Source of the DNA: Escherichia phage Ayreon
Sequence record: MF807953
Reading direction: 5' to 3' (one strand)
Length of the DNA stretch: 44,708 nt
Below are positions 1 to 44,708 of this stretch, one piece after another. Under the pieces are notes generated by a model. The model ran no database searches. It had not been told where the DNA came from and worked only from the letters and a program-made list of their open reading frames with translations. Position numbers and translations under genes: made by a program. How positions within the stretch are numbered: the stretch's first letter is position 1; every line of letters begins with the position of its first letter.

Positions 1-25
1 ATGTTTAAAACATTCTGGAGCGGGT

Positions 26-520
26 ATGGATCGAGAGTTAAAAAATCTGACGCTGAATATCAGTCAACTGGCGGCACTGTCAGGTGTACATCGCCAGACT
101 GCTGCGGCAAGGCTGCAAAATCTACCCGTTGCAGGGGGGCATGAAAGCAACCTCAAGCTTTATCGGGTGGTTGATATTGTGTCGGCATTTCTGGCATTAC
201 CACCGCCGGTTGCAGAAGGCGAAATGGACGCGCATGAGCGCAAAGCCTGGTATCAGTCTGAACGTGAGCGTCTTAAGTTCGAACAGGAAACGGCGCAACT
301 CATTCCGGCCAGTGATGTCAGACGGGAGTTTGCCATCTGGGCAAAAGCGGTCGTGCAGGTGCTGGAGACATTACCGGATATTCTGGAACGTGACTGCGGC
401 CTGCAGCCTGCTGCTGTGAGCCGTGTTCAGTCCATTATTGATGATCTGCGCGATCAGATAGCCCTGCGGGTGACCGAAGCAGGTGCGGATGATGAGGAGG
501 AATTACAGCAGGAGGAGTAA
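26..520 (+). CDS. Terminase small subunit (Nu1-like, DNA-binding)
   Basis: 164-aa ORF directly upstream of and overlapping the large terminase start (ATGA overlap at 520). Acidic C-terminus; position typical of lambdoid small terminase. Reading frame is open to the window edge, so the true start could lie upstream. Confidence 0.7.
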   Translation: MDRELKNLTLNISQLAALSGVHRQTAAARLQNLPVAGGHESNLKLYRVVDIVSAFLALPPPVAEGEMDAHERKAWYQSERERLKFEQETAQLIPASDVRREFAIWAKAVVQVLETLPDILERDCGLQPAAVSRVQSIIDDLRDQIALRVTEAGADDEEELQQEE

Positions 521-2622
521 TGCTGAATCAGGAAACCGCAAAGGCAGCACGAACCGATTCAGGTTATATCCTTCGCGCACCGAGACGAATGCGGGTTGCT
601 GATGCCGTTGCTCAGTATATGCGAGTGCCCATGGGGGCCGGGAACTCAGTCCCGTGGGATCCGCTGGTGGCACCGTATGTTCTTGAGCCGATGAACTGCC
701 TGGCCTCGCGTGAATACGACGCAGTGATATTTGTTGGTCCGGCACGAACCGGCAAGACTATCGGCCTGATTGACGGCTGGGTGATTTACAACGTGATTTG
801 CGATCCTGCGGATATGCTGATCATTCAGATGACGGAGGAAAAAGCCCGCGAACACTCCAAAAAACGACTTGCCAGAACGTTTCGCGTCAGCCCGGAAGTG
901 GTCAGTCGCCTGAGTCCGAACAAAAATGACAACAACGTTTATGACAGAACATTCCTTGCTGGCAACTACCTGAAAATCGGCTGGCCGTCAGTCAATATCA
1001 TGTCCTCATCAGATTATAAATGCGTGGCGCTGACGGATTATGACCGTTTTCCGGAAGATATTGATGGCGAGGGGGATGCCTTCTCTCTTGCCTCAAAACG
1101 TACCACCACATTTATGTCCAGTGGTATGACGCTGGTGGAGAGTTCCCCCGGCAGGGATGTGAAGGATGTGAAATGGCGACGGACTTCACCGCATGAGGCT
1201 CCACCAACCACGGGGATACTGTCGCTCTATAACCGTGGCGATCGCCGTCGCTGGTACTGGCCCTGTCCACACTGTGGTGAGTATTTTCAGCCCTGCGGCG
1301 ATGTGGTTGCTGGTTTCCGTGATATTGCCGATCCCGTGCTGGCAAGTGAGGCGGCTTATATTCAGTGTCCTTCCTGTTCAGGACGGATTATGCCTGAACA
1401 AAAACGTGAGCTGAACGGACGTGGGGTCTGGTTGCGGGATGGTGAATCCATCAATGCGGATGGCAGTCGTTATGGTGATCCCCGACGCTCACGTATTGCG
1501 TCATTCTGGATGGAGGGTCCGGCAGCTGCTTACCAGACACTCTCGCAACTCGTTTACAAACTGCTTACTGCAGAACAGGAATACGAGACAACCGGAAGTG
1601 AAGAAACACTCAAGACGGTTATCAATACCGACTGGGGATTACCTTATCTTCCCCGTGCCAGCATGGAGCAACGAAAAAGTGAACTGCTTGAGCAGCGGGC
1701 AGAGCCAGTTCCTTCCCGCAGTGTGCCGGATGGCGTTAATTTCCTGGTGGCGACAGTTGATGTGCAGGCGGGACGTCATCGCCGTTTTGTGGTTCAGGTA
1801 ACGGGCTATGGCAGCCGTGGCGAACGCTGGATTATTGATCGTTACAACATCACGCAGTCATTGCGCGGTGACAGCGACGGGGAGAGCCAGCGAATTGATC
1901 CGGCCAGCTATCCGGAAGACTGGGATGTCCTGCTGACGGATGTTTTTCATAAAAGCTGGCCGCTGGCCTCCGATCCTTCTCAACAAATGCGACTGATGGC
2001 AATGGCGGTGGACTCCGGCGGTGAAGACGGGGTCACTGATAATGCCTATAAATTCTGGCGTCGTTGCCGTCGTGATGGCCTTGGTAAACGTATTTACCTG
2101 TTTAAGGGTGACAGCATCCGGCGCGCAAAACTGATCACCCGTACATTCCCTGATAACACCGGACGAACGGGCCGCCGGGCGCAGGCCGCAGGTGATGTGC
2201 CGCTCTGGCTTCTTCAGACGGATGCCCTGAAAGACCGGGTGAATAACGCGTTATGGCGTGACTCGCCAGGTCCCGGCTATGTGCATTTCCCTGACTGGCT
2301 GGGGAGCTGGTTTTACGACGAACTGACGTATGAAGAGCGGAGCAGTGACGGGAAATGGAGTAAGCCGGGTCGCGGTGCCAACGAAGCTTTTGACCTGATG
2401 GTGTATGCCGAGGCTCTGGTCATTCTGCATGGATACGAAAAGATCCGCTGGCCGGATGCACCGGAGTGGGCGAGCCGGGAAACCTGGCTGGAGTGTGTCC
2501 CGGACAGTACCGAACCGTCATCCTCACCGGAACCGGTATCCACGCCTGTTAAAAAACAAAAACGGAAGAAAACAGTAACTGACGATGTTAACCCCTGGCT
2601 GACTTCCGGAGGATGGTTATGA
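520..2622 (+). CDS. Terminase large subunit (GpA family)
   Basis: 700-aa ORF with Walker A-like motif FVGPARTGKT near the N-terminus and a Cys-rich CPHCGEYF..CPSC zinc-binding-like patch; size and position match lambdoid large terminases. Confidence 0.85.
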   Translation: MLNQETAKAARTDSGYILRAPRRMRVADAVAQYMRVPMGAGNSVPWDPLVAPYVLEPMNCLASREYDAVIFVGPARTGKTIGLIDGWVIYNVICDPADMLIIQMTEEKAREHSKKRLARTFRVSPEVVSRLSPNKNDNNVYDRTFLAGNYLKIGWPSVNIMSSSDYKCVALTDYDRFPEDIDGEGDAFSLASKRTTTFMSSGMTLVESSPGRDVKDVKWRRTSPHEAPPTTGILSLYNRGDRRRWYWPCPHCGEYFQPCGDVVAGFRDIADPVLASEAAYIQCPSCSGRIMPEQKRELNGRGVWLRDGESINADGSRYGDPRRSRIASFWMEGPAAAYQTLSQLVYKLLTAEQEYETTGSEETLKTVINTDWGLPYLPRASMEQRKSELLEQRAEPVPSRSVPDGVNFLVATVDVQAGRHRRFVVQVTGYGSRGERWIIDRYNITQSLRGDSDGESQRIDPASYPEDWDVLLTDVFHKSWPLASDPSQQMRLMAMAVDSGGEDGVTDNAYKFWRRCRRDGLGKRIYLFKGDSIRRAKLITRTFPDNTGRTGRRAQAAGDVPLWLLQTDALKDRVNNALWRDSPGPGYVHFPDWLGSWFYDELTYEERSSDGKWSKPGRGANEAFDLMVYAEALVILHGYEKIRWPDAPEWASRETWLECVPDSTEPSSSPEPVSTPVKKQKRKKTVTDDVNPWLTSGGWL

Positions 2623-2831
2623 ACCAGAATGATATCGAAGCCATGATTCAGCGTTATACGGAAGCTGAAATGGCGGTGCTGGACGGAAAATCCGTCACCT
2701 TTAATGGTCAGCAGATGACCATGGAAAACTTATCTGAGATCCGGCAGGGACGGCAGGAGTGGGAGCGCCGCCTTGCGGCTCTGATTACACGACGACGGGG
2801 GCATCCCGGGTATCGGCTGGCGAGGTTCTGA
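2613..2831 (+). CDS. Head-tail connector / head completion protein (gpW-like)
   Basis: 72-aa ORF between terminase and portal, overlapping both neighbours; C-terminal RRRGHPGY resembles the lambda gpW C-terminus (from memory). Confidence 0.6.
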   Translation: MVMNQNDIEAMIQRYTEAEMAVLDGKSVTFNGQQMTMENLSEIRQGRQEWERRLAALITRRRGHPGYRLARF

Positions 2832-4339
2832 TGGCAATTCTTGATGATGTGATTGGCGTTTTTTCACCAGGATGGAAAGCGGCAAGGCTGCGTTCCCGTG
2901 CGGTGATCCAGGCTTATGAGGCCGTAAAAACGACGCGGACACACAAAGCCCGACGGGAGAACCGAACTGCCGACCAGTTAAGCCAGTACGGGGCCGTGTC
3001 GTTACGTGAGCAGGCCCGTTACCTTGATAACAACCACGATCTGGTTATTGGTGTATTTGACAAGCTGGAAGAACGGGTGGTGGGGAAAAACGGGATTATT
3101 GTCGAGCCACATCCGGTATTACGCAATGGGGCCATTGCCCGTGACCTGGCTGCGGAGATTCGCACCCGATGGAGTGAATGGTCTGTCAGCCCGGAAGTCA
3201 CCGGGCAGTTTACCCGTCCGATGCTGGAACGTCTGATGCTGCGTACCTGGCTGCGCGATGGTGAGGTGTTTGCCCAGATGGTTTCCGGGCGCATAAACAG
3301 CCTGACGCCTTCTGCCGGTGTTCATTTCTGGCTGGAGGCGCTCGAGCCGGACTTTATTCCCATGACCAGTGATGAGAGCAACAGGCTGAATCAGGGCGTG
3401 TTTGTTGATGACTGGGGGCGTCCCGAAAAATATCTGGTGTATAAAAGCCGTCCCGTATCCGGACGGCAGATGGAAACCAAAGAAGTGGATGCAGAGCGAA
3501 TGCTGCATCTTAAATTTGTTCGCCGTCTGCACCAGATGCGCGGGACGTCTTTATTGTCCGGTGTGCTGATCCGCCTCAGTGCCCTGAAAGAGTATGAAGA
3601 TTCTGAGCTGACTGCAGCAAGGATCGCCGCTGCTCTGGGGATGTACATCCGGAAAGGCGACGGGCAGAGCTATGAAGCGGATGGTAATGGCAGCAAGGAT
3701 AAGGAACGCGAGCTTACCATTCAGCCAGGCATTATTTACGACGATCTGAAACCCGGCGAAGAAATCGGAATGGTGAAGTCGGATCGCCCAAATCCTAACC
3801 TTGAAACTTTTCGTAATGGTCAGTTGCGTGCCGTGGCGGCGGGCAGTCGTCTGAGTTTTTCCAGTACAGCGCGCAACTATAACGGCACTTACAGCGCCCA
3901 GCGTCAGGAGCTGGTTGAATCCACTGATGGCTACCTGATCCTGCAGGACTGGTTTATTGGTGCCGTCACCCGTCCGATGTATCGTGCCTGGCTGAAACAG
4001 GCTGTGGCATCCGGTGTTATCAGGCTACCCCGCGATCTTGACCTTTCTTCACTGTATACCGCGGTGTATTCCGGACCGGTGATGCCGTGGATTGACCCTG
4101 TTAAGGAGGCTGAGGCCTGGAAAATCCAGATTCGTGGTGGAGCGGCGACAGAATCAGACTGGGTACGTGCTGGTGGTCGTAATCCGGATGATGTCAAACG
4201 TCGGCGCAAGGCCGAAATTGATGAAAACCGCAAGCTGGATCTGGTATTTGATACCGATCCGGCCAGTGATAAAGGAGGCAGCAGTGCCGCAACGAAACGA
4301 CAGGAGCCGCAGCACACCGACGACCAGTCCGAAGAATAA
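2831..4339 (+). CDS. Portal protein
   Basis: 502-aa ORF starting MAILDD at an ATG overlapping the gpW-like stop (TGATG); sits between terminase and prohead protease. The six-frame ORF starts at 2759, but that overlaps the upstream gene. Confidence 0.75.
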   Translation: MAILDDVIGVFSPGWKAARLRSRAVIQAYEAVKTTRTHKARRENRTADQLSQYGAVSLREQARYLDNNHDLVIGVFDKLEERVVGKNGIIVEPHPVLRNGAIARDLAAEIRTRWSEWSVSPEVTGQFTRPMLERLMLRTWLRDGEVFAQMVSGRINSLTPSAGVHFWLEALEPDFIPMTSDESNRLNQGVFVDDWGRPEKYLVYKSRPVSGRQMETKEVDAERMLHLKFVRRLHQMRGTSLLSGVLIRLSALKEYEDSELTAARIAAALGMYIRKGDGQSYEADGNGSKDKERELTIQPGIIYDDLKPGEEIGMVKSDRPNPNLETFRNGQLRAVAAGSRLSFSSTARNYNGTYSAQRQELVESTDGYLILQDWFIGAVTRPMYRAWLKQAVASGVIRLPRDLDLSSLYTAVYSGPVMPWIDPVKEAEAWKIQIRGGAATESDWVRAGGRNPDDVKRRRKAEIDENRKLDLVFDTDPASDKGGSSAATKRQEPQHTDDQSEE

Positions 4340-4352
4340 TTCCTGGTTCAGG

Positions 4353-6311
4353 ATGCAGGCTGGTCACCAGAGTGACGCGGATATTTATATTTATGACGAG
4401 ATTGGTTTCTGGGGTGTTACAGCGAAGCAGTTTATCAGTGATCTGAATGCACTGGGCGATATCACCCATATTAATCTCCATATTAATTCACCGGGTGGCG
4501 ATGTCTTTGAAGGCATCGCCATTTTTAATGCACTGAAAACACATGGTGCGTCCATTACCGTTTATGTCGACGGTGTGGCGGCGTCAATGGCGTCGGTCAT
4601 TGCGATGGTGGGAAACCCGGTCATTATGCCGGAAAACACCTTCATGATGATTCATAAACCATTTGGCTTTACGGGCGGTGATGCGGAGGACATGCGCACC
4701 TATGCCGACCTGCTCGATAAAGTTGAGGCGGTTCTGTTACCCGCTTATGCACAGAAAACCGGGAAAACCACCGATGAAATTGCTGCCATGCTGGCGGATG
4801 AGACCTGGATGTCTGGTGCCGAATGTCTGGCACATGGATTTGCTGATCAGGTAACGCCAGCCGTTAAGGCAATGGCATGTATTCAGTCAAAACGTACAGA
4901 GGAATTTAAAAAGATGCCGGAATCCATTCGAAACATGATTACTCCGCCACGCAACAGTGCTCCACGCGTACAGGATAATGAACCTGAAGCCTCCCGGACG
5001 CCAGTGCAGGCAGCAGCACCCGTGGTGGATGAAAACAGCATCCGTGCGCAGGTACTGGCAGAGCAAAAAGCGCGTGTAAACGGTATTAATGATCTGTTTG
5101 CCATGTTTGGCGGGCGTTATCAGACGCTGCAGGCTCAGTGTCTTGCCGATCCTGAATGTTCGCTGGAGCAGGCCCGCGAAAAGCTGTTGAACGAGATGGG
5201 GCGCGAGTCCACGCCATCCAATAAAAATACCCCGGCTCATATTTATGCCGGTAACGGTAATTTTGTGGGGGACGGGATCCGCCAGGCGCTGATGGCGCGT
5301 GCCGGATTTGAAAAAGCCGAACGTGATAATGTCTACAACGGGATGACCCTGCGTGAATATGCCCGTATGTCACTGACTGAACGGGGTATTGGGGTTTCCA
5401 GTTATAACCCGATGCAGATGGTCGGTGCGGCGTTCACACACAGTACGTCTGACTTCGGTAATATTCTGCTGGATGTTGCGAACAAAGCCATTCTGCAGGG
5501 CTGGGAAGATGCCCCTGAAACCTATGAACAGTGGACGCGGAAAGGTCAGTTGTCTGATTTTAAAATTGCCCATCGTGTGGGTATGGGGGGCTTCAGTGCT
5601 CTGCGTCAGGTGCGTGAAGGGGCGGAATATAAATACGTCACCACCGGAGATAAACAGGCCACTATTGCACTGGCGACCTATGGCGAGCTGTTCAGTATCA
5701 CCCGTCAGGCCATTATCAATGATGATCTGAATATGCTGACCGATGTCCCGATGAAGCTGGGCCGTGCGGCGAAATCCACTATTGCCGATCTGGTTTATGC
5801 CATTCTGACGTCTAACCCGAAAATCTCCACAGATAATGTAAGTCTGTTCGATAAAGCGAAACATGCAAACGTACTGGAGAGCGCTGCAATGGACGTGGCA
5901 TCGCTGGATAAAGCCCGCCAGTTGATGCGCGTTCAGAAAGAGGGGGAGCGTCATCTGAATATTCGTCCTGCGTTCGTACTGGTACCGACGGCGATGGAGT
6001 CTGTTGCTAACCAGGTCATTCGCTCCTCAAGTGTCAAGGGGGCTGACATTAACGCCGGTATTATTAACCCGGTGAAAGATTTTGCGACCGTTATTGCAGA
6101 GCCTCGTCTTGATGATAACAGCCAGACCACCTTCTACCTGGCTGCGTCAAAAGGCTCCGATACGATTGAAGTGGCTTATCTCAACGGTGTGGATACGCCA
6201 TATATTGATCAGATGGAGGGCTTCAGTGTGGATGGCGTGACAACGAAAGTGCGTATTGACGCCGGTGTCGCGCCAGTTGATCACCGCGGTCTGGTGAAAT
6301 GTACGGCGTAA
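4353..6311 (+). CDS. Prohead protease (ClpP/S14-like) fused to major capsid protein
   Basis: 652-aa continuous ORF; start chosen at MQAGHQ (ATG 4353) just after the portal stop. N-terminal part has ClpP-like features (GVAASMAS serine segment, MIHKP histidine segment); the C-terminal ~360 aa is capsid-like. A rho-independent terminator follows. Confidence 0.7.
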   Translation: MQAGHQSDADIYIYDEIGFWGVTAKQFISDLNALGDITHINLHINSPGGDVFEGIAIFNALKTHGASITVYVDGVAASMASVIAMVGNPVIMPENTFMMIHKPFGFTGGDAEDMRTYADLLDKVEAVLLPAYAQKTGKTTDEIAAMLADETWMSGAECLAHGFADQVTPAVKAMACIQSKRTEEFKKMPESIRNMITPPRNSAPRVQDNEPEASRTPVQAAAPVVDENSIRAQVLAEQKARVNGINDLFAMFGGRYQTLQAQCLADPECSLEQAREKLLNEMGRESTPSNKNTPAHIYAGNGNFVGDGIRQALMARAGFEKAERDNVYNGMTLREYARMSLTERGIGVSSYNPMQMVGAAFTHSTSDFGNILLDVANKAILQGWEDAPETYEQWTRKGQLSDFKIAHRVGMGGFSALRQVREGAEYKYVTTGDKQATIALATYGELFSITRQAIINDDLNMLTDVPMKLGRAAKSTIADLVYAILTSNPKISTDNVSLFDKAKHANVLESAAMDVASLDKARQLMRVQKEGERHLNIRPAFVLVPTAMESVANQVIRSSSVKGADINAGIINPVKDFATVIAEPRLDDNSQTTFYLAASKGSDTIEVAYLNGVDTPYIDQMEGFSVDGVTTKVRIDAGVAPVDHRGLVKCTA

Positions 6312-6334
6312 ACGTCGCAGACAACAACTCTGAT

Positions 6335-6355
6335 GGCCCGTAAGGGCTTTTTTTG
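6335..6355 (+). terminator. Rho-independent terminator after capsid gene
   Basis: Short GC stem (ggccc gtaa gggc) followed by a T7 run immediately after the capsid stop codon. Confidence 0.5.
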
Positions 6356-6397
6356 TACCTGAAATCAGCCCCTGAACGGGGCTGTGCGGAGACAGTT

Positions 6398-6721
6398 ATG
6401 GCAAAGAATTTTGTAGAAGAAGGAAAAACGGTGGCGATTGTTGCCAGTGCAGCCATCAGCAGCGGAGATCTGGTGCAGGTGGGTGATGTTTTTGCGGTGG
6501 CGCTGACCGATATTCCACAGGGTGAAACAGGCGACGGCATGACCGAAGGTGTGTTTATGCTGCCTAAGCTGAAAACGGATGACATGAAAACGGGTAAGAA
6601 GGTTTATCTGAAGTCCGGAAAAGTTCAGCTGACTAACAGCGGCTCTGATCCGCTGGTCGGGGTTGTCTGGGCAGATGCCGGAACCAGTGCAGAAGAAGTG
6701 CCGGTAAAACTCAATGTCTGA
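6398..6721 (+). CDS. Small head protein (DUF2190-like, possible decoration/cement or FI-like)
   Basis: 107-aa ORF with a GGAGA ribosome-binding site 7 nt upstream of ATG 6398; Gly/Val-rich small protein at the position of head accessory genes. Confidence 0.5.
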   Translation: MAKNFVEEGKTVAIVASAAISSGDLVQVGDVFAVALTDIPQGETGDGMTEGVFMLPKLKTDDMKTGKKVYLKSGKVQLTNSGSDPLVGVVWADAGTSAEEVPVKLNV

Positions 6722-6989
6722 TCCCTTTTCCCGGCTGGCAGCGCGTATGGATGCGATCACGGTCAGAAAGATGGGAAAGACAGCCTCGATTAATGATGTC
6801 GATATGACTGTGATCCCGGGAGAAACACTGGCAGAGCTGAATGCTCTGTCCGGACCTGCGGTCTCTCTGGTGGTGTTTTCTTCGGGATACCGCCCACGGC
6901 GCGGGGATCGCGTTGTTTATGACGGACAACATTGGACGGTCACACGGCATGAACGCTTTAACGGTAAGCCAATGATCTTTATTGAGTAA
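6714..6989 (+). CDS. Head-tail joining protein (FII-like)
   Basis: 91-aa ORF overlapping the previous stop, located immediately before the gpZ homologue. Confidence 0.5.
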   Translation: MSDPFSRLAARMDAITVRKMGKTASINDVDMTVIPGETLAELNALSGPAVSLVVFSSGYRPRRGDRVVYDGQHWTVTRHERFNGKPMIFIE

Positions 6990-7000
6990 AGAGGTGTGGG

Positions 7001-7579
7001 ATGAAGGGGCTTGAGAATGCCATCCGCAATCTGAACAGCCTTGATACCCGTATGGTGCCACAGGCCAGCGCATGGGCGATAAACCGTGTGGCACAGAAAG
7101 CGGTCTCGGTTGCCACCCGGCAGGTTGCCGGGAATACCGTTGCGGGAGATAACCAGGTGAAAGGGATACCCCTGAAACTGGTACGTCAGCGTGTCCGGGT
7201 GTTTAAAGCCAGTCCGTCAGGAAAAATGACGGCCAGGATCCGCGTTAACCGGGGCAATCTGCCTGCCATTAAGCTGGGGACCGTCCGGGTCAGACTGACC
7301 CGGCGTGGTGGAAAACTGCAGTACCGTGGCAGCGTGCTGAAGGTGGGTAAATATCTTTTCCGGGATGCGTTTATTCAGCAACTGGCGAATGGTCGCTGGC
7401 ATGTGATGCGGCGTATTGATGGCAAAAATCGTTACCCCATTGATGTGGTGAAAATCCCGCTGTCCGGACCGCTGACACAGGCATTTGAAGATGCCCGCGA
7501 CCGCATCATTGCTGCGGAAATGCCGAAACAGCTGGGGTATGCACTGAAACAACAACTGAGGTTATGGCTGACCCGATGA
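7001..7579 (+). CDS. Z: Minor tail protein Z
   Basis: 192-aa ORF, the same length as lambda gpZ, at the syntenic position before gpU. Confidence 0.8.
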   Translation: MKGLENAIRNLNSLDTRMVPQASAWAINRVAQKAVSVATRQVAGNTVAGDNQVKGIPLKLVRQRVRVFKASPSGKMTARIRVNRGNLPAIKLGTVRVRLTRRGGKLQYRGSVLKVGKYLFRDAFIQQLANGRWHVMRRIDGKNRYPIDVVKIPLSGPLTQAFEDARDRIIAAEMPKQLGYALKQQLRLWLTR

Positions 7580-7977
7580 ACCGACATACACAAATCCGCC
7601 AGGCCGTACTGGCACGCCTTCGGGAACAGTGTGGAGACAGCGCCACGTTTTTTGACGGGCTTCCGGCATTTATTGATGCGCAGGAACTGCCTGCCGTGGC
7701 GGTGTGGCTGAGTGATGCTCAGTACACCGGAAAAATGACGGATGAAGATGACTGGCAGGCTGTTCTGCATATTGCTGTCTTCATCCGGGCACAGGCACCG
7801 GATTCAGAGCTGGATATGTGGATGGAGAGCACCATTTTCCCGGCTCTGAATGATATACCGGCACTTTCCGGACTCATCGACACCCTGATCCCTCTCGGTT
7901 TTAACTATCAACGTGATAATGAGATGGCCACCTGGGCGATGGCGGAAATCACGTACCAGATCACGTACACGAATTAA
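7564..7977 (+). CDS. U: Tail terminator protein U
   Basis: 137-aa product with segments ATFFDG, PAVAVWL, ELHI..F, PDSELD.WMES and IPALS.LI matching my recollection of lambda gpU. Confidence 0.85.
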   Translation: MADPMNRHTQIRQAVLARLREQCGDSATFFDGLPAFIDAQELPAVAVWLSDAQYTGKMTDEDDWQAVLHIAVFIRAQAPDSELDMWMESTIFPALNDIPALSGLIDTLIPLGFNYQRDNEMATWAMAEITYQITYTN

Positions 7978-7982
7978 AGGAG

Positions 7983-8732
7983 GTGGCAATGACCACACCA
8001 AATCCACTGGCAAAAACGAAAGGTGCGGGAACGACGTTCTGGATGTACACCGGCAAGGGCGATGCGTTTGCGAACCCTTTATCGGACACTGACTGGCTGC
8101 GTCTTGCGATGGTGAAGGATCTGCAACCTGGCGAAATGACCGCTGATGCAGAAGATGACACTTATCTCGATGATGAAGATGCAGACTGGAAAACGACAAC
8201 CCAGGGGCAGAAATCCGTCGGTGATACTTCGGCGACGCTGGCCTGGCGTCCGGGTGACAGCGGACAGAAAAAACTGGTTCAGTTGTTCGACTCCGGTGAA
8301 GTCTGCGCGTTTCGTATCAAATATCCCAACGGCACTGTTGATGTTTTCCGTGGCTGGCTGAGCTCACTGGGTAAAACCATTGCCTCAAAAGACGTGATGA
8401 CCCGCACCGTGAAAATCAGCGGTGTGGGGCGTCCGTATCTGGCAGAGGAAGGCACTGAAACAGTGAGCGTTACCGGGCTGACGGTGGCACCGGCATCTGC
8501 CAGTGTAAAAGTGGGAGCAACCACCACGCTGACCTTTACAGTAAAACCTGACGGAGCCAGTGACAAAGCGATCAGTGTGCATTCGACAGATCCACAGACT
8601 GCCACGGTGACCCTGAACGGGCTTGTGGCCACGGTGAAAGGCGTGAAGCAGGGCAGTGTCAGCATTGTGGGCATGACTTCTGACGGCGATTTTGTGGCAG
8701 TGGCTGCGGTGGCTGTCAGCGCCGCAGGTTAA
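7983..8732 (+). CDS. V: Major tail protein V (with C-terminal Ig-like domain)
   Basis: 249-aa ORF after gpU; C-terminal Thr/Val/Ser-rich beta-strand region typical of the Big_2-type domain of lambda gpV. Confidence 0.85.
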   Translation: MAMTTPNPLAKTKGAGTTFWMYTGKGDAFANPLSDTDWLRLAMVKDLQPGEMTADAEDDTYLDDEDADWKTTTQGQKSVGDTSATLAWRPGDSGQKKLVQLFDSGEVCAFRIKYPNGTVDVFRGWLSSLGKTIASKDVMTRTVKISGVGRPYLAEEGTETVSVTGLTVAPASASVKVGATTTLTFTVKPDGASDKAISVHSTDPQTATVTLNGLVATVKGVKQGSVSIVGMTSDGDFVAVAAVAVSAAG

Positions 8733-8752
8733 CAGGACGCTACTCATCATTT

Positions 8753-8776
8753 GCCCCGGTTATCCGGGGCTTTTTT
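8753..8776 (+). terminator. Intrinsic terminator/attenuator between V and G
   Basis: Hairpin gccccgg-ttat-ccggggc followed by a T6 run between the V stop and the G start. Confidence 0.6.
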
Positions 8777-8789
8777 GCAGGTGGAGAAC

Positions 8790-9179
8790 ATGATGTTTCT
8801 GAAACAGGGCACGTTTAATTATGAAAAGCAGTCCGTGGTGCTCAGTGAGCTGTCCGGGCTGCAGAGAATTGAATATCTGGCGTTTGTTCAGCAGCGAACG
8901 GCAAAGTTTGATGCCGAAGAGGGAGAACTGCCGGAGGCTGAACGACAGATTGCTTTTCTGCGGATGGGGATGGATATCAATGCTTGGCTGGTTTCCCGCT
9001 CACTGTGGAATGCGGAACAGTCTCAGGATGTTGAGACGCTTTGCGCATCCGTTATTACAACATGGTCGTATGATGCCCTGGGAGCGGGGGCGGAGATGGT
9101 TCTGTCGCTGAGCGGTATGGGAGCCATTGAGAATGCCGGGGATTTGGAGCATGAGGTGCTGACGCCGGAAAAGTCCTGA
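8790..9179 (+). CDS. G: Tail assembly chaperone G
   Basis: Start MMFLKQG at 8790 with a GGAG ribosome-binding site (lambda G also begins MFLK); the gene ends just past a slippery site leading into the overlapping T frame. Confidence 0.8.
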   Translation: MMFLKQGTFNYEKQSVVLSELSGLQRIEYLAFVQQRTAKFDAEEGELPEAERQIAFLRMGMDINAWLVSRSLWNAEQSQDVETLCASVITTWSYDALGAGAEMVLSLSGMGAIENAGDLEHEVLTPEKS

Positions 9180-9187
9180 CGCGGGAA

Positions 9188-9517
9188 ATGCAGTTTGTCA
9201 TGCGGCTTGCCCGGGAGTTCCGGCGGGCAGACTGGCGGCGGATGCTGTCGGAAATGTCGGCCACTGAGCTTGGTGAGTGGGGCGATTATTTCCGGATGCA
9301 GAGCTTCAGTGATGTGTGGATGGATGCGCAGTTTGCCTCGCTGAAGGCATTGATCGTGAGAATGGTGTCCGGTAGCAGTGATGCTGCGGTGGCTGATTTC
9401 AGCCTTTTACCGGAAGAGAACGGGATACCGGAGCGAACGGACGAAGAACTGATGCATCTTGGGGAAGGTATTTCCGGAGGTGTGCGTTATGGACCAGATA
9501 GCCAACCTGGTCATTGA
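9188..9517 (+). CDS. T: Tail assembly protein T (expressed as G-T fusion via -1 frameshift)
   Basis: The -1 frame relative to G is open from 9155 and overlaps the 3' end of G; a candidate slip site GGAAAAG lies at 9167-9173. Coordinates given are from the first ATG in the T frame. Confidence 0.7.
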   Translation: MQFVMRLAREFRRADWRRMLSEMSATELGEWGDYFRMQSFSDVWMDAQFASLKALIVRMVSGSSDAAVADFSLLPEENGIPERTDEELMHLGEGISGGVRYGPDSQPGH

Positions 9518-12500
9518 TTTGGGGATTGATGCGGCAGAGTTTAAAAATGAAATTCCCCGTATCAAAAACCTTCTGAATGGTGCAGCCAGCGATGCAGAAC
9601 GGTCTTCTGCCCGTATGCAGCGTTTTATGGAGCGTCAGACTCAGGCCGCCCGGCAGACAATGCAGGCGGCTTCTTCGGCTGCAACAGCCGCATCCGTCCA
9701 TGCGCAGACGGTGGAGAAGAGCGCACAGGCTCATGAACGCATGGCCCGCGAGGTGGAGCAAACCCGCCAGCGTATGGAGGCACTGAGCCAGAAAATGCGC
9801 GAGGAACAGGCGCAGGCCATGGCTCTGGCGGAGGCTCAGGATAAAGCGGCTGCCGCGTTTTATCGTCAGATTGACAGTGTGAAACAGGCCAGTGCGGGGC
9901 TGCAGGAATTACAGCGTATTCAGCAGCAGATCCGACAGGCCAGAAACAGTGGCGGGATTGGTCAGCAGGATTATCTGGCGCTGATTTCTGAGGTTACGGC
10001 GAAAACCCGTGTTCTTACGCAGGCTGAGGCAGAGGCTACCCGACAGAAAGTGGCGTTTATCCGTCAGCTTAAAGAGCAGGCAACCCGCCAGAATCTTTCT
10101 TCTTCTGAGTTGCTTCGTGCTAAGGCTGCCCAGCTGGGGGTAAGCAGTGCTGCAGAAGTGTATATCCGCAAAATGGAGCAGGCAGGAAAAGCCACACATT
10201 CGCTGGGTCTGAAAAGTGCAGCGGCCCGCCAGGAGATAGGAGTTCTGATAGGTGAACTGGCTCGCGGCAATTTAGGTGCGCTGAGGGGATCCGGGATAAC
10301 GCTGGCTAACCGTGCCGGATGGATAGACACACTGATGTCACCGAAAGGCATGATGCTGGGCGGGGTTATTGGCGGTATTGCCGCGGCCGTCTATGGTCTG
10401 GGTAAAGCCTGGTATGATGGTCAGAAGGAGGGGGAAGAATTTAACCGCCAGTTGTCGCTGACGGGGCATTATGCCGGAGTCACTGCCGGGCAGCTGTGGA
10501 CGCTCAGTCGTGCTATTTCCGGGAATGGTATTACGCAACATGCTGCAGCCGGTGCGCTGGCTCAGGTGGTGGGGAGTGGTGCATTTCGTGGAAACGATAT
10601 CGGTATGGTGGCGAGAGCTGCCGCACAGATGGAGCGATCGGTTGGCCAGTCGGTCAGCGATACCATAAATCAGTTTAAGCGGCTGAAGGATGATCCTGTA
10701 AATGCCGCGAAGGCTCTGGACAATGAGCTGCATTTTCTTACTGCCACTCAGCTTGAGCAGATACGCGTCCTTGGGGAACAGGGGCGGTCCAGTGATGCGG
10801 CACGGATAGCCATGTCTGCACTGGCAGAGGAAACCGGTCGGCGTACTGCGGATATTGATAATAACCTCAATGCGCTGGGCAGTACGCTGAAGTATCTGTC
10901 TGATTTATGGAGTCGTTTCTGGGATGCGGCCATGAATATTGGTCGTGAAGACTCGCTGGATGAACAGATTGCCGCTTTACAGGAGAAAGTGTCGCGGGCG
11001 AAAAGACTCCCCTGGACGGCATCATCTTCTCAGGTTGAATACGATCAGCAGCGTCTTAACGATCTTCAGGAGAAAAAACGCCAGAAGGATTTGCAGGATG
11101 CAAAAGAGCAGGCAGAGCGGAATTATCAGGAGCAACAGAAACGCCGTAATGCTGAAAATGCTGCACTGAACCGGATGAATGAAACGGAAGCAGCACGACA
11201 TCAGCGTGAAATTGCGCGTATTAATGCCATGCAGTACGCCGATCAGGCTGTCAGGGATGCGGCGATACAACGTGAAAATGAACGTTACGAGAAAGCCCTG
11301 GCATCCGGTAAGAAAAAAACACGCGAACCCCGTAATGATGAGGCCACCCGGTTATTGCTGCAGTACAGTCAGCAACAGGCACAGGTGGAAGGACAGATTG
11401 CTGCTGCAAGACAGTCAGCAGGCATTGCCACTGACAGGATGACAGAAGCGCATAAACAGCTTCTGGCTCTGCAGCAGCGCATCAGCGATCTGGACGGGAA
11501 AAAACTGACGGCAGATGAAAAGAGTGTGCTGGCCCGTAAAGATGAACTGATTCAGGCACTGACGCTGCTGGATGTAAAACAGCAGGAGCTTCAGAAACAG
11601 ACGGCACTCAACGATCTGAAGAAAAAAACAATTCAGCTGACCAGTCAACTGGCTGAAGAAGAGCGCGCTCAGCGCCAGCAACATGACCTGGATATCGCCA
11701 CGGTGGGTATGGGTGATCAGCAGCGGCAGCGATATCAGGTACAACTGAGTCTTCGCCAGAAATACCAGCAACAGCTGGAGCAGTTGAGGCGGGATAGTGA
11801 GCAGAAAGGAACATATAACACGGATGACTACAGAAAGGCCGAGCAGGCGCTGACGGAGAGCCTGAACCGACAACTGAATGAGAATCGCCGTTACTGGCAA
11901 CAGCTTGAAGTTGTGCAGGGTAACTGGAAAAACGGAGTCCTGCGTGCATTTCAGGATTTTACCGTGGATGCAGATAATACGGCAGGAACAGCAGAACAGG
12001 TGTTCTCGTCAGCCTTCAGCAACATGGGAAATGGCCTGGCAACTTTTGTCACTACCGGCAAACTCAATTTCAAATCCTTCACCTCTTCGGTGCTGTCAGA
12101 TATGGCGAAAATCCTGGCGCAGGCAACCATGATGAAATCGATAAAAGGGATTGGCAGTGTACTGGGATTTGATCTCAGCAGCCTTTCCCTGAATGCCAAT
12201 GGGGGGATTTATCAGTCTGCTGATTTGAGTCGTTACAGTGGCACGGTGGTTAACCGTCCGACGTTTTTTGCTTTTGCAAAAGGCGCGGGTGTGATGGGGG
12301 AAGCGGGACCTGAAGCCATTCTGCCACTGCGTCGTGGTGCTGACGGTAAGCTGGGGGTTGTGGCGGATATTGGTGGTTCAGGTATGGCGATGTTTGCCCC
12401 GCAGTACAACATCGAGATCAATAACGATGGCACGAACGGGCAGATAGGTCCGGCTGCCCTGAAGGTGGTTTATGACCTTGGGAAAAAAGCGGCAGCGGAC

Positions 12501-12554
12501 TTTATGCAACAGCAGGCCCGTGATGGTGGTCGGTTAAGTGGAGCATATCGGTAA
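9489..12554 (+). CDS. H: Tail tape measure protein H
   Basis: About 1021 aa, coiled-coil rich (Q/A/E/R repeats) with a Gly-rich hydrophobic patch; GGAGG ribosome-binding site 8 nt before ATG 9489; located between G/T and M. Confidence 0.85.
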   Translation: MDQIANLVIDLGIDAAEFKNEIPRIKNLLNGAASDAERSSARMQRFMERQTQAARQTMQAASSAATAASVHAQTVEKSAQAHERMAREVEQTRQRMEALSQKMREEQAQAMALAEAQDKAAAAFYRQIDSVKQASAGLQELQRIQQQIRQARNSGGIGQQDYLALISEVTAKTRVLTQAEAEATRQKVAFIRQLKEQATRQNLSSSELLRAKAAQLGVSSAAEVYIRKMEQAGKATHSLGLKSAAARQEIGVLIGELARGNLGALRGSGITLANRAGWIDTLMSPKGMMLGGVIGGIAAAVYGLGKAWYDGQKEGEEFNRQLSLTGHYAGVTAGQLWTLSRAISGNGITQHAAAGALAQVVGSGAFRGNDIGMVARAAAQMERSVGQSVSDTINQFKRLKDDPVNAAKALDNELHFLTATQLEQIRVLGEQGRSSDAARIAMSALAEETGRRTADIDNNLNALGSTLKYLSDLWSRFWDAAMNIGREDSLDEQIAALQEKVSRAKRLPWTASSSQVEYDQQRLNDLQEKKRQKDLQDAKEQAERNYQEQQKRRNAENAALNRMNETEAARHQREIARINAMQYADQAVRDAAIQRENERYEKALASGKKKTREPRNDEATRLLLQYSQQQAQVEGQIAAARQSAGIATDRMTEAHKQLLALQQRISDLDGKKLTADEKSVLARKDELIQALTLLDVKQQELQKQTALNDLKKKTIQLTSQLAEEERAQRQQHDLDIATVGMGDQQRQRYQVQLSLRQKYQQQLEQLRRDSEQKGTYNTDDYRKAEQALTESLNRQLNENRRYWQQLEVVQGNWKNGVLRAFQDFTVDADNTAGTAEQVFSSAFSNMGNGLATFVTTGKLNFKSFTSSVLSDMAKILAQATMMKSIKGIGSVLGFDLSSLSLNANGGIYQSADLSRYSGTVVNRPTFFAFAKGAGVMGEAGPEAILPLRRGADGKLGVVADIGGSGMAMFAPQYNIEINNDGTNGQIGPAALKVVYDLGKKAAADFMQQQARDGGRLSGAYR

Positions 12555-12883
12555 TGGAGACGTTTCACTGGAAAGTGCGCCCGGATATGAATGTGGTATC
12601 AGAGCCGAAAGTGGTGACAGTGAAGCTGGGCGATGGTTATGAACAGCGTCGTGCGGCGGGACTGAATAACCAGTTGTCGATTTACAGCGTGACGATACGT
12701 GTTCGTAAATGTGAACACCCATCTTTAAAAGCCTTTCTGGAACGGCACGGTGGCGTCCGCGCATTTCAGTGGACGCCACCTTATGACTGGAAGCCGATCA
12801 GGGTGGTTTGTCGTAAATGGTCGGCAAGCGTGGGGGCGCTGTGGGTAACCATAACGGCAGATTTTGAACAGGTCGTGGCATAG
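12554..12883 (+). CDS. M: Minor tail protein M
   Basis: 109 aa, the same length as lambda gpM, at the syntenic position. Confidence 0.8.
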   Translation: METFHWKVRPDMNVVSEPKVVTVKLGDGYEQRRAAGLNNQLSIYSVTIRVRKCEHPSLKAFLERHGGVRAFQWTPPYDWKPIRVVCRKWSASVGALWVTITADFEQVVA

Positions 12884-12892
12884 GAGGCTCTG

Positions 12893-13591
12893 ATGCAGGA
12901 TATTCCACAGGAAACACATCATGAGACGACACGCCTCACTCAGTCAGCCCAGGTGGTGCTCTGGGAAATCGATCTGACAGAGGTCGGTGGTGAACGCTAC
13001 TTTTTCTGTAATGAGCAGAACGAAAAAGGTGAGCCGGTTACCTGGCAGGGGCGGCAGTATCAGGCATACCCCATTCAGGGGACGGGATTTGAACTGAATG
13101 GCAAGGGCAGTGTTGCCCGTCCGACACTGACGGTTTCTAACCTGCACGGCATGGTCACCGGGATGGCGGAAGACCTGCAGAGTCTGGTCGGCGGAACGGT
13201 GGTCCGGCGTAAGGTTTACGCCCGTTTTCTGGATGCGGTGAACTTCGTCAACGGAAACAGTGACGCCGATCCGGAGCAGGAGGTGATCAGCCGCTGGCGC
13301 ATCGAGCAGTGCAGCGAACTGAGCGCGGTGAGTGCCTCTTTTGTACTGTCCACGCCGACGGAAACGGACGGTGCCGTTTTTCCGGGACGTATCATGCTGG
13401 CCAACACCTGCACCTGGACCTATCGCGGTGATGAGTGCGGTTATCACGGTCCGGCGGTCGCGGATGAATATGATCAGCCGACGTCCGATATCACGAAGGA
13501 TAAATGCAGCAAATGCCTGAGCGGCTGTAAGTTTCGCAATAACGTCGGCAACTTTGGCGGCTTCCTTTCCATTAACAAACTTTCGCAGTAA
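12893..13591 (+). CDS. L: Minor tail protein L
   Basis: 232 aa, the same length as lambda gpL; C-terminal Cys cluster CTWTYRGDECGYHG..CSKCLSGC typical of the gpL iron-sulfur site. Confidence 0.85.
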   Translation: MQDIPQETHHETTRLTQSAQVVLWEIDLTEVGGERYFFCNEQNEKGEPVTWQGRQYQAYPIQGTGFELNGKGSVARPTLTVSNLHGMVTGMAEDLQSLVGGTVVRRKVYARFLDAVNFVNGNSDADPEQEVISRWRIEQCSELSAVSASFVLSTPTETDGAVFPGRIMLANTCTWTYRGDECGYHGPAVADEYDQPTSDITKDKCSKCLSGCKFRNNVGNFGGFLSINKLSQ

Positions 13592-13596
13592 ATCCC

Positions 13597-14340
13597 ATGA
13601 CAGAGACAGAATCAGCGATTCTGGCGCACGCCCGGCGATGTGCGCCAGCGGAGTCGTGCGGCTTCGTGGTGAGAACGCCGGAAGGGGAAAGATATTTTCC
13701 CTGCGTGAATATCTCCGGTGAGCCGGAGGCGTATTTCCGGATGGCTCCGGAGGACTGGCTGCGGGCAGAAATGCAGGGTGAGATTGTGGCGCTGGTCCAC
13801 AGCCACCCCGGTGGTCTGCCCTGGCTGAGTGAGGCCGACCGGCGGCTGCAGGTGCAGAGTGATTTGCCGTGGTGGCTGGTCTGCCGGGGGGCGATTCACA
13901 AGTTCCGCTGTGTGCCACATCTTACCGGGCGGCGCTTTGAGCACGGGGTGACGGACTGTTACACGCTGTTCCGGGATGCTTACCATCTGGCGGGGATTGA
14001 GATGCCGGATTTTCATCGCGAGGATGACTGGTGGCGTCACGGTCAGAATCTCTATCTGGATAATCTGGAGGCCACAGGGCTGTATCAGGTGCCGTTGTCA
14101 GCGGCGCAGCCGGGCGATGTGCTGCTGTGCTGTTTTGGTTCATCGGTGACGAATCATGCCGCCATTTACTGTGGTGACGGCGAGCTGCTGCACCATATTC
14201 CTGAACAACTGAGCAAACGAGAGAGGTATACCGACAAATGGCAGCGACGCACACACTCCCTCTGGCGTCACCGGGCATGGCACGCATCTGCCTTTACGGG
14301 GATTTACAACGATTTGGCCGCCGCATCGACCTTCGTGTGA
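13597..14340 (+). CDS. K: Tail assembly protein K (MPN/JAMM plus NlpC/P60-like domains)
   Basis: JAMM-like HSHPGG motif in the N-terminal part and a Cys/His peptidase-like signature C-terminally; syntenic between L and I. Confidence 0.8.
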   Translation: MTETESAILAHARRCAPAESCGFVVRTPEGERYFPCVNISGEPEAYFRMAPEDWLRAEMQGEIVALVHSHPGGLPWLSEADRRLQVQSDLPWWLVCRGAIHKFRCVPHLTGRRFEHGVTDCYTLFRDAYHLAGIEMPDFHREDDWWRHGQNLYLDNLEATGLYQVPLSAAQPGDVLLCCFGSSVTNHAAIYCGDGELLHHIPEQLSKRERYTDKWQRRTHSLWRHRAWHASAFTGIYNDLAAASTFV

Positions 14341-14885
14341 AAACGGGGGCTGAAGCCATCCGGGCGCTGGCCACACAGCTTCCGTCGTTTCGCCAGAAAC
14401 TGAATGAGGGCTGGTATCAGGTGCGCATTTCCGGGCGTGATGCAGGCGAAAATGAATTATCTGCCCGTCTTAATGAACCGCTGGCAAATGGTGCCGTGAT
14501 CCACGTCGTTCCGCGTCTGGCGGGTGCCAAAAGTGGCGGTGTGTTTCAGGCGGTGCTGGGTGCGGCGCTGATTGCGGTGGCATGGTGGAACCCTGTTGGC
14601 TGGCTGGGGGCCGCGGCTGTATCGGGTCTGTATGCAGCAGGGGCCAGTATGATCCTGGGTGGTGTGGCGCAGATGCTGGCACCGAAAGCCAGGACGCCCA
14701 CGGCAGCCAGTACAGATAACGGCAAACAGAACACCTATTTTTCTTCACTGGATAATATGGTTGCCCAGGGCAATGTTCTGCCGGTTCTGTACGGTGAAAT
14801 GCGCGTGGGGTCACGCGTGGTTTCTCAGGAGATCAGCACGGCAGACGAAGGGGACGGTGGTCAGGTTGTGGTGATTGGTCGCTGA
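14238..14885 (+). CDS. I: Tail assembly protein I
   Basis: N-terminus MAATHTLPLASPGMARICLYGDLQRFGRRIDLRVKTGAEAIRALATQLP and C-terminus NGKQNTYFSSLDNMVAQGNVLPVLYGEMRVGSRVVSQEISTADEGDGGQVVVIGR match lambda gpI as I recall it. Confidence 0.85.
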   Translation: MAATHTLPLASPGMARICLYGDLQRFGRRIDLRVKTGAEAIRALATQLPSFRQKLNEGWYQVRISGRDAGENELSARLNEPLANGAVIHVVPRLAGAKSGGVFQAVLGAALIAVAWWNPVGWLGAAAVSGLYAAGASMILGGVAQMLAPKARTPTAASTDNGKQNTYFSSLDNMVAQGNVLPVLYGEMRVGSRVVSQEISTADEGDGGQVVVIGR

Positions 14886-14945
14886 TGAAAAACGTTTTAT
14901 GTGAAACCGCCTCCGGGCGGTTTTATCGTTTATGGAGCATGACGA

Positions 14946-17900
14946 ATGGGTAAAGGCAGCAGTAAGGGGCATACCCCGCGCGAAGCGAAGGACAACCTGA
15001 AATCCACGCAGCTGCTGAGTGTGATTGATGCCATCAGCGAAGGGCCGGTTGAAGGTCCGGTGGATGGATTAAAAAGCGTGCTGCTGAACAGTACGCCGGT
15101 GCTGGACAGTGAGGGGAATACCAATATATCCGGCGTCACGGTGGTGTTCCGGGCAGGTGAGCAGGAGCAGTCACCGCCGGAGGGATTTGAATCCTCCGGC
15201 TCCGAGACGGTGCTGGGTACGGAAGTGAAATATGACACGCCGATCACCCGCACCATTACGTCGGCAAACATTGACCGTCTGCGCTTTACCTTCGGTGTAC
15301 AGGCACTGGTGGAAACCACCTCAAAGGGTGACAGGAATCCGTCGGAAGTCCGTCTGCTGGTTCAGATACAGCGTAATGGTGGCTGGGTGACGGAAAAAGA
15401 CATCACCATTAAGGGCAAAACCACCTCGCAGTATCTGGCCTCGGTGGTGGTGGGTAACCTGCCGCCGCGCCCGTTCAATATACGGATGCGCAGGATGACG
15501 CCGGACAGCACCACAGACCAGCTGCAGAACAAAACGCTCTGGTCGTCATACACCGAAATCATCGATGTGAAACAGTGCTACCCGAACACGGCACTGGTCG
15601 GCGTGCAGGTGGACTCGGAGCAGTTCGGCAGCCAGCAGGTGAGCCGTAATTATCATCTTCGCGGACGCATTCTGCAGGTGCCGTCGAACTATAACCCGCA
15701 GACGCGGCAATACAGCGGTATCTGGGACGGAACGTTTAAGCCAGCATACAGCAACAACATGGCCTGGTGTCTGTGGGATATGCTGACCCACCCGCGTTAC
15801 GGCATGGGTAAACGTCTTGGTGCGGCAGATGTGGATAAATGGGCGCTGTATGTCATCGGCCAGTGTTGCGACCAGTCGGTGCCGGACGGTTTTGGCGGCA
15901 CGGAGCCGCGCATCACCTGTAATGCCTGGCTGACCACACAGCGTAAGGTGTGGGATGTTCTCAGTGATTTCTGCTCGGCGATGCGCTGTATGCCGGTATG
16001 GAACGGGCAGACGCTGACGTTCGTGCAGGACCGGCCATCAGATAAGGTGTGGACCTATAACCGCAGTAATGTGGTGATGCCGGATGATGGCGCGCCGTTC
16101 CGCTACAGCTTCAGCGCCCTGAAGGACCGCCATAATGCCGTTGAGGTGAACTGGATTGACCCGGACAACGGCTGGGAGACGGCGACAGAGCTTGTGGAGG
16201 ATACGCAGGCCATTGCCCGTTACGGTCGTAACGTCACGAAGATGGATGCCTTTGGCTGTACCAGCCGGGGGCAGGCACACCGCGCCGGGCTGTGGCTGAT
16301 TAAAACGGAGCTGCTGGAAACGCAGACCGTGGACTTCAGCGTGGGTGCTGAAGGGCTTCGCCATGTACCGGGCGATGTCATTGAAATCTGCGATGATGAC
16401 TATGCCGGTATCAGCACCGGCGGGCGCGTGCTGGCGGTGAACAGCCAGACCCGGACGCTGACGCTCGACCGTGAAATCACGCTGCCATCCTCCGGTACCA
16501 CGCTGATAAGCCTGGTTGACGGAAGTGGCAATCCGGTCAGCGTGGAGGTCCAGTCCGTCACCGACGGCGTGAAGGTAAAAGTGAGCCGTGTTCCTGACGG
16601 CGTTGCCGGATACAGCGTATGGGGGCTGAAGCTGCCGACGCTGCGCCAGCGCCTGTTCCGCTGCGTGAGTATCCGTGAGAACGATGACGGCACGTATGCC
16701 ATCACCGCCGTGCAGCATGTACCGGAAAAAGAGGCCATCGTGGATAACGGGGCGCACTTTGACGGCGACCAGAGCGGCACGGTGAATGGTGTCACGCCGC
16801 CAGCAGTGCAGCATCTGACCGCCGAAGTCACCGCAGACAGCGGGGAATACCAGGTGCTGGCCCGCTGGGACACGCCGAAGGTGGTGAAGGGGGTGAGCTT
16901 TATGCTTCGCCTGACCGTGGCAGCGGATGACGGCAGTGAGCGGCTGGTCAGCACGGCCCGGACGACGGAAACCACTTACCGCTTCACACAACTGGCTCTG
17001 GGGAACTACAGGCTGACAGTCCGGGCAGTAAATGCATGGGGACAGCAGGGCGATCCGGCGTCGGTATCGTTCCGGATTGCCGCACCGGCAGCGCCGTCGC
17101 GGATTGAGCTGACGCCGGGCTATTTTCAGATAACCGCCACGCCGCATCTTGCGGTTTATGATCCGACGGTACAGTTTGAGTTCTGGTTCTCGGAAAAGCG
17201 GATTGCGGATATCAGGCAGGTTGAAACCACAGCACGCTATCTTGGTACGGCGTTGTACTGGATAGCCGCCAGTATCAATATCAAACCGGGCCATAATTAT
17301 TATTTTTACGTTCGCAGTGTGAACACCGTTGGCAAATCGGCATTCGTGGAGGCTGTTGGTCAGCCGAGTGATGACGCATCCGGCTATCTGGATTTTTTCA
17401 AAGGCGAGATAGGGAAAACCCATCTGGCTCAGGAGCTGTGGACGCAGATTGATAACGGTCAGCTTGCGCCTGACCTGGCTGAAATCAGGACATCCATTAC
17501 GGATGTCAGCAATGAAATCACACAGACCGTCAATAAGAAACTGGAAGACCAGAGTGCGGCAATTCAGCAGATACAGAAGGTTCAGGTTGATACAAATAAT
17601 AACCTGAACAGCATGTGGGCTGTGAAGCTGCAGCAGATGCAGGACGGACGCCTTTATATCGCGGGTATTGGTGCCGGTATTGAGAACACCCCTGACGGCA
17701 TGCAGAGTCAGGTGCTGCTGGCGGCAGACAGGATTGCGATGATTAATCCTGCGAATGGCAACACAAAGCCGATGTTTGTTGGTCAGGGCGATCAGATATT
17801 CATGAACGAAGTGTTCCTGAAACGCCTGACGGCTCCCACCATTACCAGCGGCGGTAATCCTCCGGTATTTTCCCTGACACCGGACGGGCGGCTGACGGCG

Positions 17901-18443
17901 AAAAATGCCGATATCAGCGGTAACGTGAATGCGAACGCCGGGACGCTCAACAATGTCACGGTAAATGAAAACTGTACGATTAAGGGCATGCTGGAGGCGA
18001 CTCAGGTCAGAGGTGACTTCGTTAAAGCTGTATCCAAATCATTCCCGAAACAGGCTGGTACGTGGGGTAACACGGAAACACCAAACGGGACGGTTACAGT
18101 CACCATCAGCGATGATCATAACTTTGACCGTCAAATCATTATTCCACCCATTATCTTTAACGGAATAGCGTATAGCGATCCGGGAAGTGGTAATAACCCG
18201 GGAGGTACAAGATACACGGGTTATGGTTTTGAAGTTCGCAAAAACGGTGTATTAATCGCATCCAGAGAAACTAAAGGGGCCATTCCCGGTAGCTACAGTG
18301 CGGTTATTGATATGCCGAGTGGCAGGGGAAGCGTCACTCTGGAGTTTAAGGTTTTCCATAAAGGCAATCAGTGGGCAGGTAATATCACCGACTGTACGGT
18401 GATTGTGACCAAAAAAGCTGCTTCCGGCATCAGTATTCGTTGA
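14946..18443 (+). CDS. J: Central tail fibre / host specificity protein J
   Basis: 1165-aa ORF (lambda J is about 1130 aa) after I; followed by an intrinsic terminator. Confidence 0.9.
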
Positions 18444-18463
18444 AGTTGTTATAACCCATATAA

Positions 18464-18489
18464 GGGCACCAGAAATGGTGCCTTTTTTA
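18464..18489 (+). terminator. Rho-independent terminator after J
   Basis: Hairpin gggcacc-agaaat-ggtgcc followed by a T6 run. Confidence 0.65.
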
Positions 18490-18512
18490 TTGCAGAAAAG
18501 CGAGAGGTAATT

Positions 18513-19112
18513 ATGCGTAAACTTTATGCCGCCATTTTGTCCGCAGCCATTTGTCTGGCCGTATCCGGTGCGCCTGCATGGGCATCTGAACATCAGTCCA
18601 CGCTGAGCGCGGGGTATCTTCATGCCCGGACCAACGTTCCCGGCAGCGATGATCTGAACGGGATTAACGTGAAATACCGTTATGAGTTTACGGACACACT
18701 GGGGCTGGTGACGTCATTCAGCTATGCAGGAGACAAGAATCGCCAGCTGACCCATTACAGCGATACCCGCTGGCATGAAGATTCCGTTCGTAACCGCTGG
18801 TTCAGCGTAATGGCGGGGCCGTCTGTGCGCGTGAATGAATGGTTCAGCGCGTATGCGATGGCGGGTATGGCTTACAGCCGTGTTTCGACTTTTTCCGGGG
18901 ATTATCTCCGCGTAACTGACAACAAGGGGAAAACGCATGATGTGCTGACCGGAAGTGATGACGGTCGCCACAGCAACACGTCTCTGGCGTGGGGGGCTGG
19001 CGTGCAGTTTAACCCGACCGAATCCGTGGCCATTGATATTGCTTATGAAGGCTCCGGCAGTGGCGACTGGCGCACTGACGGTTTCATCGTGGGGGTCGGT
19101 TATAAATTCTGA
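18513..19112 (+). CDS. lom: Outer membrane protein Lom (Ail/Lom family)
   Basis: 199 aa with a signal peptide (AICLAVSGAPAWA) and beta-barrel-like alternation, C-terminal ...GVGYKF; near-identical to my recollection of lambda Lom. Confidence 0.9.
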   Translation: MRKLYAAILSAAICLAVSGAPAWASEHQSTLSAGYLHARTNVPGSDDLNGINVKYRYEFTDTLGLVTSFSYAGDKNRQLTHYSDTRWHEDSVRNRWFSVMAGPSVRVNEWFSAYAMAGMAYSRVSTFSGDYLRVTDNKGKTHDVLTGSDDGRHSNTSLAWGAGVQFNPTESVAIDIAYEGSGSGDWRTDGFIVGVGYKF

Positions 19113-19138
19113 TTAGCCAGGTAACACAGTGTTATGAC

Positions 19139-19166
19139 AGCCCGCCGGTTCAGGCGGGCTTTTTTG
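19139..19166 (+). terminator. Rho-independent terminator after lom
   Basis: Hairpin gcccgcc-ggttcag-ggcgggc followed by a T5 run. Confidence 0.65.
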
Positions 19167-19170
19167 TGGG

Positions 19171-22100
19171 GTGAATATGGCAGTAAAGATTTCAGGTGTA
19201 CTGAAAGACGGTGCAGGTAAACCGGTACAGAACTGCACAATCCAGCTGAAAGCAAAACGTAACAGCACCACGGTGGTGGTGAACACGGTGGCATCTGAAA
19301 ATCCGGATGAAGCCGGGCGTTACAGCATGGACGTTGAGTACGGTCAGTACAGCGTTATTCTGTTGGTGGAAGGATTCCCGCCGTCACATGCCGGGACCAT
19401 CACCGTGTATGAAGATTCCCGACCCGGTACGCTGAATGATTTTCTCGGTGCCATGACGGAGGATGATGCCCGTCCGGAGGCACTGCGCCGCTTTGAACTG
19501 ATGGTGGAAGAGGTGGCGCGTAACGCGTCCGCAGTGGCGCAGAACACAGCAGCCGCGAAGAAGTCAGCCAGCGATGCCGGCACATCAGCCCGTGAGGCGG
19601 CAACCCGTGCGACTGATGCTGCAGGCTCAGCACGTGCAGCCAGCACGTCAGCCGGACAGGCCGCGTCGTCGGCTCAGTCAGCGTCTTCCAGCGCAGGAAC
19701 GGCATCAACAAAGGCCAGTGAAGCATCGAAAAGTGCTGCTGCTGCAGAGTCCTTAAAAAGCGCGGCAGCTACCAGTGCCAGTGCCGCGAAAACGTCAGAA
19801 ACGAATGCTGCAGCGTCACAAAAATCTGCAGCCACTTCTGCATCCACCGCGACCACGAAAGCGTCAGAAGCTGCCACCTCAGCCCGGGATGCGTCGGCTT
19901 CAAAAGTGGCGGCAAAATCATCAGAAACGAGCGCAGCCTCGAGCGCCGGCATTGCAGCTTCCTCGGCAACGGCAGCAGGAAATTCCGCGAAGGCCGCAAA
20001 AACGTCTGAGACGAATGCGGATAACAGCGCACAGGCGGCAGCAGACTCACAAACTGCATCGGCAAACTCCGCGACAGCAGCCAAAAAATCAGAAACCAAC
20101 GCGAAAAATAGTGAGGCAGCAGCAAAGGTCAGCGAAACCAACGCCAAAGCGTCAGAGAACAAGGCGAAAGAATATCTCGACAAGGTCGGGGGACTCGTCA
20201 GCCCGATGACGCAATACGATTGGCCCGTTGTTACTGGTAATGAGTCTTTTTACATAAAGATCGCGAAACTTTCCGATCCCGGAAGCAACAATTGCCATGT
20301 AACGCTAATGGTTACTAACGGCGGTGCCTACGGCTCCCCTTACGGAAACATTGACTTTATCGAGATCTCGGCGCGCGGTCTGCCTTCTTCGCTTACTGCT
20401 GATAATGTATCTCGTTACCTGAGTATACGTCGTTTAGGGCCAACCGGGCTAATCAATAGCATGCAAATGCGTTACGGCCTGGTTAAAGATGATGGCTTTA
20501 TTGAGGTTTGGGCCTTCCAGCGTGCATTTATCAACGGCGCAAAGGTTGCGGTACTGGCGCAGACGGCACGCACGGAATTATACATTCCAGACGGATTTGT
20601 TAAGCAAACCGCCGCGCCTTCTGGATATGTTGAAAGCCCCGTTGTAAGGATTTACGACCAGTTAAACAAGCCGACTAAAGCAGATTTGGGCCTTTCTAAT
20701 GCTATGCTTATAGGCGCTTTTGGTCTTGGCGGTAGCGGTCTTGTTTTGGATGGTAAAATGACCGATAAGGAACTACTACAAGAGCTAAGGGCGAAAGGTG
20801 GGTGTTTCTGGAGGTCAGGAAAACCAACAGGTAGCGAATCAACAATTTTCAGCCACGGTTCTGGTATATTCTCGCGGTGCGGCGATACGTGGTCAGCTAT
20901 TAATATCGATTACGAAAGCGGTAGAGTAAAGATTTACTCTAGTAACGATAATAGACTCAACAATGGTACTTTTAACATAAATGAGCTATACGGAACCAAA
21001 TACAAGCCGTCGAAATCGGATGTTGGACTTGGTAACGTAACTAACGATGCGCAGGTGAAAAAATCCGGCGACATTATGTCAGGTAATCTGTCGATCACTA
21101 AAGCAACACCTTCACTATTCCTGCGTTCAAAAAGTGGAACCGCCCATGTATGGTTCCAAAATGAGGATCAGTCGGAACGCGGCGTTATTTTTGCGCCTAC
21201 AAATACTGATACGCTTGGCGAAGTTCACATCAGGGCTAAAAACGCAAAAGGTCAATCAAGTGGTGATTTTATTGTTCGTCACGACGGGATGGTTGAAGCC
21301 CGTGATCTCACATTAGCGGGTAAAACTAAAGGCGCAAAAGCAGAATTTGCAAACACAAGCACTAGATCCGATGATACTACGGTAAGCATAAAAGGATCTC
21401 AGCATACTCCTCTGGTTTTAACGCGCAACAACACAATTAAAAATTTATCCATTGGGTTTAAGGTTGATGACGTTGACCAAAAATATCTCGGCATATACGG
21501 TGACGGTGATTTGTATTTTGGTGGTTATTCTGACCACACAAAAAACAGCAAAGTAATTACACAAGCAATACTCGATAGCGGGGTAACGGTAGGCGGCAAA
21601 ACAACATTTTCTGACCTTGCCACATTTAACGCAGGTATGTCTGGGCCTATCGAGCCGGAAGCCATTGAAGGCATGACTATCGATCTTAATGACCTTATCA
21701 TTAAGTTCACGGATAAAGGTTCAGTTAAATACTATCACTGCAAAACTGCCGGAGGCGGTTCGAATATTACCAATAAGCCTGACGGCGTAGGCGGCAACTT
21801 TTTGCTTCGTGTAGAGTCAATTCGTAAGGTTAGTGATTCAGATTATATAAACATGCAAACGCTGATTAGCGGCGACAAAGGACGCGTGCATGTTCGTTTT
21901 GTTACTAATGGTAATTGGACAGCATGGAGCGAGCATGTTGTTTCAGGATGGAATCAGGATGTGACCGTCAGGTCGTTAACCTCGACGACTCCATCAAAAT
22001 TAGGCGGCGGGCGTGTTGATGTGCTGGGGAGTACGTCAGATTACAGTAGTATGAATTGTGCTGTGCGCGGTGTTGATAGCACTGGAACCAATTCGGCGTG

Positions 22101-22935
22101 GTCAGTAGGTACATCGGAAAACACGGGAAAAATGTTGTGCCTTAAAAACCACAGAAGCAGCGCTCAAGTGCTGTTAAATGGCGATGATGGCGCGGTGCAA
22201 CTACTAAGCGGTACTGTCAACGGTGCTACAGCACAGGCGCTAACCATCAACAAAGATGAGGTTAACTCAACTGCTGATTTAGTAATTAGAAAACAGTCAG
22301 GGACTGGCAATCGTTTTGTTTTAAAGAACGCAGGTAATGCAGAACTACCGTTTAACATCAGTGTATGGGGTTCAAGTGATCGACAAAACGTTTTTGAGGT
22401 TGGAACGTCTGCTGCGTATCTGTTTTATGCGCAAAGAACGCCAGCAGGCCAGTTGTTTGATGTAAATGGCGCTATTAATTGCACAACGCTGAATCAGTCA
22501 TCAGACCGCGACCTTAAAGACGATATTCTCGTTATCAGCGACGCGACGAAAGCAATCCGCAAAATGAACGGGTACACCTACACGCTCAAGGAAAACGGCC
22601 TTCCTTATGCTGGCGTTATTGCACAGGAAGTAATGGAGGCGCTACCGGAAGCCGTAGGATCGTTTACTCGTTACGGTGAAGAATTGCAGGGTCCGACCAT
22701 TGATGGCAACGAGCTACGCGAAGAAACGCGTTACCTCAATGTTGATTATGCGGCGGTGACTGGTTTACTTGTCCAGGTCGCCCGTGAAACAGATGATCGC
22801 GTTACCGCGCTGGAAGAGGAAAACACAACGCTACGTCAAAATCTGGCAACAGCAGACACCCGGATCAGCACTCTGGAAAATCAGGTAAGCGAACTGGTTG
22901 CACTTGTCCGGCAGTTAACAGGAAGCGAACATTGA
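19171..22935 (+). CDS. stf: Side tail fibre protein, mosaic: lambda Stf-like N-terminus, Ala/Ser-rich repeats, novel distal region, C-terminal intramolecular chaperone (peptidase S74-like)
   Basis: N-terminus MAVKISGVLKDGAGKPVQNCTIQLKA... matches lambda Stf; Ala/Ser/Thr-rich KTSETNA-type repeats follow; beyond about residue 340 the sequence is different and lower in GC. The C-terminal ~150 aa carry an SDRDLK motif and a coiled-coil tail typical of auto-cleaving chaperone domains. Confidence 0.8.
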   Translation: MNMAVKISGVLKDGAGKPVQNCTIQLKAKRNSTTVVVNTVASENPDEAGRYSMDVEYGQYSVILLVEGFPPSHAGTITVYEDSRPGTLNDFLGAMTEDDARPEALRRFELMVEEVARNASAVAQNTAAAKKSASDAGTSAREAATRATDAAGSARAASTSAGQAASSAQSASSSAGTASTKASEASKSAAAAESLKSAAATSASAAKTSETNAAASQKSAATSASTATTKASEAATSARDASASKVAAKSSETSAASSAGIAASSATAAGNSAKAAKTSETNADNSAQAAADSQTASANSATAAKKSETNAKNSEAAAKVSETNAKASENKAKEYLDKVGGLVSPMTQYDWPVVTGNESFYIKIAKLSDPGSNNCHVTLMVTNGGAYGSPYGNIDFIEISARGLPSSLTADNVSRYLSIRRLGPTGLINSMQMRYGLVKDDGFIEVWAFQRAFINGAKVAVLAQTARTELYIPDGFVKQTAAPSGYVESPVVRIYDQLNKPTKADLGLSNAMLIGAFGLGGSGLVLDGKMTDKELLQELRAKGGCFWRSGKPTGSESTIFSHGSGIFSRCGDTWSAINIDYESGRVKIYSSNDNRLNNGTFNINELYGTKYKPSKSDVGLGNVTNDAQVKKSGDIMSGNLSITKATPSLFLRSKSGTAHVWFQNEDQSERGVIFAPTNTDTLGEVHIRAKNAKGQSSGDFIVRHDGMVEARDLTLAGKTKGAKAEFANTSTRSDDTTVSIKGSQHTPLVLTRNNTIKNLSIGFKVDDVDQKYLGIYGDGDLYFGGYSDHTKNSKVITQAILDSGVTVGGKTTFSDLATFNAGMSGPIEPEAIEGMTIDLNDLIIKFTDKGSVKYYHCKTAGGGSNITNKPDGVGGNFLLRVESIRKVSDSDYINMQTLISGDKGRVHVRFVTNGNWTAWSEHVVSGWNQDVTVRSLTSTTPSKLGGGRVDVLGSTSDYSSMNCAVRGVDSTGTNSAWSVGTSENTGKMLCLKNHRSSAQVLLNGDDGAVQLLSGTVNGATAQALTINKDEVNSTADLVIRKQSGTGNRFVLKNAGNAELPFNISVWGSSDRQNVFEVGTSAAYLFYAQRTPAGQLFDVNGAINCTTLNQSSDRDLKDDILVISDATKAIRKMNGYTYTLKENGLPYAGVIAQEVMEALPEAVGSFTRYGEELQGPTIDGNELREETRYLNVDYAAVTGLLVQVARETDDRVTALEEENTTLRQNLATADTRISTLENQVSELVALVRQLTGSEH

Positions 22936-22974
22936 TATCCTTCAAGCTCTGAAGGAGGCTGTTCCCGGTACGTT

Positions 22975-23118
22975 CAGACTGTTGTTGAGCTGGAGATCGC
23001 AACGGAGGAAGAAACCTCATTGCTGGAAGCCTGGAAAAAGTATCGGGTGTTGCTGAACCGTGTTGATACATCAACTGCACCTGATATTGAGTGGCCTACG
23101 AACCCTGTCAGGGAGTAA
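22975..23118 (+). pseudogene. tfa: 3' remnant of tail fibre assembly gene tfa
   Basis: In-frame translation immediately after the stf stop reads ...[45 protein letters not shown], which resembles the C-terminus of lambda-type Tfa; there is no start codon and no N-terminal part. Confidence 0.6.
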
Positions 23119-23642
23119 TCATTGGGATTATGCCGCAGCACGTCGTATGCAAGAACGTGCTGCGGTTGGATGCTATTTTTTCCCTGAAGCGGAAAACATT
23201 ACTACAGTTATGACGATGAATTACAAGGGGTTAAATGATGCCACGGCATAGCGATATTGAAATAGCCTGGCATGCTTCAATACAGTGGGAACCGAATGGC
23301 CGGAAGACCGTCACCACACAGCGGTTTGTCTAGGGACTGAGCAATGTTCACAGGTACTGGGCTATGAGAGCTGTTAATAAACTGATAAATACGGCAACAC
23401 CACTTAGGTCAGCGTAGCCGGTAAATCGAAAAGCAACTTCATCCAGGAATTTCTGTCAGTGTTGTTTGGAGATCTGATTGCCATGATGGATCAAGAGTTC
23501 TCTCTTATTGCCGGCTTGGTGTTGACTGAAAACTGGTATGATGCCGGGCGCATGTTGGCTAATCATTGGGAATACTGCCGACACTGAACCATTCGCTCTT
23601 TTGATTTGGGGCGGTGCGACATAGCATGTAGGGAGTAAATCA

Positions 23643-24146
23643 ATGACTGAATTTCTTGGAAAACTGTTCGACAGGGTTTATACGGAGAAGGATTTCGGCA
23701 TTAATGTCGCCATATTTGTCGCGGGACTTGCCGGAATGAGCTGTTATCTGATCCTTCACGACTATGTCCTGACGCTGTTCGCATTTATTATTCCATTCCC
23801 GATCGTCAAGATCATTGCCGGAGGATGGCATCAGCGTCTTCTTGCCCAGAAAGGAAAAGCTGCTTCAAGGCAGCAGTTGGCCGCACTTTATGATTCACTT
23901 ACGGACAGTGAAAAAAACGTGGTACAGCACTTTGTAGCATTCGGCGGTGCTGTGATGACATGGGGACAAATGAACCGGCTTGATGATCCGCAAACTGGTG
24001 TGGAGTCCCTGGTTCGGAAGGGATTACTGGGTACCTCCGTGTCCGTGGATGGAATGCACGAGACCTTCGAGCTGGATCTGACGCTTTTTGCCTTTGCTTA
24101 CCGTTGGCGAGCCTCTCAGAATACGGACTCTGCGGCAGAGGGTTAA
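23643..24146 (+). CDS. Small membrane protein, possible superinfection exclusion protein (SieB-like)
   Basis: 167 aa with two N-terminal hydrophobic helices (VAIFVAGLAGMSCYLIL and LTLFAFIIPFPIVKIIAGGW) and a soluble C-terminal domain; located in the accessory region between tail fibre and int; ends at a bidirectional terminator. Confidence 0.45.
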   Translation: MTEFLGKLFDRVYTEKDFGINVAIFVAGLAGMSCYLILHDYVLTLFAFIIPFPIVKIIAGGWHQRLLAQKGKAASRQQLAALYDSLTDSEKNVVQHFVAFGGAVMTWGQMNRLDDPQTGVESLVRKGLLGTSVSVDGMHETFELDLTLFAFAYRWRASQNTDSAAEG

Positions 24147-24267
24147 GGCGTACGTGAGGTATCCGGAGATGCTAAAAGCGCGGAACTCATTAATCCTCGC
24201 CCTAAGGGAAATACGTTCTTTCAGAATGGTGGTCAACTGTTCTGCCGAAAGTGTAAAAGGATGGTAA

Positions 24268-24297
24268 TAAAAAACCCGGCTTTGCCGGGTTTTTTTA
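24268..24297. terminator. Bidirectional rho-independent terminator
   Basis: Hairpin cccggc-ttt-gccggg flanked by an A-run upstream and a T7 run downstream; serves convergent genes on both strands. Confidence 0.75.
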
Positions 24298-24299
24298 CT

Positions 24300-24428
24300 T
24301 TATGCAGCTTTTCGATTCATAGCCTTTAGTTCTTGATCGATAAACGTTTGAATTTCTTTGATTTTATCAACGTTTTTGATGGCTTCTCGCAACAGCGCAA
24401 TGCGGCGTGCTTCAATTTTATTCATCAT
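24300..24428 (-). CDS. Small basic helical protein (42 aa), hypothetical
   Basis: Minus-strand ORF MMNKIEARRIALLREAIKNVDKIKEIQTFIDQELKAMNRKAA, not in the supplied ORF track; AGGAG ribosome-binding site 7 nt upstream of the ATG; its stop abuts the bidirectional terminator. Confidence 0.45.
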   Translation of the reverse strand: MMNKIEARRIALLREAIKNVDKIKEIQTFIDQELKAMNRKAA

Positions 24429-24481
24429 ATTGGCTCCTGACTTACCTAGCTAGGTAAAACTCACTTTTTAAGTTGACTAAG

Positions 24482-24844
24482 TTAAACGAATGCCATTGCT
24501 GATAAGCGGTTGGCTCCGTCTTGAATACTGTCGTTATCGCCACGCTCGATCGCTTCTGCGACTTGGCGCATTAAAAGCACTGCTTGGCGGGCATTTGCCA
24601 TAACTCTTTCATCGTCCCAAACACCGACTTGAAGCAACTTCGTAATGATATCTGCAGTGGCGTCAGAAAGATCGGCAATTTCAGCGAATGACGGGTTAAA
24701 GTCGCGTAGTTGCTCAACCGATTTTGCGTTTACATGTTTCACAAACCATGCAGAGACTTCTTGGATTTTCCAGTACAACTCTAAAGCTAAATCATTACTG
24801 TTAACATTAGCAGCACTATAAATACTAGCAACGTTTGAGTTCAT
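24482..24844 (-). CDS. Hypothetical protein (120 aa), AT-rich accessory gene
   Basis: 120-aa minus-strand ORF in visibly AT-rich DNA, directly upstream (same strand) of the 42-aa ORF; I recognise no family. Confidence 0.5.
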   Translation of the reverse strand: MNSNVASIYSAANVNSNDLALELYWKIQEVSAWFVKHVNAKSVEQLRDFNPSFAEIADLSDATADIITKLLQVGVWDDERVMANARQAVLLMRQVAEAIERGDNDSIQDGANRLSAMAFV

Positions 24845-24966
24845 TGTTTGTTCGTTTCCAGCTGGTACCCATAAATTGGGACAAATCCTAGCTTATTGGA
24901 AAATTTTTATCCACAGTATTTGGTGTTTAATGAATATGGGGCTTAAAGAACAAATTTTCAACTGCT

Positions 24967-24996
24967 TTGAGCGATTATATTGAAAGGCGGTATAAT
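24967..24996 (+). promoter_or_regulatory. Candidate sigma70 promoter (TTGAGC - 18 bp - TATAAT)
   Basis: Perfect -10 TATAAT at 24991-24996 with a -35-like TTGAGC; no CDS follows, and a 16-bp GC palindrome lies about 65 nt downstream. Confidence 0.35.
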
Positions 24997-25140
24997 TTTA
25001 TGTCAACTAGTATAGCAATAAGAAGTAAAAATTCACTTAAAGTCATAATATTTCAGTAGGGAGCCGCGGCTCCCTTGCGTATCTTTTTGTCACTTCACCG
25101 TCTGGTCGGTGTCCTGCTGAGACCTCTAACATCCTGTTTT

Positions 25141-25613
25141 TGTTTGTGTTGTACACCGCCCAATCAACAGTGTCAATAGAACAAAGATTGCTGCATGTAC
25201 AAATGTTCTTTGGCTACAAATACACCTACTGATCATGTTCTGCTATGCTCTGATACCTCCAAAATGTACAATCAGCGGCATGAATTTTTCTTTGTACATA
25301 TGATTGTACATAATCAAAGAGACAGCAATTATGACAAGCCTTTTGGCCGCAGAGGTAGCGAAAAGAAGAACCTTTGCCATTATTTCTCACCCCAATAATT
25401 AAGCCAAAATTAAAGCTCTTTTACTCTTTCAAAATCCTTTCAGTTAATTGAGGTTGAGCCATATAACTCATTTAAATACATTTAGTTATGTGGCTTCTTT
25501 AATTGAAAATTCTTTCATGTAACTTTAAATCGATCTGCTTGCTTTCATCAAAAATCTGTACATGTGCTTGTACATAATGTACAAAACAGCAGAGGTGTTT
25601 TTTTATTTGTACA
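25141..25613. promoter_or_regulatory. Array of nine TGTACA motifs upstream of int (candidate protein-binding / att arm region)
   Basis: TGTACA occurs at 25141, 25187, 25256, 25284, 25296, 25557, 25569, 25578 and 25608 within about 470 bp, including the repeated unit TTGTACATAAT, in AT-rich non-coding DNA ending at the int start. Confidence 0.5.
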
Positions 25614-25622
25614 AGGTGAGTA

Positions 25623-26840
25623 ATGGCGCTGTCTGATGCGTGGTTGCGTTCAGTCGTTGGAAAGGAACGTGATAAGGTTTTGGTTAAATCCGATCGTGAT
25701 GGTCTGTCTGTCAGAGTATCACCGAAAGGTCGCGTAGTGTTCCAATATCGTTATCAATGGGCAGGGAAAGGTGAGCGCCTTGATATCGGAACTTACCCGG
25801 CAACTGGATTAAAAGAGGCCAGAGAAGAAGTTATCCGTCTCCGTGGTGAACTCGAGTCAAACCGCAATCCACGATTAGTCAGGCAGGCTGAAAAACGAAA
25901 AGCTACTGAAGCCATGACGGTAGAGTCTGTGATCCGTGCCTGGTATGAAGCATATTGTGTAAAAAATAAAAAAGGTTCTGAACAGATACTCCGCTCGTTT
26001 GAGCTGCACCTGTTCTCTAAAATCGGGAATATCCCTCACGATGCAGCTACATTGCATGATTGGTTAGAAGTCCTGGAGCCTCTTAGCACTAAGACTCCAG
26101 CAATAGCAGACCGATTGCTAATTAACGCAAAGCAGGCCCATGTCTGGGCGTATAAGAGAAAGCTCATTGAAACTCGCCCACTGTCGGATATCACGGGTAA
26201 AGATATGGATATCCGTAAAGGTCAGAAGAAACGGTTTCTGACACATGATGAAATTAAAATCCTTTATGCTGCGATCGATGGTTCTCGAATGGTTCCTAAA
26301 TACCGGGCCTTCATTAAACTATTGCTGCATTTTGGCTGCCGTAGTTCAGAGCTAATTACCGCCAGGGTGGACGATTTTGATTTCATTAATAAAGTATGGA
26401 CTGTACCACCAGAACGACATAAGACTGGGGAGATAACAGGCGAACCGCTAAAGCGGCCCATTATTGAACCGGTTGAAGAGCTTATAAAGTACGCTATTTC
26501 TATGAACAATGGTTCCGATATGCTTTTTACTAAGGAAGGAAGCAGGGAACCCGTTGGTCGGACATCATTGCAGTCGCTGCCTTACAATTTAATGCAGTAC
26601 GCATGGCGGCGTTTGGGGTATCAATTCCCTCATTGGTCTCTTCATGATTTGAGGCGAACAGCACGAACAAACTTTTCTGATCTTACTGCGCCTCATATTG
26701 CAGAAATAATGCTAGGTCATAAACTGCCAGGGGTATGGCAGGTTTATGACAAGAGCGATTATTTAGATGAACAGCGTAAAGCTTACCAGGCATGGTGGGA
26801 GAGAGTTGAATCGATAGTTACTTGTACTTGTTCAGACTAG
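25623..26840 (+). CDS. int: Tyrosine integrase (P4-type, with N-terminal arm-binding domain)
   Basis: 405 aa; N-terminal region typical of the P4-like integrase arm-binding domain (LSDAWLRS..GLSVRVSPKG..FQYRY); catalytic-domain features RSSEL, HDLRRTART and terminal Tyr region VYDKSDY. Confidence 0.9.
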   Translation: MALSDAWLRSVVGKERDKVLVKSDRDGLSVRVSPKGRVVFQYRYQWAGKGERLDIGTYPATGLKEAREEVIRLRGELESNRNPRLVRQAEKRKATEAMTVESVIRAWYEAYCVKNKKGSEQILRSFELHLFSKIGNIPHDAATLHDWLEVLEPLSTKTPAIADRLLINAKQAHVWAYKRKLIETRPLSDITGKDMDIRKGQKKRFLTHDEIKILYAAIDGSRMVPKYRAFIKLLLHFGCRSSELITARVDDFDFINKVWTVPPERHKTGEITGEPLKRPIIEPVEELIKYAISMNNGSDMLFTKEGSREPVGRTSLQSLPYNLMQYAWRRLGYQFPHWSLHDLRRTARTNFSDLTAPHIAEIMLGHKLPGVWQVYDKSDYLDEQRKAYQAWWERVESIVTCTCSD

Positions 26841-26973
26841 AACTGACATTTTGCATAGGCAGAACGCAATTATGCATATTGCGGTATAATCCCCTTCTTA
26901 AAACTGTAAGAACTGCTTGCTAATCCTTGCAGTTTTTGATTATAACATTTTTATTTGTTTATTAGGATTTTTG

Positions 26974-29106
26974 ATGGAACTGTTACAGGAACACGGGGCG
27001 ATACTTAAAGTTGTAATCATGCCTACTACTGGGGAACAAACCATAATCCAAGGTTTCGATACTGGCCTCCTCAACCCAGAGATATCCAACATTCTTTTTT
27101 TATTGGCCAAAACACCAAAAGAAATTAGTGAGATTTTTGTCAATGAAAATGATAACTTTCAGCCTACTCTAAGCGGGCTAAATCCTATTTTTTTAATATC
27201 TAAAGAAAATCTTGAAAAAATACCAGATATTTATCAAACGCCATTTTGCTTAATTTTTTGTGCTAAAGAAGATTTTTCGTATTTTTGTGCTTTAAAAAAA
27301 CATTTTGCTATACCACCTATAATTTGTTGCAATTCTAAACGCGCTGATCTACCACTTAATAAGATTAATAGTATATACTCATTTGATAAGGTGCTCTTCT
27401 CTCGGTTGAAATTCATTGAGGATAAAATAAGAAAAAATCACAGTGAAAAGAAAATATCAACGAAGTTGAAGCGAAGAGGGGCTTTATTTAATAAATCACC
27501 TTGGAGATCGACGCTTAACAATTCAACACTACCCAATGAGTTGTTAATTGAATCACTTGGCTATATGCTATCTCCACCAAAAAGAATTAAAGATGGTAGT
27601 AGCAAAAGAGAGTTTATAGAAATAATACTTCATAGCGTTGATGCATACACCGAATGTTTAAAGGAATTAGATATACCACTTCCAACGGAAGTCTTACTTT
27701 TTGCTCCGGGTATGCACTCTTTTTTATATGATAAAAATAATGACTTTTATGAGTTAATAACGGAAAATTTATCCACAATTGAGAAAAAATTCCTTATTGA
27801 TGGAGTGTTGAGGAATCCAGGCTATTCTGGAATTAGACTTGATATAAATTCAGATAGAAAAGAACTTTTTAAAAGTCCTGCTTTCCGTTACCTCACCTCA
27901 CTAAGACGAGCTGAAATGCGATTAACAACAGCTGCGATTACTTTATTTAGCATAAATAAAAAAATCCCAGCAATAAGATTGCCAAATGCAATAAATCATT
28001 ACTCCAATTATTTGAAAAATCTTGAAGATCTTGCAACTTCTTCTGGGATAAATAGTGAAGCATTCATCACTAAATCTAAAGCATTCAATACTGTTATTCG
28101 AAGAGCCCTTGGTTGCAAGTTGAGAACATATATAAGTAAAAACTATAGCGATTTGTCCTTTGTTTGTGATGTACCATTGGATTGGATTAGGTTTAATAAC
28201 ATACCTATAATGTTCAGTCATGAGATATCAAGAATAAATGCTACGCCTGGTAACGTTCTTCTACAGAGCGCCTCTGCTTTTCCGCGCGTTTTAGTAAAAG
28301 CATCTGAGTTGAGAAAGGTTTTAGTTATACGTTCTTTTGAGCCTGATGATCACTTAAAGTTCATATTAGAGAACGCAATTGAGATATTTAAAAAACAGAT
28401 GCCAGATCTTGATTGCGAGATTATTGATGTTAGATCGAAAGCTGAGTTTATTGATGCTCTAAATCAATATCAAGGTCATATTCTTGTTATGGATTGTCAT
28501 GGAAACCATGATGGCAATGGGAGTCATGGATGGTTAATAATAGGTGAGGATAAAGTGGACACTTGGAGTTTGAGAAAAATAGCAAGAATTCCTCCTATCG
28601 TAATTCTGAGTGCATGTTTAACATCTGCCCTAAGTGGTTCTCATGCCTCTGTTGCTAATGGCTTCGTTATAAGTGGTGCATTAAGTGTCATCGGAACATT
28701 ACTGCCTGTAAATGCGATAGACTCTGCTGTTTTTGTAAGTCGGTTGATCTACCGGTTTTACGAGTTTCCTTCGACGCTATCTACAAATTTTACACATGTT
28801 AATGTAAGGCTTTTTCTTTCTGTTTTTCTTAGGATGTCCTATGCAAGCGATTTAATAAGAGGATTTTTATCTGAAGATTTGATACCGAATAATTCATGGA
28901 AGAAAGATGCAGTTGATATTAACATGTATATAAACATGCTTCACCATGATTGGTATGATTATGTAATTAACAAATTGACGATGTTAACGGGGCTCACGAA
29001 AAAAGATGTACTTGATTTTATCGATAGAAAATTATTCATAACCGAAACTATGTGCTATAGCCAAATTGGATTTCCAGATGCAATCACAATTAGTCTTAAA
29101 GATTGA
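26974..29106 (+). CDS. Large cargo protein with C-terminal CHAT/caspase-like protease domain
   Basis: 711 aa from MELLQEHG. Strikingly low GC with Asn/Lys/Ile-rich composition. The C-terminal region has a caspase-fold His/Cys dyad signature: strand plus HG in ILVMDCHGNHDG and strand plus Cys in PIVILSACLTS, followed by GFVISGALSVIGTLLPVNAIDSAVFVSRLIYRFY, typical of CHAT domains. The N-terminal ~500 aa have no features I recognise. Confidence 0.65.
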   Translation: MELLQEHGAILKVVIMPTTGEQTIIQGFDTGLLNPEISNILFLLAKTPKEISEIFVNENDNFQPTLSGLNPIFLISKENLEKIPDIYQTPFCLIFCAKEDFSYFCALKKHFAIPPIICCNSKRADLPLNKINSIYSFDKVLFSRLKFIEDKIRKNHSEKKISTKLKRRGALFNKSPWRSTLNNSTLPNELLIESLGYMLSPPKRIKDGSSKREFIEIILHSVDAYTECLKELDIPLPTEVLLFAPGMHSFLYDKNNDFYELITENLSTIEKKFLIDGVLRNPGYSGIRLDINSDRKELFKSPAFRYLTSLRRAEMRLTTAAITLFSINKKIPAIRLPNAINHYSNYLKNLEDLATSSGINSEAFITKSKAFNTVIRRALGCKLRTYISKNYSDLSFVCDVPLDWIRFNNIPIMFSHEISRINATPGNVLLQSASAFPRVLVKASELRKVLVIRSFEPDDHLKFILENAIEIFKKQMPDLDCEIIDVRSKAEFIDALNQYQGHILVMDCHGNHDGNGSHGWLIIGEDKVDTWSLRKIARIPPIVILSACLTSALSGSHASVANGFVISGALSVIGTLLPVNAIDSAVFVSRLIYRFYEFPSTLSTNFTHVNVRLFLSVFLRMSYASDLIRGFLSEDLIPNNSWKKDAVDINMYINMLHHDWYDYVINKLTMLTGLTKKDVLDFIDRKLFITETMCYSQIGFPDAITISLKD

Positions 29107-29137
29107 CAACTGTATGTAATAAATATGGCATACTTCC

Positions 29138-29178
29138 GGCACAGAGCGAATATAACAGATCAGGTTTAGCTCTGTGCC
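29138..29178. terminator. Inverted repeat/hairpin between convergent CHAT gene and xis
   Basis: Perfect 10-bp inverted repeat ggcacagagc ... gctctgtgcc with a 21-nt loop; no strong T-run. Confidence 0.35.
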
Positions 29179-29213
29179 ATAGGTGTACCAACTCTCATCT
29201 GAGCTAATGCTCG

Positions 29214-29408
29214 TTACTCAATAACTCCCGCAAATTTGTAAATCTTGCGTGATGCCCATTTATTTGGGCATGATTTAATATCAGGATCTGGAAAGTCTGG
29301 CCTGTATTTCTGGCCAGTTCTCCTGTTTACGCTGTTCCAGCGAAGAACTGTCGATACTGATACTCCACAGAAGTTGGCGACTTGTTTAGTTGTCATTAAG
29401 TTGTTCAT
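29214..29408 (-). CDS. xis: Excisionase / AlpA-like DNA-binding protein
   Basis: 64 aa with an HTH-like N-terminus (TTKQVANFCGVSVSTVLRW) and a basic C-terminus; located at the distal end of the leftward early operon near int. Confidence 0.7.
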   Translation of the reverse strand: MNNLMTTKQVANFCGVSVSTVLRWNSVNRRTGQKYRPDFPDPDIKSCPNKWASRKIYKFAGVIE

Positions 29409-30028
29409 TACTTTACCTCCTGCGGCGGCTCCGGTAGCGGCATCCAGTGGGTTACTTTCGATGCCGGTTCTTCCACATCGTCAGTAACTGCCCACCATTT
29501 GTTTCTCGACCAATCGTAATACCCTTCGAAGGTATCGCACTCAGTCCAGCCGTAAGACTTCCCCCAACACCAAACATACTGTTTATCGTTCGGCATTCGC
29601 TCACTACAGCTTATCCAACCATCCGGAGTTACCGGAGAGTTGCCCGACAGCTCGTTCAACTTGTAAGTCTGGCTTACAGGTTTGGCACCATGAAGCATGG
29701 CGGCGCGGCAGGCGTTCCAGCCTTCATCAAAGCCGACTATGCCATTATTTAAAGACGGAAGAGCATCCGGCACCACCGACACTGGCTGAGCCATATATAG
29801 CGGCTGAACATACCAGCCCTTTGATAACCAACTGTCAGCAATGTTTTTGCTCCTGGTTATTGCCGGAATACCTAAGCCATTGTCTGAATGAAGCCACGCC
29901 ACCGGCTCTGCTTCCAGTGATGCCAGAGCAATTTCATAAGCAAGGCGCTCAACATTGTCTCGCACGTCTAGGCTGCCGATTCGTTCTTTGATTTCTTTAA
30001 TCTGTTCCTTATCGGTGTAAGTGGTCAT
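29408..30028 (-). CDS. Hypothetical early protein (Trp-rich C-terminal domain, DUF551-like)
   Basis: 206 aa; Trp-rich C-terminal region ending HWMPLPEPP; overlaps neighbours in an operon arrangement. Confidence 0.5.
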   Translation of the reverse strand: MTTYTDKEQIKEIKERIGSLDVRDNVERLAYEIALASLEAEPVAWLHSDNGLGIPAITRSKNIADSWLSKGWYVQPLYMAQPVSVVPDALPSLNNGIVGFDEGWNACRAAMLHGAKPVSQTYKLNELSGNSPVTPDGWISCSERMPNDKQYVWCWGKSYGWTECDTFEGYYDWSRNKWWAVTDDVEEPASKVTHWMPLPEPPQEVK

Positions 30029-30390
30029 TATGCTCCAGCCTCCGGTGCTTTTGGCATTACTGCCCAGTGAGTGATATTAATATTTTCAAGGTCCCCGATC
30101 TGAAATGTCCACTGCCATTCTCCGGTTTCTTTTTGTCCCCAGGTGTACCAGAGAGAACGCCAGCCAATCAGCCAGCCTTCTCCGTTAGCATCAAATAACA
30201 GAACACTTTCATTTGCTGGTGGCAGTTCAACTGATACTGGTATTACTTTGTTTTCCTGTGCTGCACATTTAGCTTCAAGCGCATCGAATTTACGCTCCAG
30301 GTATTTAGCATCCGTTTCATTCACTTTCAGGTCTCGTGGTACACATCTCCCGTGAAGAAACCCTTCCATTTCGAAAACATTCATGCGCAT
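30028..30390 (-). CDS. Hypothetical early protein
   Basis: 120 aa; Trp-rich with C-terminal HWAVMP; overlaps adjacent genes. Confidence 0.5.
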   Translation of the reverse strand: MRMNVFEMEGFLHGRCVPRDLKVNETDAKYLERKFDALEAKCAAQENKVIPVSVELPPANESVLLFDANGEGWLIGWRSLWYTWGQKETGEWQWTFQIGDLENINITHWAVMPKAPEAGA

Positions 30391-30917
30391 TTGCGTAACT
30401 CCGATAACTCGTTAAAACGTTCCATAAACATCCCGTAGGCATGGCCCGGAGCCAGTGGAATAACTTTGAACATCTCTGTTGCCGGGATACCTTCCAGTAC
30501 TGGCCAGAAAGAGCCATCATCAAGCCCGAGGTCGCGGCGTTCAGTTGCCAGCATGATGAGATCGGCATATTTCACAGGCGTGCTCATAACCGGGGGTAAC
30601 CCGAATTTCTCACGGATTACGGCGTCTATTTTTTCTTCCATCCGTTTATAGTCAGGAAGAAGGCGTTTCAGTGGCGCGGGGATGTCCTGACAATACGCTT
30701 CTGTTGCATCATGCATTAACGCTTCAAAAGCAAACTCCTCCGGAACCAGTTTGCTGCAAAGCACCGCATGTTGGGCGACGCTGTAGAAGTGTGAAAGATG
30801 ACCGGCAAAGCGACAGATATTTGAAAGGGAAACTGCGATATCGTTAATCACGATGTCGTCTTTATTTATCCTGTCATAATAAAAATGCTTCCCGGAAAAA
30901 GTTTTAATAAATGACAT
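30381..30917 (-). CDS. HD-domain phosphohydrolase (YfbR/YfdR-like 5'-deoxynucleotidase)
   Basis: Start MSFIKT with a GGAG ribosome-binding site 6 nt upstream; HD motifs SVAQHAV (His) and ALMHDATEAY (His-Asp), in the order seen in the YfbR family. Confidence 0.7.
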   Translation of the reverse strand: MSFIKTFSGKHFYYDRINKDDIVINDIAVSLSNICRFAGHLSHFYSVAQHAVLCSKLVPEEFAFEALMHDATEAYCQDIPAPLKRLLPDYKRMEEKIDAVIREKFGLPPVMSTPVKYADLIMLATERRDLGLDDGSFWPVLEGIPATEMFKVIPLAPGHAYGMFMERFNELSELRKCA

Positions 30918-31045
30918 TTTGTTCTCCACTTTATATGCGCTGCACCGCGCTGAATTTTGGTTAAAGAAAACCCTCGCCATCAGGCGATTATTGAGTTAAT
31001 TACGTTTCCATAAATGCCCCCGCAGGGGCATTTGCAGTAATGAAA

Positions 31046-31870
31046 TCAGGCGGTGAAAGTACCAATAAAGGTTTCTACTTTGCTGTCTTTGAATTTTTCA
31101 ACAAGCAGATCACGAAATTCGTTAGCCATTTCTTCCTGCACTGCTTCCAGCTGAATAATGCGCAGAACCAGTACAGGGCGATCACCAGTGATAATGCTGA
31201 GGCGTAATTTAAACGGACGTTCTTTCAGGCCTTCAAACGGAACGCATTTAAACTCAAATGCTACTGGCATAATGTCTTTGGTTTTCGCTTCGACAGACTC
31301 CATCAGAGAGCGTTTGCCGCTGAAGTCATTGTCTTCAAAATCAGCGGTCTGGTTTGCTTCAATCGTGATTTTACGGACCGCCGCAGCCGCTTTTGTTGCC
31401 TGAATGGCGTCACCATTAGCATCAAAGCCCACAAGGTAGTCGGCCCAGTCTTCAATCCATTCTGCCAGTGACTTCTGGGAGTTACGCTCGCCGTTAACAG
31501 ACAACAGGGCAGAGAACGGTGCTGTCTTTTTCAGTTTGAGAGTGGCGGTGTTATCTGCGTGACCTGGTTCATCAATAGTACCCAGGTTAAGCACACTGAC
31601 GGCTCGCATATTATCAGCATCGATAAAGCAGCGGGTGCCTTCATCTGCAAGATCTTTAGAATAACGGGTAAAGTCATCGATGCTGGCAGTGGAAAGCGCA
31701 CCACGGAAACGGAAGCGATTTAAATTAAATTTTTCCAGATCATGAATGCGGAAATTCTCAGGCAATGCCACAGCATCGGCACCAATCTTACTGATAATTT
31801 CATTAACACCCTGAGCAGAAATAAGGGCATGGATTTGATTAATTGCGGTTGCGTCTAAGTTCTGAGACAT
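31046..31870 (-). CDS. Hypothetical early protein (YfdQ-like, 274 aa)
   Basis: 274-aa ORF with a GAGGA ribosome-binding site; size and neighbourhood resemble the E. coli CPS-53 yfdPQRS-type cluster (from memory). Confidence 0.5.
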
Positions 31871-31935
31871 AATAAGTCCTCACTATATAAAGATATTCAG
31901 TGATGAGATAAATAATCAGTTTATTAAAAACGATA

Positions 31936-32298
31936 TTAACGACCTGCTGCGCGGAGTTTTCCGTCAGGTTCACCGGCAAGAGTCAGTAATTGTCCCTGGT
32001 CTTCCTGCAGAATAGTCAGGCGACCACCGCGATTGACATACATCGGCGTTTCGGTGGTGTCTTCTTCGGAAATTTTCCCGCGGTTAGTCGGGCGAACATA
32101 TGAGAGTTTGTGTTTGATTTTTACACGGTTCTCATCAAACGGTTCGATTTCCAGGTTGAGCGAGACCTTACCTTTGGTTTTCGTGTTCATCACACCGGAA
32201 GCGACTTCACTGAGAACAGCGCCGATTTTGGTTTCAAATACGCCGCCGTCCAGCTCCCCGATAAATGCCTGCACATCAGTACTGCGTTCGCTAGCCAT
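31936..32298 (-). CDS. Hypothetical early protein (first gene of leftward operon)
   Basis: Start MASERS chosen because of a strong GAGGAG ribosome-binding site 6 nt upstream; the six-frame ORF extends further upstream without one. Confidence 0.55.
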   Translation of the reverse strand: MASERSTDVQAFIGELDGGVFETKIGAVLSEVASGVMNTKTKGKVSLNLEIEPFDENRVKIKHKLSYVRPTNRGKISEEDTTETPMYVNRGGRLTILQEDQGQLLTLAGEPDGKLRAAGR

Positions 32299-32345
32299 TT
32301 TGCTGCTCCTCATCATATCGACCCTGCAAGGTCGGTTGGTTTCTC

Positions 32346-32435
32346 CACAAAACAGAGAAGAACACCTGCGGTGGCAGCCGCCCGGATGGATTGGGTTATG
32401 AGCCCGTCGTCCGGTGATGCCCTTCTCTGTTTTGT
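32346..32435 (-). other. Structured leader element (14-bp perfect inverted repeats flanking about 61 nt)
   Basis: acaaaacagagaag at 32347-32360 and its exact reverse complement cttctctgttttgt at 32422-32435, immediately upstream of the first leftward gene's ribosome-binding site. Confidence 0.4.
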
Positions 32436-32898
32436 AAAAAGAGCGGTACCAGCCGGAAGCAAGTGTACAAACTGGTACCGCCAAAGCAGTGGCTGTTGTG
32501 GTGGGGTTGTCACTCAGGCGTATGGTCAACCTGACAATCCGGTGTCCTCAACGGGGAAAGAGTAACCCCGCCATACTTACCGCCGCGCCATTTCGCGGAT
32601 TACCACAACGCTGAGAGCACTTAGCCAGTTACGGCACCACACTTTGTCGCGGTTCCATAAATGCCCTCATCGTTGCACCCTGGTCTCTTCCCAGGCGTCA
32701 AACCGGATCGCCACGCTGGTTAGGCGTCTTATCAGCATCATCATTGACTTGCACATTCCGGCTACCTGGTTTGTTTGCCCGAGCAAGGAGTGGATTGTCC
32801 CCTTTAACGTCCCCAGACCGCTAACGACGCATGTGCCATACGCCGTGTTACAACCAAATTTAGTTTAATCTTGCCTGTGTTATGTTTCTTTTAGATAC

Positions 32899-32926
32899 AT
32901 TATGTATCTCAAGGGTACATTGTCAA
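32899..32926 (-). promoter_or_regulatory. Candidate pL-like early leftward promoter with overlapping palindromic operator
   Basis: Minus strand reads TTGACA - 16 bp - CATAAT directly downstream of the cI terminator; the 17-bp palindrome agatacattatgtatct (32893-32909) overlaps the -10. Confidence 0.5.
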
Positions 32927-32929
32927 GTA

Positions 32930-32953
32930 TAAAAAAACCTGCCGAAGCAGGTT
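32930..32953 (-). terminator. Rho-independent terminator after cI
   Basis: Minus strand hairpin acctgc-ttcg-gcaggt followed by a U7 run, 12 nt after the cI stop. Confidence 0.7.
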
Positions 32954-32964
32954 ATAAATATTGA

Positions 32965-33639
32965 TTAGGCCTTTATTTTGTATCTTCTTGGTTTTCCCGA
33001 GAAAATCACTGTACCAATTATAGAGCAATTACCGTTAATCTTAATGTAAGGCTCAGGCCAGTTTGGGTTTAATGCTTTGAGATAACGCTGTGTTCCATCT
33101 TCTATCAATCGCTTGAAGGTGGTTTCGCCTGTATCGTGCATCAATGCAATAACGTCGTCACCGTGGCAGGCAGGGACTTCGGGATCAACAAAAATCATGT
33201 CTCCAGGGCGGTACTCATCAATCATTGAATCACCAATCACCCGCAAGATATAAGTCATTTCGCCACAGGGTACAGGGCAGGGGTAAGTTTCTGCTGTGCT
33301 CAAATCAACCTCAGAATAGCCAACTTCTTTCCATGCTCCGGCCTGTACCCATGATATGACAGGGACTAACGTTATTTGTTTGTTAGTGATTGAAACATCA
33401 GGTTTTTTTGTGATGTTCGTGGTCTGGTGTTCTTGATCAAGCCATCCGACAGGCAGGTCGAAACATTTTTCGATGTGCCGCGCCATGCTGTCACCGATAT
33501 TTTTAGTAGCACCATCTCCCATAAACCTGCTGGTCTGGGTTGGCTCGCGATCAATCATGGTGGCAAAGGAAGAATTCCCGCCAACACCATCTCTCAGTTT
33601 TCTGGCGTTAGACCGCCGGATGTCATGGATTGTTTTCAT
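32965..33639 (-). CDS. cI: CI-like repressor (HTH plus S24 LexA-type autopeptidase domain)
   Basis: 224 aa; N-terminal HTH region, C-terminal S24 features (GDSM serine motif and a downstream Lys in FKRL); divergent from the cro-like gene. Confidence 0.85.
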   Translation of the reverse strand: MKTIHDIRRSNARKLRDGVGGNSSFATMIDREPTQTSRFMGDGATKNIGDSMARHIEKCFDLPVGWLDQEHQTTNITKKPDVSITNKQITLVPVISWVQAGAWKEVGYSEVDLSTAETYPCPVPCGEMTYILRVIGDSMIDEYRPGDMIFVDPEVPACHGDDVIALMHDTGETTFKRLIEDGTQRYLKALNPNWPEPYIKINGNCSIIGTVIFSGKPRRYKIKA

Positions 33640-33656
33640 AACGAAATTAAAACCTT

Positions 33657-33673
33657 TGTACCGATAAGGTACA
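33657..33673. promoter_or_regulatory. Candidate operator palindrome in cI-cro intergenic region
   Basis: tgtacc-gataa-ggtaca palindrome just upstream of the candidate pR -35. Confidence 0.4.
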
Positions 33674-33679
33674 AGTATC

Positions 33680-33707
33680 TTGAAGGTTCATTTCAATCAT
33701 GTAATAT
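33680..33707 (+). promoter_or_regulatory. Candidate pR early rightward promoter
   Basis: TTGAAG - 16 bp - TAATAT, about 20 nt upstream of the cro-like ribosome-binding site. Confidence 0.5.
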
Positions 33708-33729
33708 GTATATCGGAGGTACATATTGT

Positions 33730-33930
33730 ATGAAAGCGTATTGGGACTCTTTAACCAAAGAACAGCAGGGCGAGTTGGCCGGAAAAGTTGGCTCAACACC
33801 TGGCTACTTACGGCTGGTTTTCAATGGTTATAAAAAAGCCAGTTTTGTGCTGGCGAAAAAACTTGAGCAATGCACGTCAGGTGCAATTACGAAATCTGAC
33901 TTAAGACCGGATATCTATCCGAAAGATTAA
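33730..33930 (+). CDS. cro: Cro-like small HTH regulator
   Basis: 66 aa from MKAYWD with a GGAGG ribosome-binding site; HTH-like GKVGSTPGYLRLVFNG; divergent from cI. The longer six-frame ORF from 33427 would overlap cI. Confidence 0.7.
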   Translation: MKAYWDSLTKEQQGELAGKVGSTPGYLRLVFNGYKKASFVLAKKLEQCTSGAITKSDLRPDIYPKD

Positions 33931-33961
33931 CAGAACACCTTCAATTTTTAACCACAGAACG

Positions 33962-34525
33962 ATGAGGCTAACCGTGGGTAAGTATCACTGGAAAGTAGAA
34001 AAACAGCCTGAGTGGTACGTGAAAGCTGTCAGAAAAACTATCGCAGCGTTGCCGGGTGGTTACGCTGAAGCAGCTGACTGGCTGGATGTAACAGAGAACG
34101 CATTATTTAACCGCCTTCGTGCCGATGGCGATCAGATTTTCCCGCTGGGATGGGCAATGGTTTTACAGCGCGCGGCTGGCACTCACTACATTGCGGATGC
34201 TGTCGCACAGTCTGCTGGTGGGGTGTTCGTATCGCTTCCTGAAATTGAGGAAGTAGAGAACGCCGATATAAACCAGCGCCTGCTGGAAGTCATCGAACAG
34301 ATCGGGAATTACTCAAAGCAGATTCGTTCGGCAATCGAAGATGGGGTCGTGGAGCCACACGAGCAGACAGCAATTAATGATGAGTTGTATCTGTCAATTT
34401 CGAAGCTCCAGGAGCATGCAGCACTGGTCTACAAAATCTTTTGCGCTCCAGAAAAGAGTGACGCCCGCGAGTGTGCAGCTCCGGGCGTCGTGGCGTTTTG
34501 TGTCTGTGGAGAAACTAACGCATGA
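33962..34525 (+). CDS. Early regulatory protein (YdaT/CII-like)
   Basis: 187-aa ORF immediately after cro in the CII position; similarity to the YdaT family is from memory. Confidence 0.45.
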   Translation: MRLTVGKYHWKVEKQPEWYVKAVRKTIAALPGGYAEAADWLDVTENALFNRLRADGDQIFPLGWAMVLQRAAGTHYIADAVAQSAGGVFVSLPEIEEVENADINQRLLEVIEQIGNYSKQIRSAIEDGVVEPHEQTAINDELYLSISKLQEHAALVYKIFCAPEKSDARECAAPGVVAFCVCGETNA

Positions 34526-35358
34526 ACAGTTTAACGGCAAATAACCGTTTGTCGCAACAGCTGGTGGTCAGCGTCGCTGAACACCTGTTGTTACGGCATG
34601 AATGCAGATTACCAAATCACCTGGCTGTAAGTAACCACAGAGAACTTTACCTGACTGTGGGGGGCGAGTTGTGCAAGAACTTAACCGCTGGTTTCGTGAC
34701 GGAAGAGGGCTTTATGTCCATGTTATTCGTTGGGAGCCAGAAACACAGCGCGTTATCTATCTTCGCAAAGACTACCCGCATGAGTGCTTTAGTCCTTTGT
34801 GGAAATTCAGGCGTGATTTTGTTGAGTGTGAAGGACCACCAGCACATTGATTCTGCCATTCCGGGACGTTACACTGTTCAGGCACCTTATAAAGCGGGTG
34901 TCGGGATTGGCGTCCTGGAATTGCATACGGCGACAATTGGCGCGTTAGCGTCTTTTTTGTTGCTACAACTCAGCTATACCCAAATTATGGTGGGCTGGGT
35001 GGGGGCACCGAAAGGTGCGCCGGTTTCCGTATGCGCCGGTTACGCCAACCCTGCTCAGTTCACCACCAGCGAAATTGGCGTTTCCGGTGGTGGAAGTTAT
35101 CCATTGCATACGGAGGCTGCCATCATGGCTACTGTCCCAGCCCTCTCTCGTCTGAATGATGAAGACTTACATAAACTCAGTTATGTAACAACTGCACTAC
35201 GTGCTCTGCGCAAGGTAACTCTTTCGGATCCGCAGGCGCATCAGGTTTTGGTAGAAACCCTTCTTAACTTGCAGGCTGAACGTATTCGTCTGGCGGATAA
35301 GGCTAATTTTCATATTCACCGTCTCCTGAATATCAGCGGAGGGCATCGTCATGCTTAA
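34522..35358 (+). CDS. Hypothetical early protein (278 aa)
   Basis: ORF overlapping the upstream stop; no Walker motifs seen. Confidence 0.5.
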   Translation: MNSLTANNRLSQQLVVSVAEHLLLRHECRLPNHLAVSNHRELYLTVGGELCKNLTAGFVTEEGFMSMLFVGSQKHSALSIFAKTTRMSALVLCGNSGVILLSVKDHQHIDSAIPGRYTVQAPYKAGVGIGVLELHTATIGALASFLLLQLSYTQIMVGWVGAPKGAPVSVCAGYANPAQFTTSEIGVSGGGSYPLHTEAAIMATVPALSRLNDEDLHKLSYVTTALRALRKVTLSDPQAHQVLVETLLNLQAERIRLADKANFHIHRLLNISGGHRHA

Positions 35359-35587
35359 TCCGTTGATCCTCAATATTTGCCGTTTGCTTCAGCGTAAAAA
35401 AACATCAATTCCTACAGTTGGGCAGTGGTACACCACACCTGCAGGGCATGTTCTACGTGTTAGCCTGGTTGACCGTGAATGCCAGAAGGTGATTTGTGAA
35501 CCGCTGGGCCGTAATTACCGCGTCAGTATGCCGCTTATAGCCTTTCGCTCCGGAAAAAACATGAAGCATCTCGGAGGTGCAGCATGA
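35351..35587 (+). CDS. Hypothetical small protein (78 aa)
   Basis: Operon-embedded ORF with overlapping start/stop junctions on both sides. Confidence 0.4.
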   Translation: MLNPLILNICRLLQRKKTSIPTVGQWYTTPAGHVLRVSLVDRECQKVICEPLGRNYRVSMPLIAFRSGKNMKHLGGAA

Positions 35588-36402
35588 GTATGGAGCTGAT
35601 GGTTAAAGCGATGAAAATTCGAGTGGGTAATCCATTGCGAAAACTGGTTCTGATCAAGCTGGCTGATAATGCCAGCGATCAGGGTGAGTGCTGGCCCAGC
35701 TACCAGCATATTGCTGACCAGTGTGAGATTAGCAAACGTTCTGTGATGAATCATATTGCGGCCCTTTGTGAGTCCGGGCTGGTAAAAAAAGTCACCCGGA
35801 AAGGTGAAAAAGGTAACTCAAGTAATATCTATCTCCTTCATCTGGATGGTGCAGGAGATTCACTAGGGGGTAGTGCAAATAATTCACTATCTGGTGCAGC
35901 AAATTCACTAGGTAGTGCAGGAGTTGCACCAGGGGGTAGTGCAGGAGATTCACCCAGAACCAGTCACTCTTTTGAACCAGTCAAAGAATCAGTCAATGAA
36001 CCAATAGCTGTTGGTGCATCAGTTGATGAGTCCGTGCGAGTTCGTTCAAACCGACCGGAATACTCTCCGGAGTTTGAGCAGGCATGGCTGGCATATCCCA
36101 AACGTGCTGGTGGCAATTCAAAATCTGCAGCCTTCAAAGCCTGGAAAGCCCGTTTGAATGAGGGGGTAAACCCCGAAACCATGCTGGAAGGTGTGAAACG
36201 CTACGCGGGCTGGGTATCTGCGATGGGTAACAGCGGCACACAATTTGTGAAACAGGCTGTCACGTTCTTTGGTCCGGATCGTCATTTCGAAGAATCCTGG
36301 GAAGTTCCTGCGGTATCTGCAGCTAGACGTGAGGACCCGTACTTCAAAGCCAGTTACGACAACGTGGACTACAGCCAGATCCCGGCAGGATTCAGGGGGT
36401 GA
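35584..36402 (+). CDS. Putative replication initiation protein (N-terminal winged-helix/HTH domain)
   Basis: 272 aa; N-terminal region (LRKLVLIKLADNASDQGECWPSYQHIADQCEISKRSVMNHIAALCESGLVKK) typical of phage replication-initiator HTH domains; C-terminal AYPKRAGGNSKSAAFKAWKAR segment. Confidence 0.55.
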   Translation: MSMELMVKAMKIRVGNPLRKLVLIKLADNASDQGECWPSYQHIADQCEISKRSVMNHIAALCESGLVKKVTRKGEKGNSSNIYLLHLDGAGDSLGGSANNSLSGAANSLGSAGVAPGGSAGDSPRTSHSFEPVKESVNEPIAVGASVDESVRVRSNRPEYSPEFEQAWLAYPKRAGGNSKSAAFKAWKARLNEGVNPETMLEGVKRYAGWVSAMGNSGTQFVKQAVTFFGPDRHFEESWEVPAVSAARREDPYFKASYDNVDYSQIPAGFRG

Positions 36403-36893
36403 TCATGAGTCTTTTGAATGAAGTTCAGAAATTCATTGAAGCCCATCCGGGGTGTACTTCCGGAGACATTGCGGATGCTTTTGCAGGTTACTCACGGCAG
36501 CGCGTTCTGCAGTCAGCAAGCAAGTTACGTCAGAGTGGGCGTGTGGCTCACCGTTGTGAAGGAGATACACGCAGACATTTCCCACGCCTGACTGAGAGAG
36601 CGCAGGAGCCGGAACCACAACCAGTTCGTGAAACCAGACCTGTGCGCAATTTCTATGTCGGCACTAACGATCCCCGGGTGATTTTGTGCCTGACCCGCCA
36701 GGCGGAAGAACTGGAGTCCAGGGGCTTATACCGTCGTGCTGCAACGGTGTGGATGGCGGCATTCCGTGAAAGCTACTCCCAGCCAGAACGAAACAATTTT
36801 CTGGCGCGTCGTGAACGGTGTTTACGGAAAAGCAGTAAGCGGGCTGCATCAGGTGAAGAGTGGTATCTGTCAGGGAATTACGTGGGGGCTTAA
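36399..36893 (+). CDS. Hypothetical early protein (164 aa)
   Basis: ORF whose stop overlaps the next start (TAATG). Confidence 0.45.
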   Translation: MIMSLLNEVQKFIEAHPGCTSGDIADAFAGYSRQRVLQSASKLRQSGRVAHRCEGDTRRHFPRLTERAQEPEPQPVRETRPVRNFYVGTNDPRVILCLTRQAEELESRGLYRRAATVWMAAFRESYSQPERNNFLARRERCLRKSSKRAASGEEWYLSGNYVGA

Positions 36894-37219
36894 TGACGAC
36901 GTTAACTCAATGCCAGCAGCAGGTGCTGGATATGCTGATTTCTTACCAGAAAGAACGTGGCTTCCCGCCAACCAATCAGGAGGTGGCAACCATGCTGGGA
37001 TACCGTTCGGTGAATGCAGCGGTGGAGCATCTTCGCGCACTGGAGAAAAAAGGCGTCATCACGATAAAGCGTGGCGTGGCCCGGGGGATAACGCTTCATA
37101 CCGCGGTGAAGGACGACGACAGCGAGGCTGTCGGGATTATCCGCTCACTGCTTGCCGGTGAGGAAAACGCAAGGCTGCGTGCAACCCACTGGCTACATGA
37201 GAGAGGCCTGAAAGTATGA
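36893..37219 (+). CDS. LexA N-terminal DNA-binding-domain-like protein (no peptidase domain)
   Basis: 108 aa from MTTLTQ; alignment by eye to the LexA winged-helix region (LexA [68 protein letters not shown] versus here MTTLTQCQQQVLDMLISYQKERGFPPTNQEVATMLGYRSVNAAVEHLRALEKKGVITIKRGVARGITL); no S24 domain follows. Confidence 0.65.
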   Translation: MTTLTQCQQQVLDMLISYQKERGFPPTNQEVATMLGYRSVNAAVEHLRALEKKGVITIKRGVARGITLHTAVKDDDSEAVGIIRSLLAGEENARLRATHWLHERGLKV

Positions 37220-37605
37220 AACTGATCCTGCCTTTCCCGCCCAGCGTGAATACGTACTGGCGACACCCTAACAAAGGGGCGTTTGCTGGTAAAAGCCTGA
37301 TAAGCACGGCGGGGCGCAAATTCCAGAGCGCGGCGTGCGCAGCAATAGTTGAGCAGTTACGTCGTCTGCCGAAACCAACGTCGGCACCTGCTTCAGTGGA
37401 GATCGTGTTGTTTCCTCCGGATAACCGGATCCGCGATCTGGACAACTATAACAAGGCACTGTTTGACGCCCTGACCCACGCGGGTGTGTGGGAAGACGAC
37501 AGTCAGGTGAAAAGAATGCTGGTGGAGTGGGGACCGGTTATCCCGGAAGGGAAGGTCGAGATCACTATCAGTAAGTACGAGAAAACGGCGGGTGCAGCCG
37601 CCTGA
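37216..37605 (+). CDS. rusA: Holliday junction resolvase RusA
   Basis: 129 aa; segments LPFPPSVNTYWRH, DLDNYNKALFDALTHAGVWEDDSQV and VEITISKYE match RusA-family hallmarks. Confidence 0.85.
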   Translation: MKLILPFPPSVNTYWRHPNKGAFAGKSLISTAGRKFQSAACAAIVEQLRRLPKPTSAPASVEIVLFPPDNRIRDLDNYNKALFDALTHAGVWEDDSQVKRMLVEWGPVIPEGKVEITISKYEKTAGAAA

Positions 37606-37624
37606 TTAAGAGGAGAAACGAAGT

Positions 37625-38434
37625 ATGAATAATCTGATGGTCATTGATGGTATTGAAGTTCGTCGTGATGCTTATGGACGTTATAGCCTGAACGATCTGC
37701 ATCGCGCAGCAGTAGCATCTGGTGCAAATGCCAGAACCAAGGAGCCAGGAAAGTTTCTTTCCAGCCAACAAACTGTTGAGCTTGTTCATGAATTGACCAA
37801 CACCCAGAATTTGGGTGTTGACCCGGTGAGTGTGATTCATGGGGGAAATGAACGGGGAACGTATGTCTGTAAGGAACTGGTGTATGCCTATGCAATGTGG
37901 ATCAGCCCGTCATTCCATCTGAAGGTGATCCGTACTTTCGATATGGTAACCAGCGCACCGGAAAAATTATCCGGGCAGGCTGCTGACAAGATGCAGGCTG
38001 GAGTGATTCTGCTGGACTTTATGCGCAGGGAGTTAAACCTGTCTAACTCATCTGTGCTTGGGGCCTGTCAGAAACTCCAGGAGGCTGTTGGCTTACCGAA
38101 TCTGGCACCGCGTTATGCCATTGATGCTCCTGCTGACGCGCCTGATGGCTCAAGCCGCCCCACGCTGTCACTGAGTGCACTGCTGAAGCAGTATGGTATC
38201 CGCCTGACGGCTAATCAGGCATATCACCAGATGGCGAAGCTGGGGATCGTCGAACAGCGCGAACGATACAGCCGTACAGCGATTAACAACATCAAAAAAT
38301 TCTGGTCGCTGACAGCGAAAGGCTGCATGTTCGGCAAGAACATCACCAGTCCCGCAAATCCGCGCGAGACGCAGCCGCATTTCTTCGAATCCCGATTCCC
38401 TGAGCTGTTAAAGCTGCTCGATACCGTTCATTGA
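37625..38434 (+). CDS. KilA-N domain protein (antirepressor-like)
   Basis: 269 aa; N-terminal IDGIEVRRDAYGRYSLNDLHRAA... typical of the KilA-N DNA-binding domain. Confidence 0.6.
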   Translation: MNNLMVIDGIEVRRDAYGRYSLNDLHRAAVASGANARTKEPGKFLSSQQTVELVHELTNTQNLGVDPVSVIHGGNERGTYVCKELVYAYAMWISPSFHLKVIRTFDMVTSAPEKLSGQAADKMQAGVILLDFMRRELNLSNSSVLGACQKLQEAVGLPNLAPRYAIDAPADAPDGSSRPTLSLSALLKQYGIRLTANQAYHQMAKLGIVEQRERYSRTAINNIKKFWSLTAKGCMFGKNITSPANPRETQPHFFESRFPELLKLLDTVH

Positions 38435-38435
38435 G

Positions 38436-39431
38436 GTGACCGTGAGAGCACTACTGACCCCTGAAATTGCCCCGCGTATGGGGATCGTATTGTTCAGGCC
38501 AGGTTCAGAGCTGATGCCCCTGTTTATGCAGGGGCGTGTCCTGCTGGAGCCTGAGCCGGAACGTTATTCATCTTTCGCCAGTGGTGCCGTTCCGGCGGCA
38601 TCACAACCGCTGGCGGATGATCCTGCCGTTCGGGCCGTGTTCCGCAATGAGGCAGTGATCCGTCGTGCTGGTGGCGTGGAATGTCTTGAAAGCTGGTTAC
38701 TTCGTGAAAAAGGCTGCCAGTGGCCTCATTCCGACTGGCACAGCGAGAACATGACCACAATGCGACACGCGCCGGGCGCAATCCGTCTGTGCTGGCACTG
38801 CGATAACCAGCTGCGCGATCAGTTCACGGAACGGCTGGAATCAATGGCAACGGATAACTGTGCCCGCTGGGTGTTGTCTGTTGTGCGTCGGGATCTCGGT
38901 TTTGATGACAGTCACGTTGTGACAATGCCGGAACTGTGCTGGTGGCTGATTCGTAATGACCTGGCGGATGCCTTACCGGAAAGTGCAGCCCGTAAGGCAC
39001 TGAGATTACCAAAGCCTGTTGTGCCGTCTGTCACCCGGGAAAGTGACCTTGTGCCTTCGGTTCCTGCCACCAGCATCATCCAGGATAAAGCGAAAAAGGT
39101 GCTGGCGCTGAAAGTGGATCCGGAGTCGCCGGAGTCTTTTATGTTACGCCCAAAACGTCGCCGCTGGGTTAATGAAAAGTACACGCGCTGGGTTAAGACA
39201 CAGCCGTGTGCATGTTGTGGAAAGCCCGCTGATGATCCCCACCACCTGATAGGTCACGGTCAGGGTGGAATGGGAACAAAAGCGCATGACCTCTTTGTGT
39301 TGCCTTTGTGCAGAAAGCATCACGACGAGCTGCATGCGGATACCGTGGCATTTGAAGAGAAGTATGGCTCTCAGCTGGAGCTGATATTTCGTTTTATCGA
39401 TCGTGCGCTGGCAATTGGCGTATTGGCGTAA
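38436..39431 (+). CDS. DUF968-like protein with C-terminal Cys/His zinc-binding HNH-like motif
   Basis: 331 aa; C-terminal CACCGKPADDPHHLIGHGQGGMGTKAHDLFVLPLCRKHHDELH motif; position in the nin-like region before Q. Confidence 0.6.
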   Translation: MTVRALLTPEIAPRMGIVLFRPGSELMPLFMQGRVLLEPEPERYSSFASGAVPAASQPLADDPAVRAVFRNEAVIRRAGGVECLESWLLREKGCQWPHSDWHSENMTTMRHAPGAIRLCWHCDNQLRDQFTERLESMATDNCARWVLSVVRRDLGFDDSHVVTMPELCWWLIRNDLADALPESAARKALRLPKPVVPSVTRESDLVPSVPATSIIQDKAKKVLALKVDPESPESFMLRPKRRRWVNEKYTRWVKTQPCACCGKPADDPHHLIGHGQGGMGTKAHDLFVLPLCRKHHDELHADTVAFEEKYGSQLELIFRFIDRALAIGVLA

Positions 39432-39444
39432 GTGGAGAACGAGC

Positions 39445-40197
39445 ATGAACCTTGAAGCCTTACCAAAATATTACTCCCCAAAATCTCCAAAATTGAGCGA
39501 TGACGCACCGGCGACAGGCTCAGGTGGTTTAACGATTACGGATGTGATGGCTGCGCAGGGGATGGTGCAGTCGAAAGCACCGCTTGGGTTTGCCTTATTC
39601 CTGGCAAAAGTTGGTGTTCAGGATCCTCAATTTGCGATTGAAGGTCTGCTCAATTACGCGATGGCACTGGATAACCCGACATTGAACAAATTGAGTGAAG
39701 AAACCCGGTTACAGATCATCCCTTACCTTGTGAATTTTGCCTTTGCTGATTATTCCAGGTCTGCGGCAAGTAAGGCTCGCTGTGAGCATTGTGCTGGTAC
39801 TGGATTTCATAATGTATTGCGCGAAGTGGTGAAACACTCCAGAAGCGGGGAATCTGTTATCAAGGAAGAGTGGGTGAAGGAACTATGTCAGCATTGTCAT
39901 GGTAAGGGAGAAGTCAGCACAGCGTGCAGAGGGTGTAAGGGTAAAGGTATTGTCCTGGATGAAAAAAGGACCCGGCTTCATGGCACGCCTGTTTATAAGA
40001 TTTGTGGGCGTTGCAATGGAAACCGGTTTAGCCGTTTACCAACCACACTGGCGCGGCATCATGTCCAGAAGCTGGTACCAGACCTGACGGATTATCAGTG
40101 GTACAAAGGATATGCAGATGTCATTGATAAACTGGTTACAAAGTGCTGGCAGGAAGAAGCATATGCAGAGATACAATTGAGAAATGTGACAAGATAA
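39445..40197 (+). CDS. Q: Late gene antiterminator Q
   Basis: 250 aa from MNLEAL with a GGAG ribosome-binding site; Cys-rich zinc-binding region CEHCAGTG...CQHCHGKGEVSTACRGCKGKG...CGRCNG; followed by a candidate pR' and tR' terminator. Confidence 0.75.
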   Translation: MNLEALPKYYSPKSPKLSDDAPATGSGGLTITDVMAAQGMVQSKAPLGFALFLAKVGVQDPQFAIEGLLNYAMALDNPTLNKLSEETRLQIIPYLVNFAFADYSRSAASKARCEHCAGTGFHNVLREVVKHSRSGESVIKEEWVKELCQHCHGKGEVSTACRGCKGKGIVLDEKRTRLHGTPVYKICGRCNGNRFSRLPTTLARHHVQKLVPDLTDYQWYKGYADVIDKLVTKCWQEEAYAEIQLRNVTR

Positions 40198-40228
40198 ATG
40201 GTTTTCGCCGAAGATGACGACATGATGC

Positions 40229-40257
40229 TTGCATTTTTCAAAAAATATGGATAAGAT
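40229..40257 (+). promoter_or_regulatory. Candidate late promoter pR' (Q-utilisation region)
   Basis: TTGCAT - 17 bp - TAAGAT between the Q stop and a strong terminator. Confidence 0.4.
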
Positions 40258-40304
40258 TTTCCCAACGATGGGCTTTGTATGTCTACCGTTGATAAGATTT
40301 AAGA

Positions 40305-40329
40305 ACCCGCCACTGAGCGGGTTTTTTTG
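40305..40329 (+). terminator. tR'-like rho-independent terminator
   Basis: Hairpin acccgc-cactga-gcgggt followed by a T7 run. Confidence 0.8.
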
Positions 40330-40486
40330 TGCCAGATGTCTCATGAAACTATGAAATGGATTGGTGCGTTAAACATTTTTTCTTATTATCTTTTAGATTT
40401 TGGAGAGATGGTTAACGTCTGTATTCCAGAAACTCGATGATTATTTAATAAATTAGTTTCAATGATGCTTCTAGGTTATGACTGTA

Positions 40487-40903
40487 ATGAAAAAGGTATT
40501 AATAGCAGCGATAGGTTTTTGTTTAGTTGGTTGTGCAGGTATGAAATTACCTGAGTATTCGCAAGTTAAAGCAAGTCCGTATTATACAGATTGCCGTGCG
40601 TTTGCCATGGATGTTTATAAAAATGATGGATACAGCAAAATTGCGAAAACTACTATCCTTAGCATGGATGATGTGAAGGCTAGATATATTGTGACAGGGT
40701 GTGTAGTTGCTATGGGGAAAAACACTGTAGAGGAAATCAAAGCTGATCTCTCTGCTAAAGGGAGTTCTTTTGGGCTTATCAGTGGAGCTTGTTCTAGTGC
40801 GGCATGTCGGGTTGATGTAGAGCAGCAAATGAACGCTTATGTACTTGGTAGTTATTATGCTGCAAATAAAAAATTCCCGGATAAAATGAAAGCAGAGTTT
40901 TAA
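40487..40903 (+). CDS. Lipoprotein (moron cargo)
   Basis: 139 aa from MKKVLIAAIGFCLVGCAG: signal peptide with lipobox LVGC; AT-rich codon usage unlike the flanking phage genes; bracketed by two copies of the same terminator hairpin. Confidence 0.7.
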   Translation: MKKVLIAAIGFCLVGCAGMKLPEYSQVKASPYYTDCRAFAMDVYKNDGYSKIAKTTILSMDDVKARYIVTGCVVAMGKNTVEEIKADLSAKGSSFGLISGACSSAACRVDVEQQMNAYVLGSYYAANKKFPDKMKAEF

Positions 40904-40980
40904 GTAAACCTTGTTTTCGATTATATGTCGAAGATAAATGTTAGTAACGGCATAATAAGTAAATATATAGCTGTGATAGC

Positions 40981-41005
40981 AACCCGCCACTGAGCGGGTT
41001 TTTTG
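40981..41005 (+). terminator. Second copy of tR'-like terminator
   Basis: About 27 bp near-identical to 40305-40329 (aacccgccactgagcgggttttttgt). Confidence 0.8.
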
Positions 41006-41102
41006 TACCTGTAAACTTGGTGCAGTACAGTAAACACGCTGGTGGTCGTGAATACTGACTTTTTATCTTGCTGGCTTTTTAGACAAGAGTTATTGGTATG
41101 TC

Positions 41103-41330
41103 ATGTTAACCAGAAGGGAAAAAGACATGCTAAAACAGCAAGATATGACAGAAACCGCCGCCGCAGTCCTTCATTTCTTACCTGCTGACAAGTGGGTAAC
41201 GCCACGCATGATGACGAGAACTACCGGAGTAAGCGAAGCCCGGTGCCAGTTAATACTGACTCAGTTAGTTCTGGCGGGTCTGGCGAAGGATAACGGCGGG
41301 TACGGGAATAAATTCAGACGCTGCCAGTAA
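41103..41330 (+). CDS. Hypothetical small protein (75 aa)
   Basis: ORF with a GAAGGG/AAAGA-type ribosome-binding region upstream, positioned ahead of the methyltransferase. Confidence 0.4.
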   Translation: MLTRREKDMLKQQDMTETAAAVLHFLPADKWVTPRMMTRTTGVSEARCQLILTQLVLAGLAKDNGGYGNKFRRCQ

Positions 41331-41480
41331 TGGCGGTTTCCTGCTGTGAAAATGGGCGGCTGGTGGGTGTTGGTAGCACCTGCCAGCCATTCGCTCATGC
41401 TTACTGGTCACAAGCGAACCATGGCCCACTGCTTTAGCGCAAAAGCAGAGTGAGCCTACCAGAGTTACGCTTACTGATCC

Positions 41481-42533
41481 ATGAAAAATACTGTAAAAAT
41501 AAACAGTGTTGATTTAATCAACGCTGATTGCCTGCATTTTATTCAGTCCCTGCCTGATGATTCCATTGACCTGATTGTTACCGATCCGCCGTACTTCAAG
41601 GTGAAACCCAACGGCTGGGACAATCAGTGGAAAGGGGACGAAGATTACCTTAAGTGGCTGGACCACTGTCTGGCCCAGTTCTGGCGGGTGTTAAAACCTG
41701 CCGGAAGCCTTTACCTGTTCTGTGGGCATCGCCTGGCATCTGATATTGAGATCATGATGCGTGAACGTTTCAACGTGCTTAACCATATCATCTGGGCGAA
41801 GCCGTCCGGACGTTGGAATGGGTGTAATAAAGAAAGTCTGCGCGCATATTTTCCTGCCACAGAGCGCGTTCTGTTTGCTGAACATTACCAGGGGCCATAT
41901 CGCGGCAAAAGTGACGGCTATGCAGCAAAAGAAAGGGAACTCAAACAGCACATAATGGCACCGCTGATATCGTATTTCAGGGATGCTCGTGCCGAACTGG
42001 GTATAACGGCAAAACAAATTGCCGAAGCCACAGGTAAGAAAAATATGGTTTCCCACTGGTTTGGTGCCAGTCAGTGGCAGTTGCCGAATGAGGCTGACTA
42101 TCGGAAGTTACAGGCACTGTTTTCCCGTATAGCGGCAGAGAAGTTTCAGGAACAACAACTGGAACAACCACACCACCAGCTGGTGGCATCTTATGATTCA
42201 CTGAATCGTAAATATTCTGAATTGCTGGATGAGTTTAAATCTCTCCGGCGCTATTTCTCCGTATCAGTCTCCGTGCCTTATACCGATGTCTGGATGCATA
42301 AACCCGTTCAGTTCTACCCGGGGAAACATCCGTGTGAGAAACCGGCGGATATGCTCAGGCAAATAATCAATGCCAGTAGTCGACCTGGTGATCTGGTTGC
42401 TGATTTTTTTATGGGATCCGGTTCCACAATAAAAGCAGCAATGGCGCTGGGGCGTCGGGCCTTAGGTGTTGAGCTTGAGTCAGAGCGGTTTAACCAGACA
42501 GTGAAAGAGATAAACGAGCTGGTGGGGAAATAA
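41481..42533 (+). CDS. DNA methyltransferase (N6-adenine/N4-cytosine amino-MTase, orphan)
   Basis: 350 aa; catalytic motif IVTDPPYF near the N-terminus and AdoMet-binding motif DFFMGSGST near the C-terminus; no restriction endonuclease partner nearby. Confidence 0.85.
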
Positions 42534-42600
42534 TCTGGTGGCCACGTCAGGTGGCCTTTTTATTTCCATTACACAGCACCCGCATCTGCGAGGTGGGGTT

Positions 42601-42816
42601 ATGAAATCCATGGATAAGTTAACAACGGGTGTCGCCTATGGCACCTCAGCAGGTAGTGCCGGGTACTGGTTTTTACAGTTGCTCGATAAAGTCACGCCCT
42701 CACAGTGGGCGGCAATAGGTGTGCTGGGTAGTCTGGTATTTGGCCTGCTGACGTACCTGACAAACCTTTATTTCAAGATTAAAGAAGATAAGCGCAAGGC
42801 TGCGAGAGGTGAATAA
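42601..42816 (+). CDS. S: Holin (phage 21 S21-type pinholin)
   Basis: 71 aa from MKSMDK (dual-start motif); sequence [62 protein letters not shown] matches my recollection of the phage 21 holin. Confidence 0.85.
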
Positions 42817-43313
42817 TGCCTCCATCATTACGAAAAGCAGTTGCTGCTGCTATTGGTGGCGGAGCAATTGCTATAGCATCAGTGTTAATCACTGGCCCAA
42901 GTGGTGACGATGGCCTGGAAGGTGTCAGCTACATACCATACAAAGATATCGTTGGCGTATGGACTGTATGTCACGGACACACCGGAAAAGACATCATGCT
43001 CGGTAAAACGTATACCGAAGCAGAATGCAAAGCCCTCCTGAATAAAGACCTTGCCACGGTTGCCAGACAAATTAACCCGTACATCAAAGTCGATATACCG
43101 GAAACAACGCGCGGCGCTCTTTACTCGTTCGTCTACAACGTGGGTGCTGGCAATTTCAGAACATCGACGCTTCTTCGCAAAATAAACCAGGGCGATATCA
43201 AAGGCGCATGTGACCAGCTACGTCGCTGGATATACGCTGGCGGTAAGCAATGGAAAGGCCTGATGACTCGTCGTGAGATTGAGCGTGAAGTCTGTTTGTG
43301 GGGGCAACAATGA
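42816..43313 (+). CDS. R: SAR endolysin (lysozyme with N-terminal signal-anchor-release domain)
   Basis: 165 aa; Gly/Ala-rich N-terminal hydrophobic SAR segment [20 protein letters not shown] followed by a lysozyme-like domain. Confidence 0.85.
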
Positions 43314-43777
43314 GCAGAGTAACCGCGATTATCTCCGCTCTGGTTATCTGCATCATCGTCTGCCTGTCGTGGGCGGTCAATCATTACCGTGATAACGCCA
43401 TCGCCTACAAAGAACAGCGAGATAAAAAAGTCAGTGAGCTGAAGCAGGCGACCGCCACCATTACTGACATGCAGCAGCGCCAGCGTTCTGCTGATGCACT
43501 CGATGCTAAATACACGAAGGAGTTAGCTGATGCGAAAGCTGAAAATGATGCTCTTCGGCGCAAGCTTGATAATGGTGGTCGGGTGTTCGTCAAAGGAAAA
43601 TGCCCTGTGCCATCCTCAGCCGAAACCTCCAGCGCCTCCGGCATGGGCAATGATGCCACCGTCGAACTCTCTCCAGTTGCTGGACGAAACGTTCTCGGTA
43701 TCCGGGACGGAATTATCCGCGACCAAACAGCACTGAGAACGCTTCAGGAATACATCAGGACGCAATGCCTTCGATGA
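43310..43777 (+). CDS. Rz: i-spanin Rz
   Basis: Start [30 protein letters not shown] matches lambda Rz; ATGA overlap with the endolysin stop. Confidence 0.85.
43530..43736 (+). CDS. Rz1: o-spanin Rz1 (lipoprotein embedded in +1 frame of Rz)
   Basis: MRKLKMML start, lipobox VVGCSS and a Pro-rich segment [11 protein letters not shown], entirely inside Rz in another frame. Confidence 0.75.
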
Positions 43778-44406
43778 TAGCGATAATTTTACTCATCATC
43801 CTTCACATCTGGCTCTGTAGACAGGATGGTGATCACTTCTGGAGTGAATCCAGATTAAACATCTCATTGCTGATGCTTGATATTGAGCATCTTGCGCGCG
43901 GTAAGGGGCTGCGTTGAGATAAGGGCCAGTCATTACAAATACCAGGATTTAGCCTCGCATTCGCGGGGCTTTTTATTGCCATTACAAAAGCCACTCCCTA
44001 CAGAGTGGCTTTGATAATGGTTTATACCCTACACGGGATAGCTTAACTGATATCCCTTTTAACGGATAAAGGTATTCAAGCCTGACACATCATGCGCTGT
44101 ATCGTCGCCGTATTCCCGTATTAACAGAGACCGTAGCCCGACGGGGAACTCCTTCTGCGCGAGTGTGCGGGAATAATCAAAAACGATGCACACCGGGTTT
44201 TTACCGCGTTTATGGTTCGCGGGTTTGTCCCTCATGCTCGCCAGTCCTGTGCGGGGGTGGAAGAAACAGGACACTTACACAGATTCTTGTGGGCACGATG
44301 CTATGCCTTTCTGGATTATCCCGATGCCATTCATGCAAGGCGTTGTATCAGACGTTCGTCAGAGCTGTCAGGCTGACGGGTCCTCCCGGTGGGGTGGCCT
44401 GCCACG

Positions 44407-44494
44407 GGGTGAAGGAACTATGTCAGCATTGTCATGGTAAGGGAGAAGTCAGCACAGCGTGCAGAGGGTGTAAGGGTAAAGGTATTGTGCTGGA
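44407..44494 (+). repeat. Displaced copy of an internal Q-gene segment
   Basis: 88 bp identical except for one mismatch to 39872-39959 (inside Q, encoding ELCQHCHGKGEVSTACRGCKGKGIVL). Confidence 0.9.
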
Positions 44495-44558
44495 GACATT
44501 ACCGGATATTCTGGAACGTGACTGCGGCCTGCAGCCTGCTGCTGTGAGCCGTGTTCAG
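44487..44558 (+). repeat. Displaced copy of an internal small-terminase gene segment
   Basis: 72 bp identical to 359-430 (inside the Nu1-like gene, encoding LETLPDILERDCGLQPAAVSRVQ); overlaps the Q copy by an 8-bp microhomology gtgctgga. Confidence 0.9.
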
Positions 44559-44604
44559 CCGTGGAAAAAGGCTAGTTTTTGAAATTTCATTCGTCATCAC
44601 CACT

Positions 44605-44640
44605 ACTGTAATGTATTGATATTACAGTGATTTTATTTTT
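44605..44640 (+). terminator. Terminal inverted repeat followed by T-rich tract
   Basis: actgtaat-gtattgat-attacagt followed by gattttattttt, in an AT-rich non-coding tail 70-100 bp before the window end. Confidence 0.3.
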
Positions 44641-44708
44641 ATGGTGTCGATTTTGATTGTTTTTTGTTCACCACTAACACCGTTTGCCTAAAGTTGTTCG
44701 CAAGATGC

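What the first reader, a model, noticed from the sequence alone, without database searches (positions are those of the whole stretch)
36893..37219. Phage-encoded LexA DNA-binding domain without the autopeptidase domain
The 108-aa product aligns by eye along its whole length with the N-terminal winged-helix domain of LexA, including the recognition-helix region (PPT..EIA..LG.RS.NAA.EHL.AL..KGVI), but stops where the LexA hinge and S24 protease domain would begin. Such a protein could bind SOS boxes or phage operators without being cleavable by activated RecA, so it could uncouple or rewire the SOS response (non-inducible repression, or competition with host LexA). It sits in the rightward early operon just upstream of rusA and is translationally coupled (TAATG) to the preceding gene.
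Basis: partly seen in the sequence, partly recalled or inferred. Interest (0 to 1): 0.6.

Follow-up and report, generated by a model that had tools for sequence, protein, structure and literature searches.

The report
Phage LexA-head protein without protease
This lambda-like phage carries a small, well-conserved gene whose product is a copy of the DNA-binding head of the bacterial SOS repressor LexA, joined to a short helical tail instead of the self-cleaving domain; it is very common in E. coli prophages and already labelled in databases, but I found no published test of what it does.

Summary
ORF 36893..37219 (+) encodes a 108-aa protein. Residues 1-69 are a full-length LexA winged-helix domain (Pfam PF01726 E=2.9e-19; E. 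coli LexA NTD E=7e-16; model rmsd 1.0 Å to DNA-bound LexA). There is no S24 peptidase domain.

The protein is not just a truncation. Residues 76-103 form a two-helix tail that is conserved in relatives down to about 40% identity. The gene is under strong purifying selection (dN/dS about 0.03-0.2). It lies in the pR delayed-early operon and overlaps both neighbouring genes (TAATG with the PerC-like gene, ATGA with rusA).

It occurs in 2233 of 5426 complete E. coli genomes and in SfV, SfII, cdtI, mEp460 and O157 Stx2c phages. PGAP names it "LexA family transcriptional regulator". I found no experimental paper.

Four of LexA's five base-contact residues are kept. Glu44 is replaced in all 119 family members examined, so binding to canonical SOS boxes is plausible but unproven.

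The window has one strong SOS box (41489-41508, at the start of the late methylase gene). That box also occurs in phages lacking this gene.

Best reading, at moderate confidence: a RecA-insensitive LexA mimic. The main rival is a regulator with its own operator, like GIL01 gp6.

The parts
36893..37219 (+). CDS of the LexA-NTD-like protein ('lexL' in this report), 108 aa plus stop
   Evidence: ORF list and sequence. Pfam PF01726 E=2.9e-19. PHROG 362 E=1.1e-59, full length. dN/dS about 0.03-0.2 over 73 DNA alleles.
36893..37099 (+). Residues 1-69: LexA-type winged helix-turn-helix (H6-22, H28-35, H40-52, strands 56-58 and 66-68)
   Evidence: AF2 model. Foldseek match to 3jso_B, rmsd 1.0 Å over 67 aa. 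Alignment to LexA without gaps.
37007..37048 (+). Residues 39-52: recognition helix region S39-V40-N41-A42-A43-V44-E45-H46-L47... (LexA has S-P-N-A-A-E-E-H-L)
   Evidence: Alignments. Contact residues listed in PMC3091678. Family statistics for position 44.
37118..37201 (+). Residues 76-103: conserved two-helix C-terminal tail (EAVGIIRSLLAGEENARLRATHWLHE); inferred to be the dimerisation element
   Evidence: Conserved in relatives of 38-52% identity. AF2 helices 76-87 and 93-103 with block pLDDT about 86. Tail dN/dS about 0.1-0.2. No structural match in PDB. The dimerisation role is an inference.
36399..36893 (+). Upstream gene, PerC-family protein; its TAA stop shares one base with the lexL ATG (TAATG at 36891-36895)
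   Evidence: Sequence. Pfam PerC E=1.7e-8.
37216..37605 (+). Downstream gene rusA (Holliday-junction resolvase); its ATG overlaps the lexL TGA (ATGA at 37216-37219)
   Evidence: Sequence. Pfam RusA E=1.2e-14. lexL lies directly upstream of this rusA allele in 73 of 80 IMG/VR loci, and upstream of or near rusA in relatives of 42-51% identity.
32965..33639 (-). The phage's own CI-type repressor with an S24 peptidase domain (context: the prophage has a conventional LexA/CI-type, presumably RecA-cleavable, repressor of its own)
   Evidence: Pfam Peptidase_S24 E=1.5e-26, residues 92-211.
41489..41508 (.). The only strong LexA (SOS) box in the window, TACTGTAAAAATAAACAGTG, in codons 3-9 of the late-operon DNA methyltransferase gene (41481..42533); a candidate target, not shown to belong to lexL
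   Evidence: PWM score 22.5 bits; the maximum of 200 shuffles was 20.9. Kept at the same place in Kosakonia and other phages, with CTGT and CAG retained while the spacer and the amino acids change. It also occurs in about 17 informative loci that lack lexL.

Best explanation
The gene encodes a small sequence-specific DNA-binding regulator that descends from the N-terminal domain of a gammaproteobacterial LexA. It is transcribed as part of the pR delayed-early operon (cro, cII, ash-like, replication gene, perC-like, lexL, rusA, kilA-N, DUF968, Q), so it is made after prophage induction or infection and not in the lysogen. It lacks the S24 domain, so it cannot undergo RecA*-stimulated self-cleavage. 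Its conserved two-helix tail most likely replaces the LexA C-terminal domain as the dimerisation element. The proposed mechanism is that the dimer occupies LexA-type operators (CTGT-like half-sites) at a time when host LexA has been destroyed. This would re-impose repression on SOS-box promoters of the host, of co-resident prophages, colicins and antirepressors, and on SOS boxes carried by the phage itself, independently of the DNA-damage signal. Shown: homology, fold, lack of protease, operon position, purifying selection and wide distribution. Inferred: dimerisation through the tail, timing of expression, and the identity of the DNA targets.
For: The whole wHTH is LexA-like: 51% identity to E. 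coli LexA over the domain, no indels, rmsd 1.0 Å to the DNA-bound form. Four of five base-contact residues are retained (S39, N41, A42, E45). In 110 close relatives these are nearly invariant: S39 108/110, N41 107/110, E45 106/110. There is no S24 domain, and the protein scores below the lexA equivalog cut-off. The tail is conserved to about 40% identity and predicted as two helices. Purifying selection acts on both parts: NTD dN is about 0 at dS 0.04-0.13, and tail dN/dS is about 0.1-0.2. Published work says the LexA NTD alone still binds SOS boxes and represses, and that cells must degrade it for SOS activation (PMC10584840). The gene overlaps both neighbours, and the scans found no promoter-like site just upstream of it and no terminator-like site on the + strand between about 35,000 and the gene. 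Phages of this group do carry strong SOS boxes.
Against: Glu44, one of the five base-contacting residues, is Val here and is never Glu in the family (0 of 119). That points to a changed or relaxed specificity. The half-site spacing set by a different dimer interface is unknown. SOS-like sites are not enriched in the window. The one strong box occurs equally in phages without the gene. The only characterised phage-encoded LexA-NTD protein I found (gp6) does not bind LexA boxes. No DNA-binding, oligomerisation or expression data exist for this protein. A homodimer model could not be run.
Confidence: 0.4

Rival explanations
1. It is a phage-specific transcription factor that kept the LexA fold but evolved its own operator, as GIL01 gp6 did. 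It would activate or repress a phage promoter and leave the host SOS regulon alone.
For: GIL01 gp6 is 44% identical to its host LexA NTD, yet binds a distinct palindrome (GaCACAn nTGTGaC) and activates the late promoter (PMC6182141). Family-wide loss of Glu44, with variation at positions 40 and 42, suggests altered specificity. In a distant member (P0086, 65% identity) Glu45 is also lost.
Against: I found no candidate operator that goes with the gene. A palindrome survey of the window gave nothing shared. The CTGT-N14-ACAG palindrome at 44605-44628 occurs in only 1 of 288 fetched loci. The gene travels as a cassette among phages with different immunity, replication and late regions, which is awkward for a regulator tied to one phage operator. 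Helix III differs from LexA at only a few positions.
Confidence: 0.33
2. It binds SOS boxes but acts as a competitor or activator rather than a repressor, for example by keeping host LexA off phage-borne boxes during infection of undamaged cells. The methylase box sits between pR' and the lysis genes, where bound LexA could impede late transcription.
For: A strong, positionally conserved SOS box lies inside the late operon. gp6 shows that a LexA-NTD protein can be an activator.
Against: The box-bearing methylase is common in phages without the gene (about 17 informative loci). Many lexL phages have no box within 10 kb. Nothing indicates how a small wHTH dimer would fail to repress where LexA represses.
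Confidence: 0.1
3. It is not a transcription factor but a DNA-binding accessory of the adjacent RusA resolvase or of recombination-dependent replication.
For: The gene lies immediately upstream of rusA, usually with overlapping stop and start, in the window, in 73 of 80 loci with this rusA allele, and in relatives of only 42-51% identity whose upstream neighbours differ.
Against: The same rusA allele (99% identity) occurs without it in seven of the 80 loci; at least the four examined are PerC-Dam-RusA. Other rusA alleles also lack it. One locus has lexL without rusA (L228). RusA acts independently as a homodimer (review PMC10956419). I know of no precedent for a LexA wHTH as a resolvase partner.
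Confidence: 0.07
4. It is a decaying fragment of a captured lexA gene with no function.
For: It looks like a truncated lexA, and some annotations call it 'SOS-response repressor and protease LexA'.
Against: dN/dS is about 0.03-0.2 across 73 DNA alleles and 47 protein variants. A family of constant length (about 104-116 aa) extends to 38% identity with a conserved tail. It is present in 41% of complete E. coli genomes, mostly intact.
Confidence: 0.02

Closest known systems
E. coli LexA N-terminal domain (residues 1-84; PDB 1lea, 3jso) and non-cleavable LexA variants such as the PDB entries 1jhf (G85D) and 1jhh (S119A)
   Same: The winged-helix fold and nearly the same recognition helix (SVNAAVEHL against SPNAAEEHL). 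Four of five base-contact residues match. Like the cleavage product LexA1-84, it has no protease or dimerisation domain. Like LexA(Ind-) mutants (as I recall them), it cannot respond to RecA*.
   Different: Glu44 is replaced by Val. It carries a family-specific two-helix tail of about 33 residues in place of the S24 domain. It is encoded by a phage early operon and not by the autoregulated host lexA locus. As I recall from Neher et al. 2003 (paper not held), cleavage of LexA exposes a C-terminal ...VAA signal recognised by ClpX; the window protein has no such free end.
GIL01/Bam35 gp6 (tectivirus 'truncated LexA homologue', PMC6182141)
   Same: A phage-encoded protein consisting essentially of a LexA DNA-binding domain, expressed from an early promoter after LexA inactivation, in a phage whose biology is tied to the SOS response.
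   Different: There is no detectable sequence similarity to the window protein (BLASTP E>100), so each was captured independently from its own host-type LexA. gp6 is 66 aa with no tail. gp6 is shown to bind its own palindrome and activate the late promoter. The function of the window protein is untested, and late genes here depend on a Q antiterminator.
CI-repressor N-terminal fragments that keep repressing after cleavage (S. aureus phages 11 and 80alpha; PMC10584840)
   Same: They show that a DNA-binding domain without its cleavable C-terminal domain can still repress.
   Different: Those are cleavage products of the phage's own repressor and hinder induction. Here the domain is a separately encoded gene, related to the host's LexA, and made during lytic growth.
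Other SOS modulators on mobile elements (GIL01 gp7; prophage DinI-like proteins such as mEp460 gp21; and, from memory, plasmid PsiB)
   Same: Mobile-element genes that would reshape the host SOS response.
   Different: These act on LexA or RecA proteins. This protein would act on the DNA operators.

Membership tests
LexA SOS repressor (TIGR00498 equivalog) | N-terminal LexA-type winged-helix DNA-binding domain (PF01726) | tested here: met
   PF01726 E=2.9e-19, model positions 1-65 of 65; 1lea E=6.9e-16; fold rmsd 1.0 Å to 3jso_B.
LexA SOS repressor (TIGR00498 equivalog) | C-terminal S24 peptidase / dimerisation domain with Ser-Lys dyad | tested here: not met
   No PF00717 hit. The protein ends at residue 108. 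TIGR00498 scores 70.8 bits against a cut-off of 110.95, matching only model positions 1-91 of 203.
LexA SOS repressor (TIGR00498 equivalog) | Conserved Ala-Gly self-cleavage site in the hinge | tested here: not met
   A88-G89 aligns with LexA A84-G85. It is not conserved even among close relatives (LLANEE, LLVGEE) nor in distant ones (VERES, LTRKE, IDDQP). No protease domain is present to use it.
LexA SOS repressor (TIGR00498 equivalog) | Helix III base-contact residues Ser39, Asn41, Ala42, Glu44, Glu45 | tested here: inconclusive
   Four of five are kept. Glu44 is Val, and no family member has Glu at position 44 (0 of 119), against 74 of 99 other top hits.
LexA SOS repressor (TIGR00498 equivalog) | Binds CTGT-N8-ACAG operators and represses SOS genes | not testable with these tools
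   Only indirect data. There is one strong SOS box in the window, and it is not specifically linked to the gene.
PHROG 362 / PGAP 'LexA family transcriptional regulator' (short lambdoid-phage family) | Full-length match of about 106 aa, including the C-terminal tail | tested here: met
   phrog_362 E=1.1e-59, residues 1-108 on profile 1-106 of 106. 96-100% identity to proteins so named in E. coli genomes and phages.
GIL01 gp6-type truncated LexA homologue | Phage-encoded protein made essentially of a LexA DNA-binding domain | tested here: met
   Architecture as above. This is a functional and architectural resemblance only.
GIL01 gp6-type truncated LexA homologue | Sequence homology to gp6 | tested here: not met
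   BLASTP of the window protein against GIL01 ORF6 gives no alignment with E<=100.
GIL01 gp6-type truncated LexA homologue | Own palindromic operator at a late promoter; transcription activation | tested here: inconclusive
   No conserved candidate operator found. Activity is not testable here.

The most novel reading that the evidence does not exclude
A RecA-proof LexA mimic, carried by prophages in about 40% of complete E. coli genomes and by the O157 Stx2c phages in the collection, re-represses SOS-box promoters once the prophage is induced. It would curb the host SOS response (mutagenesis, filamentation, RuvAB, colicins) and the LexA-controlled antirepressors of rival prophages. It could also contribute to the characteristically low expression of Stx2c phages. 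The family-wide Glu44 change and the new dimerisation tail would give it a shifted operator preference, and so a sub-regulon distinct from LexA's.
Probability: 0.25. Interest if true: 0.75.

Novelty: new variant of a known kind. Interest (0 to 1): 0.5.

Why it matters
If the protein binds SOS operators, then a large fraction of E. coli strains carry a damage-insensitive LexA substitute. These include Shigella-converting phages (SfV, SfII, SfIV), the cdtI phage and O157 Stx2c phages. The substitute would switch on exactly when LexA is destroyed.

That would change how we model several things in lysogens: SOS-dependent mutagenesis, antibiotic tolerance, toxin release, and competition between co-resident prophages. 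It also offers a concrete candidate among the early-region genes that differ between low-expressing Stx2c phages and high-expressing Stx2a phages (PMC4645166). No Stx2a- or Stx1a-named phage record in the collection carries the gene, although the two records named Stx2a_WGPS2 and Stx2a_1447 are listed as Stx2c in PMC7366253.

If instead it has its own operator, it is a second, independent case of a phage capturing the host LexA head and retargeting it. The first case is tectiviral gp6.

Either way the experiments are simple: EMSA, reporter assays, gene deletion.

Tried and rejected
1. Plain SOS-box consensus scan. There was no enrichment: 22 sites with at most one mismatch against 15.6 expected, and 8 of 100 shuffles reached 22. 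A PWM built from E. coli boxes that I recalled from memory found a single strong site.

2. The idea that the methylase SOS box is the gene's dedicated target. Rejected as a specific link. The box occurs in 35 loci with the gene and about 17 informative loci without it. Many lexL loci have no box.

3. Search for a private operator. Perfect palindromes in the window gave no motif shared by lexL phages. The CTGT-N14-ACAG palindrome at 44605 is in 1 of 288 loci and absent from mEp460.

4. The idea that the 'AGE' at residues 88-90 is a retained cleavage site, cleavable in trans. Rejected, because it is not conserved.

5. Obligate partnership with RusA. Weakened by the PerC-Dam-RusA variants.

6. 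Homology to gp6. None found.

7. Defence-system models. Only a weak CARF3 hit, E=3.6e-4.

8. Scan of genome contigs with a family alignment. It was swamped by genuine lexA genes. Only one family member was recovered (Kosakonia, L008), so I have no taxonomic census.

9. Homodimer model using a linked tandem sequence.

10. Literature searches for a direct study of this gene. None found. The phage 1720a-02 'bully phage' preprint attributes its effect to Cro and does not mention this gene. The Zhang 2010 and Neher 2003 papers are not held.

Full report
**What is there**

The window is a complete lambdoid phage of the mEp460/cdtI/SfV type. Its left 23 kb is 97% identical to mEp460, and the 35.5-38.5 kb stretch is 98% identical.

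The ORF at 36893..37219 on the + strand encodes 108 residues, MTTLTQCQQQVLDML...HERGLKV. Its ATG shares one base with the TAA of the preceding PerC-family ORF (TAATG). Its TGA overlaps the ATG of rusA (ATGA).

The genes from cro to Q all lie on the + strand with short or overlapping junctions:
- a Cro/YdaS-like gene
- CII (CP76)
- an Ash-family gene
- an HTH_36/DnaD_N replication gene
- PerC
- this gene
- RusA
- KilA-N
- DUF968
- Q

A simple scan finds no promoter-like site just upstream of the gene, and no terminator-like site on the + strand between about 35,000 and the gene. The phage also has its own CI repressor with an S24 peptidase domain (32965..33639, minus strand).

**Is it LexA-like?**

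Yes, beyond doubt.
- Pfam LexA_DNA_bind covers the whole model (E=2.9e-19).
- The best solved structures are E. coli LexA and its isolated DNA-binding domain (E about 1e-15).
- BLASTP against E. coli LexA gives E=8e-22, with no gap through residue 69.
- An AlphaFold2 model (mean pLDDT 83) has the expected three helices and two-stranded wing. It superposes on LexA bound to operator DNA (3jso_B) at 1.0 Å over 67 residues.
- No S24 peptidase domain is found. The score against NCBI's lexA equivalog model (70.8 bits) is below its cut-off of 110.95.

The protein is a relative of LexA but not a LexA.

The protein is not a bare truncation. After a low-confidence linker (residues 70-75) come two predicted helices, 76-87 and 93-103.

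A search of 1.84 billion representative proteins found 4580 hits, most of them true LexAs. It also found a set of short proteins (about 104-135 aa) that align over the full length, tail included, at only 38-52% identity: P0124, P0126, P0129, P0130, P0138, P0162, P0168, P0219 and P0242. The tail motif E-a-x-x-I/L-R/Q-x-L-L...A-R-x-R-A-x-x-W/Y-L-x-x-R-G persists through this range.

I extracted 110 copies from the fetched loci. They comprise 73 DNA alleles and 47 protein variants.
- Against the window allele, close alleles have dS of 0.05-0.19 with dN of 0-0.02.
- A more distant allele (L208) has dN 0.079 and dS 0.82.
- The wHTH part often has dN=0.
- The tail has dN/dS of about 0.1-0.2.

Both parts are under purifying selection, so this is a working gene. 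The tail matches nothing in the PDB. LexA dimerises through the domain that is absent here, so the simplest inference is that the tail supplies dimerisation. That remains an inference.

**Distribution and prior knowledge**

The 327-bp gene is found at 95% identity or more in 2233 of 5426 complete E. coli genomes, up to four copies per genome. PGAP names it 'LexA family transcriptional regulator'.

Sixty phage GenBank records carry it. They include SfV (orf42, 'unknown'), SfII, SfIV, cdtI, mEp460 (gp46), 1720a-02, fifteen 'Stx2c-converting' phages, and the phages of O157 strains WGPS2 and 1447. The last two are named Stx2a in the records but are listed as Stx2c in PMC7366253.

The annotations vary: 'LexA-like protein', 'LexA DNA binding domain protein', 'transcriptional repressor', and the erroneous 'SOS-response repressor and protease LexA' and 'RecA-mediated autopeptidases'. 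PHROG 362 ('transcriptional repressor') matches it end to end.

The existence of the gene is thus already recorded. In three literature searches I found no paper that tests its function. The preprint on phage 1720a-02, which carries the gene, attributes that phage's interference with a co-resident prophage to Cro and does not mention this gene.

**Context in relatives**

Members of only 42-51% identity sit in the same place in other lambdoid prophages. Each is directly upstream of rusA, or separated from it by one small gene, and is followed by DUF968 and Q. The upstream neighbour varies: a replication gene, Dam, or a small ORF.

Among 80 IMG/VR loci with this rusA allele, 73 have the gene immediately upstream. 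In the seven others lexL is absent. The four I examined in detail are PerC-Dam-RusA with the gene cleanly missing. mEp460 has PerC-Dam-lexL-RusA, and the window has PerC-lexL-RusA.

So the gene is an optional cassette that nearly always lands before rusA, while rusA does not need it. This makes an obligate RusA-partner role unlikely.

**What DNA does it bind?**

This is the open point.

A paper on LexA regulons lists the DNA-contacting residues of E. coli LexA as Ser39, Asn41, Ala42, Glu44 and Glu45, all in helix III (PMC3091678). Numbering is identical in the window protein, which has S39, N41, A42, V44 and E45.

In 110 close relatives these positions are almost invariant: V44 in 107 and E45 in 106. 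In nine distant full-length members, position 44 is F, A, T, L or Y. It is never Glu in any of the 119 family members. Among the other 99 top hits, which are mostly true LexAs and LexA fragments, 74 have Glu44.

The family therefore keeps most of the LexA reading head but has systematically lost one base contact. The half-site spacing it prefers depends on an unknown dimer geometry.

**SOS boxes in the phage**

The plain consensus with one mismatch allowed is not enriched. I built a weight matrix from E. coli SOS boxes that I recalled from the literature, so the matrix rests on my own knowledge.

It finds exactly one strong site: TACTGTAAAAATAAACAGTG at 41489-41508. The score is 22.5 bits, within the range of genuine boxes and above the maximum of 200 shuffles. 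The site lies in codons 3-9 of the DNA methyltransferase gene, between Q and the lysis genes.

The site is real in the evolutionary sense.
- In a Kosakonia prophage it reads TACTGTAAATTTAAACAGTA.
- In methylases of 80-85% identity it reads TACTGTAAAAATATCCAGTT.
- CTGT and CAG are kept while the spacer and the encoded residues change.

The box is nevertheless not tied to this gene. Of the loci that could be judged, 35 have both the box and the gene, and about 17 have the box without the gene. Many lexL loci have no box within 10 kb. The box is most simply a host-LexA site.

A second recurrent perfect SOS box lies inside the cI gene of mEp460-type immunity regions. It is absent from this window.

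I found no other palindrome that travels with the gene.

**Mechanism**

Two published facts frame the options.

1. The LexA N-terminal fragment left after self-cleavage still binds SOS boxes and represses. Cells remove it with ClpXP to achieve SOS activation (PMC10584840). This supports the view that a stable, RecA-insensitive LexA head made from the phage early operon could hold SOS promoters down while host LexA is gone. That is my preferred explanation, at about 0.4.

2. The only characterised phage-encoded truncated LexA I found is gp6 of tectivirus GIL01. It is 44% identical to its host's LexA head, binds a different palindrome, and activates the late promoter (PMC6182141). gp6 shows no sequence similarity to the window protein, so the two are independent captures. 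The precedent, together with the Glu44 change, supports the rival 'own operator' model at about 0.33.

Smaller probabilities go to three other readings: a competitor or activator at SOS boxes, a RusA or recombination accessory, and a dead fragment. The last is excluded by the selection analysis.

One further link is speculative and untested. As I recall from Chan et al. 1997, RuvA inhibits RusA. The ruvAB operon is in the SOS regulon, so repression of ruvAB by a LexA mimic would favour the neighbouring RusA.

**Comparison and novelty**

The protein works like, and derives from, the LexA DNA-binding domain. It fails the membership test for LexA itself: no S24 domain, no conserved cleavage site, and a score below the equivalog cut-off. 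Architecturally it resembles gp6, but it is not homologous to gp6 beyond the shared LexA ancestry.

It is best described as a distinct, widespread enterobacterial-phage variant of the 'captured LexA head' theme. It is distinguished by a conserved helical tail and by loss of Glu44. Databases already label it. I found no published test of its function.

**Why it could matter**

The gene is in about 41% of complete E. coli genomes and in medically relevant converting phages. It is present in the O157 Stx2c phages, which are described as homogeneous and generally low-expressing (PMC4645166). No phage record named Stx2a- or Stx1a-converting appears among the tblastn hits. This is only a correlation among many differences, but it is easy to test.

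**Verdict**

Interest is moderate (0.5): the finding is ordinary in that the gene is already annotated, but it is unstudied, very common, and has a plausible and testable role in rewiring the SOS response.

Noticed in passing
window 41481-41522 (start of methyltransferase ORF 41481..42533): A high-scoring LexA box (41489-41508) is embedded in codons 3-9 of a late-operon DNA adenine methyltransferase. It is immediately followed by a second palindrome, GTTGATTTAATCAAC (41508-41522). In a Kosakonia prophage (L008) that palindrome reads ATTGATTTAATCAAT, so both arms changed together. The box is kept in methylases down to about 62% identity, but those loci were fetched with a pattern that contains the box. 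No convincing promoter lies just upstream. A LexA site between pR' and the lysis genes could couple methylase or late expression to SOS.
   Followed up: partly
L088 (mEp460) 31970-31989; also about 35 of the 80 loci L089-L168: A near-perfect SOS box (TACTGTATGTAAAAACAGTA on the minus strand, about 25 bits) lies inside the coding sequence of the CI-type repressor. It falls in the linker between the HTH and the S24 domain (codons about 54-61, 'SNTVCKNSI'). It is absent from this window, which has a different immunity region. Its purpose is unknown.
   Followed up: partly
window 40304-40323 and 40981-41000: The identical terminator-like hairpin AACCCGCCACTGAGCGGGTT plus a T-run occurs twice, flanking a lipoprotein-like moron ORF (40478..40903, MKKVLIAAIGFCLVGC...). 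This looks like a moron inserted with duplication of the late-leader terminator.
   Followed up: no
window 44390-44628: Near the right end is a remnant copy of the zinc-finger segment of the Q antiterminator (KELCQHCHGKGEVSTACRGCKGKGIVL, within ORF 44163..44582). It is followed by an 8-bp-arm palindrome, ACTGTAATGTATTGATATTACAGT (CTGT-N14-ACAG). That palindrome was found in only one other fetched locus (L243) and not in mEp460.
   Followed up: partly
proteins P0132, P0133, P0149, P0153, P0156: These proteins of 141-352 aa carry two tandem LexA_DNA_bind domains and no S24 domain (Pfam E of 1e-37 to 1e-49, two stretches each). This is another way to build a two-headed LexA-type binder without the dimerisation domain. 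Their context and hosts were not examined.
   Followed up: partly
window 36399-37605 compared with L088 35287-37137 and L112 8857-10390: Three cassette arrangements exist at this spot with near-identical flanks: PerC-lexL-RusA (window), PerC-Dam-lexL-RusA (mEp460, SfV) and PerC-Dam-RusA. Each junction has overlapping stop and start codons, which illustrates gene-boundary mosaicism.
   Followed up: yes
L007 4560-4579: In a distant relative's prophage, a 20.5-bit SOS box lies between a divergently oriented toxin/immunity-like moron (RNAse_A_bac and CdiI_2 Pfam hits) and the small ORF that precedes the LexA-like gene. This suggests an SOS-controlled bacteriocin-like module next to the gene.
   Followed up: no
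window 41340-41480: The roughly 140-nt stretch upstream of the methylase start is well conserved between the E. coli and Kosakonia phages. It contains hairpins (GGCTGGTGGGTG...CACCTGCCAGCC and GCTTTAGCGCAAAAGC) with one apparently compensatory change. No Rfam family matched at E<=0.1 in 39000-43000, apart from a chance-level Trp_leader hit at 40263.
   Followed up: partly
window 25557-25585: Three copies of TGTACA lie within 29 bp (TGTACATGTGCTTGTACATAATGTACA), including a perfect 8-1-8 palindrome, in the int/xis-side region. This may be a recombination or regulatory site.
   Followed up: no

Follow-up and report, generated by a model that had tools for sequence, protein, structure and literature searches.

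A moron-type lipoprotein cassette probably occupies the slot between tR' and the holin gene in Escherichia phage Ayreon

The sequence analysed here is a 44,708-nt stretch of Escherichia phage Ayreon (MF807953), hereafter called the window. The AT-rich segment that follows its late antiterminator gene is probably a moron-type cassette, which occupies the slot between tR' and the holin gene of a lambda-type late operon and carries as its payload a predicted lipoprotein that may modify the envelope. The type of element is ordinary; its value lies in an uncharacterised and widespread protein that has neither a name, a Pfam family nor a known relative of solved structure.

The gene upstream of the cassette, which the initial annotation had called Q, was confirmed as such. 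It spans 39445-40197 (+) and encodes a 250-aa late antiterminator of the lambda-Q family with a DnaJ-like zinc-finger insert, matching Pfam PF03589 (Antiterm, E 9.6e-54), PHROG 127 and lambda Q (PDB 7UBM, E 1.3e-37). Between Q and the terminator, the top sigma-70 score (8.4) was given by a PR'-type late promoter at 40229-40257 (+), with the -35 hexamer TTGCAT (40229-40234), a 17-nt spacer and the -10 hexamer TAAGAT (40252-40257). In the alignment to lambda (NC_001416), these hexamers pair with TTGACT and TAAATT of lambda PR', and AACGATGGG, the transcript start at 40264-40272 (+), matches the beginning of the lambda 6S/PR' transcript exactly. A hairpin lies ~40 nt past the predicted PR' start, and the -35, the -10 and AACGATGGG all align with lambda. 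The lambda counterpart of the AACGATGGG region serves in sigma-dependent pausing and Q loading. Judged from sequence, PR' is a constitutive late promoter of the lambda type with this hairpin as its tR', and its leader RNA of ~65 nt would end there. The equivalent hairpin of phage SfV is annotated as a putative rho-independent terminator. A search of Rfam over 39900-42900 gave no match above threshold, and the sub-threshold matches were attenuator-leader-like and fell at 40260-40330, in the PR' leader.

The tR' hairpin is one of two copies of a terminator. The sequence AACCCGCCACTGAGCGGGTTTTTT forms an exact 24-nt direct repeat at 40304-40327 (+; copy 1, the tR' equivalent) and 40981-41004 (+; copy 2, which closes the cassette), the copies being 677 nt apart. 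No third copy was found within 3 mismatches in the window, and AACCCGCCACTGAGCGGGTTTTTT was matched in 0 of 100 shuffled sequences, which indicates that the repeat did not arise by chance. On folding, both copies gave a GC-rich stem of 7-10 bp, a 6-nt loop and a U-tract (-13.9 and -11.2 kcal/mol), and copy 2 has the canonical form of hairpin plus U-tract. Copy 1 is followed on its 3' side by 7 T and GTGCC, and copy 2 by 6 T and GTACC. The earlier description of two near-identical terminators fits, because the copies diverge right after the 24-nt repeat, although the coordinates that had been given for copy 1 were one base off. The repeat is thus real, but it need not stem from the duplication that had been proposed; three modules, each with the same boundary terminator, may lie side by side with no duplication event.

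Downstream of copy 2 lie a 75-aa ORF of PHROG 331, a family of unknown function (41103-41330, +; a weak MarR-like match, and 'TrmB family regulator' in one record), and an orphan N6/N4 DNA methyltransferase gene (41481-42533, +; Pfam PF01555, 2.2e-42; PADLOC MTase_II, 3.3e-152). Copy 2 is also the left boundary of this orf75-methylase module in other phages. A third intrinsic terminator lies at 42540-42564 (+), between the stop of the methylase (42533) and the ATG of the P21-type holin (42602), and an equivalent hairpin is also annotated in SfV. A role of the lipoprotein as a spanin or in lysis was considered and rejected, because Rz/Rz1 are separately present at 43298-43777 (Rz1-like, 43530-43736) and the cassette accompanies unrelated lysis modules; the endolysin is P21-type in the window, glycoside hydrolase 19 in Salmonella and lambda-type in PhiR47_1.

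The cassette itself (40328-40980, +) is 653 bp long and holds one gene. Its GC content is 35.8% in a window of 50.1%, which bears out the view of an AT-rich, foreign segment. The GC3 of the lipoprotein gene is 28.8%, and the GC content of the gene was 8-16 points under that of its flanks in all 12 contexts examined, Serratia chromosomes included. Phage mEp460 shares ~99.6% identity with the window in this region and carries the gene as gp51, a 'hypothetical protein'. In SfV and vB_EcoM-720R4, the Q module, one terminator, orf47 and the methylase gene are present and the lipoprotein gene is missing. With matching flanks, a single terminator and no lipoprotein, these phages therefore provide an empty site, for which the initial annotation had proposed that related phages be compared.

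The junction in 720R4, in which the left flank of copy 1 is fused to the right flank of copy 2, is exactly what a repeat-mediated deletion predicts. The two-terminator layout might accordingly be ancestral or assembled from modules; SfV and 720R4 would then have lost the cassette by recombination between the 24-nt repeats, and neither insertion nor duplication would have taken place at the site. In keeping with this, some phages have the terminator attached to their Q module, and in others it goes with the orf47-methylase module. The terminator-lipoprotein-terminator layout, together with a methylase remnant, recurs in a Salmonella phage whose Q is of another type, and the arrangement is therefore old; the synonymous divergence between the window and Salmonella is also saturated. 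On the other hand, the low GC sets the cassette apart from the phage backbone as foreign DNA, so that it must have entered at some point, and the terminator of SfV, its own variant with a G in the loop, 7 T and GTGCC, is not a simple deletion product of the window. We regard derivation by deletion as a real possibility, though the less probable course. Gain and loss of the cassette are not mutually exclusive. The empty site, the foreign GC and the homology breakpoints on the terminator described below all agree with the proposed insertion of a moron at the tR' terminator, but deletion between the 24-nt repeats could equally yield the same empty site.

In other phages, the same slot is taken by stx1 or tRNAs, with the breakpoints of homology on the terminator. 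In Lys8385Vzw, stx1AB occupies the position of the lipoprotein gene after the same Q module and tR'. Homology with phage cdtI and five further phage records begins exactly at 40981, while that with Lys8385Vzw, 2H10, HannyBb and PhiR63_1 stops at 40326-40336. When E. coli genomes were compared with the empty-site sequence, most partial matches had their start on the terminator's first base or their end on its last bases. Many lambdoid phages exchange modules at this terminator, which recurs as a mosaic breakpoint. Homology with PhiR47_1 stops at the 3' end of a Chi site (GCTGGTGG, 41038-41045, +), 34 nt past copy 2. The preferred explanation is that the cassette was gained, and may be lost again, by homologous exchange inside the ~24-31-nt terminator sequence, and the Chi site just 3' of copy 2 may aid this exchange. 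It is conceivable, if rather unlikely, that the tR' hairpin and the adjacent Chi site form a portable docking site for the swapping of late-operon cargo such as stx. Module exchange at the terminator itself would bear on the movement of toxins and other cargo among lambdoid phages. A transposon-like insertion was also considered and was rejected, because transposase, integrase and terminal inverted repeats are all absent and 24 nt is too long for a target-site duplication.

The lipoprotein gene (40487-40903, +) has 139 codons including the stop, so that the product is 138 aa long and not 139 aa as had been stated; the annotation of mEp460 starts the gene at the 138-aa start, and initiation further upstream, at the in-frame ATG at 40478, would lengthen the product to 141 aa. 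The protein begins with MKKVLIAAIGFCLVGC followed by AG, which comprises two Lys, a 12-residue hydrophobic stretch, the lipobox L-V-G-C with Cys16, and Ala at +2. The features of a lipoprotein signal (a charged n-region, a hydrophobic h-region and a lipobox [LVI][ASTVI][GAS]C in the first ~35 residues) are all present, and apart from the length, the earlier description of a signal peptide with the lipobox LVGC and of mature Cys residues proved sound. The window allele has Cys at -4, where other alleles have S or G; the strict PROSITE lipobox pattern PS51257 presumably allows no Cys at this position. G15 and C16 of the lipobox and the mature Cys 36, 72, 102 and 107 are invariant or nearly so among homologues, and 21 columns are invariant over 14 homologues. 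Full-length homologues of 26-77% identity retain the lipobox and the four Cys. The dN/dS ratio was 0.08-0.12 with synonymous sites saturated, which indicates purifying selection.

The AlphaFold2 (AF2) model of the protein has five helices, a mean pLDDT of 83 and a pTM of 0.78, and pLDDT falls below 50 only in residues 1-16. The residue after the lipidated Cys governs sorting to the outer membrane (the +2 rule), and Lol sorting to the outer membrane is expected here because there is no Asp at +2. We infer from the signal and the model that the product is an outer-membrane lipoprotein processed by Sec, Lgt and LspA. Its mature part of ~122 aa probably forms a compact five-helix domain with two disulfides, Cys36-Cys72 and Cys102-Cys107; both the disulfide pairing and the outer-membrane sorting are deduced by rule. 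The gene is annotated everywhere just as 'hypothetical protein', and the AT-rich DNA also gives a long antisense ORF at 40547-40990, as would be expected if the gene were a chance ORF in a spacer between terminators. Such an origin is nevertheless extremely improbable in view of a dN/dS of ~0.1 at saturated dS, the lipobox and four Cys kept in divergent full-length homologues, the confident fold prediction, and a full-length match to PHROG 4748 (E 7.5e-91, residues 1-141 on profile positions 1-141).

PHROG 4748, which is labelled 'unknown function', was the only family found by the database searches, in agreement with the initial annotation, which had recognised no named family. With the window protein, Pfam, NCBIfam and PADLOC gave no match (0 Pfam families at E<=10; 0 in PADLOC at E<=0.1), and Pfam searches with 14 homologues at E<=10 gave only chance-level matches (best E 0.059). 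Among the Pfam families, those of the Bor/Iss, TraT, Ltp and MliC/PliC-type lipoproteins likewise gave no profile match with the window protein at this threshold of E<=10. Sequence and profile searches of the PDB returned only chance matches, with the ribosomal protein uL14 at E ~0.7, and no specific fold match to the lipoprotein model was found. When 1.84 billion representatives were searched exhaustively with an HMM, 8 proteins were retrieved, all from the lipoprotein's own narrow family, and a literature search found no characterised homologue.

The family is nonetheless widespread. The cassette is present at an identity of at least 95% in 215 of 5426 complete E. coli genomes, and members of the family occur in many Salmonella serovars and in ~200 Klebsiella, Cronobacter and Citrobacter phage-plasmids. 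In Salmonella, the gene follows a different type of Q, again between two terminators, of which the downstream one is a different variant. In Rac-like prophages, it lies in the early region and adjoins a divergent vapBC pair, and therefore requires a promoter of its own there. It follows dnaE in the ~110-kb phage-plasmids of Klebsiella and Cronobacter. The homologues in Serratia lie at non-phage chromosomal loci in housekeeping neighbourhoods, which suggests a cellular role unrelated to phage. Lambdoid phages, Rac-like prophages and phage-plasmids could each have acquired the family on their own. No conserved gene neighbour that points to a function was found in the contexts examined.

Periplasmic immunity proteins are typically small, helical and Cys-containing. 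Since the lipoprotein is also small, periplasm-facing, helical and Cys-containing, and is spread on mobile elements and in AT-rich single-gene islets, it might be an orphan immunity protein or inhibitor directed against a toxin or enzyme that works in the periplasm (a bacteriocin, lysozyme or a T6SS peptidoglycan hydrolase, for instance), instead of serving phage exclusion or serum resistance. This is quite unlikely, since no effector or toxin gene adjoins it in any context examined, the PDB and Pfam offered no known immunity protein or lysozyme inhibitor that resembles it in sequence or fold, and the family is not tied to a single endolysin type.

The top sigma-70 score from the terminator to the start codon (8.8, against 8.4 for PR') fell on a candidate cassette promoter at 40361-40389 (+), consisting of TTGGTG, 17 nt and TATTAT. 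Salmonella cassettes (L009 and L014) have TTGGTA-18-TATCAT at the same position, and the identity of the upstream non-coding DNA to the Salmonella cassette is a modest 58%. Matches to the consensus are frequent in AT-rich DNA, and the candidate is one of them; it was not among the 4 promoter-like sites found by a separate consensus scan, for which 5.9 were expected from shuffles. Q-modified RNA polymerase would pass all three terminators, and the lipoprotein gene would therefore be expressed with the late genes after induction. The candidate promoter probably adds a low level of expression in the lysogen, and copy 2 would keep transcription from this promoter out of the methylase, holin and endolysin genes. 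A published ArcA-regulated small RNA, sRNA-17, is reported to lie in the mEp460-like prophage of E. coli K1 (PMC7719688). Its assignment to the lipoprotein locus was rejected, as the sRNA-17 primer maps elsewhere, to ~32443 of the window.

The lipoprotein may instead be a late-gene accessory that is made only upon Q read-through of tR', like stx, and has no part in lysogenic conversion. Its action would then fall in the lytic cycle, where it might mask a receptor to keep progeny from being lost on debris, or modulate the envelope before lysis. T5 Llp masks its receptor and so spares progeny from loss on cell debris. The gene lies inside the late operon, right after PR' and tR' and before the lysis genes, the cassette promoter is a candidate identified by consensus, and Stx2c and Stx2k phages carry the lipoprotein gene on the same late transcript upstream of stx2, all of which agrees with late action. 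However, the family is also found outside late operons (by vapBC in Rac-like prophages, by dnaE in phage-plasmids and on Serratia chromosomes), the cassette has kept its own downstream terminator, which is superfluous for a purely late gene, and the promoter-like element upstream is conserved in position. We consider a solely late role to be somewhat doubtful.

A moron, as defined by Juhala et al. 2000 and given in PMC3594210, is extra DNA of deviant GC with its own promoter and terminator that is expressed from the repressed prophage. Extra DNA, deviant GC and an own terminator are all present here and the promoter at 40361-40389 is a candidate; the assignment of the cassette as a moron-type accessory element is supported. 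The HK97 gp15 gene is likewise extra DNA relative to its relatives, with deviant GC and its own terminator (PMC3594210). It differs in that it lies in the tail operon and encodes an inner-membrane superinfection-exclusion protein, whereas in the present cassette the promoter is a candidate and the function is presumptive. Lambda Bor/Iss, the classic lysogenic-conversion outer-membrane lipoprotein and serum-resistance moron (cited in PMC3594210), resembles the cassette gene as a small accessory lipoprotein gene near the lysis region of lambdoid prophages. However, there is no sequence relationship (Pfam, E<=10), and the present lipoprotein is predicted to be an all-helical bundle. The bor gene lies downstream of Rz on the opposite strand and thus differs from the cassette gene in position and strand.

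Cor was described in the same collection of mEp phages (Uc-Mass et al. 2004, cited in PMC3594210). Cor of phi80, N15 and mEp167 and Llp of T5 are also small phage outer-membrane lipoproteins that act on the envelope, where they block FhuA, but no homology to the window lipoprotein was detected. The cor and llp genes adjoin the tail or receptor-binding genes that they match. In contrast, the window family is found in the Q-S slot, in early regions or by dnaE and moves independently of tail modules; in the contexts examined, tail or receptor-binding genes never adjoined it, and the window showed no ORF resembling Cor after its tail-fibre gene. The TP-J34 lipoprotein Ltp (PMC3952083) and T4 Spackle are helical, envelope-located exclusion proteins against incoming phage. 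The lipoprotein, as predicted, would be like them in being small, secreted or lipid-anchored, and helical.

On the preferred explanation, the lipoprotein would be an accessory factor that modifies the envelope, with the periplasm or the outer membrane as its site of action, and this is the weakest step of the proposed mechanism. It may have a role in lysogenic conversion. The more specific proposals of serum resistance, superinfection exclusion and surface exposure received no support from homology, fold or context. Tentatively, the lipoprotein might bind an envelope component and thereby block phage entry or another envelope-directed attack. It is rather unlikely, though conceivable, that the family, which is restricted to mobile elements of Enterobacterales, constitutes a novel type of protection factor acting on the envelope, its helical fold being new and locked by disulfides. 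If the lipoprotein does alter the envelope of the lysogen, it would be one more widespread lysogenic-conversion factor.

The closest analogy for the position of the cassette is offered by stx1 and stx2, which occupy the same slot after Q and tR' as foreign cargo before the lysis genes and would likewise depend on read-through by Q, although the cargo is unrelated. The locus is a clean natural example of how the cargo of the stx slot is delimited, each cassette closing with a terminator that would shield the lysis genes. Stx2c and Stx2k phages carry both cargoes, with the lipoprotein cassette upstream of stx2, and the lipoprotein would be co-transcribed with the toxin.

The 24-nt terminator repeat reported in the initial annotation proved to be real. 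AACCCGCCACTGAGCGGGTTTTTT occurs exactly twice in the window, at 40304-40327 (copy 1) and 40981-41004 (copy 2), 677 nt apart; no further copy with up to three mismatches was found in the window, and none appeared in 100 shuffles. Folding revealed both copies as canonical intrinsic terminators (-13.9 kcal/mol for copy 1 and -11.2 kcal/mol for copy 2), and the SfV record annotates the same hairpin as a putative rho-independent terminator. The sequence 3' of the repeat is T-GTGCC at copy 1 and GTACC at copy 2.

The window follows the lambdoid gene order as in the virion (terminase, tail, integrase, immunity, replication, Q, lysis genes), and the stretch containing Q, the lipoprotein gene and the methylase gene (39445-42533) is 99.6% identical to that of Enterobacteria phage mEp460. 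The gene upstream of copy 1 (39445-40197) encodes a Q antiterminator (Pfam PF03589, 9.6e-54; lambda Q, PDB 7UBM, E 1.3e-37). Right after its stop codon lies the best sigma-70 match, TTGCAT-17-TAAGAT (40229-40257), of which both hexamers coincide with TTGACT and TAAATT of lambda PR' in the alignment, and the next nine bases, AACGATGGG (40264-40272), are identical to the lambda PR' transcript start. In lambda, the PR' transcript start region carries a sigma-dependent pause where Q loads. Since a genuine Q, the PR' alignment and the lambda-identical transcript start precede copy 1, we assign copy 1 the role of tR'. The leader ending there would have ~65 nt, whereas the 6S RNA made from PR' in lambda has 194 nt. 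The -10 region of PR', GGATAAGATTT (40248-40260), is found again as TGATAAGATTT (40289-40301) immediately 5' of the terminator stem, around leader positions +26 to +38; the recurrent sequence may act as another -10-like element for sigma-dependent pausing.

A third intrinsic terminator was located at 42540-42564, between the methylase stop and what is the true start of the P21-type holin (ATG 42602, MKSMDK...). The operon order therefore reads PR' and tR' (copy 1); the lipoprotein gene and copy 2; orf75 and the methylase gene with the third terminator; and the holin, SAR-type endolysin and Rz/Rz1 genes. Every accessory block of the late operon is closed by its own terminator. In the mEp460 annotation, the 92-aa holin ORF from GTG 42538 would span the 42540-42564 hairpin and is thus probably too long. 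The 75-aa product of orf75 (41103-41330) belongs to PHROG 331 and showed a weak MarR-like winged-helix match; one phage record names it as a TrmB family regulator. This ORF always accompanies the downstream orphan DNA methyltransferase gene (41481-42533) and may encode a small regulator of that methylase. Near the right end, part of the Q zinc-finger region, KELCQHCHGKGEVSTACRGCKGKGIVL, recurs in an ORF at 44163-44582 (especially ~44434-44547). This partial second Q copy, downstream of the lysis genes, may be a scar of recombination or what remains of another prophage.

An empty site with a single terminator, proposed in the initial annotation as a test in related phages, was found in SfV and vB_EcoM-720R4. 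Both have the same DUF968 gene, Q, orf75 (orf47 in these relatives) and methylase gene with one terminator and without the lipoprotein gene, and the 720R4 sequence aligns as the left flank of copy 1 joined directly to the right flank of copy 2, which favours a discrete cassette (40328-40980). This site fits either gain or loss, because deletion between the 24-nt repeats yields the same sequence. In phage cdtI, a Q unlike that of the window and two reverse-strand genes lie upstream; this phage and five other records are homologous to the window exactly from 40981. Lys8385Vzw, 2H10, HannyBb and PhiR63_1 have the Q module in common with the window only up to 40326-40336, and stx1AB occupies the slot after this module in Lys8385Vzw. 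In PhiR47_1 and phiSTEC1575-Stx2k, Q, both terminators and the lipoprotein gene between them are retained, and tRNAs follow, in phiSTEC1575-Stx2k also stx2k. Among E. coli genomes, 1762 have any match to the empty-site sequence, and the sampled partial matches begin at query 103-107 (the terminator's first base) or stop at 130-139 (its final bases). As a homology breakpoint in many genomes, the terminator is a joint of general use between modules, and the cassette would be gained and lost by homologous exchange inside this conserved sequence. The initial annotation read the terminator pair as a duplication that fits insertion of a moron cassette by recombination. The empty site bears out the discrete cassette but not the duplication itself, since the joining of modules that each carry a boundary terminator fits the arrangement too.

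The segment between the copies has a GC content of 35.8% compared with 50.1% for the genome, and contains one credible ORF (40487-40903, 138 aa). An AGG is read 11 nt before ATG 40487; the protein would have 141 aa if begun at the in-frame ATG three codons before, which leaves no room for a ribosome-binding site. In the N-terminus, MKKVLIAAIGFCLVGC followed by AG, a charged n-region and a hydrophobic core of 12 residues precede the lipobox L-V-G-C, and the +2 residue is Ala. The homologues conserve the Gly-Cys of the lipobox and four mature cysteines, and dN/dS was 0.08-0.12 against the Salmonella and Serratia homologues, with synonymous sites saturated. By established rules, Lgt and LspA would process the protein at Cys16, the Lol system would then take it to the outer membrane because there is no Asp at +2, and two periplasmic disulfides would form; pairing of 36-72 and 102-107 is a guess from positions in predicted helices. 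As the initial annotation had anticipated, no named family was recovered: searches of Pfam, NCBIfam, PADLOC and PDB sequences gave no matches, and the full-length match was to PHROG 4748, of function unknown. The mEp460 counterpart, gp51, is a "hypothetical protein", and across sources the name is this or, by automatic rule, "Lipoprotein". The gene is a real coding sequence, mobile and orphan.

Homologues were few and restricted to Enterobacterales, with 11 clusters in a word-indexed search and eight family representatives when 1.84 billion proteins were searched exhaustively by HMM. The gene occupies the Q-to-lysis interval of lambdoid prophages in 215 of 5426 complete E. coli genomes, and also of Stx2c and Stx2k phages. 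In Salmonella, it lies in this interval behind an unrelated DUF1133-type Q, with the same terminator before it (28/31 nt) and a variant terminator after it. This identity is between window 40304-40334 and L009:3822-3852 of a Salmonella prophage. The two upstream Q genes are of different families, and the gene next to the terminator has saturated synonymous sites (pS 0.67); the identity may reflect functional constraint or repeated recombination at the hairpin. Downstream of the same Salmonella cassette, L009:4560-4812 contains the 3' end of a homologue of the DNA methylase gene at window 41481-42533, which shows a deletion within an originally similar arrangement of Q, lipoprotein and methylase genes behind a different Q type. 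Rac-like prophages of Salmonella diarizonae have the gene in their early region, where it is divergent from a vapBC pair. It also follows dnaE on ~200 non-mobilizable plasmids of ~110 kb in Klebsiella, Cronobacter and Citrobacter. Five related Klebsiella records of this type are deposited as phage genomes; these plasmids are phage-plasmids, which we take to be SSU5-like. In Klebsiella and Cronobacter phage-plasmids (L007:5428-5727 and L008:5428-5727), a second, unrelated lipoprotein gene (99 aa, lipobox LSGC, two mature Cys, no Pfam match) begins 10 nt after the homologue, and the pair may be a two-lipoprotein operon. Serratia chromosomes carry the gene in ordinary neighbourhoods (efflux pump, rRNA methylase, ferritin); in a single metagenomic contig, its neighbours are a lipocalin (Blc-type) gene and a cluster for type II secretion. 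Its GC content is 8-16 points under that of the flanks in 12/12 contexts, and everywhere it acts as a horizontally moving single-gene islet.

Upon induction, Q-modified polymerase would read through all three terminators, giving late-gene expression of the lipoprotein gene like that of stx. PR' transcripts made in the lysogen would stop at copy 1. A candidate sigma-70-like element inside the cassette, TTGGTG-17-TATTAT (40361-40389), scores on a par with PR', and two Salmonella cassettes have TTGGTA-18-TATCAT equally far from the start codon. Between E. coli and Salmonella, the non-coding DNA upstream of the gene is 58% identical, and synonymous sites in the gene are only ~33% identical (pS 0.67). 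The Rac-like prophage copy must have its own promoter because it diverges from vapBC. The conserved candidate promoter and this divergent copy thus favour independent expression in lysogens, which at a low level is on balance probable. If present, such transcription gives copy 2 a clear job: it would keep cassette transcription out of the methylase and lysis genes.

Five features define a moron (PMC3594210). The moron reading of the initial annotation holds for three of them, namely extra DNA, deviant GC content and an own terminator; for the promoter there is the sigma-70-like candidate, and expression from the repressed prophage, the fifth feature, is proposed. The cassette occupies the same slot as stx and as orf-64 of lambda, and is an uncharacterised new example of an element type that is very well known; mEp460 and hundreds of genomes already have the gene annotated, with no function assigned. 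The locus is a clean display of terminator-bounded cargo exchange, with a widespread orphan lipoprotein, possibly of a new fold, as a payload that travels together with Shiga-toxin genes. The protein falls outside the Bor/Iss, TraT, Ltp and lysozyme-inhibitor families and outside every PADLOC family. We favour an envelope-protective role via binding of an outer-membrane or periplasmic component, in analogy to Cor, Llp, Bor, TraT and further envelope factors of prophages. This is the weakest step of the analysis, as nothing in the homology, fold or gene neighbourhood of the lipoprotein points to it directly. The single most likely version of this role would be blocking of phage entry, a tentative proposal that is by itself rather unlikely. 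A receptor-matched exclusion factor is counted against by the lack of linkage to tail genes and by the chromosomal copies in Serratia.

In the early/immunity region, ~32443-32468 (plus strand) exactly matches a primer for the published ArcA-regulated sRNA-17 of E. coli K1 RS218 (PMC7719688), and a second probe from that paper had no window match at up to three mismatches; the sRNA-17 locus of the window is probably only partial or 'degenerate'. Chi, GCTGGTGG, is present in 18 copies in the window (14 on the plus strand) compared with 1.6 expected from shuffles, an ~11-fold over-representation that matches the described class of Chi-rich lambdoid phages (PMC12315714). In the Q-S interval, Chi sites lie at 41038, 41359, 42173 (minus strand), 42179 and 42518. 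The site at 41038-41045 is 34 nt after copy 2, and the homology to PhiR47_1 stops at its 3' end.

Follow-up and report, generated by a model that had tools for sequence, protein, structure and literature searches.

Introduction

M.EcoGII of E. coli O104:H4 strain C227-11 methylates adenines in DNA whatever the surrounding sequence, and RNA and DNA:RNA hybrids are substrates as well (Murray et al. 2018; PMC5778455). It is encoded by a prophage, is unexpressed in its native strain and slows growth when it is expressed, and its describers proposed that it defeats restriction during infection; M.EcoGI is identical to it at 333 of 349 residues (PMC5778455). A 99% homologue of M.EcoGI resides on prophage Phi4 of the ST131 strain EC958, where neither a transcript nor a methylation motif was seen (PMC4659465), and the harm done by expressing enzymes of this family has been discussed together with a comparison to Mu Mom (PMC12707154). 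All purified reconstructed ancestors of the M.EcoGII clade methylated both DNA and RNA, and two of them, Anc291 and Anc284 (SUPREM), displayed no discernible motif on RNA, with DNA measured as bulk activity only (PMC11551740). The nearest relative with a proven recognition site is M.PflMI (CCANNNNNTGG), which is 27% identical to M.EcoGII (PMC11551740). The family is already sold as a reagent. In the literature we found no paper showing hypermethylated virion DNA or in vivo restriction protection for phages that carry such a gene.

Here we analyze a methyltransferase gene and its surroundings in a 44,708-nucleotide stretch of Escherichia phage Ayreon (MF807953; hereafter the window). The gene itself is not new, since on its sequence it belongs to the already characterized M.EcoGII/M.EcoGI family, and it represents one more allele group therein. 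The only part that looks new is a structured RNA that directly precedes it.

Results

The plus-strand segment 41481-42533 is one open reading frame (ORF listing) that encodes, from an ATG start, a 350-residue protein with intact catalytic and cofactor motifs. DPPY occupies residues 35-38 (nt 41583-41594) within IVTDPPYF, and DFFMGSGST residues 308-316 (nt 42402-42428), with FFMGSG at residues 309-314. Because DPPY lies N-terminal to FxGxG and the target-recognition region falls between them, the motif order (IV, middle domain, I, with ~160 residues between the lobes) is that of the beta class. The match to Pfam PF01555 (N6_N4_Mtase) reaches 145.9 bits against a cutoff of 26.7 (E = 2.2e-42) and spans residues 29-341 and profile positions 1-220 of 221, in agreement with a sequence-only reading of this DNA that had called the protein a beta-class amino-methyltransferase. 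Both lobes match solved beta-class adenine methyltransferases in the PDB (E ~1e-24 to 1e-13), and no match to the ~160-residue middle domain was found among the solved beta-class structures. The NCBIfam equivalog cutoffs for YhdJ (NF008572; 109.9 versus 292 bits) and CcrM (NF050803; 68.1 versus 830 bits) were not reached, with only the terminal lobes aligning to either.

The alignment with M.EcoGII is much closer, being co-linear from the first residue to the last with 281 of 349 residues identical (81%) and 90% similar. For M.EcoGII and the ancestors we used the sequences in Supplementary Table S1 of PMC11551740. As that file is a machine-read PDF in which a few misread characters are evident, the identities given here are approximate; two one-residue gaps in the M.EcoGII alignment coincide with likely errors of this kind. 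Broken down by region, the N-terminal lobe is 88% identical, the middle domain 75% and the C-terminal lobe 80%, so that the middle domain, the presumed target-recognition part, is the most diverged, and it contains no real insertion or deletion. Against the reconstructed ancestors the window protein is 89.6% (Anc291), 87.5% (Anc289) and 71% (Anc284) identical, compared to 84%, 82% and 70% for M.EcoGII itself. In this purely pairwise comparison, the window protein is nearer to Anc291 than M.EcoGII is (89.6 versus 84.3%). Natural 349-residue alleles from IMG/VR that are ~95% identical to M.EcoGII share 81-82% of residues with the window protein. Relative to orthologues that are 81-82% identical, dN/dS is 0.06-0.09, with dS near saturation, and we read this as strong purifying selection on the gene.

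By bracketing between M.EcoGII and the ancestors, we consider the window enzyme most likely to be sequence-non-specific. The sequence-only reading had left the target specificity blank, a position that is superseded by the finding that M.EcoGII and M.EcoGI methylate adenine in any context (PMC5778455), although at 81% identity the specificity of the window enzyme could in principle differ from that of M.EcoGII. An orphan methyltransferase with a defined motif, possibly TGTACA, that guards against one restriction system or marks phage sites would be in keeping with the site specificity of most PF01555 members, with the least conserved middle domain and with the fact that the best structure and NCBIfam matches are specific enzymes (RsrI, MboIIA, CcrM and YhdJ-like), as is M.PflMI, the nearest specific relative of the family. 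We nevertheless deem such an enzyme unlikely, as those proteins match the catalytic lobes only and fall far under the NCBIfam cutoffs, and as M.PflMI is so distant from M.EcoGII, to which the window protein aligns co-linearly.

The suggested link to the TGTACA array did not hold up either. The window contains 14 copies of TGTACA where 9.2 are expected, a number reached in 7 of 100 shuffles, and the motif is thus not enriched overall. Nine of the 14 copies fall at 25150-25613, 16 kb away from the methyltransferase gene, in two groups about 260-315 bp apart, and the cluster ends 10 nt before a gene for a tyrosine integrase with an arm-binding domain (25623-26840). These copies look like arm-type sites of attP. 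Given the position of the cluster directly upstream of the integrase gene, we rejected TGTACA as a methylation target, and a context-independent enzyme would have no need of such a motif.

The methyltransferase gene is widespread. Phage cdtI encodes an identical protein (orf56, 100%), and at the DNA level the gene matches mEp460_053 at 99.4% identity, SfV orf48 at 97%, a gene of E. coli JJ1886 (protein WP_000799656.1) at 99.9% and genes of numerous E. coli chromosomes at 100%. Of 5426 complete E. coli genomes, 1265 (about a quarter) contain a match to the gene, which is nearly full-length in 1158. In one scan of species-representative genomes, we located 80 methyltransferase loci across Enterobacterales, with protein identities of 62-93%. 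The gene order of Q, a small ORF and the methyltransferase, followed by a holin or by tRNA-stx, recurs in mEp460, cdtI, phiNP, the Stx2a phage EH1846, 1720a-02, phiP27, Hafnia yong2 and Morganella IME1369_02.

In the window, the neighborhood reads as a lambdoid late region. The late-gene antiterminator Q (PF03589 type) is encoded on the plus strand at 39445-40197 (Pfam Antiterm E = 9.6e-54; phrog_127 E = 2.7e-108), with the start coordinate adopted from the annotation of mEp460_050. The 130 nt that follow Q align with the lambda pR' region and contain, on the plus strand at 40229-40272, a candidate pR' promoter composed of a -35 element TTGCAT (40229-40234), a 17-nt spacer, a -10 element TAAGAT (40252-40257), 6 nt and AACGATGGG (40264-40272). 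Its lambda counterpart reads TTGACT..TAAATT, 6 nt, AACGATGGG, and the alignment of lambda GGGTAAATT-TGACTC-AACGATGGG with GGATAAGAT-TTTCCC-AACGATGGG in the window preserves the spacing; we take AACGAT to be the sigma-dependent pause element of lambda pR' that is used by Q. The assignment as a candidate pR' rests on this similarity to lambda, and the site at 40229-40272 was absent from the list returned by a generic promoter scan.

Two tR'-like intrinsic terminators follow on the plus strand. Copy 1 (40304-40328) consists of ACCCGC-loop-GCGGGT and a subsequent U run, with an RNA fold of -14.1 kcal/mol (z = -3.85), and copy 2 (40981-41004), found by terminator scan and RNA fold, repeats the same 24 nt. 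Since this repeat occurs at both 40304 and 40981, a lipoprotein-like moron (40478-40903, plus strand; 141 residues, lipobox LVGC; phrog_4748 E = 7.5e-91, no Pfam match) sits between two tR' copies. The moron is missing at many loci that have an identical methyltransferase, where Q is found at -1359 rather than -2036, that is, 677 nt closer. Although the Q gene of cdtI is a different one, its homology to the window starts exactly at 40981, at tR' copy 2, and homology to the Stx2a phage EH1846 starts at 40994; tR' copy 2 is the left edge of a conserved module of orf75 and the methyltransferase. In phiKO2, a late promoter and a terminator are annotated just upstream of its methyltransferase copy.

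The small conserved protein of this module, orf75 (41103-41330, plus strand; 75 residues, phrog_331 E = 3e-26), is possibly a winged helix, as judged from sub-threshold Pfam hints to MarR_2, TrmB and DnaD_N (E 0.06-0.2). At 78 of 80 IMG/VR loci it lies upstream of the methyltransferase (one of the two exceptions offers only 58 nt of upstream flank), and the same holds for about 50 of 78 species genomes; phiP27, Hafnia yong2 and Morganella IME1369_02 have it too. Downstream of the methyltransferase, between its stop and the holin start, a terminator-like plus-strand hairpin (GGCCAC-GUCAG-GUGGCC, then UUUUUAUUU; 42540-42565, terminator scan) folds at -12.2 kcal/mol (z = -2.5). The lysis genes come next on the same strand, with matching PHROGs: an S21-type holin that starts MKSM (42601-42816; Phage_holin_2_1 E = 2e-35), a lysozyme (42816-43313; Phage_lysozyme E = 1.8e-45) and an Rz spanin (43298-43777; Phage_lysis E = 8.6e-29). 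These flanking ORFs bear out the earlier placement of the gene between a moron and the lysis cassette, and its orphan status likewise stands: the neighbors are orf75, holin, lysozyme and Rz, and a domain scan of the flanking ORFs and the nin region revealed no restriction endonuclease partner. The nearest nuclease-like genes, encoding a DUF968 protein (38436-39431; marginal HNHc_6 match, 26.9 bits against a cutoff of 26.6) and RusA (37216-37605), are ordinary genes of the nin region, 2-4 kb upstream of the methyltransferase.

Lying behind the candidate pR' and the tR' hairpins, the methyltransferase would be the first long gene read by Q-modified polymerase in a Q-dependent late operon, and silence in the lysogen would therefore be explained in ordinary lambda terms, with no special mechanism. 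The hairpin that follows the gene would also be compatible with a self-contained moron that is expressed on its own. One may picture a lysogenic-conversion moron that is expressed in the lysogen and epigenetically reprograms host gene expression: the gene lies downstream of pR', in the zone where morons insert, with that terminator-like hairpin after it, and another prophage methyltransferase, M.EcoGIII, is reported to affect the expression of many host genes. We regard this as very improbable. From tR' copy 2 to the ATG, we found no promoter-like site save a weak 9-of-12 match inside orf75, the close relatives are not transcribed in lysogens (PMC5778455, PMC4659465) and are harmful upon expression, and methylation of adenines genome-wide is implausible as a regulatory signal. 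Of the two functions that the sequence-only reading had put forward, anti-restriction is the better supported, while a change of host expression in the lysogen is disfavored by the silent relatives and by the position behind the tR' terminators.

The 150-nt spacer between orf75 and the methyltransferase ATG is more conserved than the surrounding proteins, and we found that it harbors a conserved structured 5' leader RNA (41346-41480, plus strand), as supported by alignments A1 and A3, RNAalifold, covariation and a covariance model, R1. The structure, derived from RNAalifold and manual reading, comprises a closing helix P0 (UGGGC/GCCCA; 41353-41357 with 41424-41428), a 12-bp hairpin P1 (41358-41369 with 41377-41388), a 9-bp hairpin P2 (41390-41398 with 41410-41418) and a downstream hairpin P3 (41430-41435 with 41442-41447), followed by a UGAGCCUACCA box (41451-41461) and by CUGAUCC (41474-41480) immediately before the ATG, all on the plus strand. 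Between E. coli and Klebsiella phiKO2, whose methyltransferase is only 62% identical, the blocks AAAUGGGCG, CCAGCC, GGCCCA, GCGCA-AAAGC and GAGCCUA vary little or not at all. Among the 70 loci with a usable start, 53 have AATGGGC about 130 nt (128-134) upstream of the ATG, and, at loci where they are present, GGCCCA and GAGCY lie ~58 and ~29 nt before it.

Covariation supports these helices. In a MAFFT alignment of the leaders, 17 of 33 pairs exhibited changes on both sides, compared to 10.3 in shuffles (none of 500 reached the observed number), with a covariation score of 0.134 versus at most 0.099 for slid partners. When the leaders were aligned with R1, 90% of cells paired, 19 of 32 pairs covaried versus 9.3 in shuffles (0 of 500), and the score rose to 0.165 versus at most 0.082 for slid partners, values that lean towards the model because the alignment is fitted to it. 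The many G-U pairs suggest that the plus strand is the RNA strand. A search with R1 through 633 kb returned one match per locus, always ending at the methyltransferase ATG. On this comparative evidence, the ~140 nt before the ATG appear to be an RNA junction that precedes this gene family across Enterobacterales. Pattern and R1 searches indicated that the element is absent from the Photorhabdus and Xenorhabdus copies of the methyltransferase. The leader region (41331-41480) had no match in Rfam 15 at an E of 1 or better, nor did Rfam 15 match the lambda or subtype-2 (locus L196) leaders described below, and nothing in the literature on prophage small RNAs (AgvB/AsxR, Pas) or on structured RNAs before holins matches the leader.

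Related leaders also occur ahead of other genes. Two pattern scans of IMG/VR, filtered with R1, yielded 59 matches to the first leader subtype, each checked representative of which is followed by this methyltransferase, and 38 matches to a second subtype (36-65 bits). Where examined, the second subtype follows Q and its terminator by a few hundred nucleotides, and another 130-270 nt separate it from the next gene. This is usually a holin gene, and the holins belong to several unrelated families, among them lambda S-like and S21-like ones; at four loci, the leader is followed by a 344-residue ORF with C5-cytosine-methyltransferase motifs and then by a holin. The second-subtype set independently supports P1 and P3, with 15 covarying pairs versus 9.7 in shuffles and a score of 0.207 versus at most 0.053 for slid partners. 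A blastn search with the second-subtype leader against deposited phages hit Pantoea phage PA-1 alone, and this collection says little about its spread. Lambda itself (NC_001416, 45031-45093) has hairpins resembling P1 and P2 at 95-155 nt upstream of S, preceded by GUGAAAGCGGGUG, that score 20 bits against R1 (E = 3.6e-4 in 2.7 kb) and are missing P0; we interpret them as a degenerate copy of the leader. The described lambda sdi element is, as we understand it, a small hairpin next to the S start and not this upstream junction. As it stands ahead of both methyltransferases and holins, the leader marks the start of whichever gene comes first behind tR' in many lambdoid phages.

The leader may adopt a second fold. 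In the minimum-energy fold of the window, the 3' half of P2 pairs instead with the 20 nt before the ATG, an arrangement in which the junction could not form while the start site is closed. This alternative helix was derived from the window's own fold and its comparative support is weak, with 71% of cells pairing and a score of 0.120 versus 0.102 in shuffles and at most 0.089 for slid partners. A hairpin that sequesters the ribosome-binding site, pairing the GAGCC box with AGGC or GCUU, seems plausible by eye in the Hafnia, Providencia and phiKO2 types and weak in the E. coli type.

Two other readings of the conserved spacer were considered. A leader peptide or N-terminal extension was rejected, as an in-frame TGA (41475-41477) stands two codons before the ATG and the frame upstream of 41475 runs for seven codons, with no start codon, back to another TGA. 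The conserved GUGAAAAUGGGCG is unlikely to be an extended -10 promoter, given that its TG is not kept in the second subtype (CGTGAAAAT) and that one sequence has a compensatory change in P0.

Discussion

Taken together, we consider it probable that the window encodes a non-specific adenine methyltransferase of the M.EcoGII family that is silent in the lysogen, is made late and hypermethylates progeny DNA against restriction. The enzyme would use S-adenosylmethionine to methylate adenine at N6 regardless of the flanking sequence. In the lysogen, polymerase starting from pR' (at about 40264) would halt at the tR' hairpins unless modified by Q, and the enzyme, which its relatives suggest to be toxic, would for that reason not be made. 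After induction, it would be produced together with the lysis and morphogenesis proteins, and a sizeable fraction of adenines in the replicating phage genomes would be methylated before packaging, so that the progeny DNA would be pre-protected in the next host. By this logic, the protection may cover many restriction systems that are sensitive to adenine methylation, and a non-specific enzyme would require no cognate nuclease and have no recognition motif. The structured leader RNA probably adds a layer of post-transcriptional control.

Alternatively, the enzyme could in vivo act chiefly on RNA or single-stranded DNA, late phage or host transcripts being one example, instead of on double-stranded progeny DNA. 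M.EcoGII and the reconstructed ancestors do methylate RNA and DNA:RNA hybrids in vitro, and the gene has a conserved structured RNA leader. As the reported RNA activity is, however, much below the DNA activity (~30 versus ~90% of adenines; PMC11551740) and an RNA target in vivo is not known, we attach very little weight to this option and favor progeny DNA as the substrate.

The proposed late expression bears on how methylome data are to be read. Because the relatives are silent and the gene lies behind tR', the absence of a methylated motif in lysogens is expected even if the enzyme is active; lysogen methylome surveys will miss it, and "no motif" must not be taken to mean "inactive".

Whether the leader constitutes an undescribed class of cis-acting structured RNA, gating the translation or stability of the first gene after tR', is in our judgment evenly poised. 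Spanning some 100-140 nt, it would form a three-way junction, with an invariant closing helix, two covarying hairpins and a third hairpin downstream, and it would perhaps sense a ligand or a protein and so help to time methylation and lysis. Being more conserved than the protein that follows it and common to holin genes of unrelated families, the leader could provide a handle on how lambdoid phages set the level or timing of their first late gene.

Compared with known systems, the window enzyme has the same catalytic fold class as YhdJ, M.BceJIV and CcrM-type methyltransferases, which give the best structure matches (E ~3e-24 over the two lobes; we take PDB entry 8URK to be M.BceJIV), but its middle domain has no similarity to theirs and it scores far below the equivalog cutoffs; it is not of the same family. 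Mu Mom offers a functional parallel, as a phage DNA modification that is silent in the lysogen, toxic if mis-expressed, late and broadly anti-restrictive (PMC12707154), although it is an unrelated protein with a different chemistry and not a homologue. The copies in cdtI (orf56), mEp460 (mEp460_053), SfV (orf48) and JJ1886 (WP_000799656.1) occupy the same position between Q and the holin as the window gene, and are annotation-only entries ("DNA methylase", "unknown"), none of which reports a specificity. Anc291 and Anc284 (SUPREM), 89.6 and 71% identical to the window protein, are synthetic proteins whose non-specificity was shown on RNA. M.EcoGII differs from the window protein at ~19% of residues, mostly in the middle domain, and it is M.EcoGII that was assayed rather than the cdtI/mEp460/SfV allele group. 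The two nonetheless agree in length (349 versus 350 residues), in the DPPY-middle domain-FxGxG architecture and in carriage by lambdoid prophages, and IMG/VR alleles of the M.EcoGI/M.EcoGII type have the same leader RNA directly upstream.

A conserved leader RNA adjoins the methyltransferase gene

We found that the methyltransferase gene is preceded by a conserved three-way-junction RNA, supported by covariation, which occupies 41346-41480 of the window and abuts the methyltransferase ATG on its 5' side. This leader RNA, for which no Rfam match was found, recurs at loci of other genomes and contigs (L091-L170, L171-L250 and L291-L363), and other lambdoid phages have a second subtype, upstream either of holins or of an ORF that is C5-methyltransferase-like. 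At most loci, across several genera, the leader and methyltransferase are in turn preceded by orf75 (41103-41330 in the window), a small conserved protein assigned to phrog_331 whose winged-helix hints were all sub-threshold. orf75 is missing from the Klebsiella phage phiKO2 and from L174, L185, L196 and L213, the four holin- or C5-methyltransferase-type loci with upstream ORFs listed.

Further upstream, an identical 24-nt tR'-like terminator flanks the lipoprotein moron (40478-40903), with copies at 40304-40328 and 40981-41004. This duplication has the appearance of a scar left at tR' by a 677-bp moron insertion, and the moron is missing from many loci whose methyltransferase is identical. 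On the 3' side, the methyltransferase stop is separated from the holin start by a hairpin and U run resembling a terminator (42540-42565); this element would be read through in a Q-antiterminated transcript, or it could mark the boundary of an independent transcript.

Separately, we observed a second copy of part of the Q gene close to the right end of the window, where an 88-nt segment (44407-44494, within an ORF at 44163-44582) shows 98.9% identity to part of the Q gene of phage mEp460. That part of Q is equivalent to window positions ~39872-39959, the region coding for KELCQHCHGKGEVSTACRGCKGKGIVL; mEp460 carries no such copy at the place of the right-end segment.

The TGTACA cluster lies beside the integrase gene

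The sequence-only reading had raised a possible relation between the methyltransferase and the TGTACA array. Nine TGTACA copies (25150-25613) are contained in longer repeats such as TTGTACATAAT and form two groups ~260-315 bp apart, with the integrase gene (25623-26840) following directly on their 3' side. These copies probably serve as arm-type integrase sites of attP and have no relation to the methyltransferase. Also adjoining the integrase gene, a 729-aa ORF (26917-29106) with a weak match to a CHAT (caspase-like protease) domain (E=5.8e-6) may have an accessory or defence role, placed at the att-proximal moron site.

The methyltransferase slot in other phages

Many Stx2a phages, e.g., TL-2011c and ArgO145 (phage records H97-H104), keep only the last 35 methyltransferase codons, and at L195 (2134-2460) the leader is fused to the last 58 methyltransferase residues. 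Together, these remnant sequences indicate a recurrent internal deletion of the gene. In other lambdoid contigs (loci L174, L297, L300 and L344), we found a 344-aa ORF with C5-cytosine-methyltransferase motifs (GSVCSGIEAAS, FPC), which lies between leader and holin, the same slot as the methyltransferase in the window, so that this slot recruits unrelated methyltransferases. Lambda itself carries a degenerate copy of the leader RNA 5' of S (NC_001416, 45031-45093).

Follow-up and report, generated by a model that had tools for sequence, protein, structure and literature searches.

Should an open frame that lies wholly inside another gene on the same strand be kept as a gene or pruned as spurious? 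The question arises near the right-hand end of the window, by which we mean the whole 44,708-nt stretch of Escherichia phage Ayreon (record MF807953) that was analysed here. A preliminary description had placed an Rz1 o-spanin lipoprotein gene at 43530-43736, nested in the +1 frame of an Rz gene at 43310-43777, and had advised against pruning the overlap. We followed up this reading using family profiles, comparison with lambda and with other phages, structure modelling and an analysis of polymorphism in both frames.

Layout and family membership of the nested pair

Both sets of coordinates proved exact to the base. The features of the locus are as follows, all on the plus strand.

42601-42816, plus strand: gene that opens the lysis cassette, for a phage-21-type holin of 71 aa with an MKSM dual-start motif (match to Pfam PF04971 'Bacteriophage P21 holin S', E = 2e-35)
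42816-43313, plus strand: lysozyme-family endolysin whose N-terminal hydrophobic segment is rich in Gly/Ala (Pfam PF00959, E = 1.8e-45; PHROG 7 endolysin)
43310-43777, plus strand: Rz, the i-spanin gene, 468 nt, 155 codons plus a stop codon at 43775-43777
43319-43381, plus strand: predicted N-terminal transmembrane helix of Rz, about residues 4-24 (hydropathy; identity to lambda)
43518-43522, plus strand: Rz1 Shine-Dalgarno sequence AGGAG, inside the Rz coding sequence, with a 7-nt spacer to the Rz1 ATG
43530-43736, plus strand: Rz1, the o-spanin lipoprotein gene, 207 nt, 68 codons plus a stop codon at 43734-43736 (precursor of 68 aa, mature protein of 50 aa)
43530-43586, plus strand: Rz1 signal peptide and lipobox, matching a PROSITE-style lipoprotein rule at residues 9-19
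43611-43646, plus strand: Rz1 proline-rich region of 12 residues, including KPPAPPAW, which corresponds to the P5 stretch and W38 of lambda
about 43951-43980, plus strand: terminator-like hairpin and T run downstream of the lysis cassette (consensus scan, pattern match only: 8-bp stem with 6 GC pairs, then TTTTATT)

Rz1 starts 220 nt into Rz (43530 minus 43310), a distance that leaves a remainder of 1 on division by three and therefore sets Rz1 in the +1 frame. Its own stop codon comes 41 nt short of the end of Rz, so that Rz1 lies entirely within Rz. The mechanical list of open reading frames began Rz at a GTG at 43298. This start was rejected in favour of the ATG at 43310, which is the better one because it is exactly where similarity to lambda sets in and because it shares the sequence ATGA with the endolysin stop codon. 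The ATG is preceded by GGGGG.

Both products were assigned to spanin families using Pfam, PHROG and direct comparison to lambda. Rz matched Pfam PF03245 (Bacteriophage Rz lysis protein) with 100.9 bits against a cut-off of 25.4 (E = 8e-29, profile positions 1-125 of 126) and PHROG 13 'Rz-like spanin' over its full length (E = 5e-75), and protein comparison to lambda Rz gave 61% identity (E = 3e-60). The proposed likeness of the nested product to known Rz1 proteins was borne out by matches to Pfam PF06085 (Lipoprotein Rz1 precursor; 75 bits, gathering score 27.9, E = 3.8e-21, profile positions 1-41 of 41) and to PHROG 3198 'Rz-like spanin' (E = 3.8e-26, full length), and by 47% identity to lambda Rz1 in BLASTP (E = 6e-11). 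An NCBIfam scan returned no model for Rz or Rz1. It gave only weak sub-threshold PspB matches, which were rejected as due to the membrane helix and the helix after it.

A rival reading is that the +1 frame is open by chance inside Rz and that no protein is made from it. ORF length is not evidence here, as alternative-frame ORFs of the size of Rz1 are common in the window; Rz itself contains an 84-aa antisense ORF (43405-43659), and its +2 frame has no stop-free run longer than 41 codons. Most public annotations also lack Rz1, which again fits a chance frame. Against it stand the Pfam Rz1 match, well above the gathering score, an ideal AGGAG at 7 nt from the start codon, and the complete signal peptide and lipobox described below. 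The block holding the Shine-Dalgarno sequence and start codon of Rz1 differs from that of lambda by one base.

The two genes lie at the end of a row of lysis genes, upstream of which is a DNA methylase gene that precedes the holin gene. In a 99.9% identical E. coli prophage the corresponding genes are annotated essD (holin), rrrD (endolysin) and 'lysis protein' (Rz). The endolysin is probably of the SAR type, judging from its N-terminal sequence and from R of phage 21. Rz/Rz1 closes a phage-21-type lysis cassette made up of pinholin and this probable SAR-type lysozyme, where lambda has S and the R transglycosylase as partners. The embedded class of two-component spanins is defined by an o-spanin gene that occupies the +1 frame within the i-spanin gene, adjacent to the gene for the endolysin (Kongari et al. 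2018, PMC6139136). The window has this layout, with Rz1 nested in the +1 frame and the start of Rz at the endolysin stop codon. Rz/Rz1 is almost certainly an embedded two-component spanin that is real and correctly placed.

Protein anatomy of Rz1 and Rz

The preliminary description expected a lipoprotein signal in Rz1, and one was found. The N-terminus, MRKLK, has three K/R among its first five residues and is followed by a hydrophobic core and the lipobox M-V-V-G-C19. The PROSITE-style lipoprotein rule was applied to 1413 candidate starts, covering all six frames of the window and ORFs of 40 aa or more. Five of the 1413 matched, and among these five Rz1 alone has a charged N-terminus directly before the hydrophobic core. 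The mature protein would begin at Cys19 and carry its lipid there; this cysteine is invariant across the alignment of divergent Rz1 proteins. The inner-membrane retention signal of lipoproteins is Asp at position +2. Sorting to the outer membrane is expected for Rz1 because its +2 residue, directly after Cys19, is Ser20 and not Asp; the +2 residue of lambda Rz1 is Thr.

Lambda Rz1 has a 19-residue signal sequence, a lipidated C20 and a disulfide-forming C29 (Cahill et al., PMC5295617). Besides the lipid cysteine, the only cysteine in the mature part of the window Rz1 is Cys27. It aligned with lambda C29 in BLASTP, while MAFFT put it three columns off; Cys27 is probably the exact equivalent of C29 and, like it, may form a homotypic disulfide. 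The mature part contains 8 prolines in 50 residues, with KPPAPPAW aligned to KPPPPPAW of lambda. P34, P36, P37, A38 and W39, the P-x-PPAW core, are invariant in six divergent Rz1 proteins. In lambda the penta-proline at 32-36 is essential and position 34 tolerates alanine experimentally (PMC5295617). The window sequence PPAPP is thus the lambda penta-proline PPPPP with alanine at the one position shown to be tolerant. Further along, two mutation-sensitive residues of lambda Rz1, I39 and W46, are replaced in the window by Ala and a residue other than Trp. The window Rz1 is also longer than that of lambda (68 aa vs 60) and has a different C-terminal tail.

Rz was examined using hydropathy, alignment and structure prediction. 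The most hydrophobic 19-mer spans residues 4-22 with a mean Kyte-Doolittle value of 2.63, and the best one beyond residue 30 reaches 0.65, so that hydropathy indicates a single N-terminal hydrophobic segment with no second one. Residues 1-31, transmembrane domain included, are identical to lambda Rz. Cys98 and Cys153 align with lambda Cys99 and Cys152 and are invariant in the alignment of divergent Rz proteins. These observations support Rz as an i-spanin, predicted to sit in the inner membrane with type II topology and to have a helical domain in the periplasm. Lambda Rz has a transmembrane domain at residues 1-24, two coiled-coil regions with a linker between them, and disulfide-forming C99 and C152 (PMC5295617). 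A single-sequence AlphaFold model of the window Rz (mean pLDDT 74) has a long helix at 3-87, with pLDDT of 85-96 to residue 50 and about 78 by residues 71-80. A segment of low confidence (98-114) comes next, and after it two helices, 122-129 and 139-154; pLDDT is 46-64 over the last third. The model agrees with the lambda layout of transmembrane domain, CC1, linker and CC2 (PMC5295617); it is compatible with that order of parts without proving it.

Many records matching Rz are labelled 'endopeptidase Rz' or 'prophage endopeptidase', a name that is historical annotation. Taken at face value these labels would make Rz a peptidoglycan endopeptidase and the embedded ORF an accessory to the enzyme. 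However, no catalytic domain was detected in Rz and the Rz family was the only Pfam match above the curated cut-off. A sequence search of the PDB with Rz likewise returned no solved relative, only chance coiled-coil-like matches (myosin, E = 0.017), and the model is that of a membrane anchor followed by long helices. Lambda genetics and biochemistry assign Rz/Rz1 to outer-membrane disruption (PMC5295617, PMC6139136). It is therefore exceedingly improbable that Rz is an enzyme, and we keep to its reading as an i-spanin.

Conservation and variation across the overlap

A viral contig scan recovered 80 loci with a 92-100% identical Rz, and together with the E. coli prophage and phage Kapi1 these made a set of 82 close relatives. 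Both ORFs were intact and the Rz1 start was unchanged in 82 of the 82. At 92-100% identity, retention of the ORF alone is weak evidence of coding, because the presumably spurious antisense ORF was also open in 62 of 65 variants, a figure that would suit the chance reading of the +1 frame as well. The comparison was extended with a tblastn search using Rz1, which gave 80 phage records. A divergent set was made up of Salmonella phage SPN3UB, a Klebsiella phage, Cronobacter ENT39118, Shigella Ss-VASD and lambda. The nested Rz1 ORF was kept in all five of these distant relatives, with Rz1 identity down to 46%, which argues against a frame left open by chance.

Polymorphism was measured on 65 distinct sequences, with the indel-bearing lambda left out. 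Nucleotide diversity was 0.030 in the overlap, compared to 0.059 upstream and 0.045 downstream, the higher value of the 5' non-overlapping part being due partly to recombination with other Rz N-terminal modules. Segregating sites at Rz codon positions 1, 2 and 3 numbered 26, 9 and 17 in the overlap and 21, 24 and 51 outside it (chi-square p = 0.002). The most variable Rz codon position thus changes from position 3 outside the overlap to position 1 inside it, which is the wobble position of Rz1. Changes that are synonymous in Rz were found at 17 of 160 possible sites in the overlap, where they alter Rz1, and at 57 of 176 outside it (Fisher p = 1.4e-6), a depletion of about 3-fold. All of these counts are of alleles among related, recombining sequences and not of independent events. 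The shift in codon position and the depletion of Rz-silent changes indicate that the second frame in the overlap is under selection, and the pattern of variation shows purifying selection on both overlapping frames.

The direction of the shift is the prediction of a translated +1 frame and not of the antisense ORF. As a gene, the ORF at 43405-43659 was rejected, since it has its wobble position in common with Rz and cannot explain the movement of variation to Rz codon position 1. With peak variation at the Rz1 wobble position and Rz-silent changes depleted across the overlap, we consider the chance of a merely open, untranslated +1 frame to be vanishingly small.

A different rival accepts both genes as intact in sequence but takes them for relics that a defective prophage has stopped expressing or needing. 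The closest matches to the locus are prophages in E. coli chromosomes, and an odd patchwork insert of 150 nt lies 630 nt downstream, both of which fit a relic. On the other side, the whole window is a lambdoid genome with a full module set, and in the related E. coli prophage the end of the window runs on into its start. Near-identical spanin genes are also present in isolated plaque-forming phages (vB_EcoS-606R10 at 99.8%, Kapi1 at 97.4% and mEp460 at 96.4%), and purifying selection acts on both frames. That Rz and Rz1 are relics is very unlikely, and we read them as probably working spanin genes. The best phage match of the window is cdtI, which covers 65% of the right-hand 24.7 kb at 97.9%.

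The insert, at 44410-44559, is unrelated to the spanin genes and is recorded here as a separate observation. It puts 150 nt in place of 9 nt of the related prophage and is built from two pieces of the genome's own genes joined via an 8-nt overlap. Positions 44407-44494 match 39872-39959, within a Q-like antiterminator ORF, at 98.9% identity, and 44487-44558 match 359-430, within the small terminase gene, at 100%. A search with 291 nt across the insert found no place with at least 80% coverage among 5426 complete genomes of E. coli and 50,697 phage records, and exact searches of viral and genome contig collections found no copy of the internal junction. The length of the insert is about that of one short read. 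It could be a templated insertion made by microhomology-mediated repair, or an assembly chimera.

Relation to other spanins and to public annotation

Lambda Rz/Rz1 (NC_001416, 45966-46427 and 46186-46368) has the same layout as the window, with a +1-frame Rz1 that starts 220 nt into Rz and ends inside it. The lipobox cysteine, the second Rz1 cysteine, the PPxPPAW motif and the two periplasmic cysteines of Rz are common to both. Nucleotide identity to lambda is uneven along Rz, with 97% over nt 1-60 and only 47-62% beyond nt 270. Salmonella phage SPN3UB gave the reverse profile. Its F482_gp68 and F482_gp69, both annotated 'Rz-like spanin', have the same nesting and coordinates (701-907 inside 481-948 of L087), and its Rz1 is 99% identical to that of the window. 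SPN3UB Rz is 73% identical overall; over nt 271-427 it is 96-97% identical to the window, whereas its N-terminal half is a different module (62% over nt 1-60, 62-65% over nt 1-120). In the related Salmonella phage SE1Spa, Rz is annotated Gp15.

As segment identities switch from lambda to SPN3UB, the window Rz has a lambda-type N-terminal half and a SPN3UB-type C-terminal half that carries Rz1. The switch lies near a conserved 18-residue stretch of Rz that also holds the Rz1 ribosome-binding site and start codon. Such mosaicism is already well recognised, both in lambdoid phages and in spanin families. We would put it at about an even chance that this is a hybrid allele in which, if the conserved stretch is a preferred site of crossover, the C-terminal half of Rz and the whole of Rz1 would always be exchanged as one unit. 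Joint travel of these two parts would be unsurprising because lambda Rz and Rz1 bind each other through their C-terminal parts (PMC5295617). If true, the reading as a crossover unit adds detail and no new principle.

Other spanins reach the same end by other gene arrangements. P2 LysB/LysC are overlapped, T4 PseT.3/PseT.2 are separated and T1 gp11 is unimolecular, compared to the embedded class of the window, and none has a detectable sequence relationship to the window genes. The proposed job is the same in each, namely to disrupt the outer membrane in the final step of lysis, using an inner-membrane anchor and an outer-membrane lipid anchor (PMC6139136).

By analogy, one late mRNA would give both window proteins, Rz from the ATG at the endolysin stop codon and Rz1 in the +1 frame from its own internal ribosome-binding site. 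Rz would be anchored in the inner membrane by its N-terminal helix, with a largely helical domain reaching into the periplasm. For Rz1 the expected route is export, attachment of lipid to Cys19, cleavage by signal peptidase II and delivery to the outer membrane, in its inner leaflet. Rz and Rz1 would then bind through their C-terminal parts to form a complex across the periplasm, through the peptidoglycan mesh, which would restrain the complex until the endolysin removes it. Spanin complexes freed in this way would let the progeny out by disrupting the outer membrane, most likely through its fusion with the inner membrane. Lipidation and localisation of Rz1, formation of the Rz-Rz1 complex and membrane fusion are carried over from work on lambda Rz/Rz1, and the established model is that of a periplasm-spanning complex that disrupts the outer membrane (PMC5295617, PMC6139136).

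The pair is ordinary and already known. The preliminary description had called the arrangement a known one, and the embedded +1 layout is indeed a textbook case (PMC6139136), with the exact proteins already catalogued. In NCBI and UniRef the exact 68-aa Rz1 is named 'lysis system o-spanin lipoprotein Rz1' or 'Lipoprotein Rz1' and is found on about 1000 contigs, and the exact Rz is named 'lysis protein'. The warning not to prune the overlap was also sound, as public annotations of the same type of locus mostly omit Rz1. The RefSeq annotation of the 99.9% identical E. coli prophage lists Rz and omits Rz1, and among the 30 records listed of the 80 that encode Rz1, only SPN3UB has two spanin features under the match.

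To the biology known from lambda Rz/Rz1 the locus adds nothing, and its importance lies in annotation quality. The lysis cassette is not complete without the nested Rz1, which gene callers and many entries in GenBank and RefSeq nevertheless leave out, and a pipeline that drops same-strand nested ORFs loses a true gene here.

Spanin gene annotation and overlapping reading frames

The nested o-spanin lipoprotein gene Rz1 was usually missing from public annotation, both in the RefSeq-annotated E. coli prophage L001 (at 2311-2778) and in the matching phage records, and the i-spanin gene Rz was still often named 'endopeptidase' or 'outer membrane lytic protein'. Among the 30 phage records listed, only Salmonella phage SPN3UB (L087 701-907) had both spanin genes annotated under the match. 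In two of the 80 viral-contig loci with related Rz genes (L004-L083) the Rz1 ORF was 77 aa long, extended by an upstream in-frame ATG at Rz offset 193, with the N-termini MLNTRRSWL-MRKLK... and MQNTRRSWL-MRKLK.... This upstream ATG is absent from the window, and it is the shorter Rz1 start that the conserved ribosome-binding site serves.

An antisense ORF was also evaluated as a candidate gene within Rz:
43405-43659 (-), 84-aa ORF
It stayed open in 62 of the 65 distinct sequence variants of the region. Its wobble positions are those of Rz, and it is therefore the usual complementary-frame artefact. Variation in the overlap tracked the Rz1 frame and not the antisense frame, and the antisense ORF is probably not a gene.

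Genome ends and a patchwork insert near the right end

The end (44560-44708) and start (1-520) of the window adjoin in the related E. coli prophage L001.

Window segments contiguous in prophage L001
Window 44560-44708: L001 3420-3568
Window 1-1930: L001 3569-5498

As the two ends are contiguous in the prophage, the window is a lambdoid genome in its entirety, with its opening point 5' of the small terminase (DUF1441) gene at a distance of about 25 nt. The best phage match of the right arm was phage cdtI, and no tRNA genes were found in the window.

Close to the right end, an insert in the window replaces a short stretch of the otherwise 100% identical L001:
44410-44559, 150-nt insert in place of 9 nt (cgggagcgt) of L001
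The insert is a patchwork of two copied pieces of coding sequence from the same genome, joined via an 8-nt overlap with short microhomologies.

Sources of the insert pieces
Piece 1: 88 nt, window 39872-39959, Q-like antiterminator ORF, 98.9% identical
Piece 2: 72 nt, window 359-430, small terminase gene, 100% identical

Among the complete E. coli genomes and the phage records searched, none covered 80% or more of a 291-nt query that crossed the insert, and the internal junction had no match in viral_contigs or genome_contigs. The insert may have arisen by templated insertion or as a chimera of the assembly, and it accounts for the odd PHROG matches of ORF 44163-44582.

Flanks of the lysis cassette

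A pattern scan detected a hairpin upstream of the lysis genes:
42540-42556 (+), terminator-like GC hairpin with T run
It lies between the DNA methylase gene (ending at 42533) and the holin start (42601), which places it within the late operon, immediately before the lysis genes, where Q-modified polymerase presumably reads through it.

At the other flank a small ORF shares the last 13 nt of Rz:
43765-43917 (+), 50-aa ORF
The product has a hydrophobic N-terminus and matched PHROG 11822 (unknown function) with E = 9e-38. Its exact 50-aa sequence was detected on about 1000 contigs, and databases name it 'hypothetical protein' or 'Bacteriophage protein (Gene 65)'. The ORF thus adds a small, conserved membrane protein to the end of the lysis cassette.

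Follow-up and report, generated by a model that had tools for sequence, protein, structure and literature searches.

Cohesive-end sites of lambda-like phages and of the Ayreon group

Lambda-like phages are defined by 12-nt 5' cohesive ends that resemble those of lambda (Feiss et al., PMC4669245). Natural variation in these ends occurs at bp 7-12, Gifsy-1 for example differing at positions 8, 9 and 11, and the conserved parts of a lambda-like cos are the 7-bp cosQ, the cohesive end's left half and the CG dinucleotides at the nicks (PMC4669245). When joined, the ends of lambda read ...ACGGGTCCTTTCCGGTGATCCGACAGGTTACG in the left flank, GGGCGGCGACCT in the cohesive end and CGCGGGTTTTCGCTATTTATGAAAATTT in the right flank, the core thus standing in the context ...TTACG-GGGCGGCGACCT-CGCGG....

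The DNA analyzed here, referred to as the window, is the whole 44,708-nt record of Escherichia phage Ayreon (MF807953); features are on the + strand unless stated otherwise. In every relative of this phage that was examined, the site of interest reads ...GGGTCCT-17 bp-CCACG-GGGCGGGAGCGT-CG(T/C)GG... and is homologous to lambda cosQ-cosN. Its counterpart in a prophage of E. coli M45, ...GACGGGTCCTCCCGGTGGGGTGGCCTGCCACG followed by GGGCGGGAGCGT and CGTGGAAAAAGGCTAGTTTTTGAAATTT, aligns base for base with the right end, the 12-nt cohesive end and the left end of lambda. The core context in the relatives is ...CCACG-GGGCGGGAGCGT-CGTGG...; the cohesive end's left half, GGGCGG, is identical to that of lambda and only bp 7, 8, 9 and 11 differ. 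The large terminase carries GpA_ATPase and GpA_nuclease domains, the portal is of the lambda family, and the predicted nick lies 174 nt from the start of the small-terminase gene, compared to 178 nt in lambda. With GGGTCCT 17 bp upstream, CG nicks, a 12-nt core beginning GGGCGG, a terminase of the gpA family and a terminase-binding region of about 175 bp ahead of the small-terminase gene, the site of the relatives, which represents the state before insertion, is by its sequence of the type found in lambda, 21, N15 and Gifsy-1. It differs from lambda in that the small subunit is of the DUF1441 type and not lambda Nu1. The cohesive-end sequence of this phage group is a prediction by homology; searching the literature for the exact 12-mers returned irrelevant matches only.

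In the window itself this arrangement is interrupted. A cosQ-like heptamer GGGTCCT (44378-44384), also seen in the relatives, precedes the predicted top-strand nick by 17 bp, as it does in lambda. The left edge of cosN (44402-44409) is intact and consists of CCACG, the duplex right end of the chromosome, and GGG, the first three of the 12 cohesive-end bases. The duplex left end, CGTGGAAAAAGG..., is likewise intact together with the cosB-equivalent region (44560-44708), which reaches the small-terminase gene at position 26 after wrap-around. Between the two predicted terminase nick positions, where the two physical ends of the chromosome meet, lies a 150-nt composite (44410-44559), where the predicted cohesive end GGGCGGGAGCGT would have the 9 nt CGGGAGCGT. 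Both duplex termini, CCACG and CGTGG, are kept to the nucleotide; of the 12-nt core only GGG is retained, the other 9 predicted cohesive-end bases being replaced. In contrast to lambda, the core is split by 150 nt, and the predicted nick positions are 153 nt apart instead of the 12 nt of an intact site. No second cosN was found in the window at up to three mismatches. Judged by the presence of an intact 12-nt core between the nicks, the window as deposited lacks a functional cosN.

An inverted repeat, ACTACTGTAAT...ATTACAGTGAT (44603-44631), which is conserved in mEp460 and 569R4, also lies in the cosB-equivalent region, on the stretch from cosN to the small-terminase gene. This repeat is a candidate site for the DUF1441 small terminase or for IHF.

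Structure of the composite

The composite can be assigned to two donors in the same genome. Positions 44407-44494 copy 39872-39959, the zinc-finger CxxCxGxG segment of an antiterminator gene, with 87 of 88 bases identical; positions 44487-44558 copy 359-430 of the small-terminase gene with 72 of 72 identical (these segments are called the Q piece and the Nu1 piece below). Both repeats stop dead at these limits, with not one further base matching on either side. They are the two longest direct repeats within the 44.7-kb window, and for this reason chance is excluded as their origin. The donor gene at 39403-40197 matches Pfam Antiterm (PF03589, E 1.3e-53), identifying it as antiterminator Q, and also has a DnaJ-type CxxCxGxG zinc-finger match that is below threshold. 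The gene at 26-520 matches DUF1441 and PHROG 141, identifying it as the small terminase subunit. The first-pass annotation, made from the sequence alone, had described these two copies and their source genes, and both descriptions hold.

All three junctions of the composite carry traces of how the pieces were joined. At the first, there is a 3-nt microhomology, GGG, with Q 39872-39874. At the second, the Q and Nu1 copies overlap by 8 nt (44487-44494), where the composite reads GTGCTGGA and the Q source reads GTCCTGGA. The single mismatch of the Q piece lies here: at 44489 the composite has G, the base of the Nu1 source, and Q has C, so that the discordant base follows Nu1. The microhomology at this junction is therefore 7 of 8 nt, its longest exact run being at most 5 nt, and an 8-nt overlap with no more than one mismatch has a computed probability of about 4e-4 at a random junction. 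The overlap is as the earlier annotation gave it, and its view of this junction as microhomology-type is borne out. The third junction, which it had missed, shows a microhomology of 0-2 nt and an extra C at 44559. This base is either untemplated or part of the heptamer AGCCGTG (44557-44563), which equals Nu1 419-425; if it was re-copied from there, the heptamer could be the mark of a fourth short template switch.

Taken together, the composite consists of Q 39875-39959 and Nu1 361-430, each copied once, plus a single C; the inserted bases trace to identifiable donors in the same genome with that C as the possible exception. With identifiable donors and microhomology at the junctions, it is in its sequence a microhomology-mediated templated insertion. 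Other origins were rejected on inspection. The template and variable repeats of a DGR do not fit, as the copies are 99-100% identical and show no adenine-specific changes; CRISPR-like acquisition or a retron does not fit either, since neither a repeat-spacer arrangement nor features of a reverse transcriptase lie nearby. A search of Rfam for an RNA element at the composite gave nothing near any gathering score.

The empty site and its conservation

Phages mEp460, vB_EcoS-569R4 and PhiR47_1 align on both sides of the composite and lack the composite itself. The closest comparison is with the M45 prophage, which aligns ungapped with window 39200-44409 with 28 mismatches in 5,210 nt (99.5% identical; BLAST) and is picked up again from 44560, the flanks being ungapped. 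Between 44409 and 44560, 150 nt in the window stand against 9 nt (CGGGAGCGT) in M45, a net gain in the window of 141 nt. The order in the window is ...CCACG, then GGG, the Q piece, the Nu1 piece, C and CGTGGAAAAAGG..., compared with ...CCACG GGGCGGGAGCGT CGTGGAAAAAGG... in M45. A variant empty site ending in ...AGCCGTGG, which would dispose of the odd C, was looked for and not found.

This comparison changes the larger interpretation. It had been proposed that a deletion from mid-Q to mid-Nu1 in a second, related phage copy gave rise to the fusion. The copies are just 88 and 72 nt long, and their outer flanks are the normal cos flanks that continue into the relatives, which contradicts a large deletion. 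The Nu1 piece is identical to the gene of the window itself and two bases off that of M45 (70 of 72), so the donor was the Ayreon genome and no second related phage is called for. A tandem prophage is equally at odds with the single unit-length genome; the order of late genes before int, which had been taken as a sign of it, is the standard virion-order map and results from the authors having opened the genome at the small terminase gene. The alternative of a complex terminal structure, together with the provision that a mis-joined contig end would overturn the proposal, came close to the mark. That reading did not recognize the site as cosN, nor the replacement of 9 nt by 150 nt relative to all relatives.

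The site is under tight constraint wherever it was scanned. In IMG/VR, the cosN interval is 12 nt in 124 of 124 loci; the cohesive end is CGGGAGCGTCGC in 92 of them and CGGGAGCGGCGC in 19, the others being a few point variants. With a 91-nt query centered on cosN, unbroken alignments covering at least 80% of its length were obtained for 1,233 records of complete E. coli genomes. Scans of the gap between cosQ and I2 over lengths of 7-36 and 38-68 nt gave 1-nt spacer variants only, with cosN intact, and a search for disrupted cosN copies elsewhere with the pattern GGTGGYCTGCCACGGGGD gave only unrelated chance matches. Megablast against 50,697 phage records and 5,426 complete E. coli genomes did not recover the junction, and neither IMG/VR nor the GTDB species genomes nor the JGI metagenomes contain its exact 32-mer. 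At the protein level, Ayreon's own 94-aa protein alone spans both pieces among 5.8 billion protein clusters. Exact-sequence look-up of four versions of the ORF product gave no match, in an index that evidently lacks Ayreon's GenBank protein too.

Two other records of the group are irregular near cos. That of mEp460_4F5 (LR595868.1) has its break 5 nt to the left of where the top strand is predicted to be nicked, and its cohesive end, GGGCGGGAGCG-CGG, falls 3 nt short of the length found in the 124 IMG/VR loci and the other relatives. In mEp460_ev081 (LR597641.1), record positions 45629-45824 form a perfect 98-bp tandem duplication that starts 10 nt right of an intact cosN and covers most of the cosB-equivalent region; this could be a real cosB duplication or another finishing artifact. 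No cos anomalies like those of mEp460_4F5 and mEp460_ev081 were seen in the prophage copies examined. In the M45 alignment, 27 of the 28 mismatches over 5.2 kb are held by window 43136-43586, in the endolysin/Rz genes. This cluster indicates, from the sequence comparison, a short recombination patch in an otherwise near-identical arm.

Open reading frames across the composite

An ORF at 44163-44582, with a predicted product of 139 residues, spans cosQ, the composite and the cos left end. A version starting at an internal ATG (44298-44582) is annotated in GenBank as a 'putative late gene regulator' (protein P0001, 94 aa), which amounts to treating it as a real new regulatory gene that combines the zinc-finger segment of Q with a helix of the small terminase. 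The CxxCxGxG motifs of the Q piece could be taken in its favor, as could the reading frame: the Q piece is in the Q frame, the Nu1 piece is in the Nu1 frame, and one open frame is kept through all three junctions, the gain of 141 nt being 47 codons. The probability of this at random is about 1/27, a coincidence for which no reading offers an explanation. Against a gene stand the sequence of the product and its setting. The product contains no more than 27 of the 264 residues of Q, and Pfam gives no match, Antiterm (PF03589) included. Upstream of the composite, the variable sites of the ORF frame among 31 close relatives are distributed 9/19/16 by codon position, with no third-position bias. 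Promoter-like sites and terminator counts near the ORF are not above chance level, and a terminator-like hairpin lies upstream of it at 43951-43970. The ORF runs over cosQ and cosN, the fusion is unique among the protein clusters mentioned above, and the NCBI pipeline calls no gene at this place in the M45 prophage. It is thus hardly credible that the ORF encodes a new regulator; as the first-pass annotation had held, 44163-44582 is not a gene.

Annotators disagree on the ORFs of the spacer between Rz and cos, where 44059-44274 on the - strand competes with 44186-44440 on the + strand. The latter matches PHROG 17397 (unknown function), and its last residues are changed by the composite. The codon-position counts of these two ORFs, 15/9/19 and 2/5/9, are weak and non-significant. 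Stx phages show about 87% conservation of the segment 43978-44271.

Genome finishing and the origin of the composite

Ayreon came from pond water and was isolated on E. coli K-12; it is plaque-forming, its lysogens are inducible by UV and mitomycin C, and its particles are those of a siphovirus by TEM (PMC5764929). DNA was extracted from phage with an SDS-proteinase K protocol and sequenced on an Illumina HiSeq 2500, giving 1,282,954 reads and 3,478x coverage (PMC5764929). These published numbers imply a read length of about 121 nt, so that the Q piece (about 85 nt) and the Nu1 piece (about 70 nt) are each under one read length. The reads were assembled de novo with CLC, corrected with Pilon and linked with SSPACE, and gaps were closed automatically with GapFiller; afterwards the closed genome was linearized at the small terminase gene, the cos site upstream of it being only 'expected' (PMC5764929). 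GapFiller extends both edges of a gap one nucleotide at a time using reads with mates that map nearby, and by default accepts a minimum coverage of 2 reads per base and merges when the extensions overlap by at least 10 nt (PMC3446322).

Once the site is recognized as cosN, the reading is no longer a recombination scar; it becomes a bridge across the physical ends of the chromosome. A lambda-type terminase would not be expected to cut a cosN with a changed conserved left half and nicks 153 nt apart. Because Ayreon forms plaques, lysogenizes and is inducible, its real cosN would have to be intact; since no cos phage is viable with a broken cosN, and the one in the deposited sequence is broken, the composite is most likely a chimeric bridge from finishing. 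We place the probability that it lies outside the packaged genome and is an artifact of library preparation or finishing at about 0.8. The course of events may have been that rare chimeric molecules or reads ran past the physical ends, where genuine reads would be few or absent. The microhomologies of 3 nt and 7 of 8 nt suggest template switching or annealing at the cos ends, and the CLC/SSPACE/GapFiller pipeline would then have fixed the chimeras in the consensus before the circle was re-opened at the terminase gene. The true genome would probably be about 44,567 bp with 44407-44559 reading GGGCGGGAGCGT, and the predicted mature virion ends would be ...CCTGCCACG and 5'-GGGCGGGAGCGTCGTGG....

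Artifacts of circularization and gap closure in phage genomes have been described (PMC8785237; PMC3446322). The present case is like them in that a linear virion genome was computationally closed and then re-opened, the anomaly is located exactly at the physical termini, the pieces are shorter than a read and GapFiller accepts 2-read support. Location at the physical end of a computationally closed genome and absence from independent sequences of the locus are both marks of an artifact, and the composite has both. It differs from the usual examples, which are duplicated terminal k-mers or repeats and not a two-donor composite with microhomology, and in that the middle overlap, 8 nt with one mismatch, is under the default 10-nt merge threshold of GapFiller. 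This shortfall suggests that the chimera probably existed as DNA and was not made by software. The default overlap of SSPACE is 15 nt. The Q/Nu1 overlap is shorter than either limit, and a merge of two extension tips there by software alone is not favored. Chimeras arising in MDA are mostly inverted. The pieces here are all direct, amplification is not mentioned in the published account (PMC5764929), and an MDA origin was rejected. Several points count against a bridge artifact. A chimera of three or four junctions, all direct and adaptor-free, is unusual for a library; genuine reads across the cos junction, from ligated ends or concatemers, should win the majority vote if present; the composite survived Pilon polishing at 3,478x; and the in-frame state of all three junctions is left unaccounted for.

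Two other explanations take the composite to be real DNA of the phage. In one, the deposited sequence is correct, and the replicating genome or prophage of Ayreon truly carries the composite as a genuine scar of illegitimate recombination. The very high coverage of a Pilon-polished assembly, the clean ungapped flanks, the microhomology-type junctions and the in-frame net insertion of 141 nt are all compatible with this. Nevertheless, cosN is destroyed with no other in the window, while plaques, induction and virions require terminase to cut there; the cosN spacing is invariant in every relative scanned, and the copies show no divergence from their donors. A correct deposited sequence is accordingly very improbable. 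In the other, which is unlikely to a lesser degree, the composite would be a real molecule from an infected cell, in which unannealed cos-cut or injected ends were joined by serial template switching primed by microhomology. Either MMBIR or an alternative end-joining that makes templated insertions could have done this, with sister genomes as templates and Q copied before Nu1 or Nu1 before Q. The product would be a minor, non-packageable species in the DNA preparation that entered the consensus as the sole sequence bridging the ends, so that the deposited consensus would still be wrong, though the scar would be the trace of something that happened in the cell. It is doubtful, in particular, that the recessed 3' ends of the cos-cut or injected chromosome primed three to four template switches on sister genomes, with the filler destroying cosN.

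A cellular origin would account for several details of the sequence. Every base bar perhaps one C is templated from the same genome, there is microhomology at the first two junctions (3 nt, and 7 of 8 nt), and the AGCCGTG repeat of Nu1 419-425 at the third suggests an extra short switch. The Nu1-type discordant base would fit a nascent strand that ran from right to left and whose priming included an internal mismatch; the two junctions to the cos flanks coincide with the recessed 3'-OH ends or are no more than 3 nt away from them; and the middle junction falls short of the default merge rule of the software. The likeness to filler sequences of MMEJ, to MMBIR-FoSTeS and to short-homology illegitimate recombination in E. 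coli extends to short same-genome copies at a double-strand end, microhomology of 3-8 nt at the junctions and several consecutive switches; unlike in those cases, the product here would be unpackageable, its in-cell origin is putative, and no comparable cosN scar is seen in the prophage copies examined. Free DNA ends in the cell are exposed to RecBCD, and both termini being kept to the nucleotide is unexpected given this. Moreover, intact cos junctions would far outnumber aberrant ones in unpackaged replicating DNA and should have won the majority vote, no such scar is present in the 1,233 E. coli records aligning in one piece or in the IMG/VR scans, and chimeras made in vitro by polymerase or ligase at single-stranded cos overhangs would give the same picture. 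If the composite was made in the cell, it would be a bacterial counterpart of templated-insertion end joining in eukaryotes and a rare documented instance in E. coli of templated end joining, in several steps, at the cos ends of a phage, with a possible one-step route from an infectious phage to a packaging-dead, lysogeny-competent prophage.

Under the favored reading of a spurious bridge across the cohesive ends, MF807953 probably holds 141 extra bases inside its packaging site, and the 'putative late gene regulator' CDS would be bogus. Since protein P0001 is already in nr, the annotation error can propagate. A useful quality check for cos phages after automated circularization and gap closure would be whether cosQ, the 12-nt cosN and the CG-flanked nicks are intact.

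Other features of the window

Three iteron-like direct repeats, with a register of about 21-46 nt, are present at 35842-35953. They lie inside the replication-initiator gene 35584-36402, which has HTH_36 and DnaD_N matches; iterons inside the initiator gene are the usual lambdoid origin arrangement. Directly downstream of the integrase gene, a 729-aa ORF (26917-29106) has a weak CHAT-domain match, and its counterparts in related prophages are annotated as CHAT domain protein. This ORF may be a moron or defence gene.
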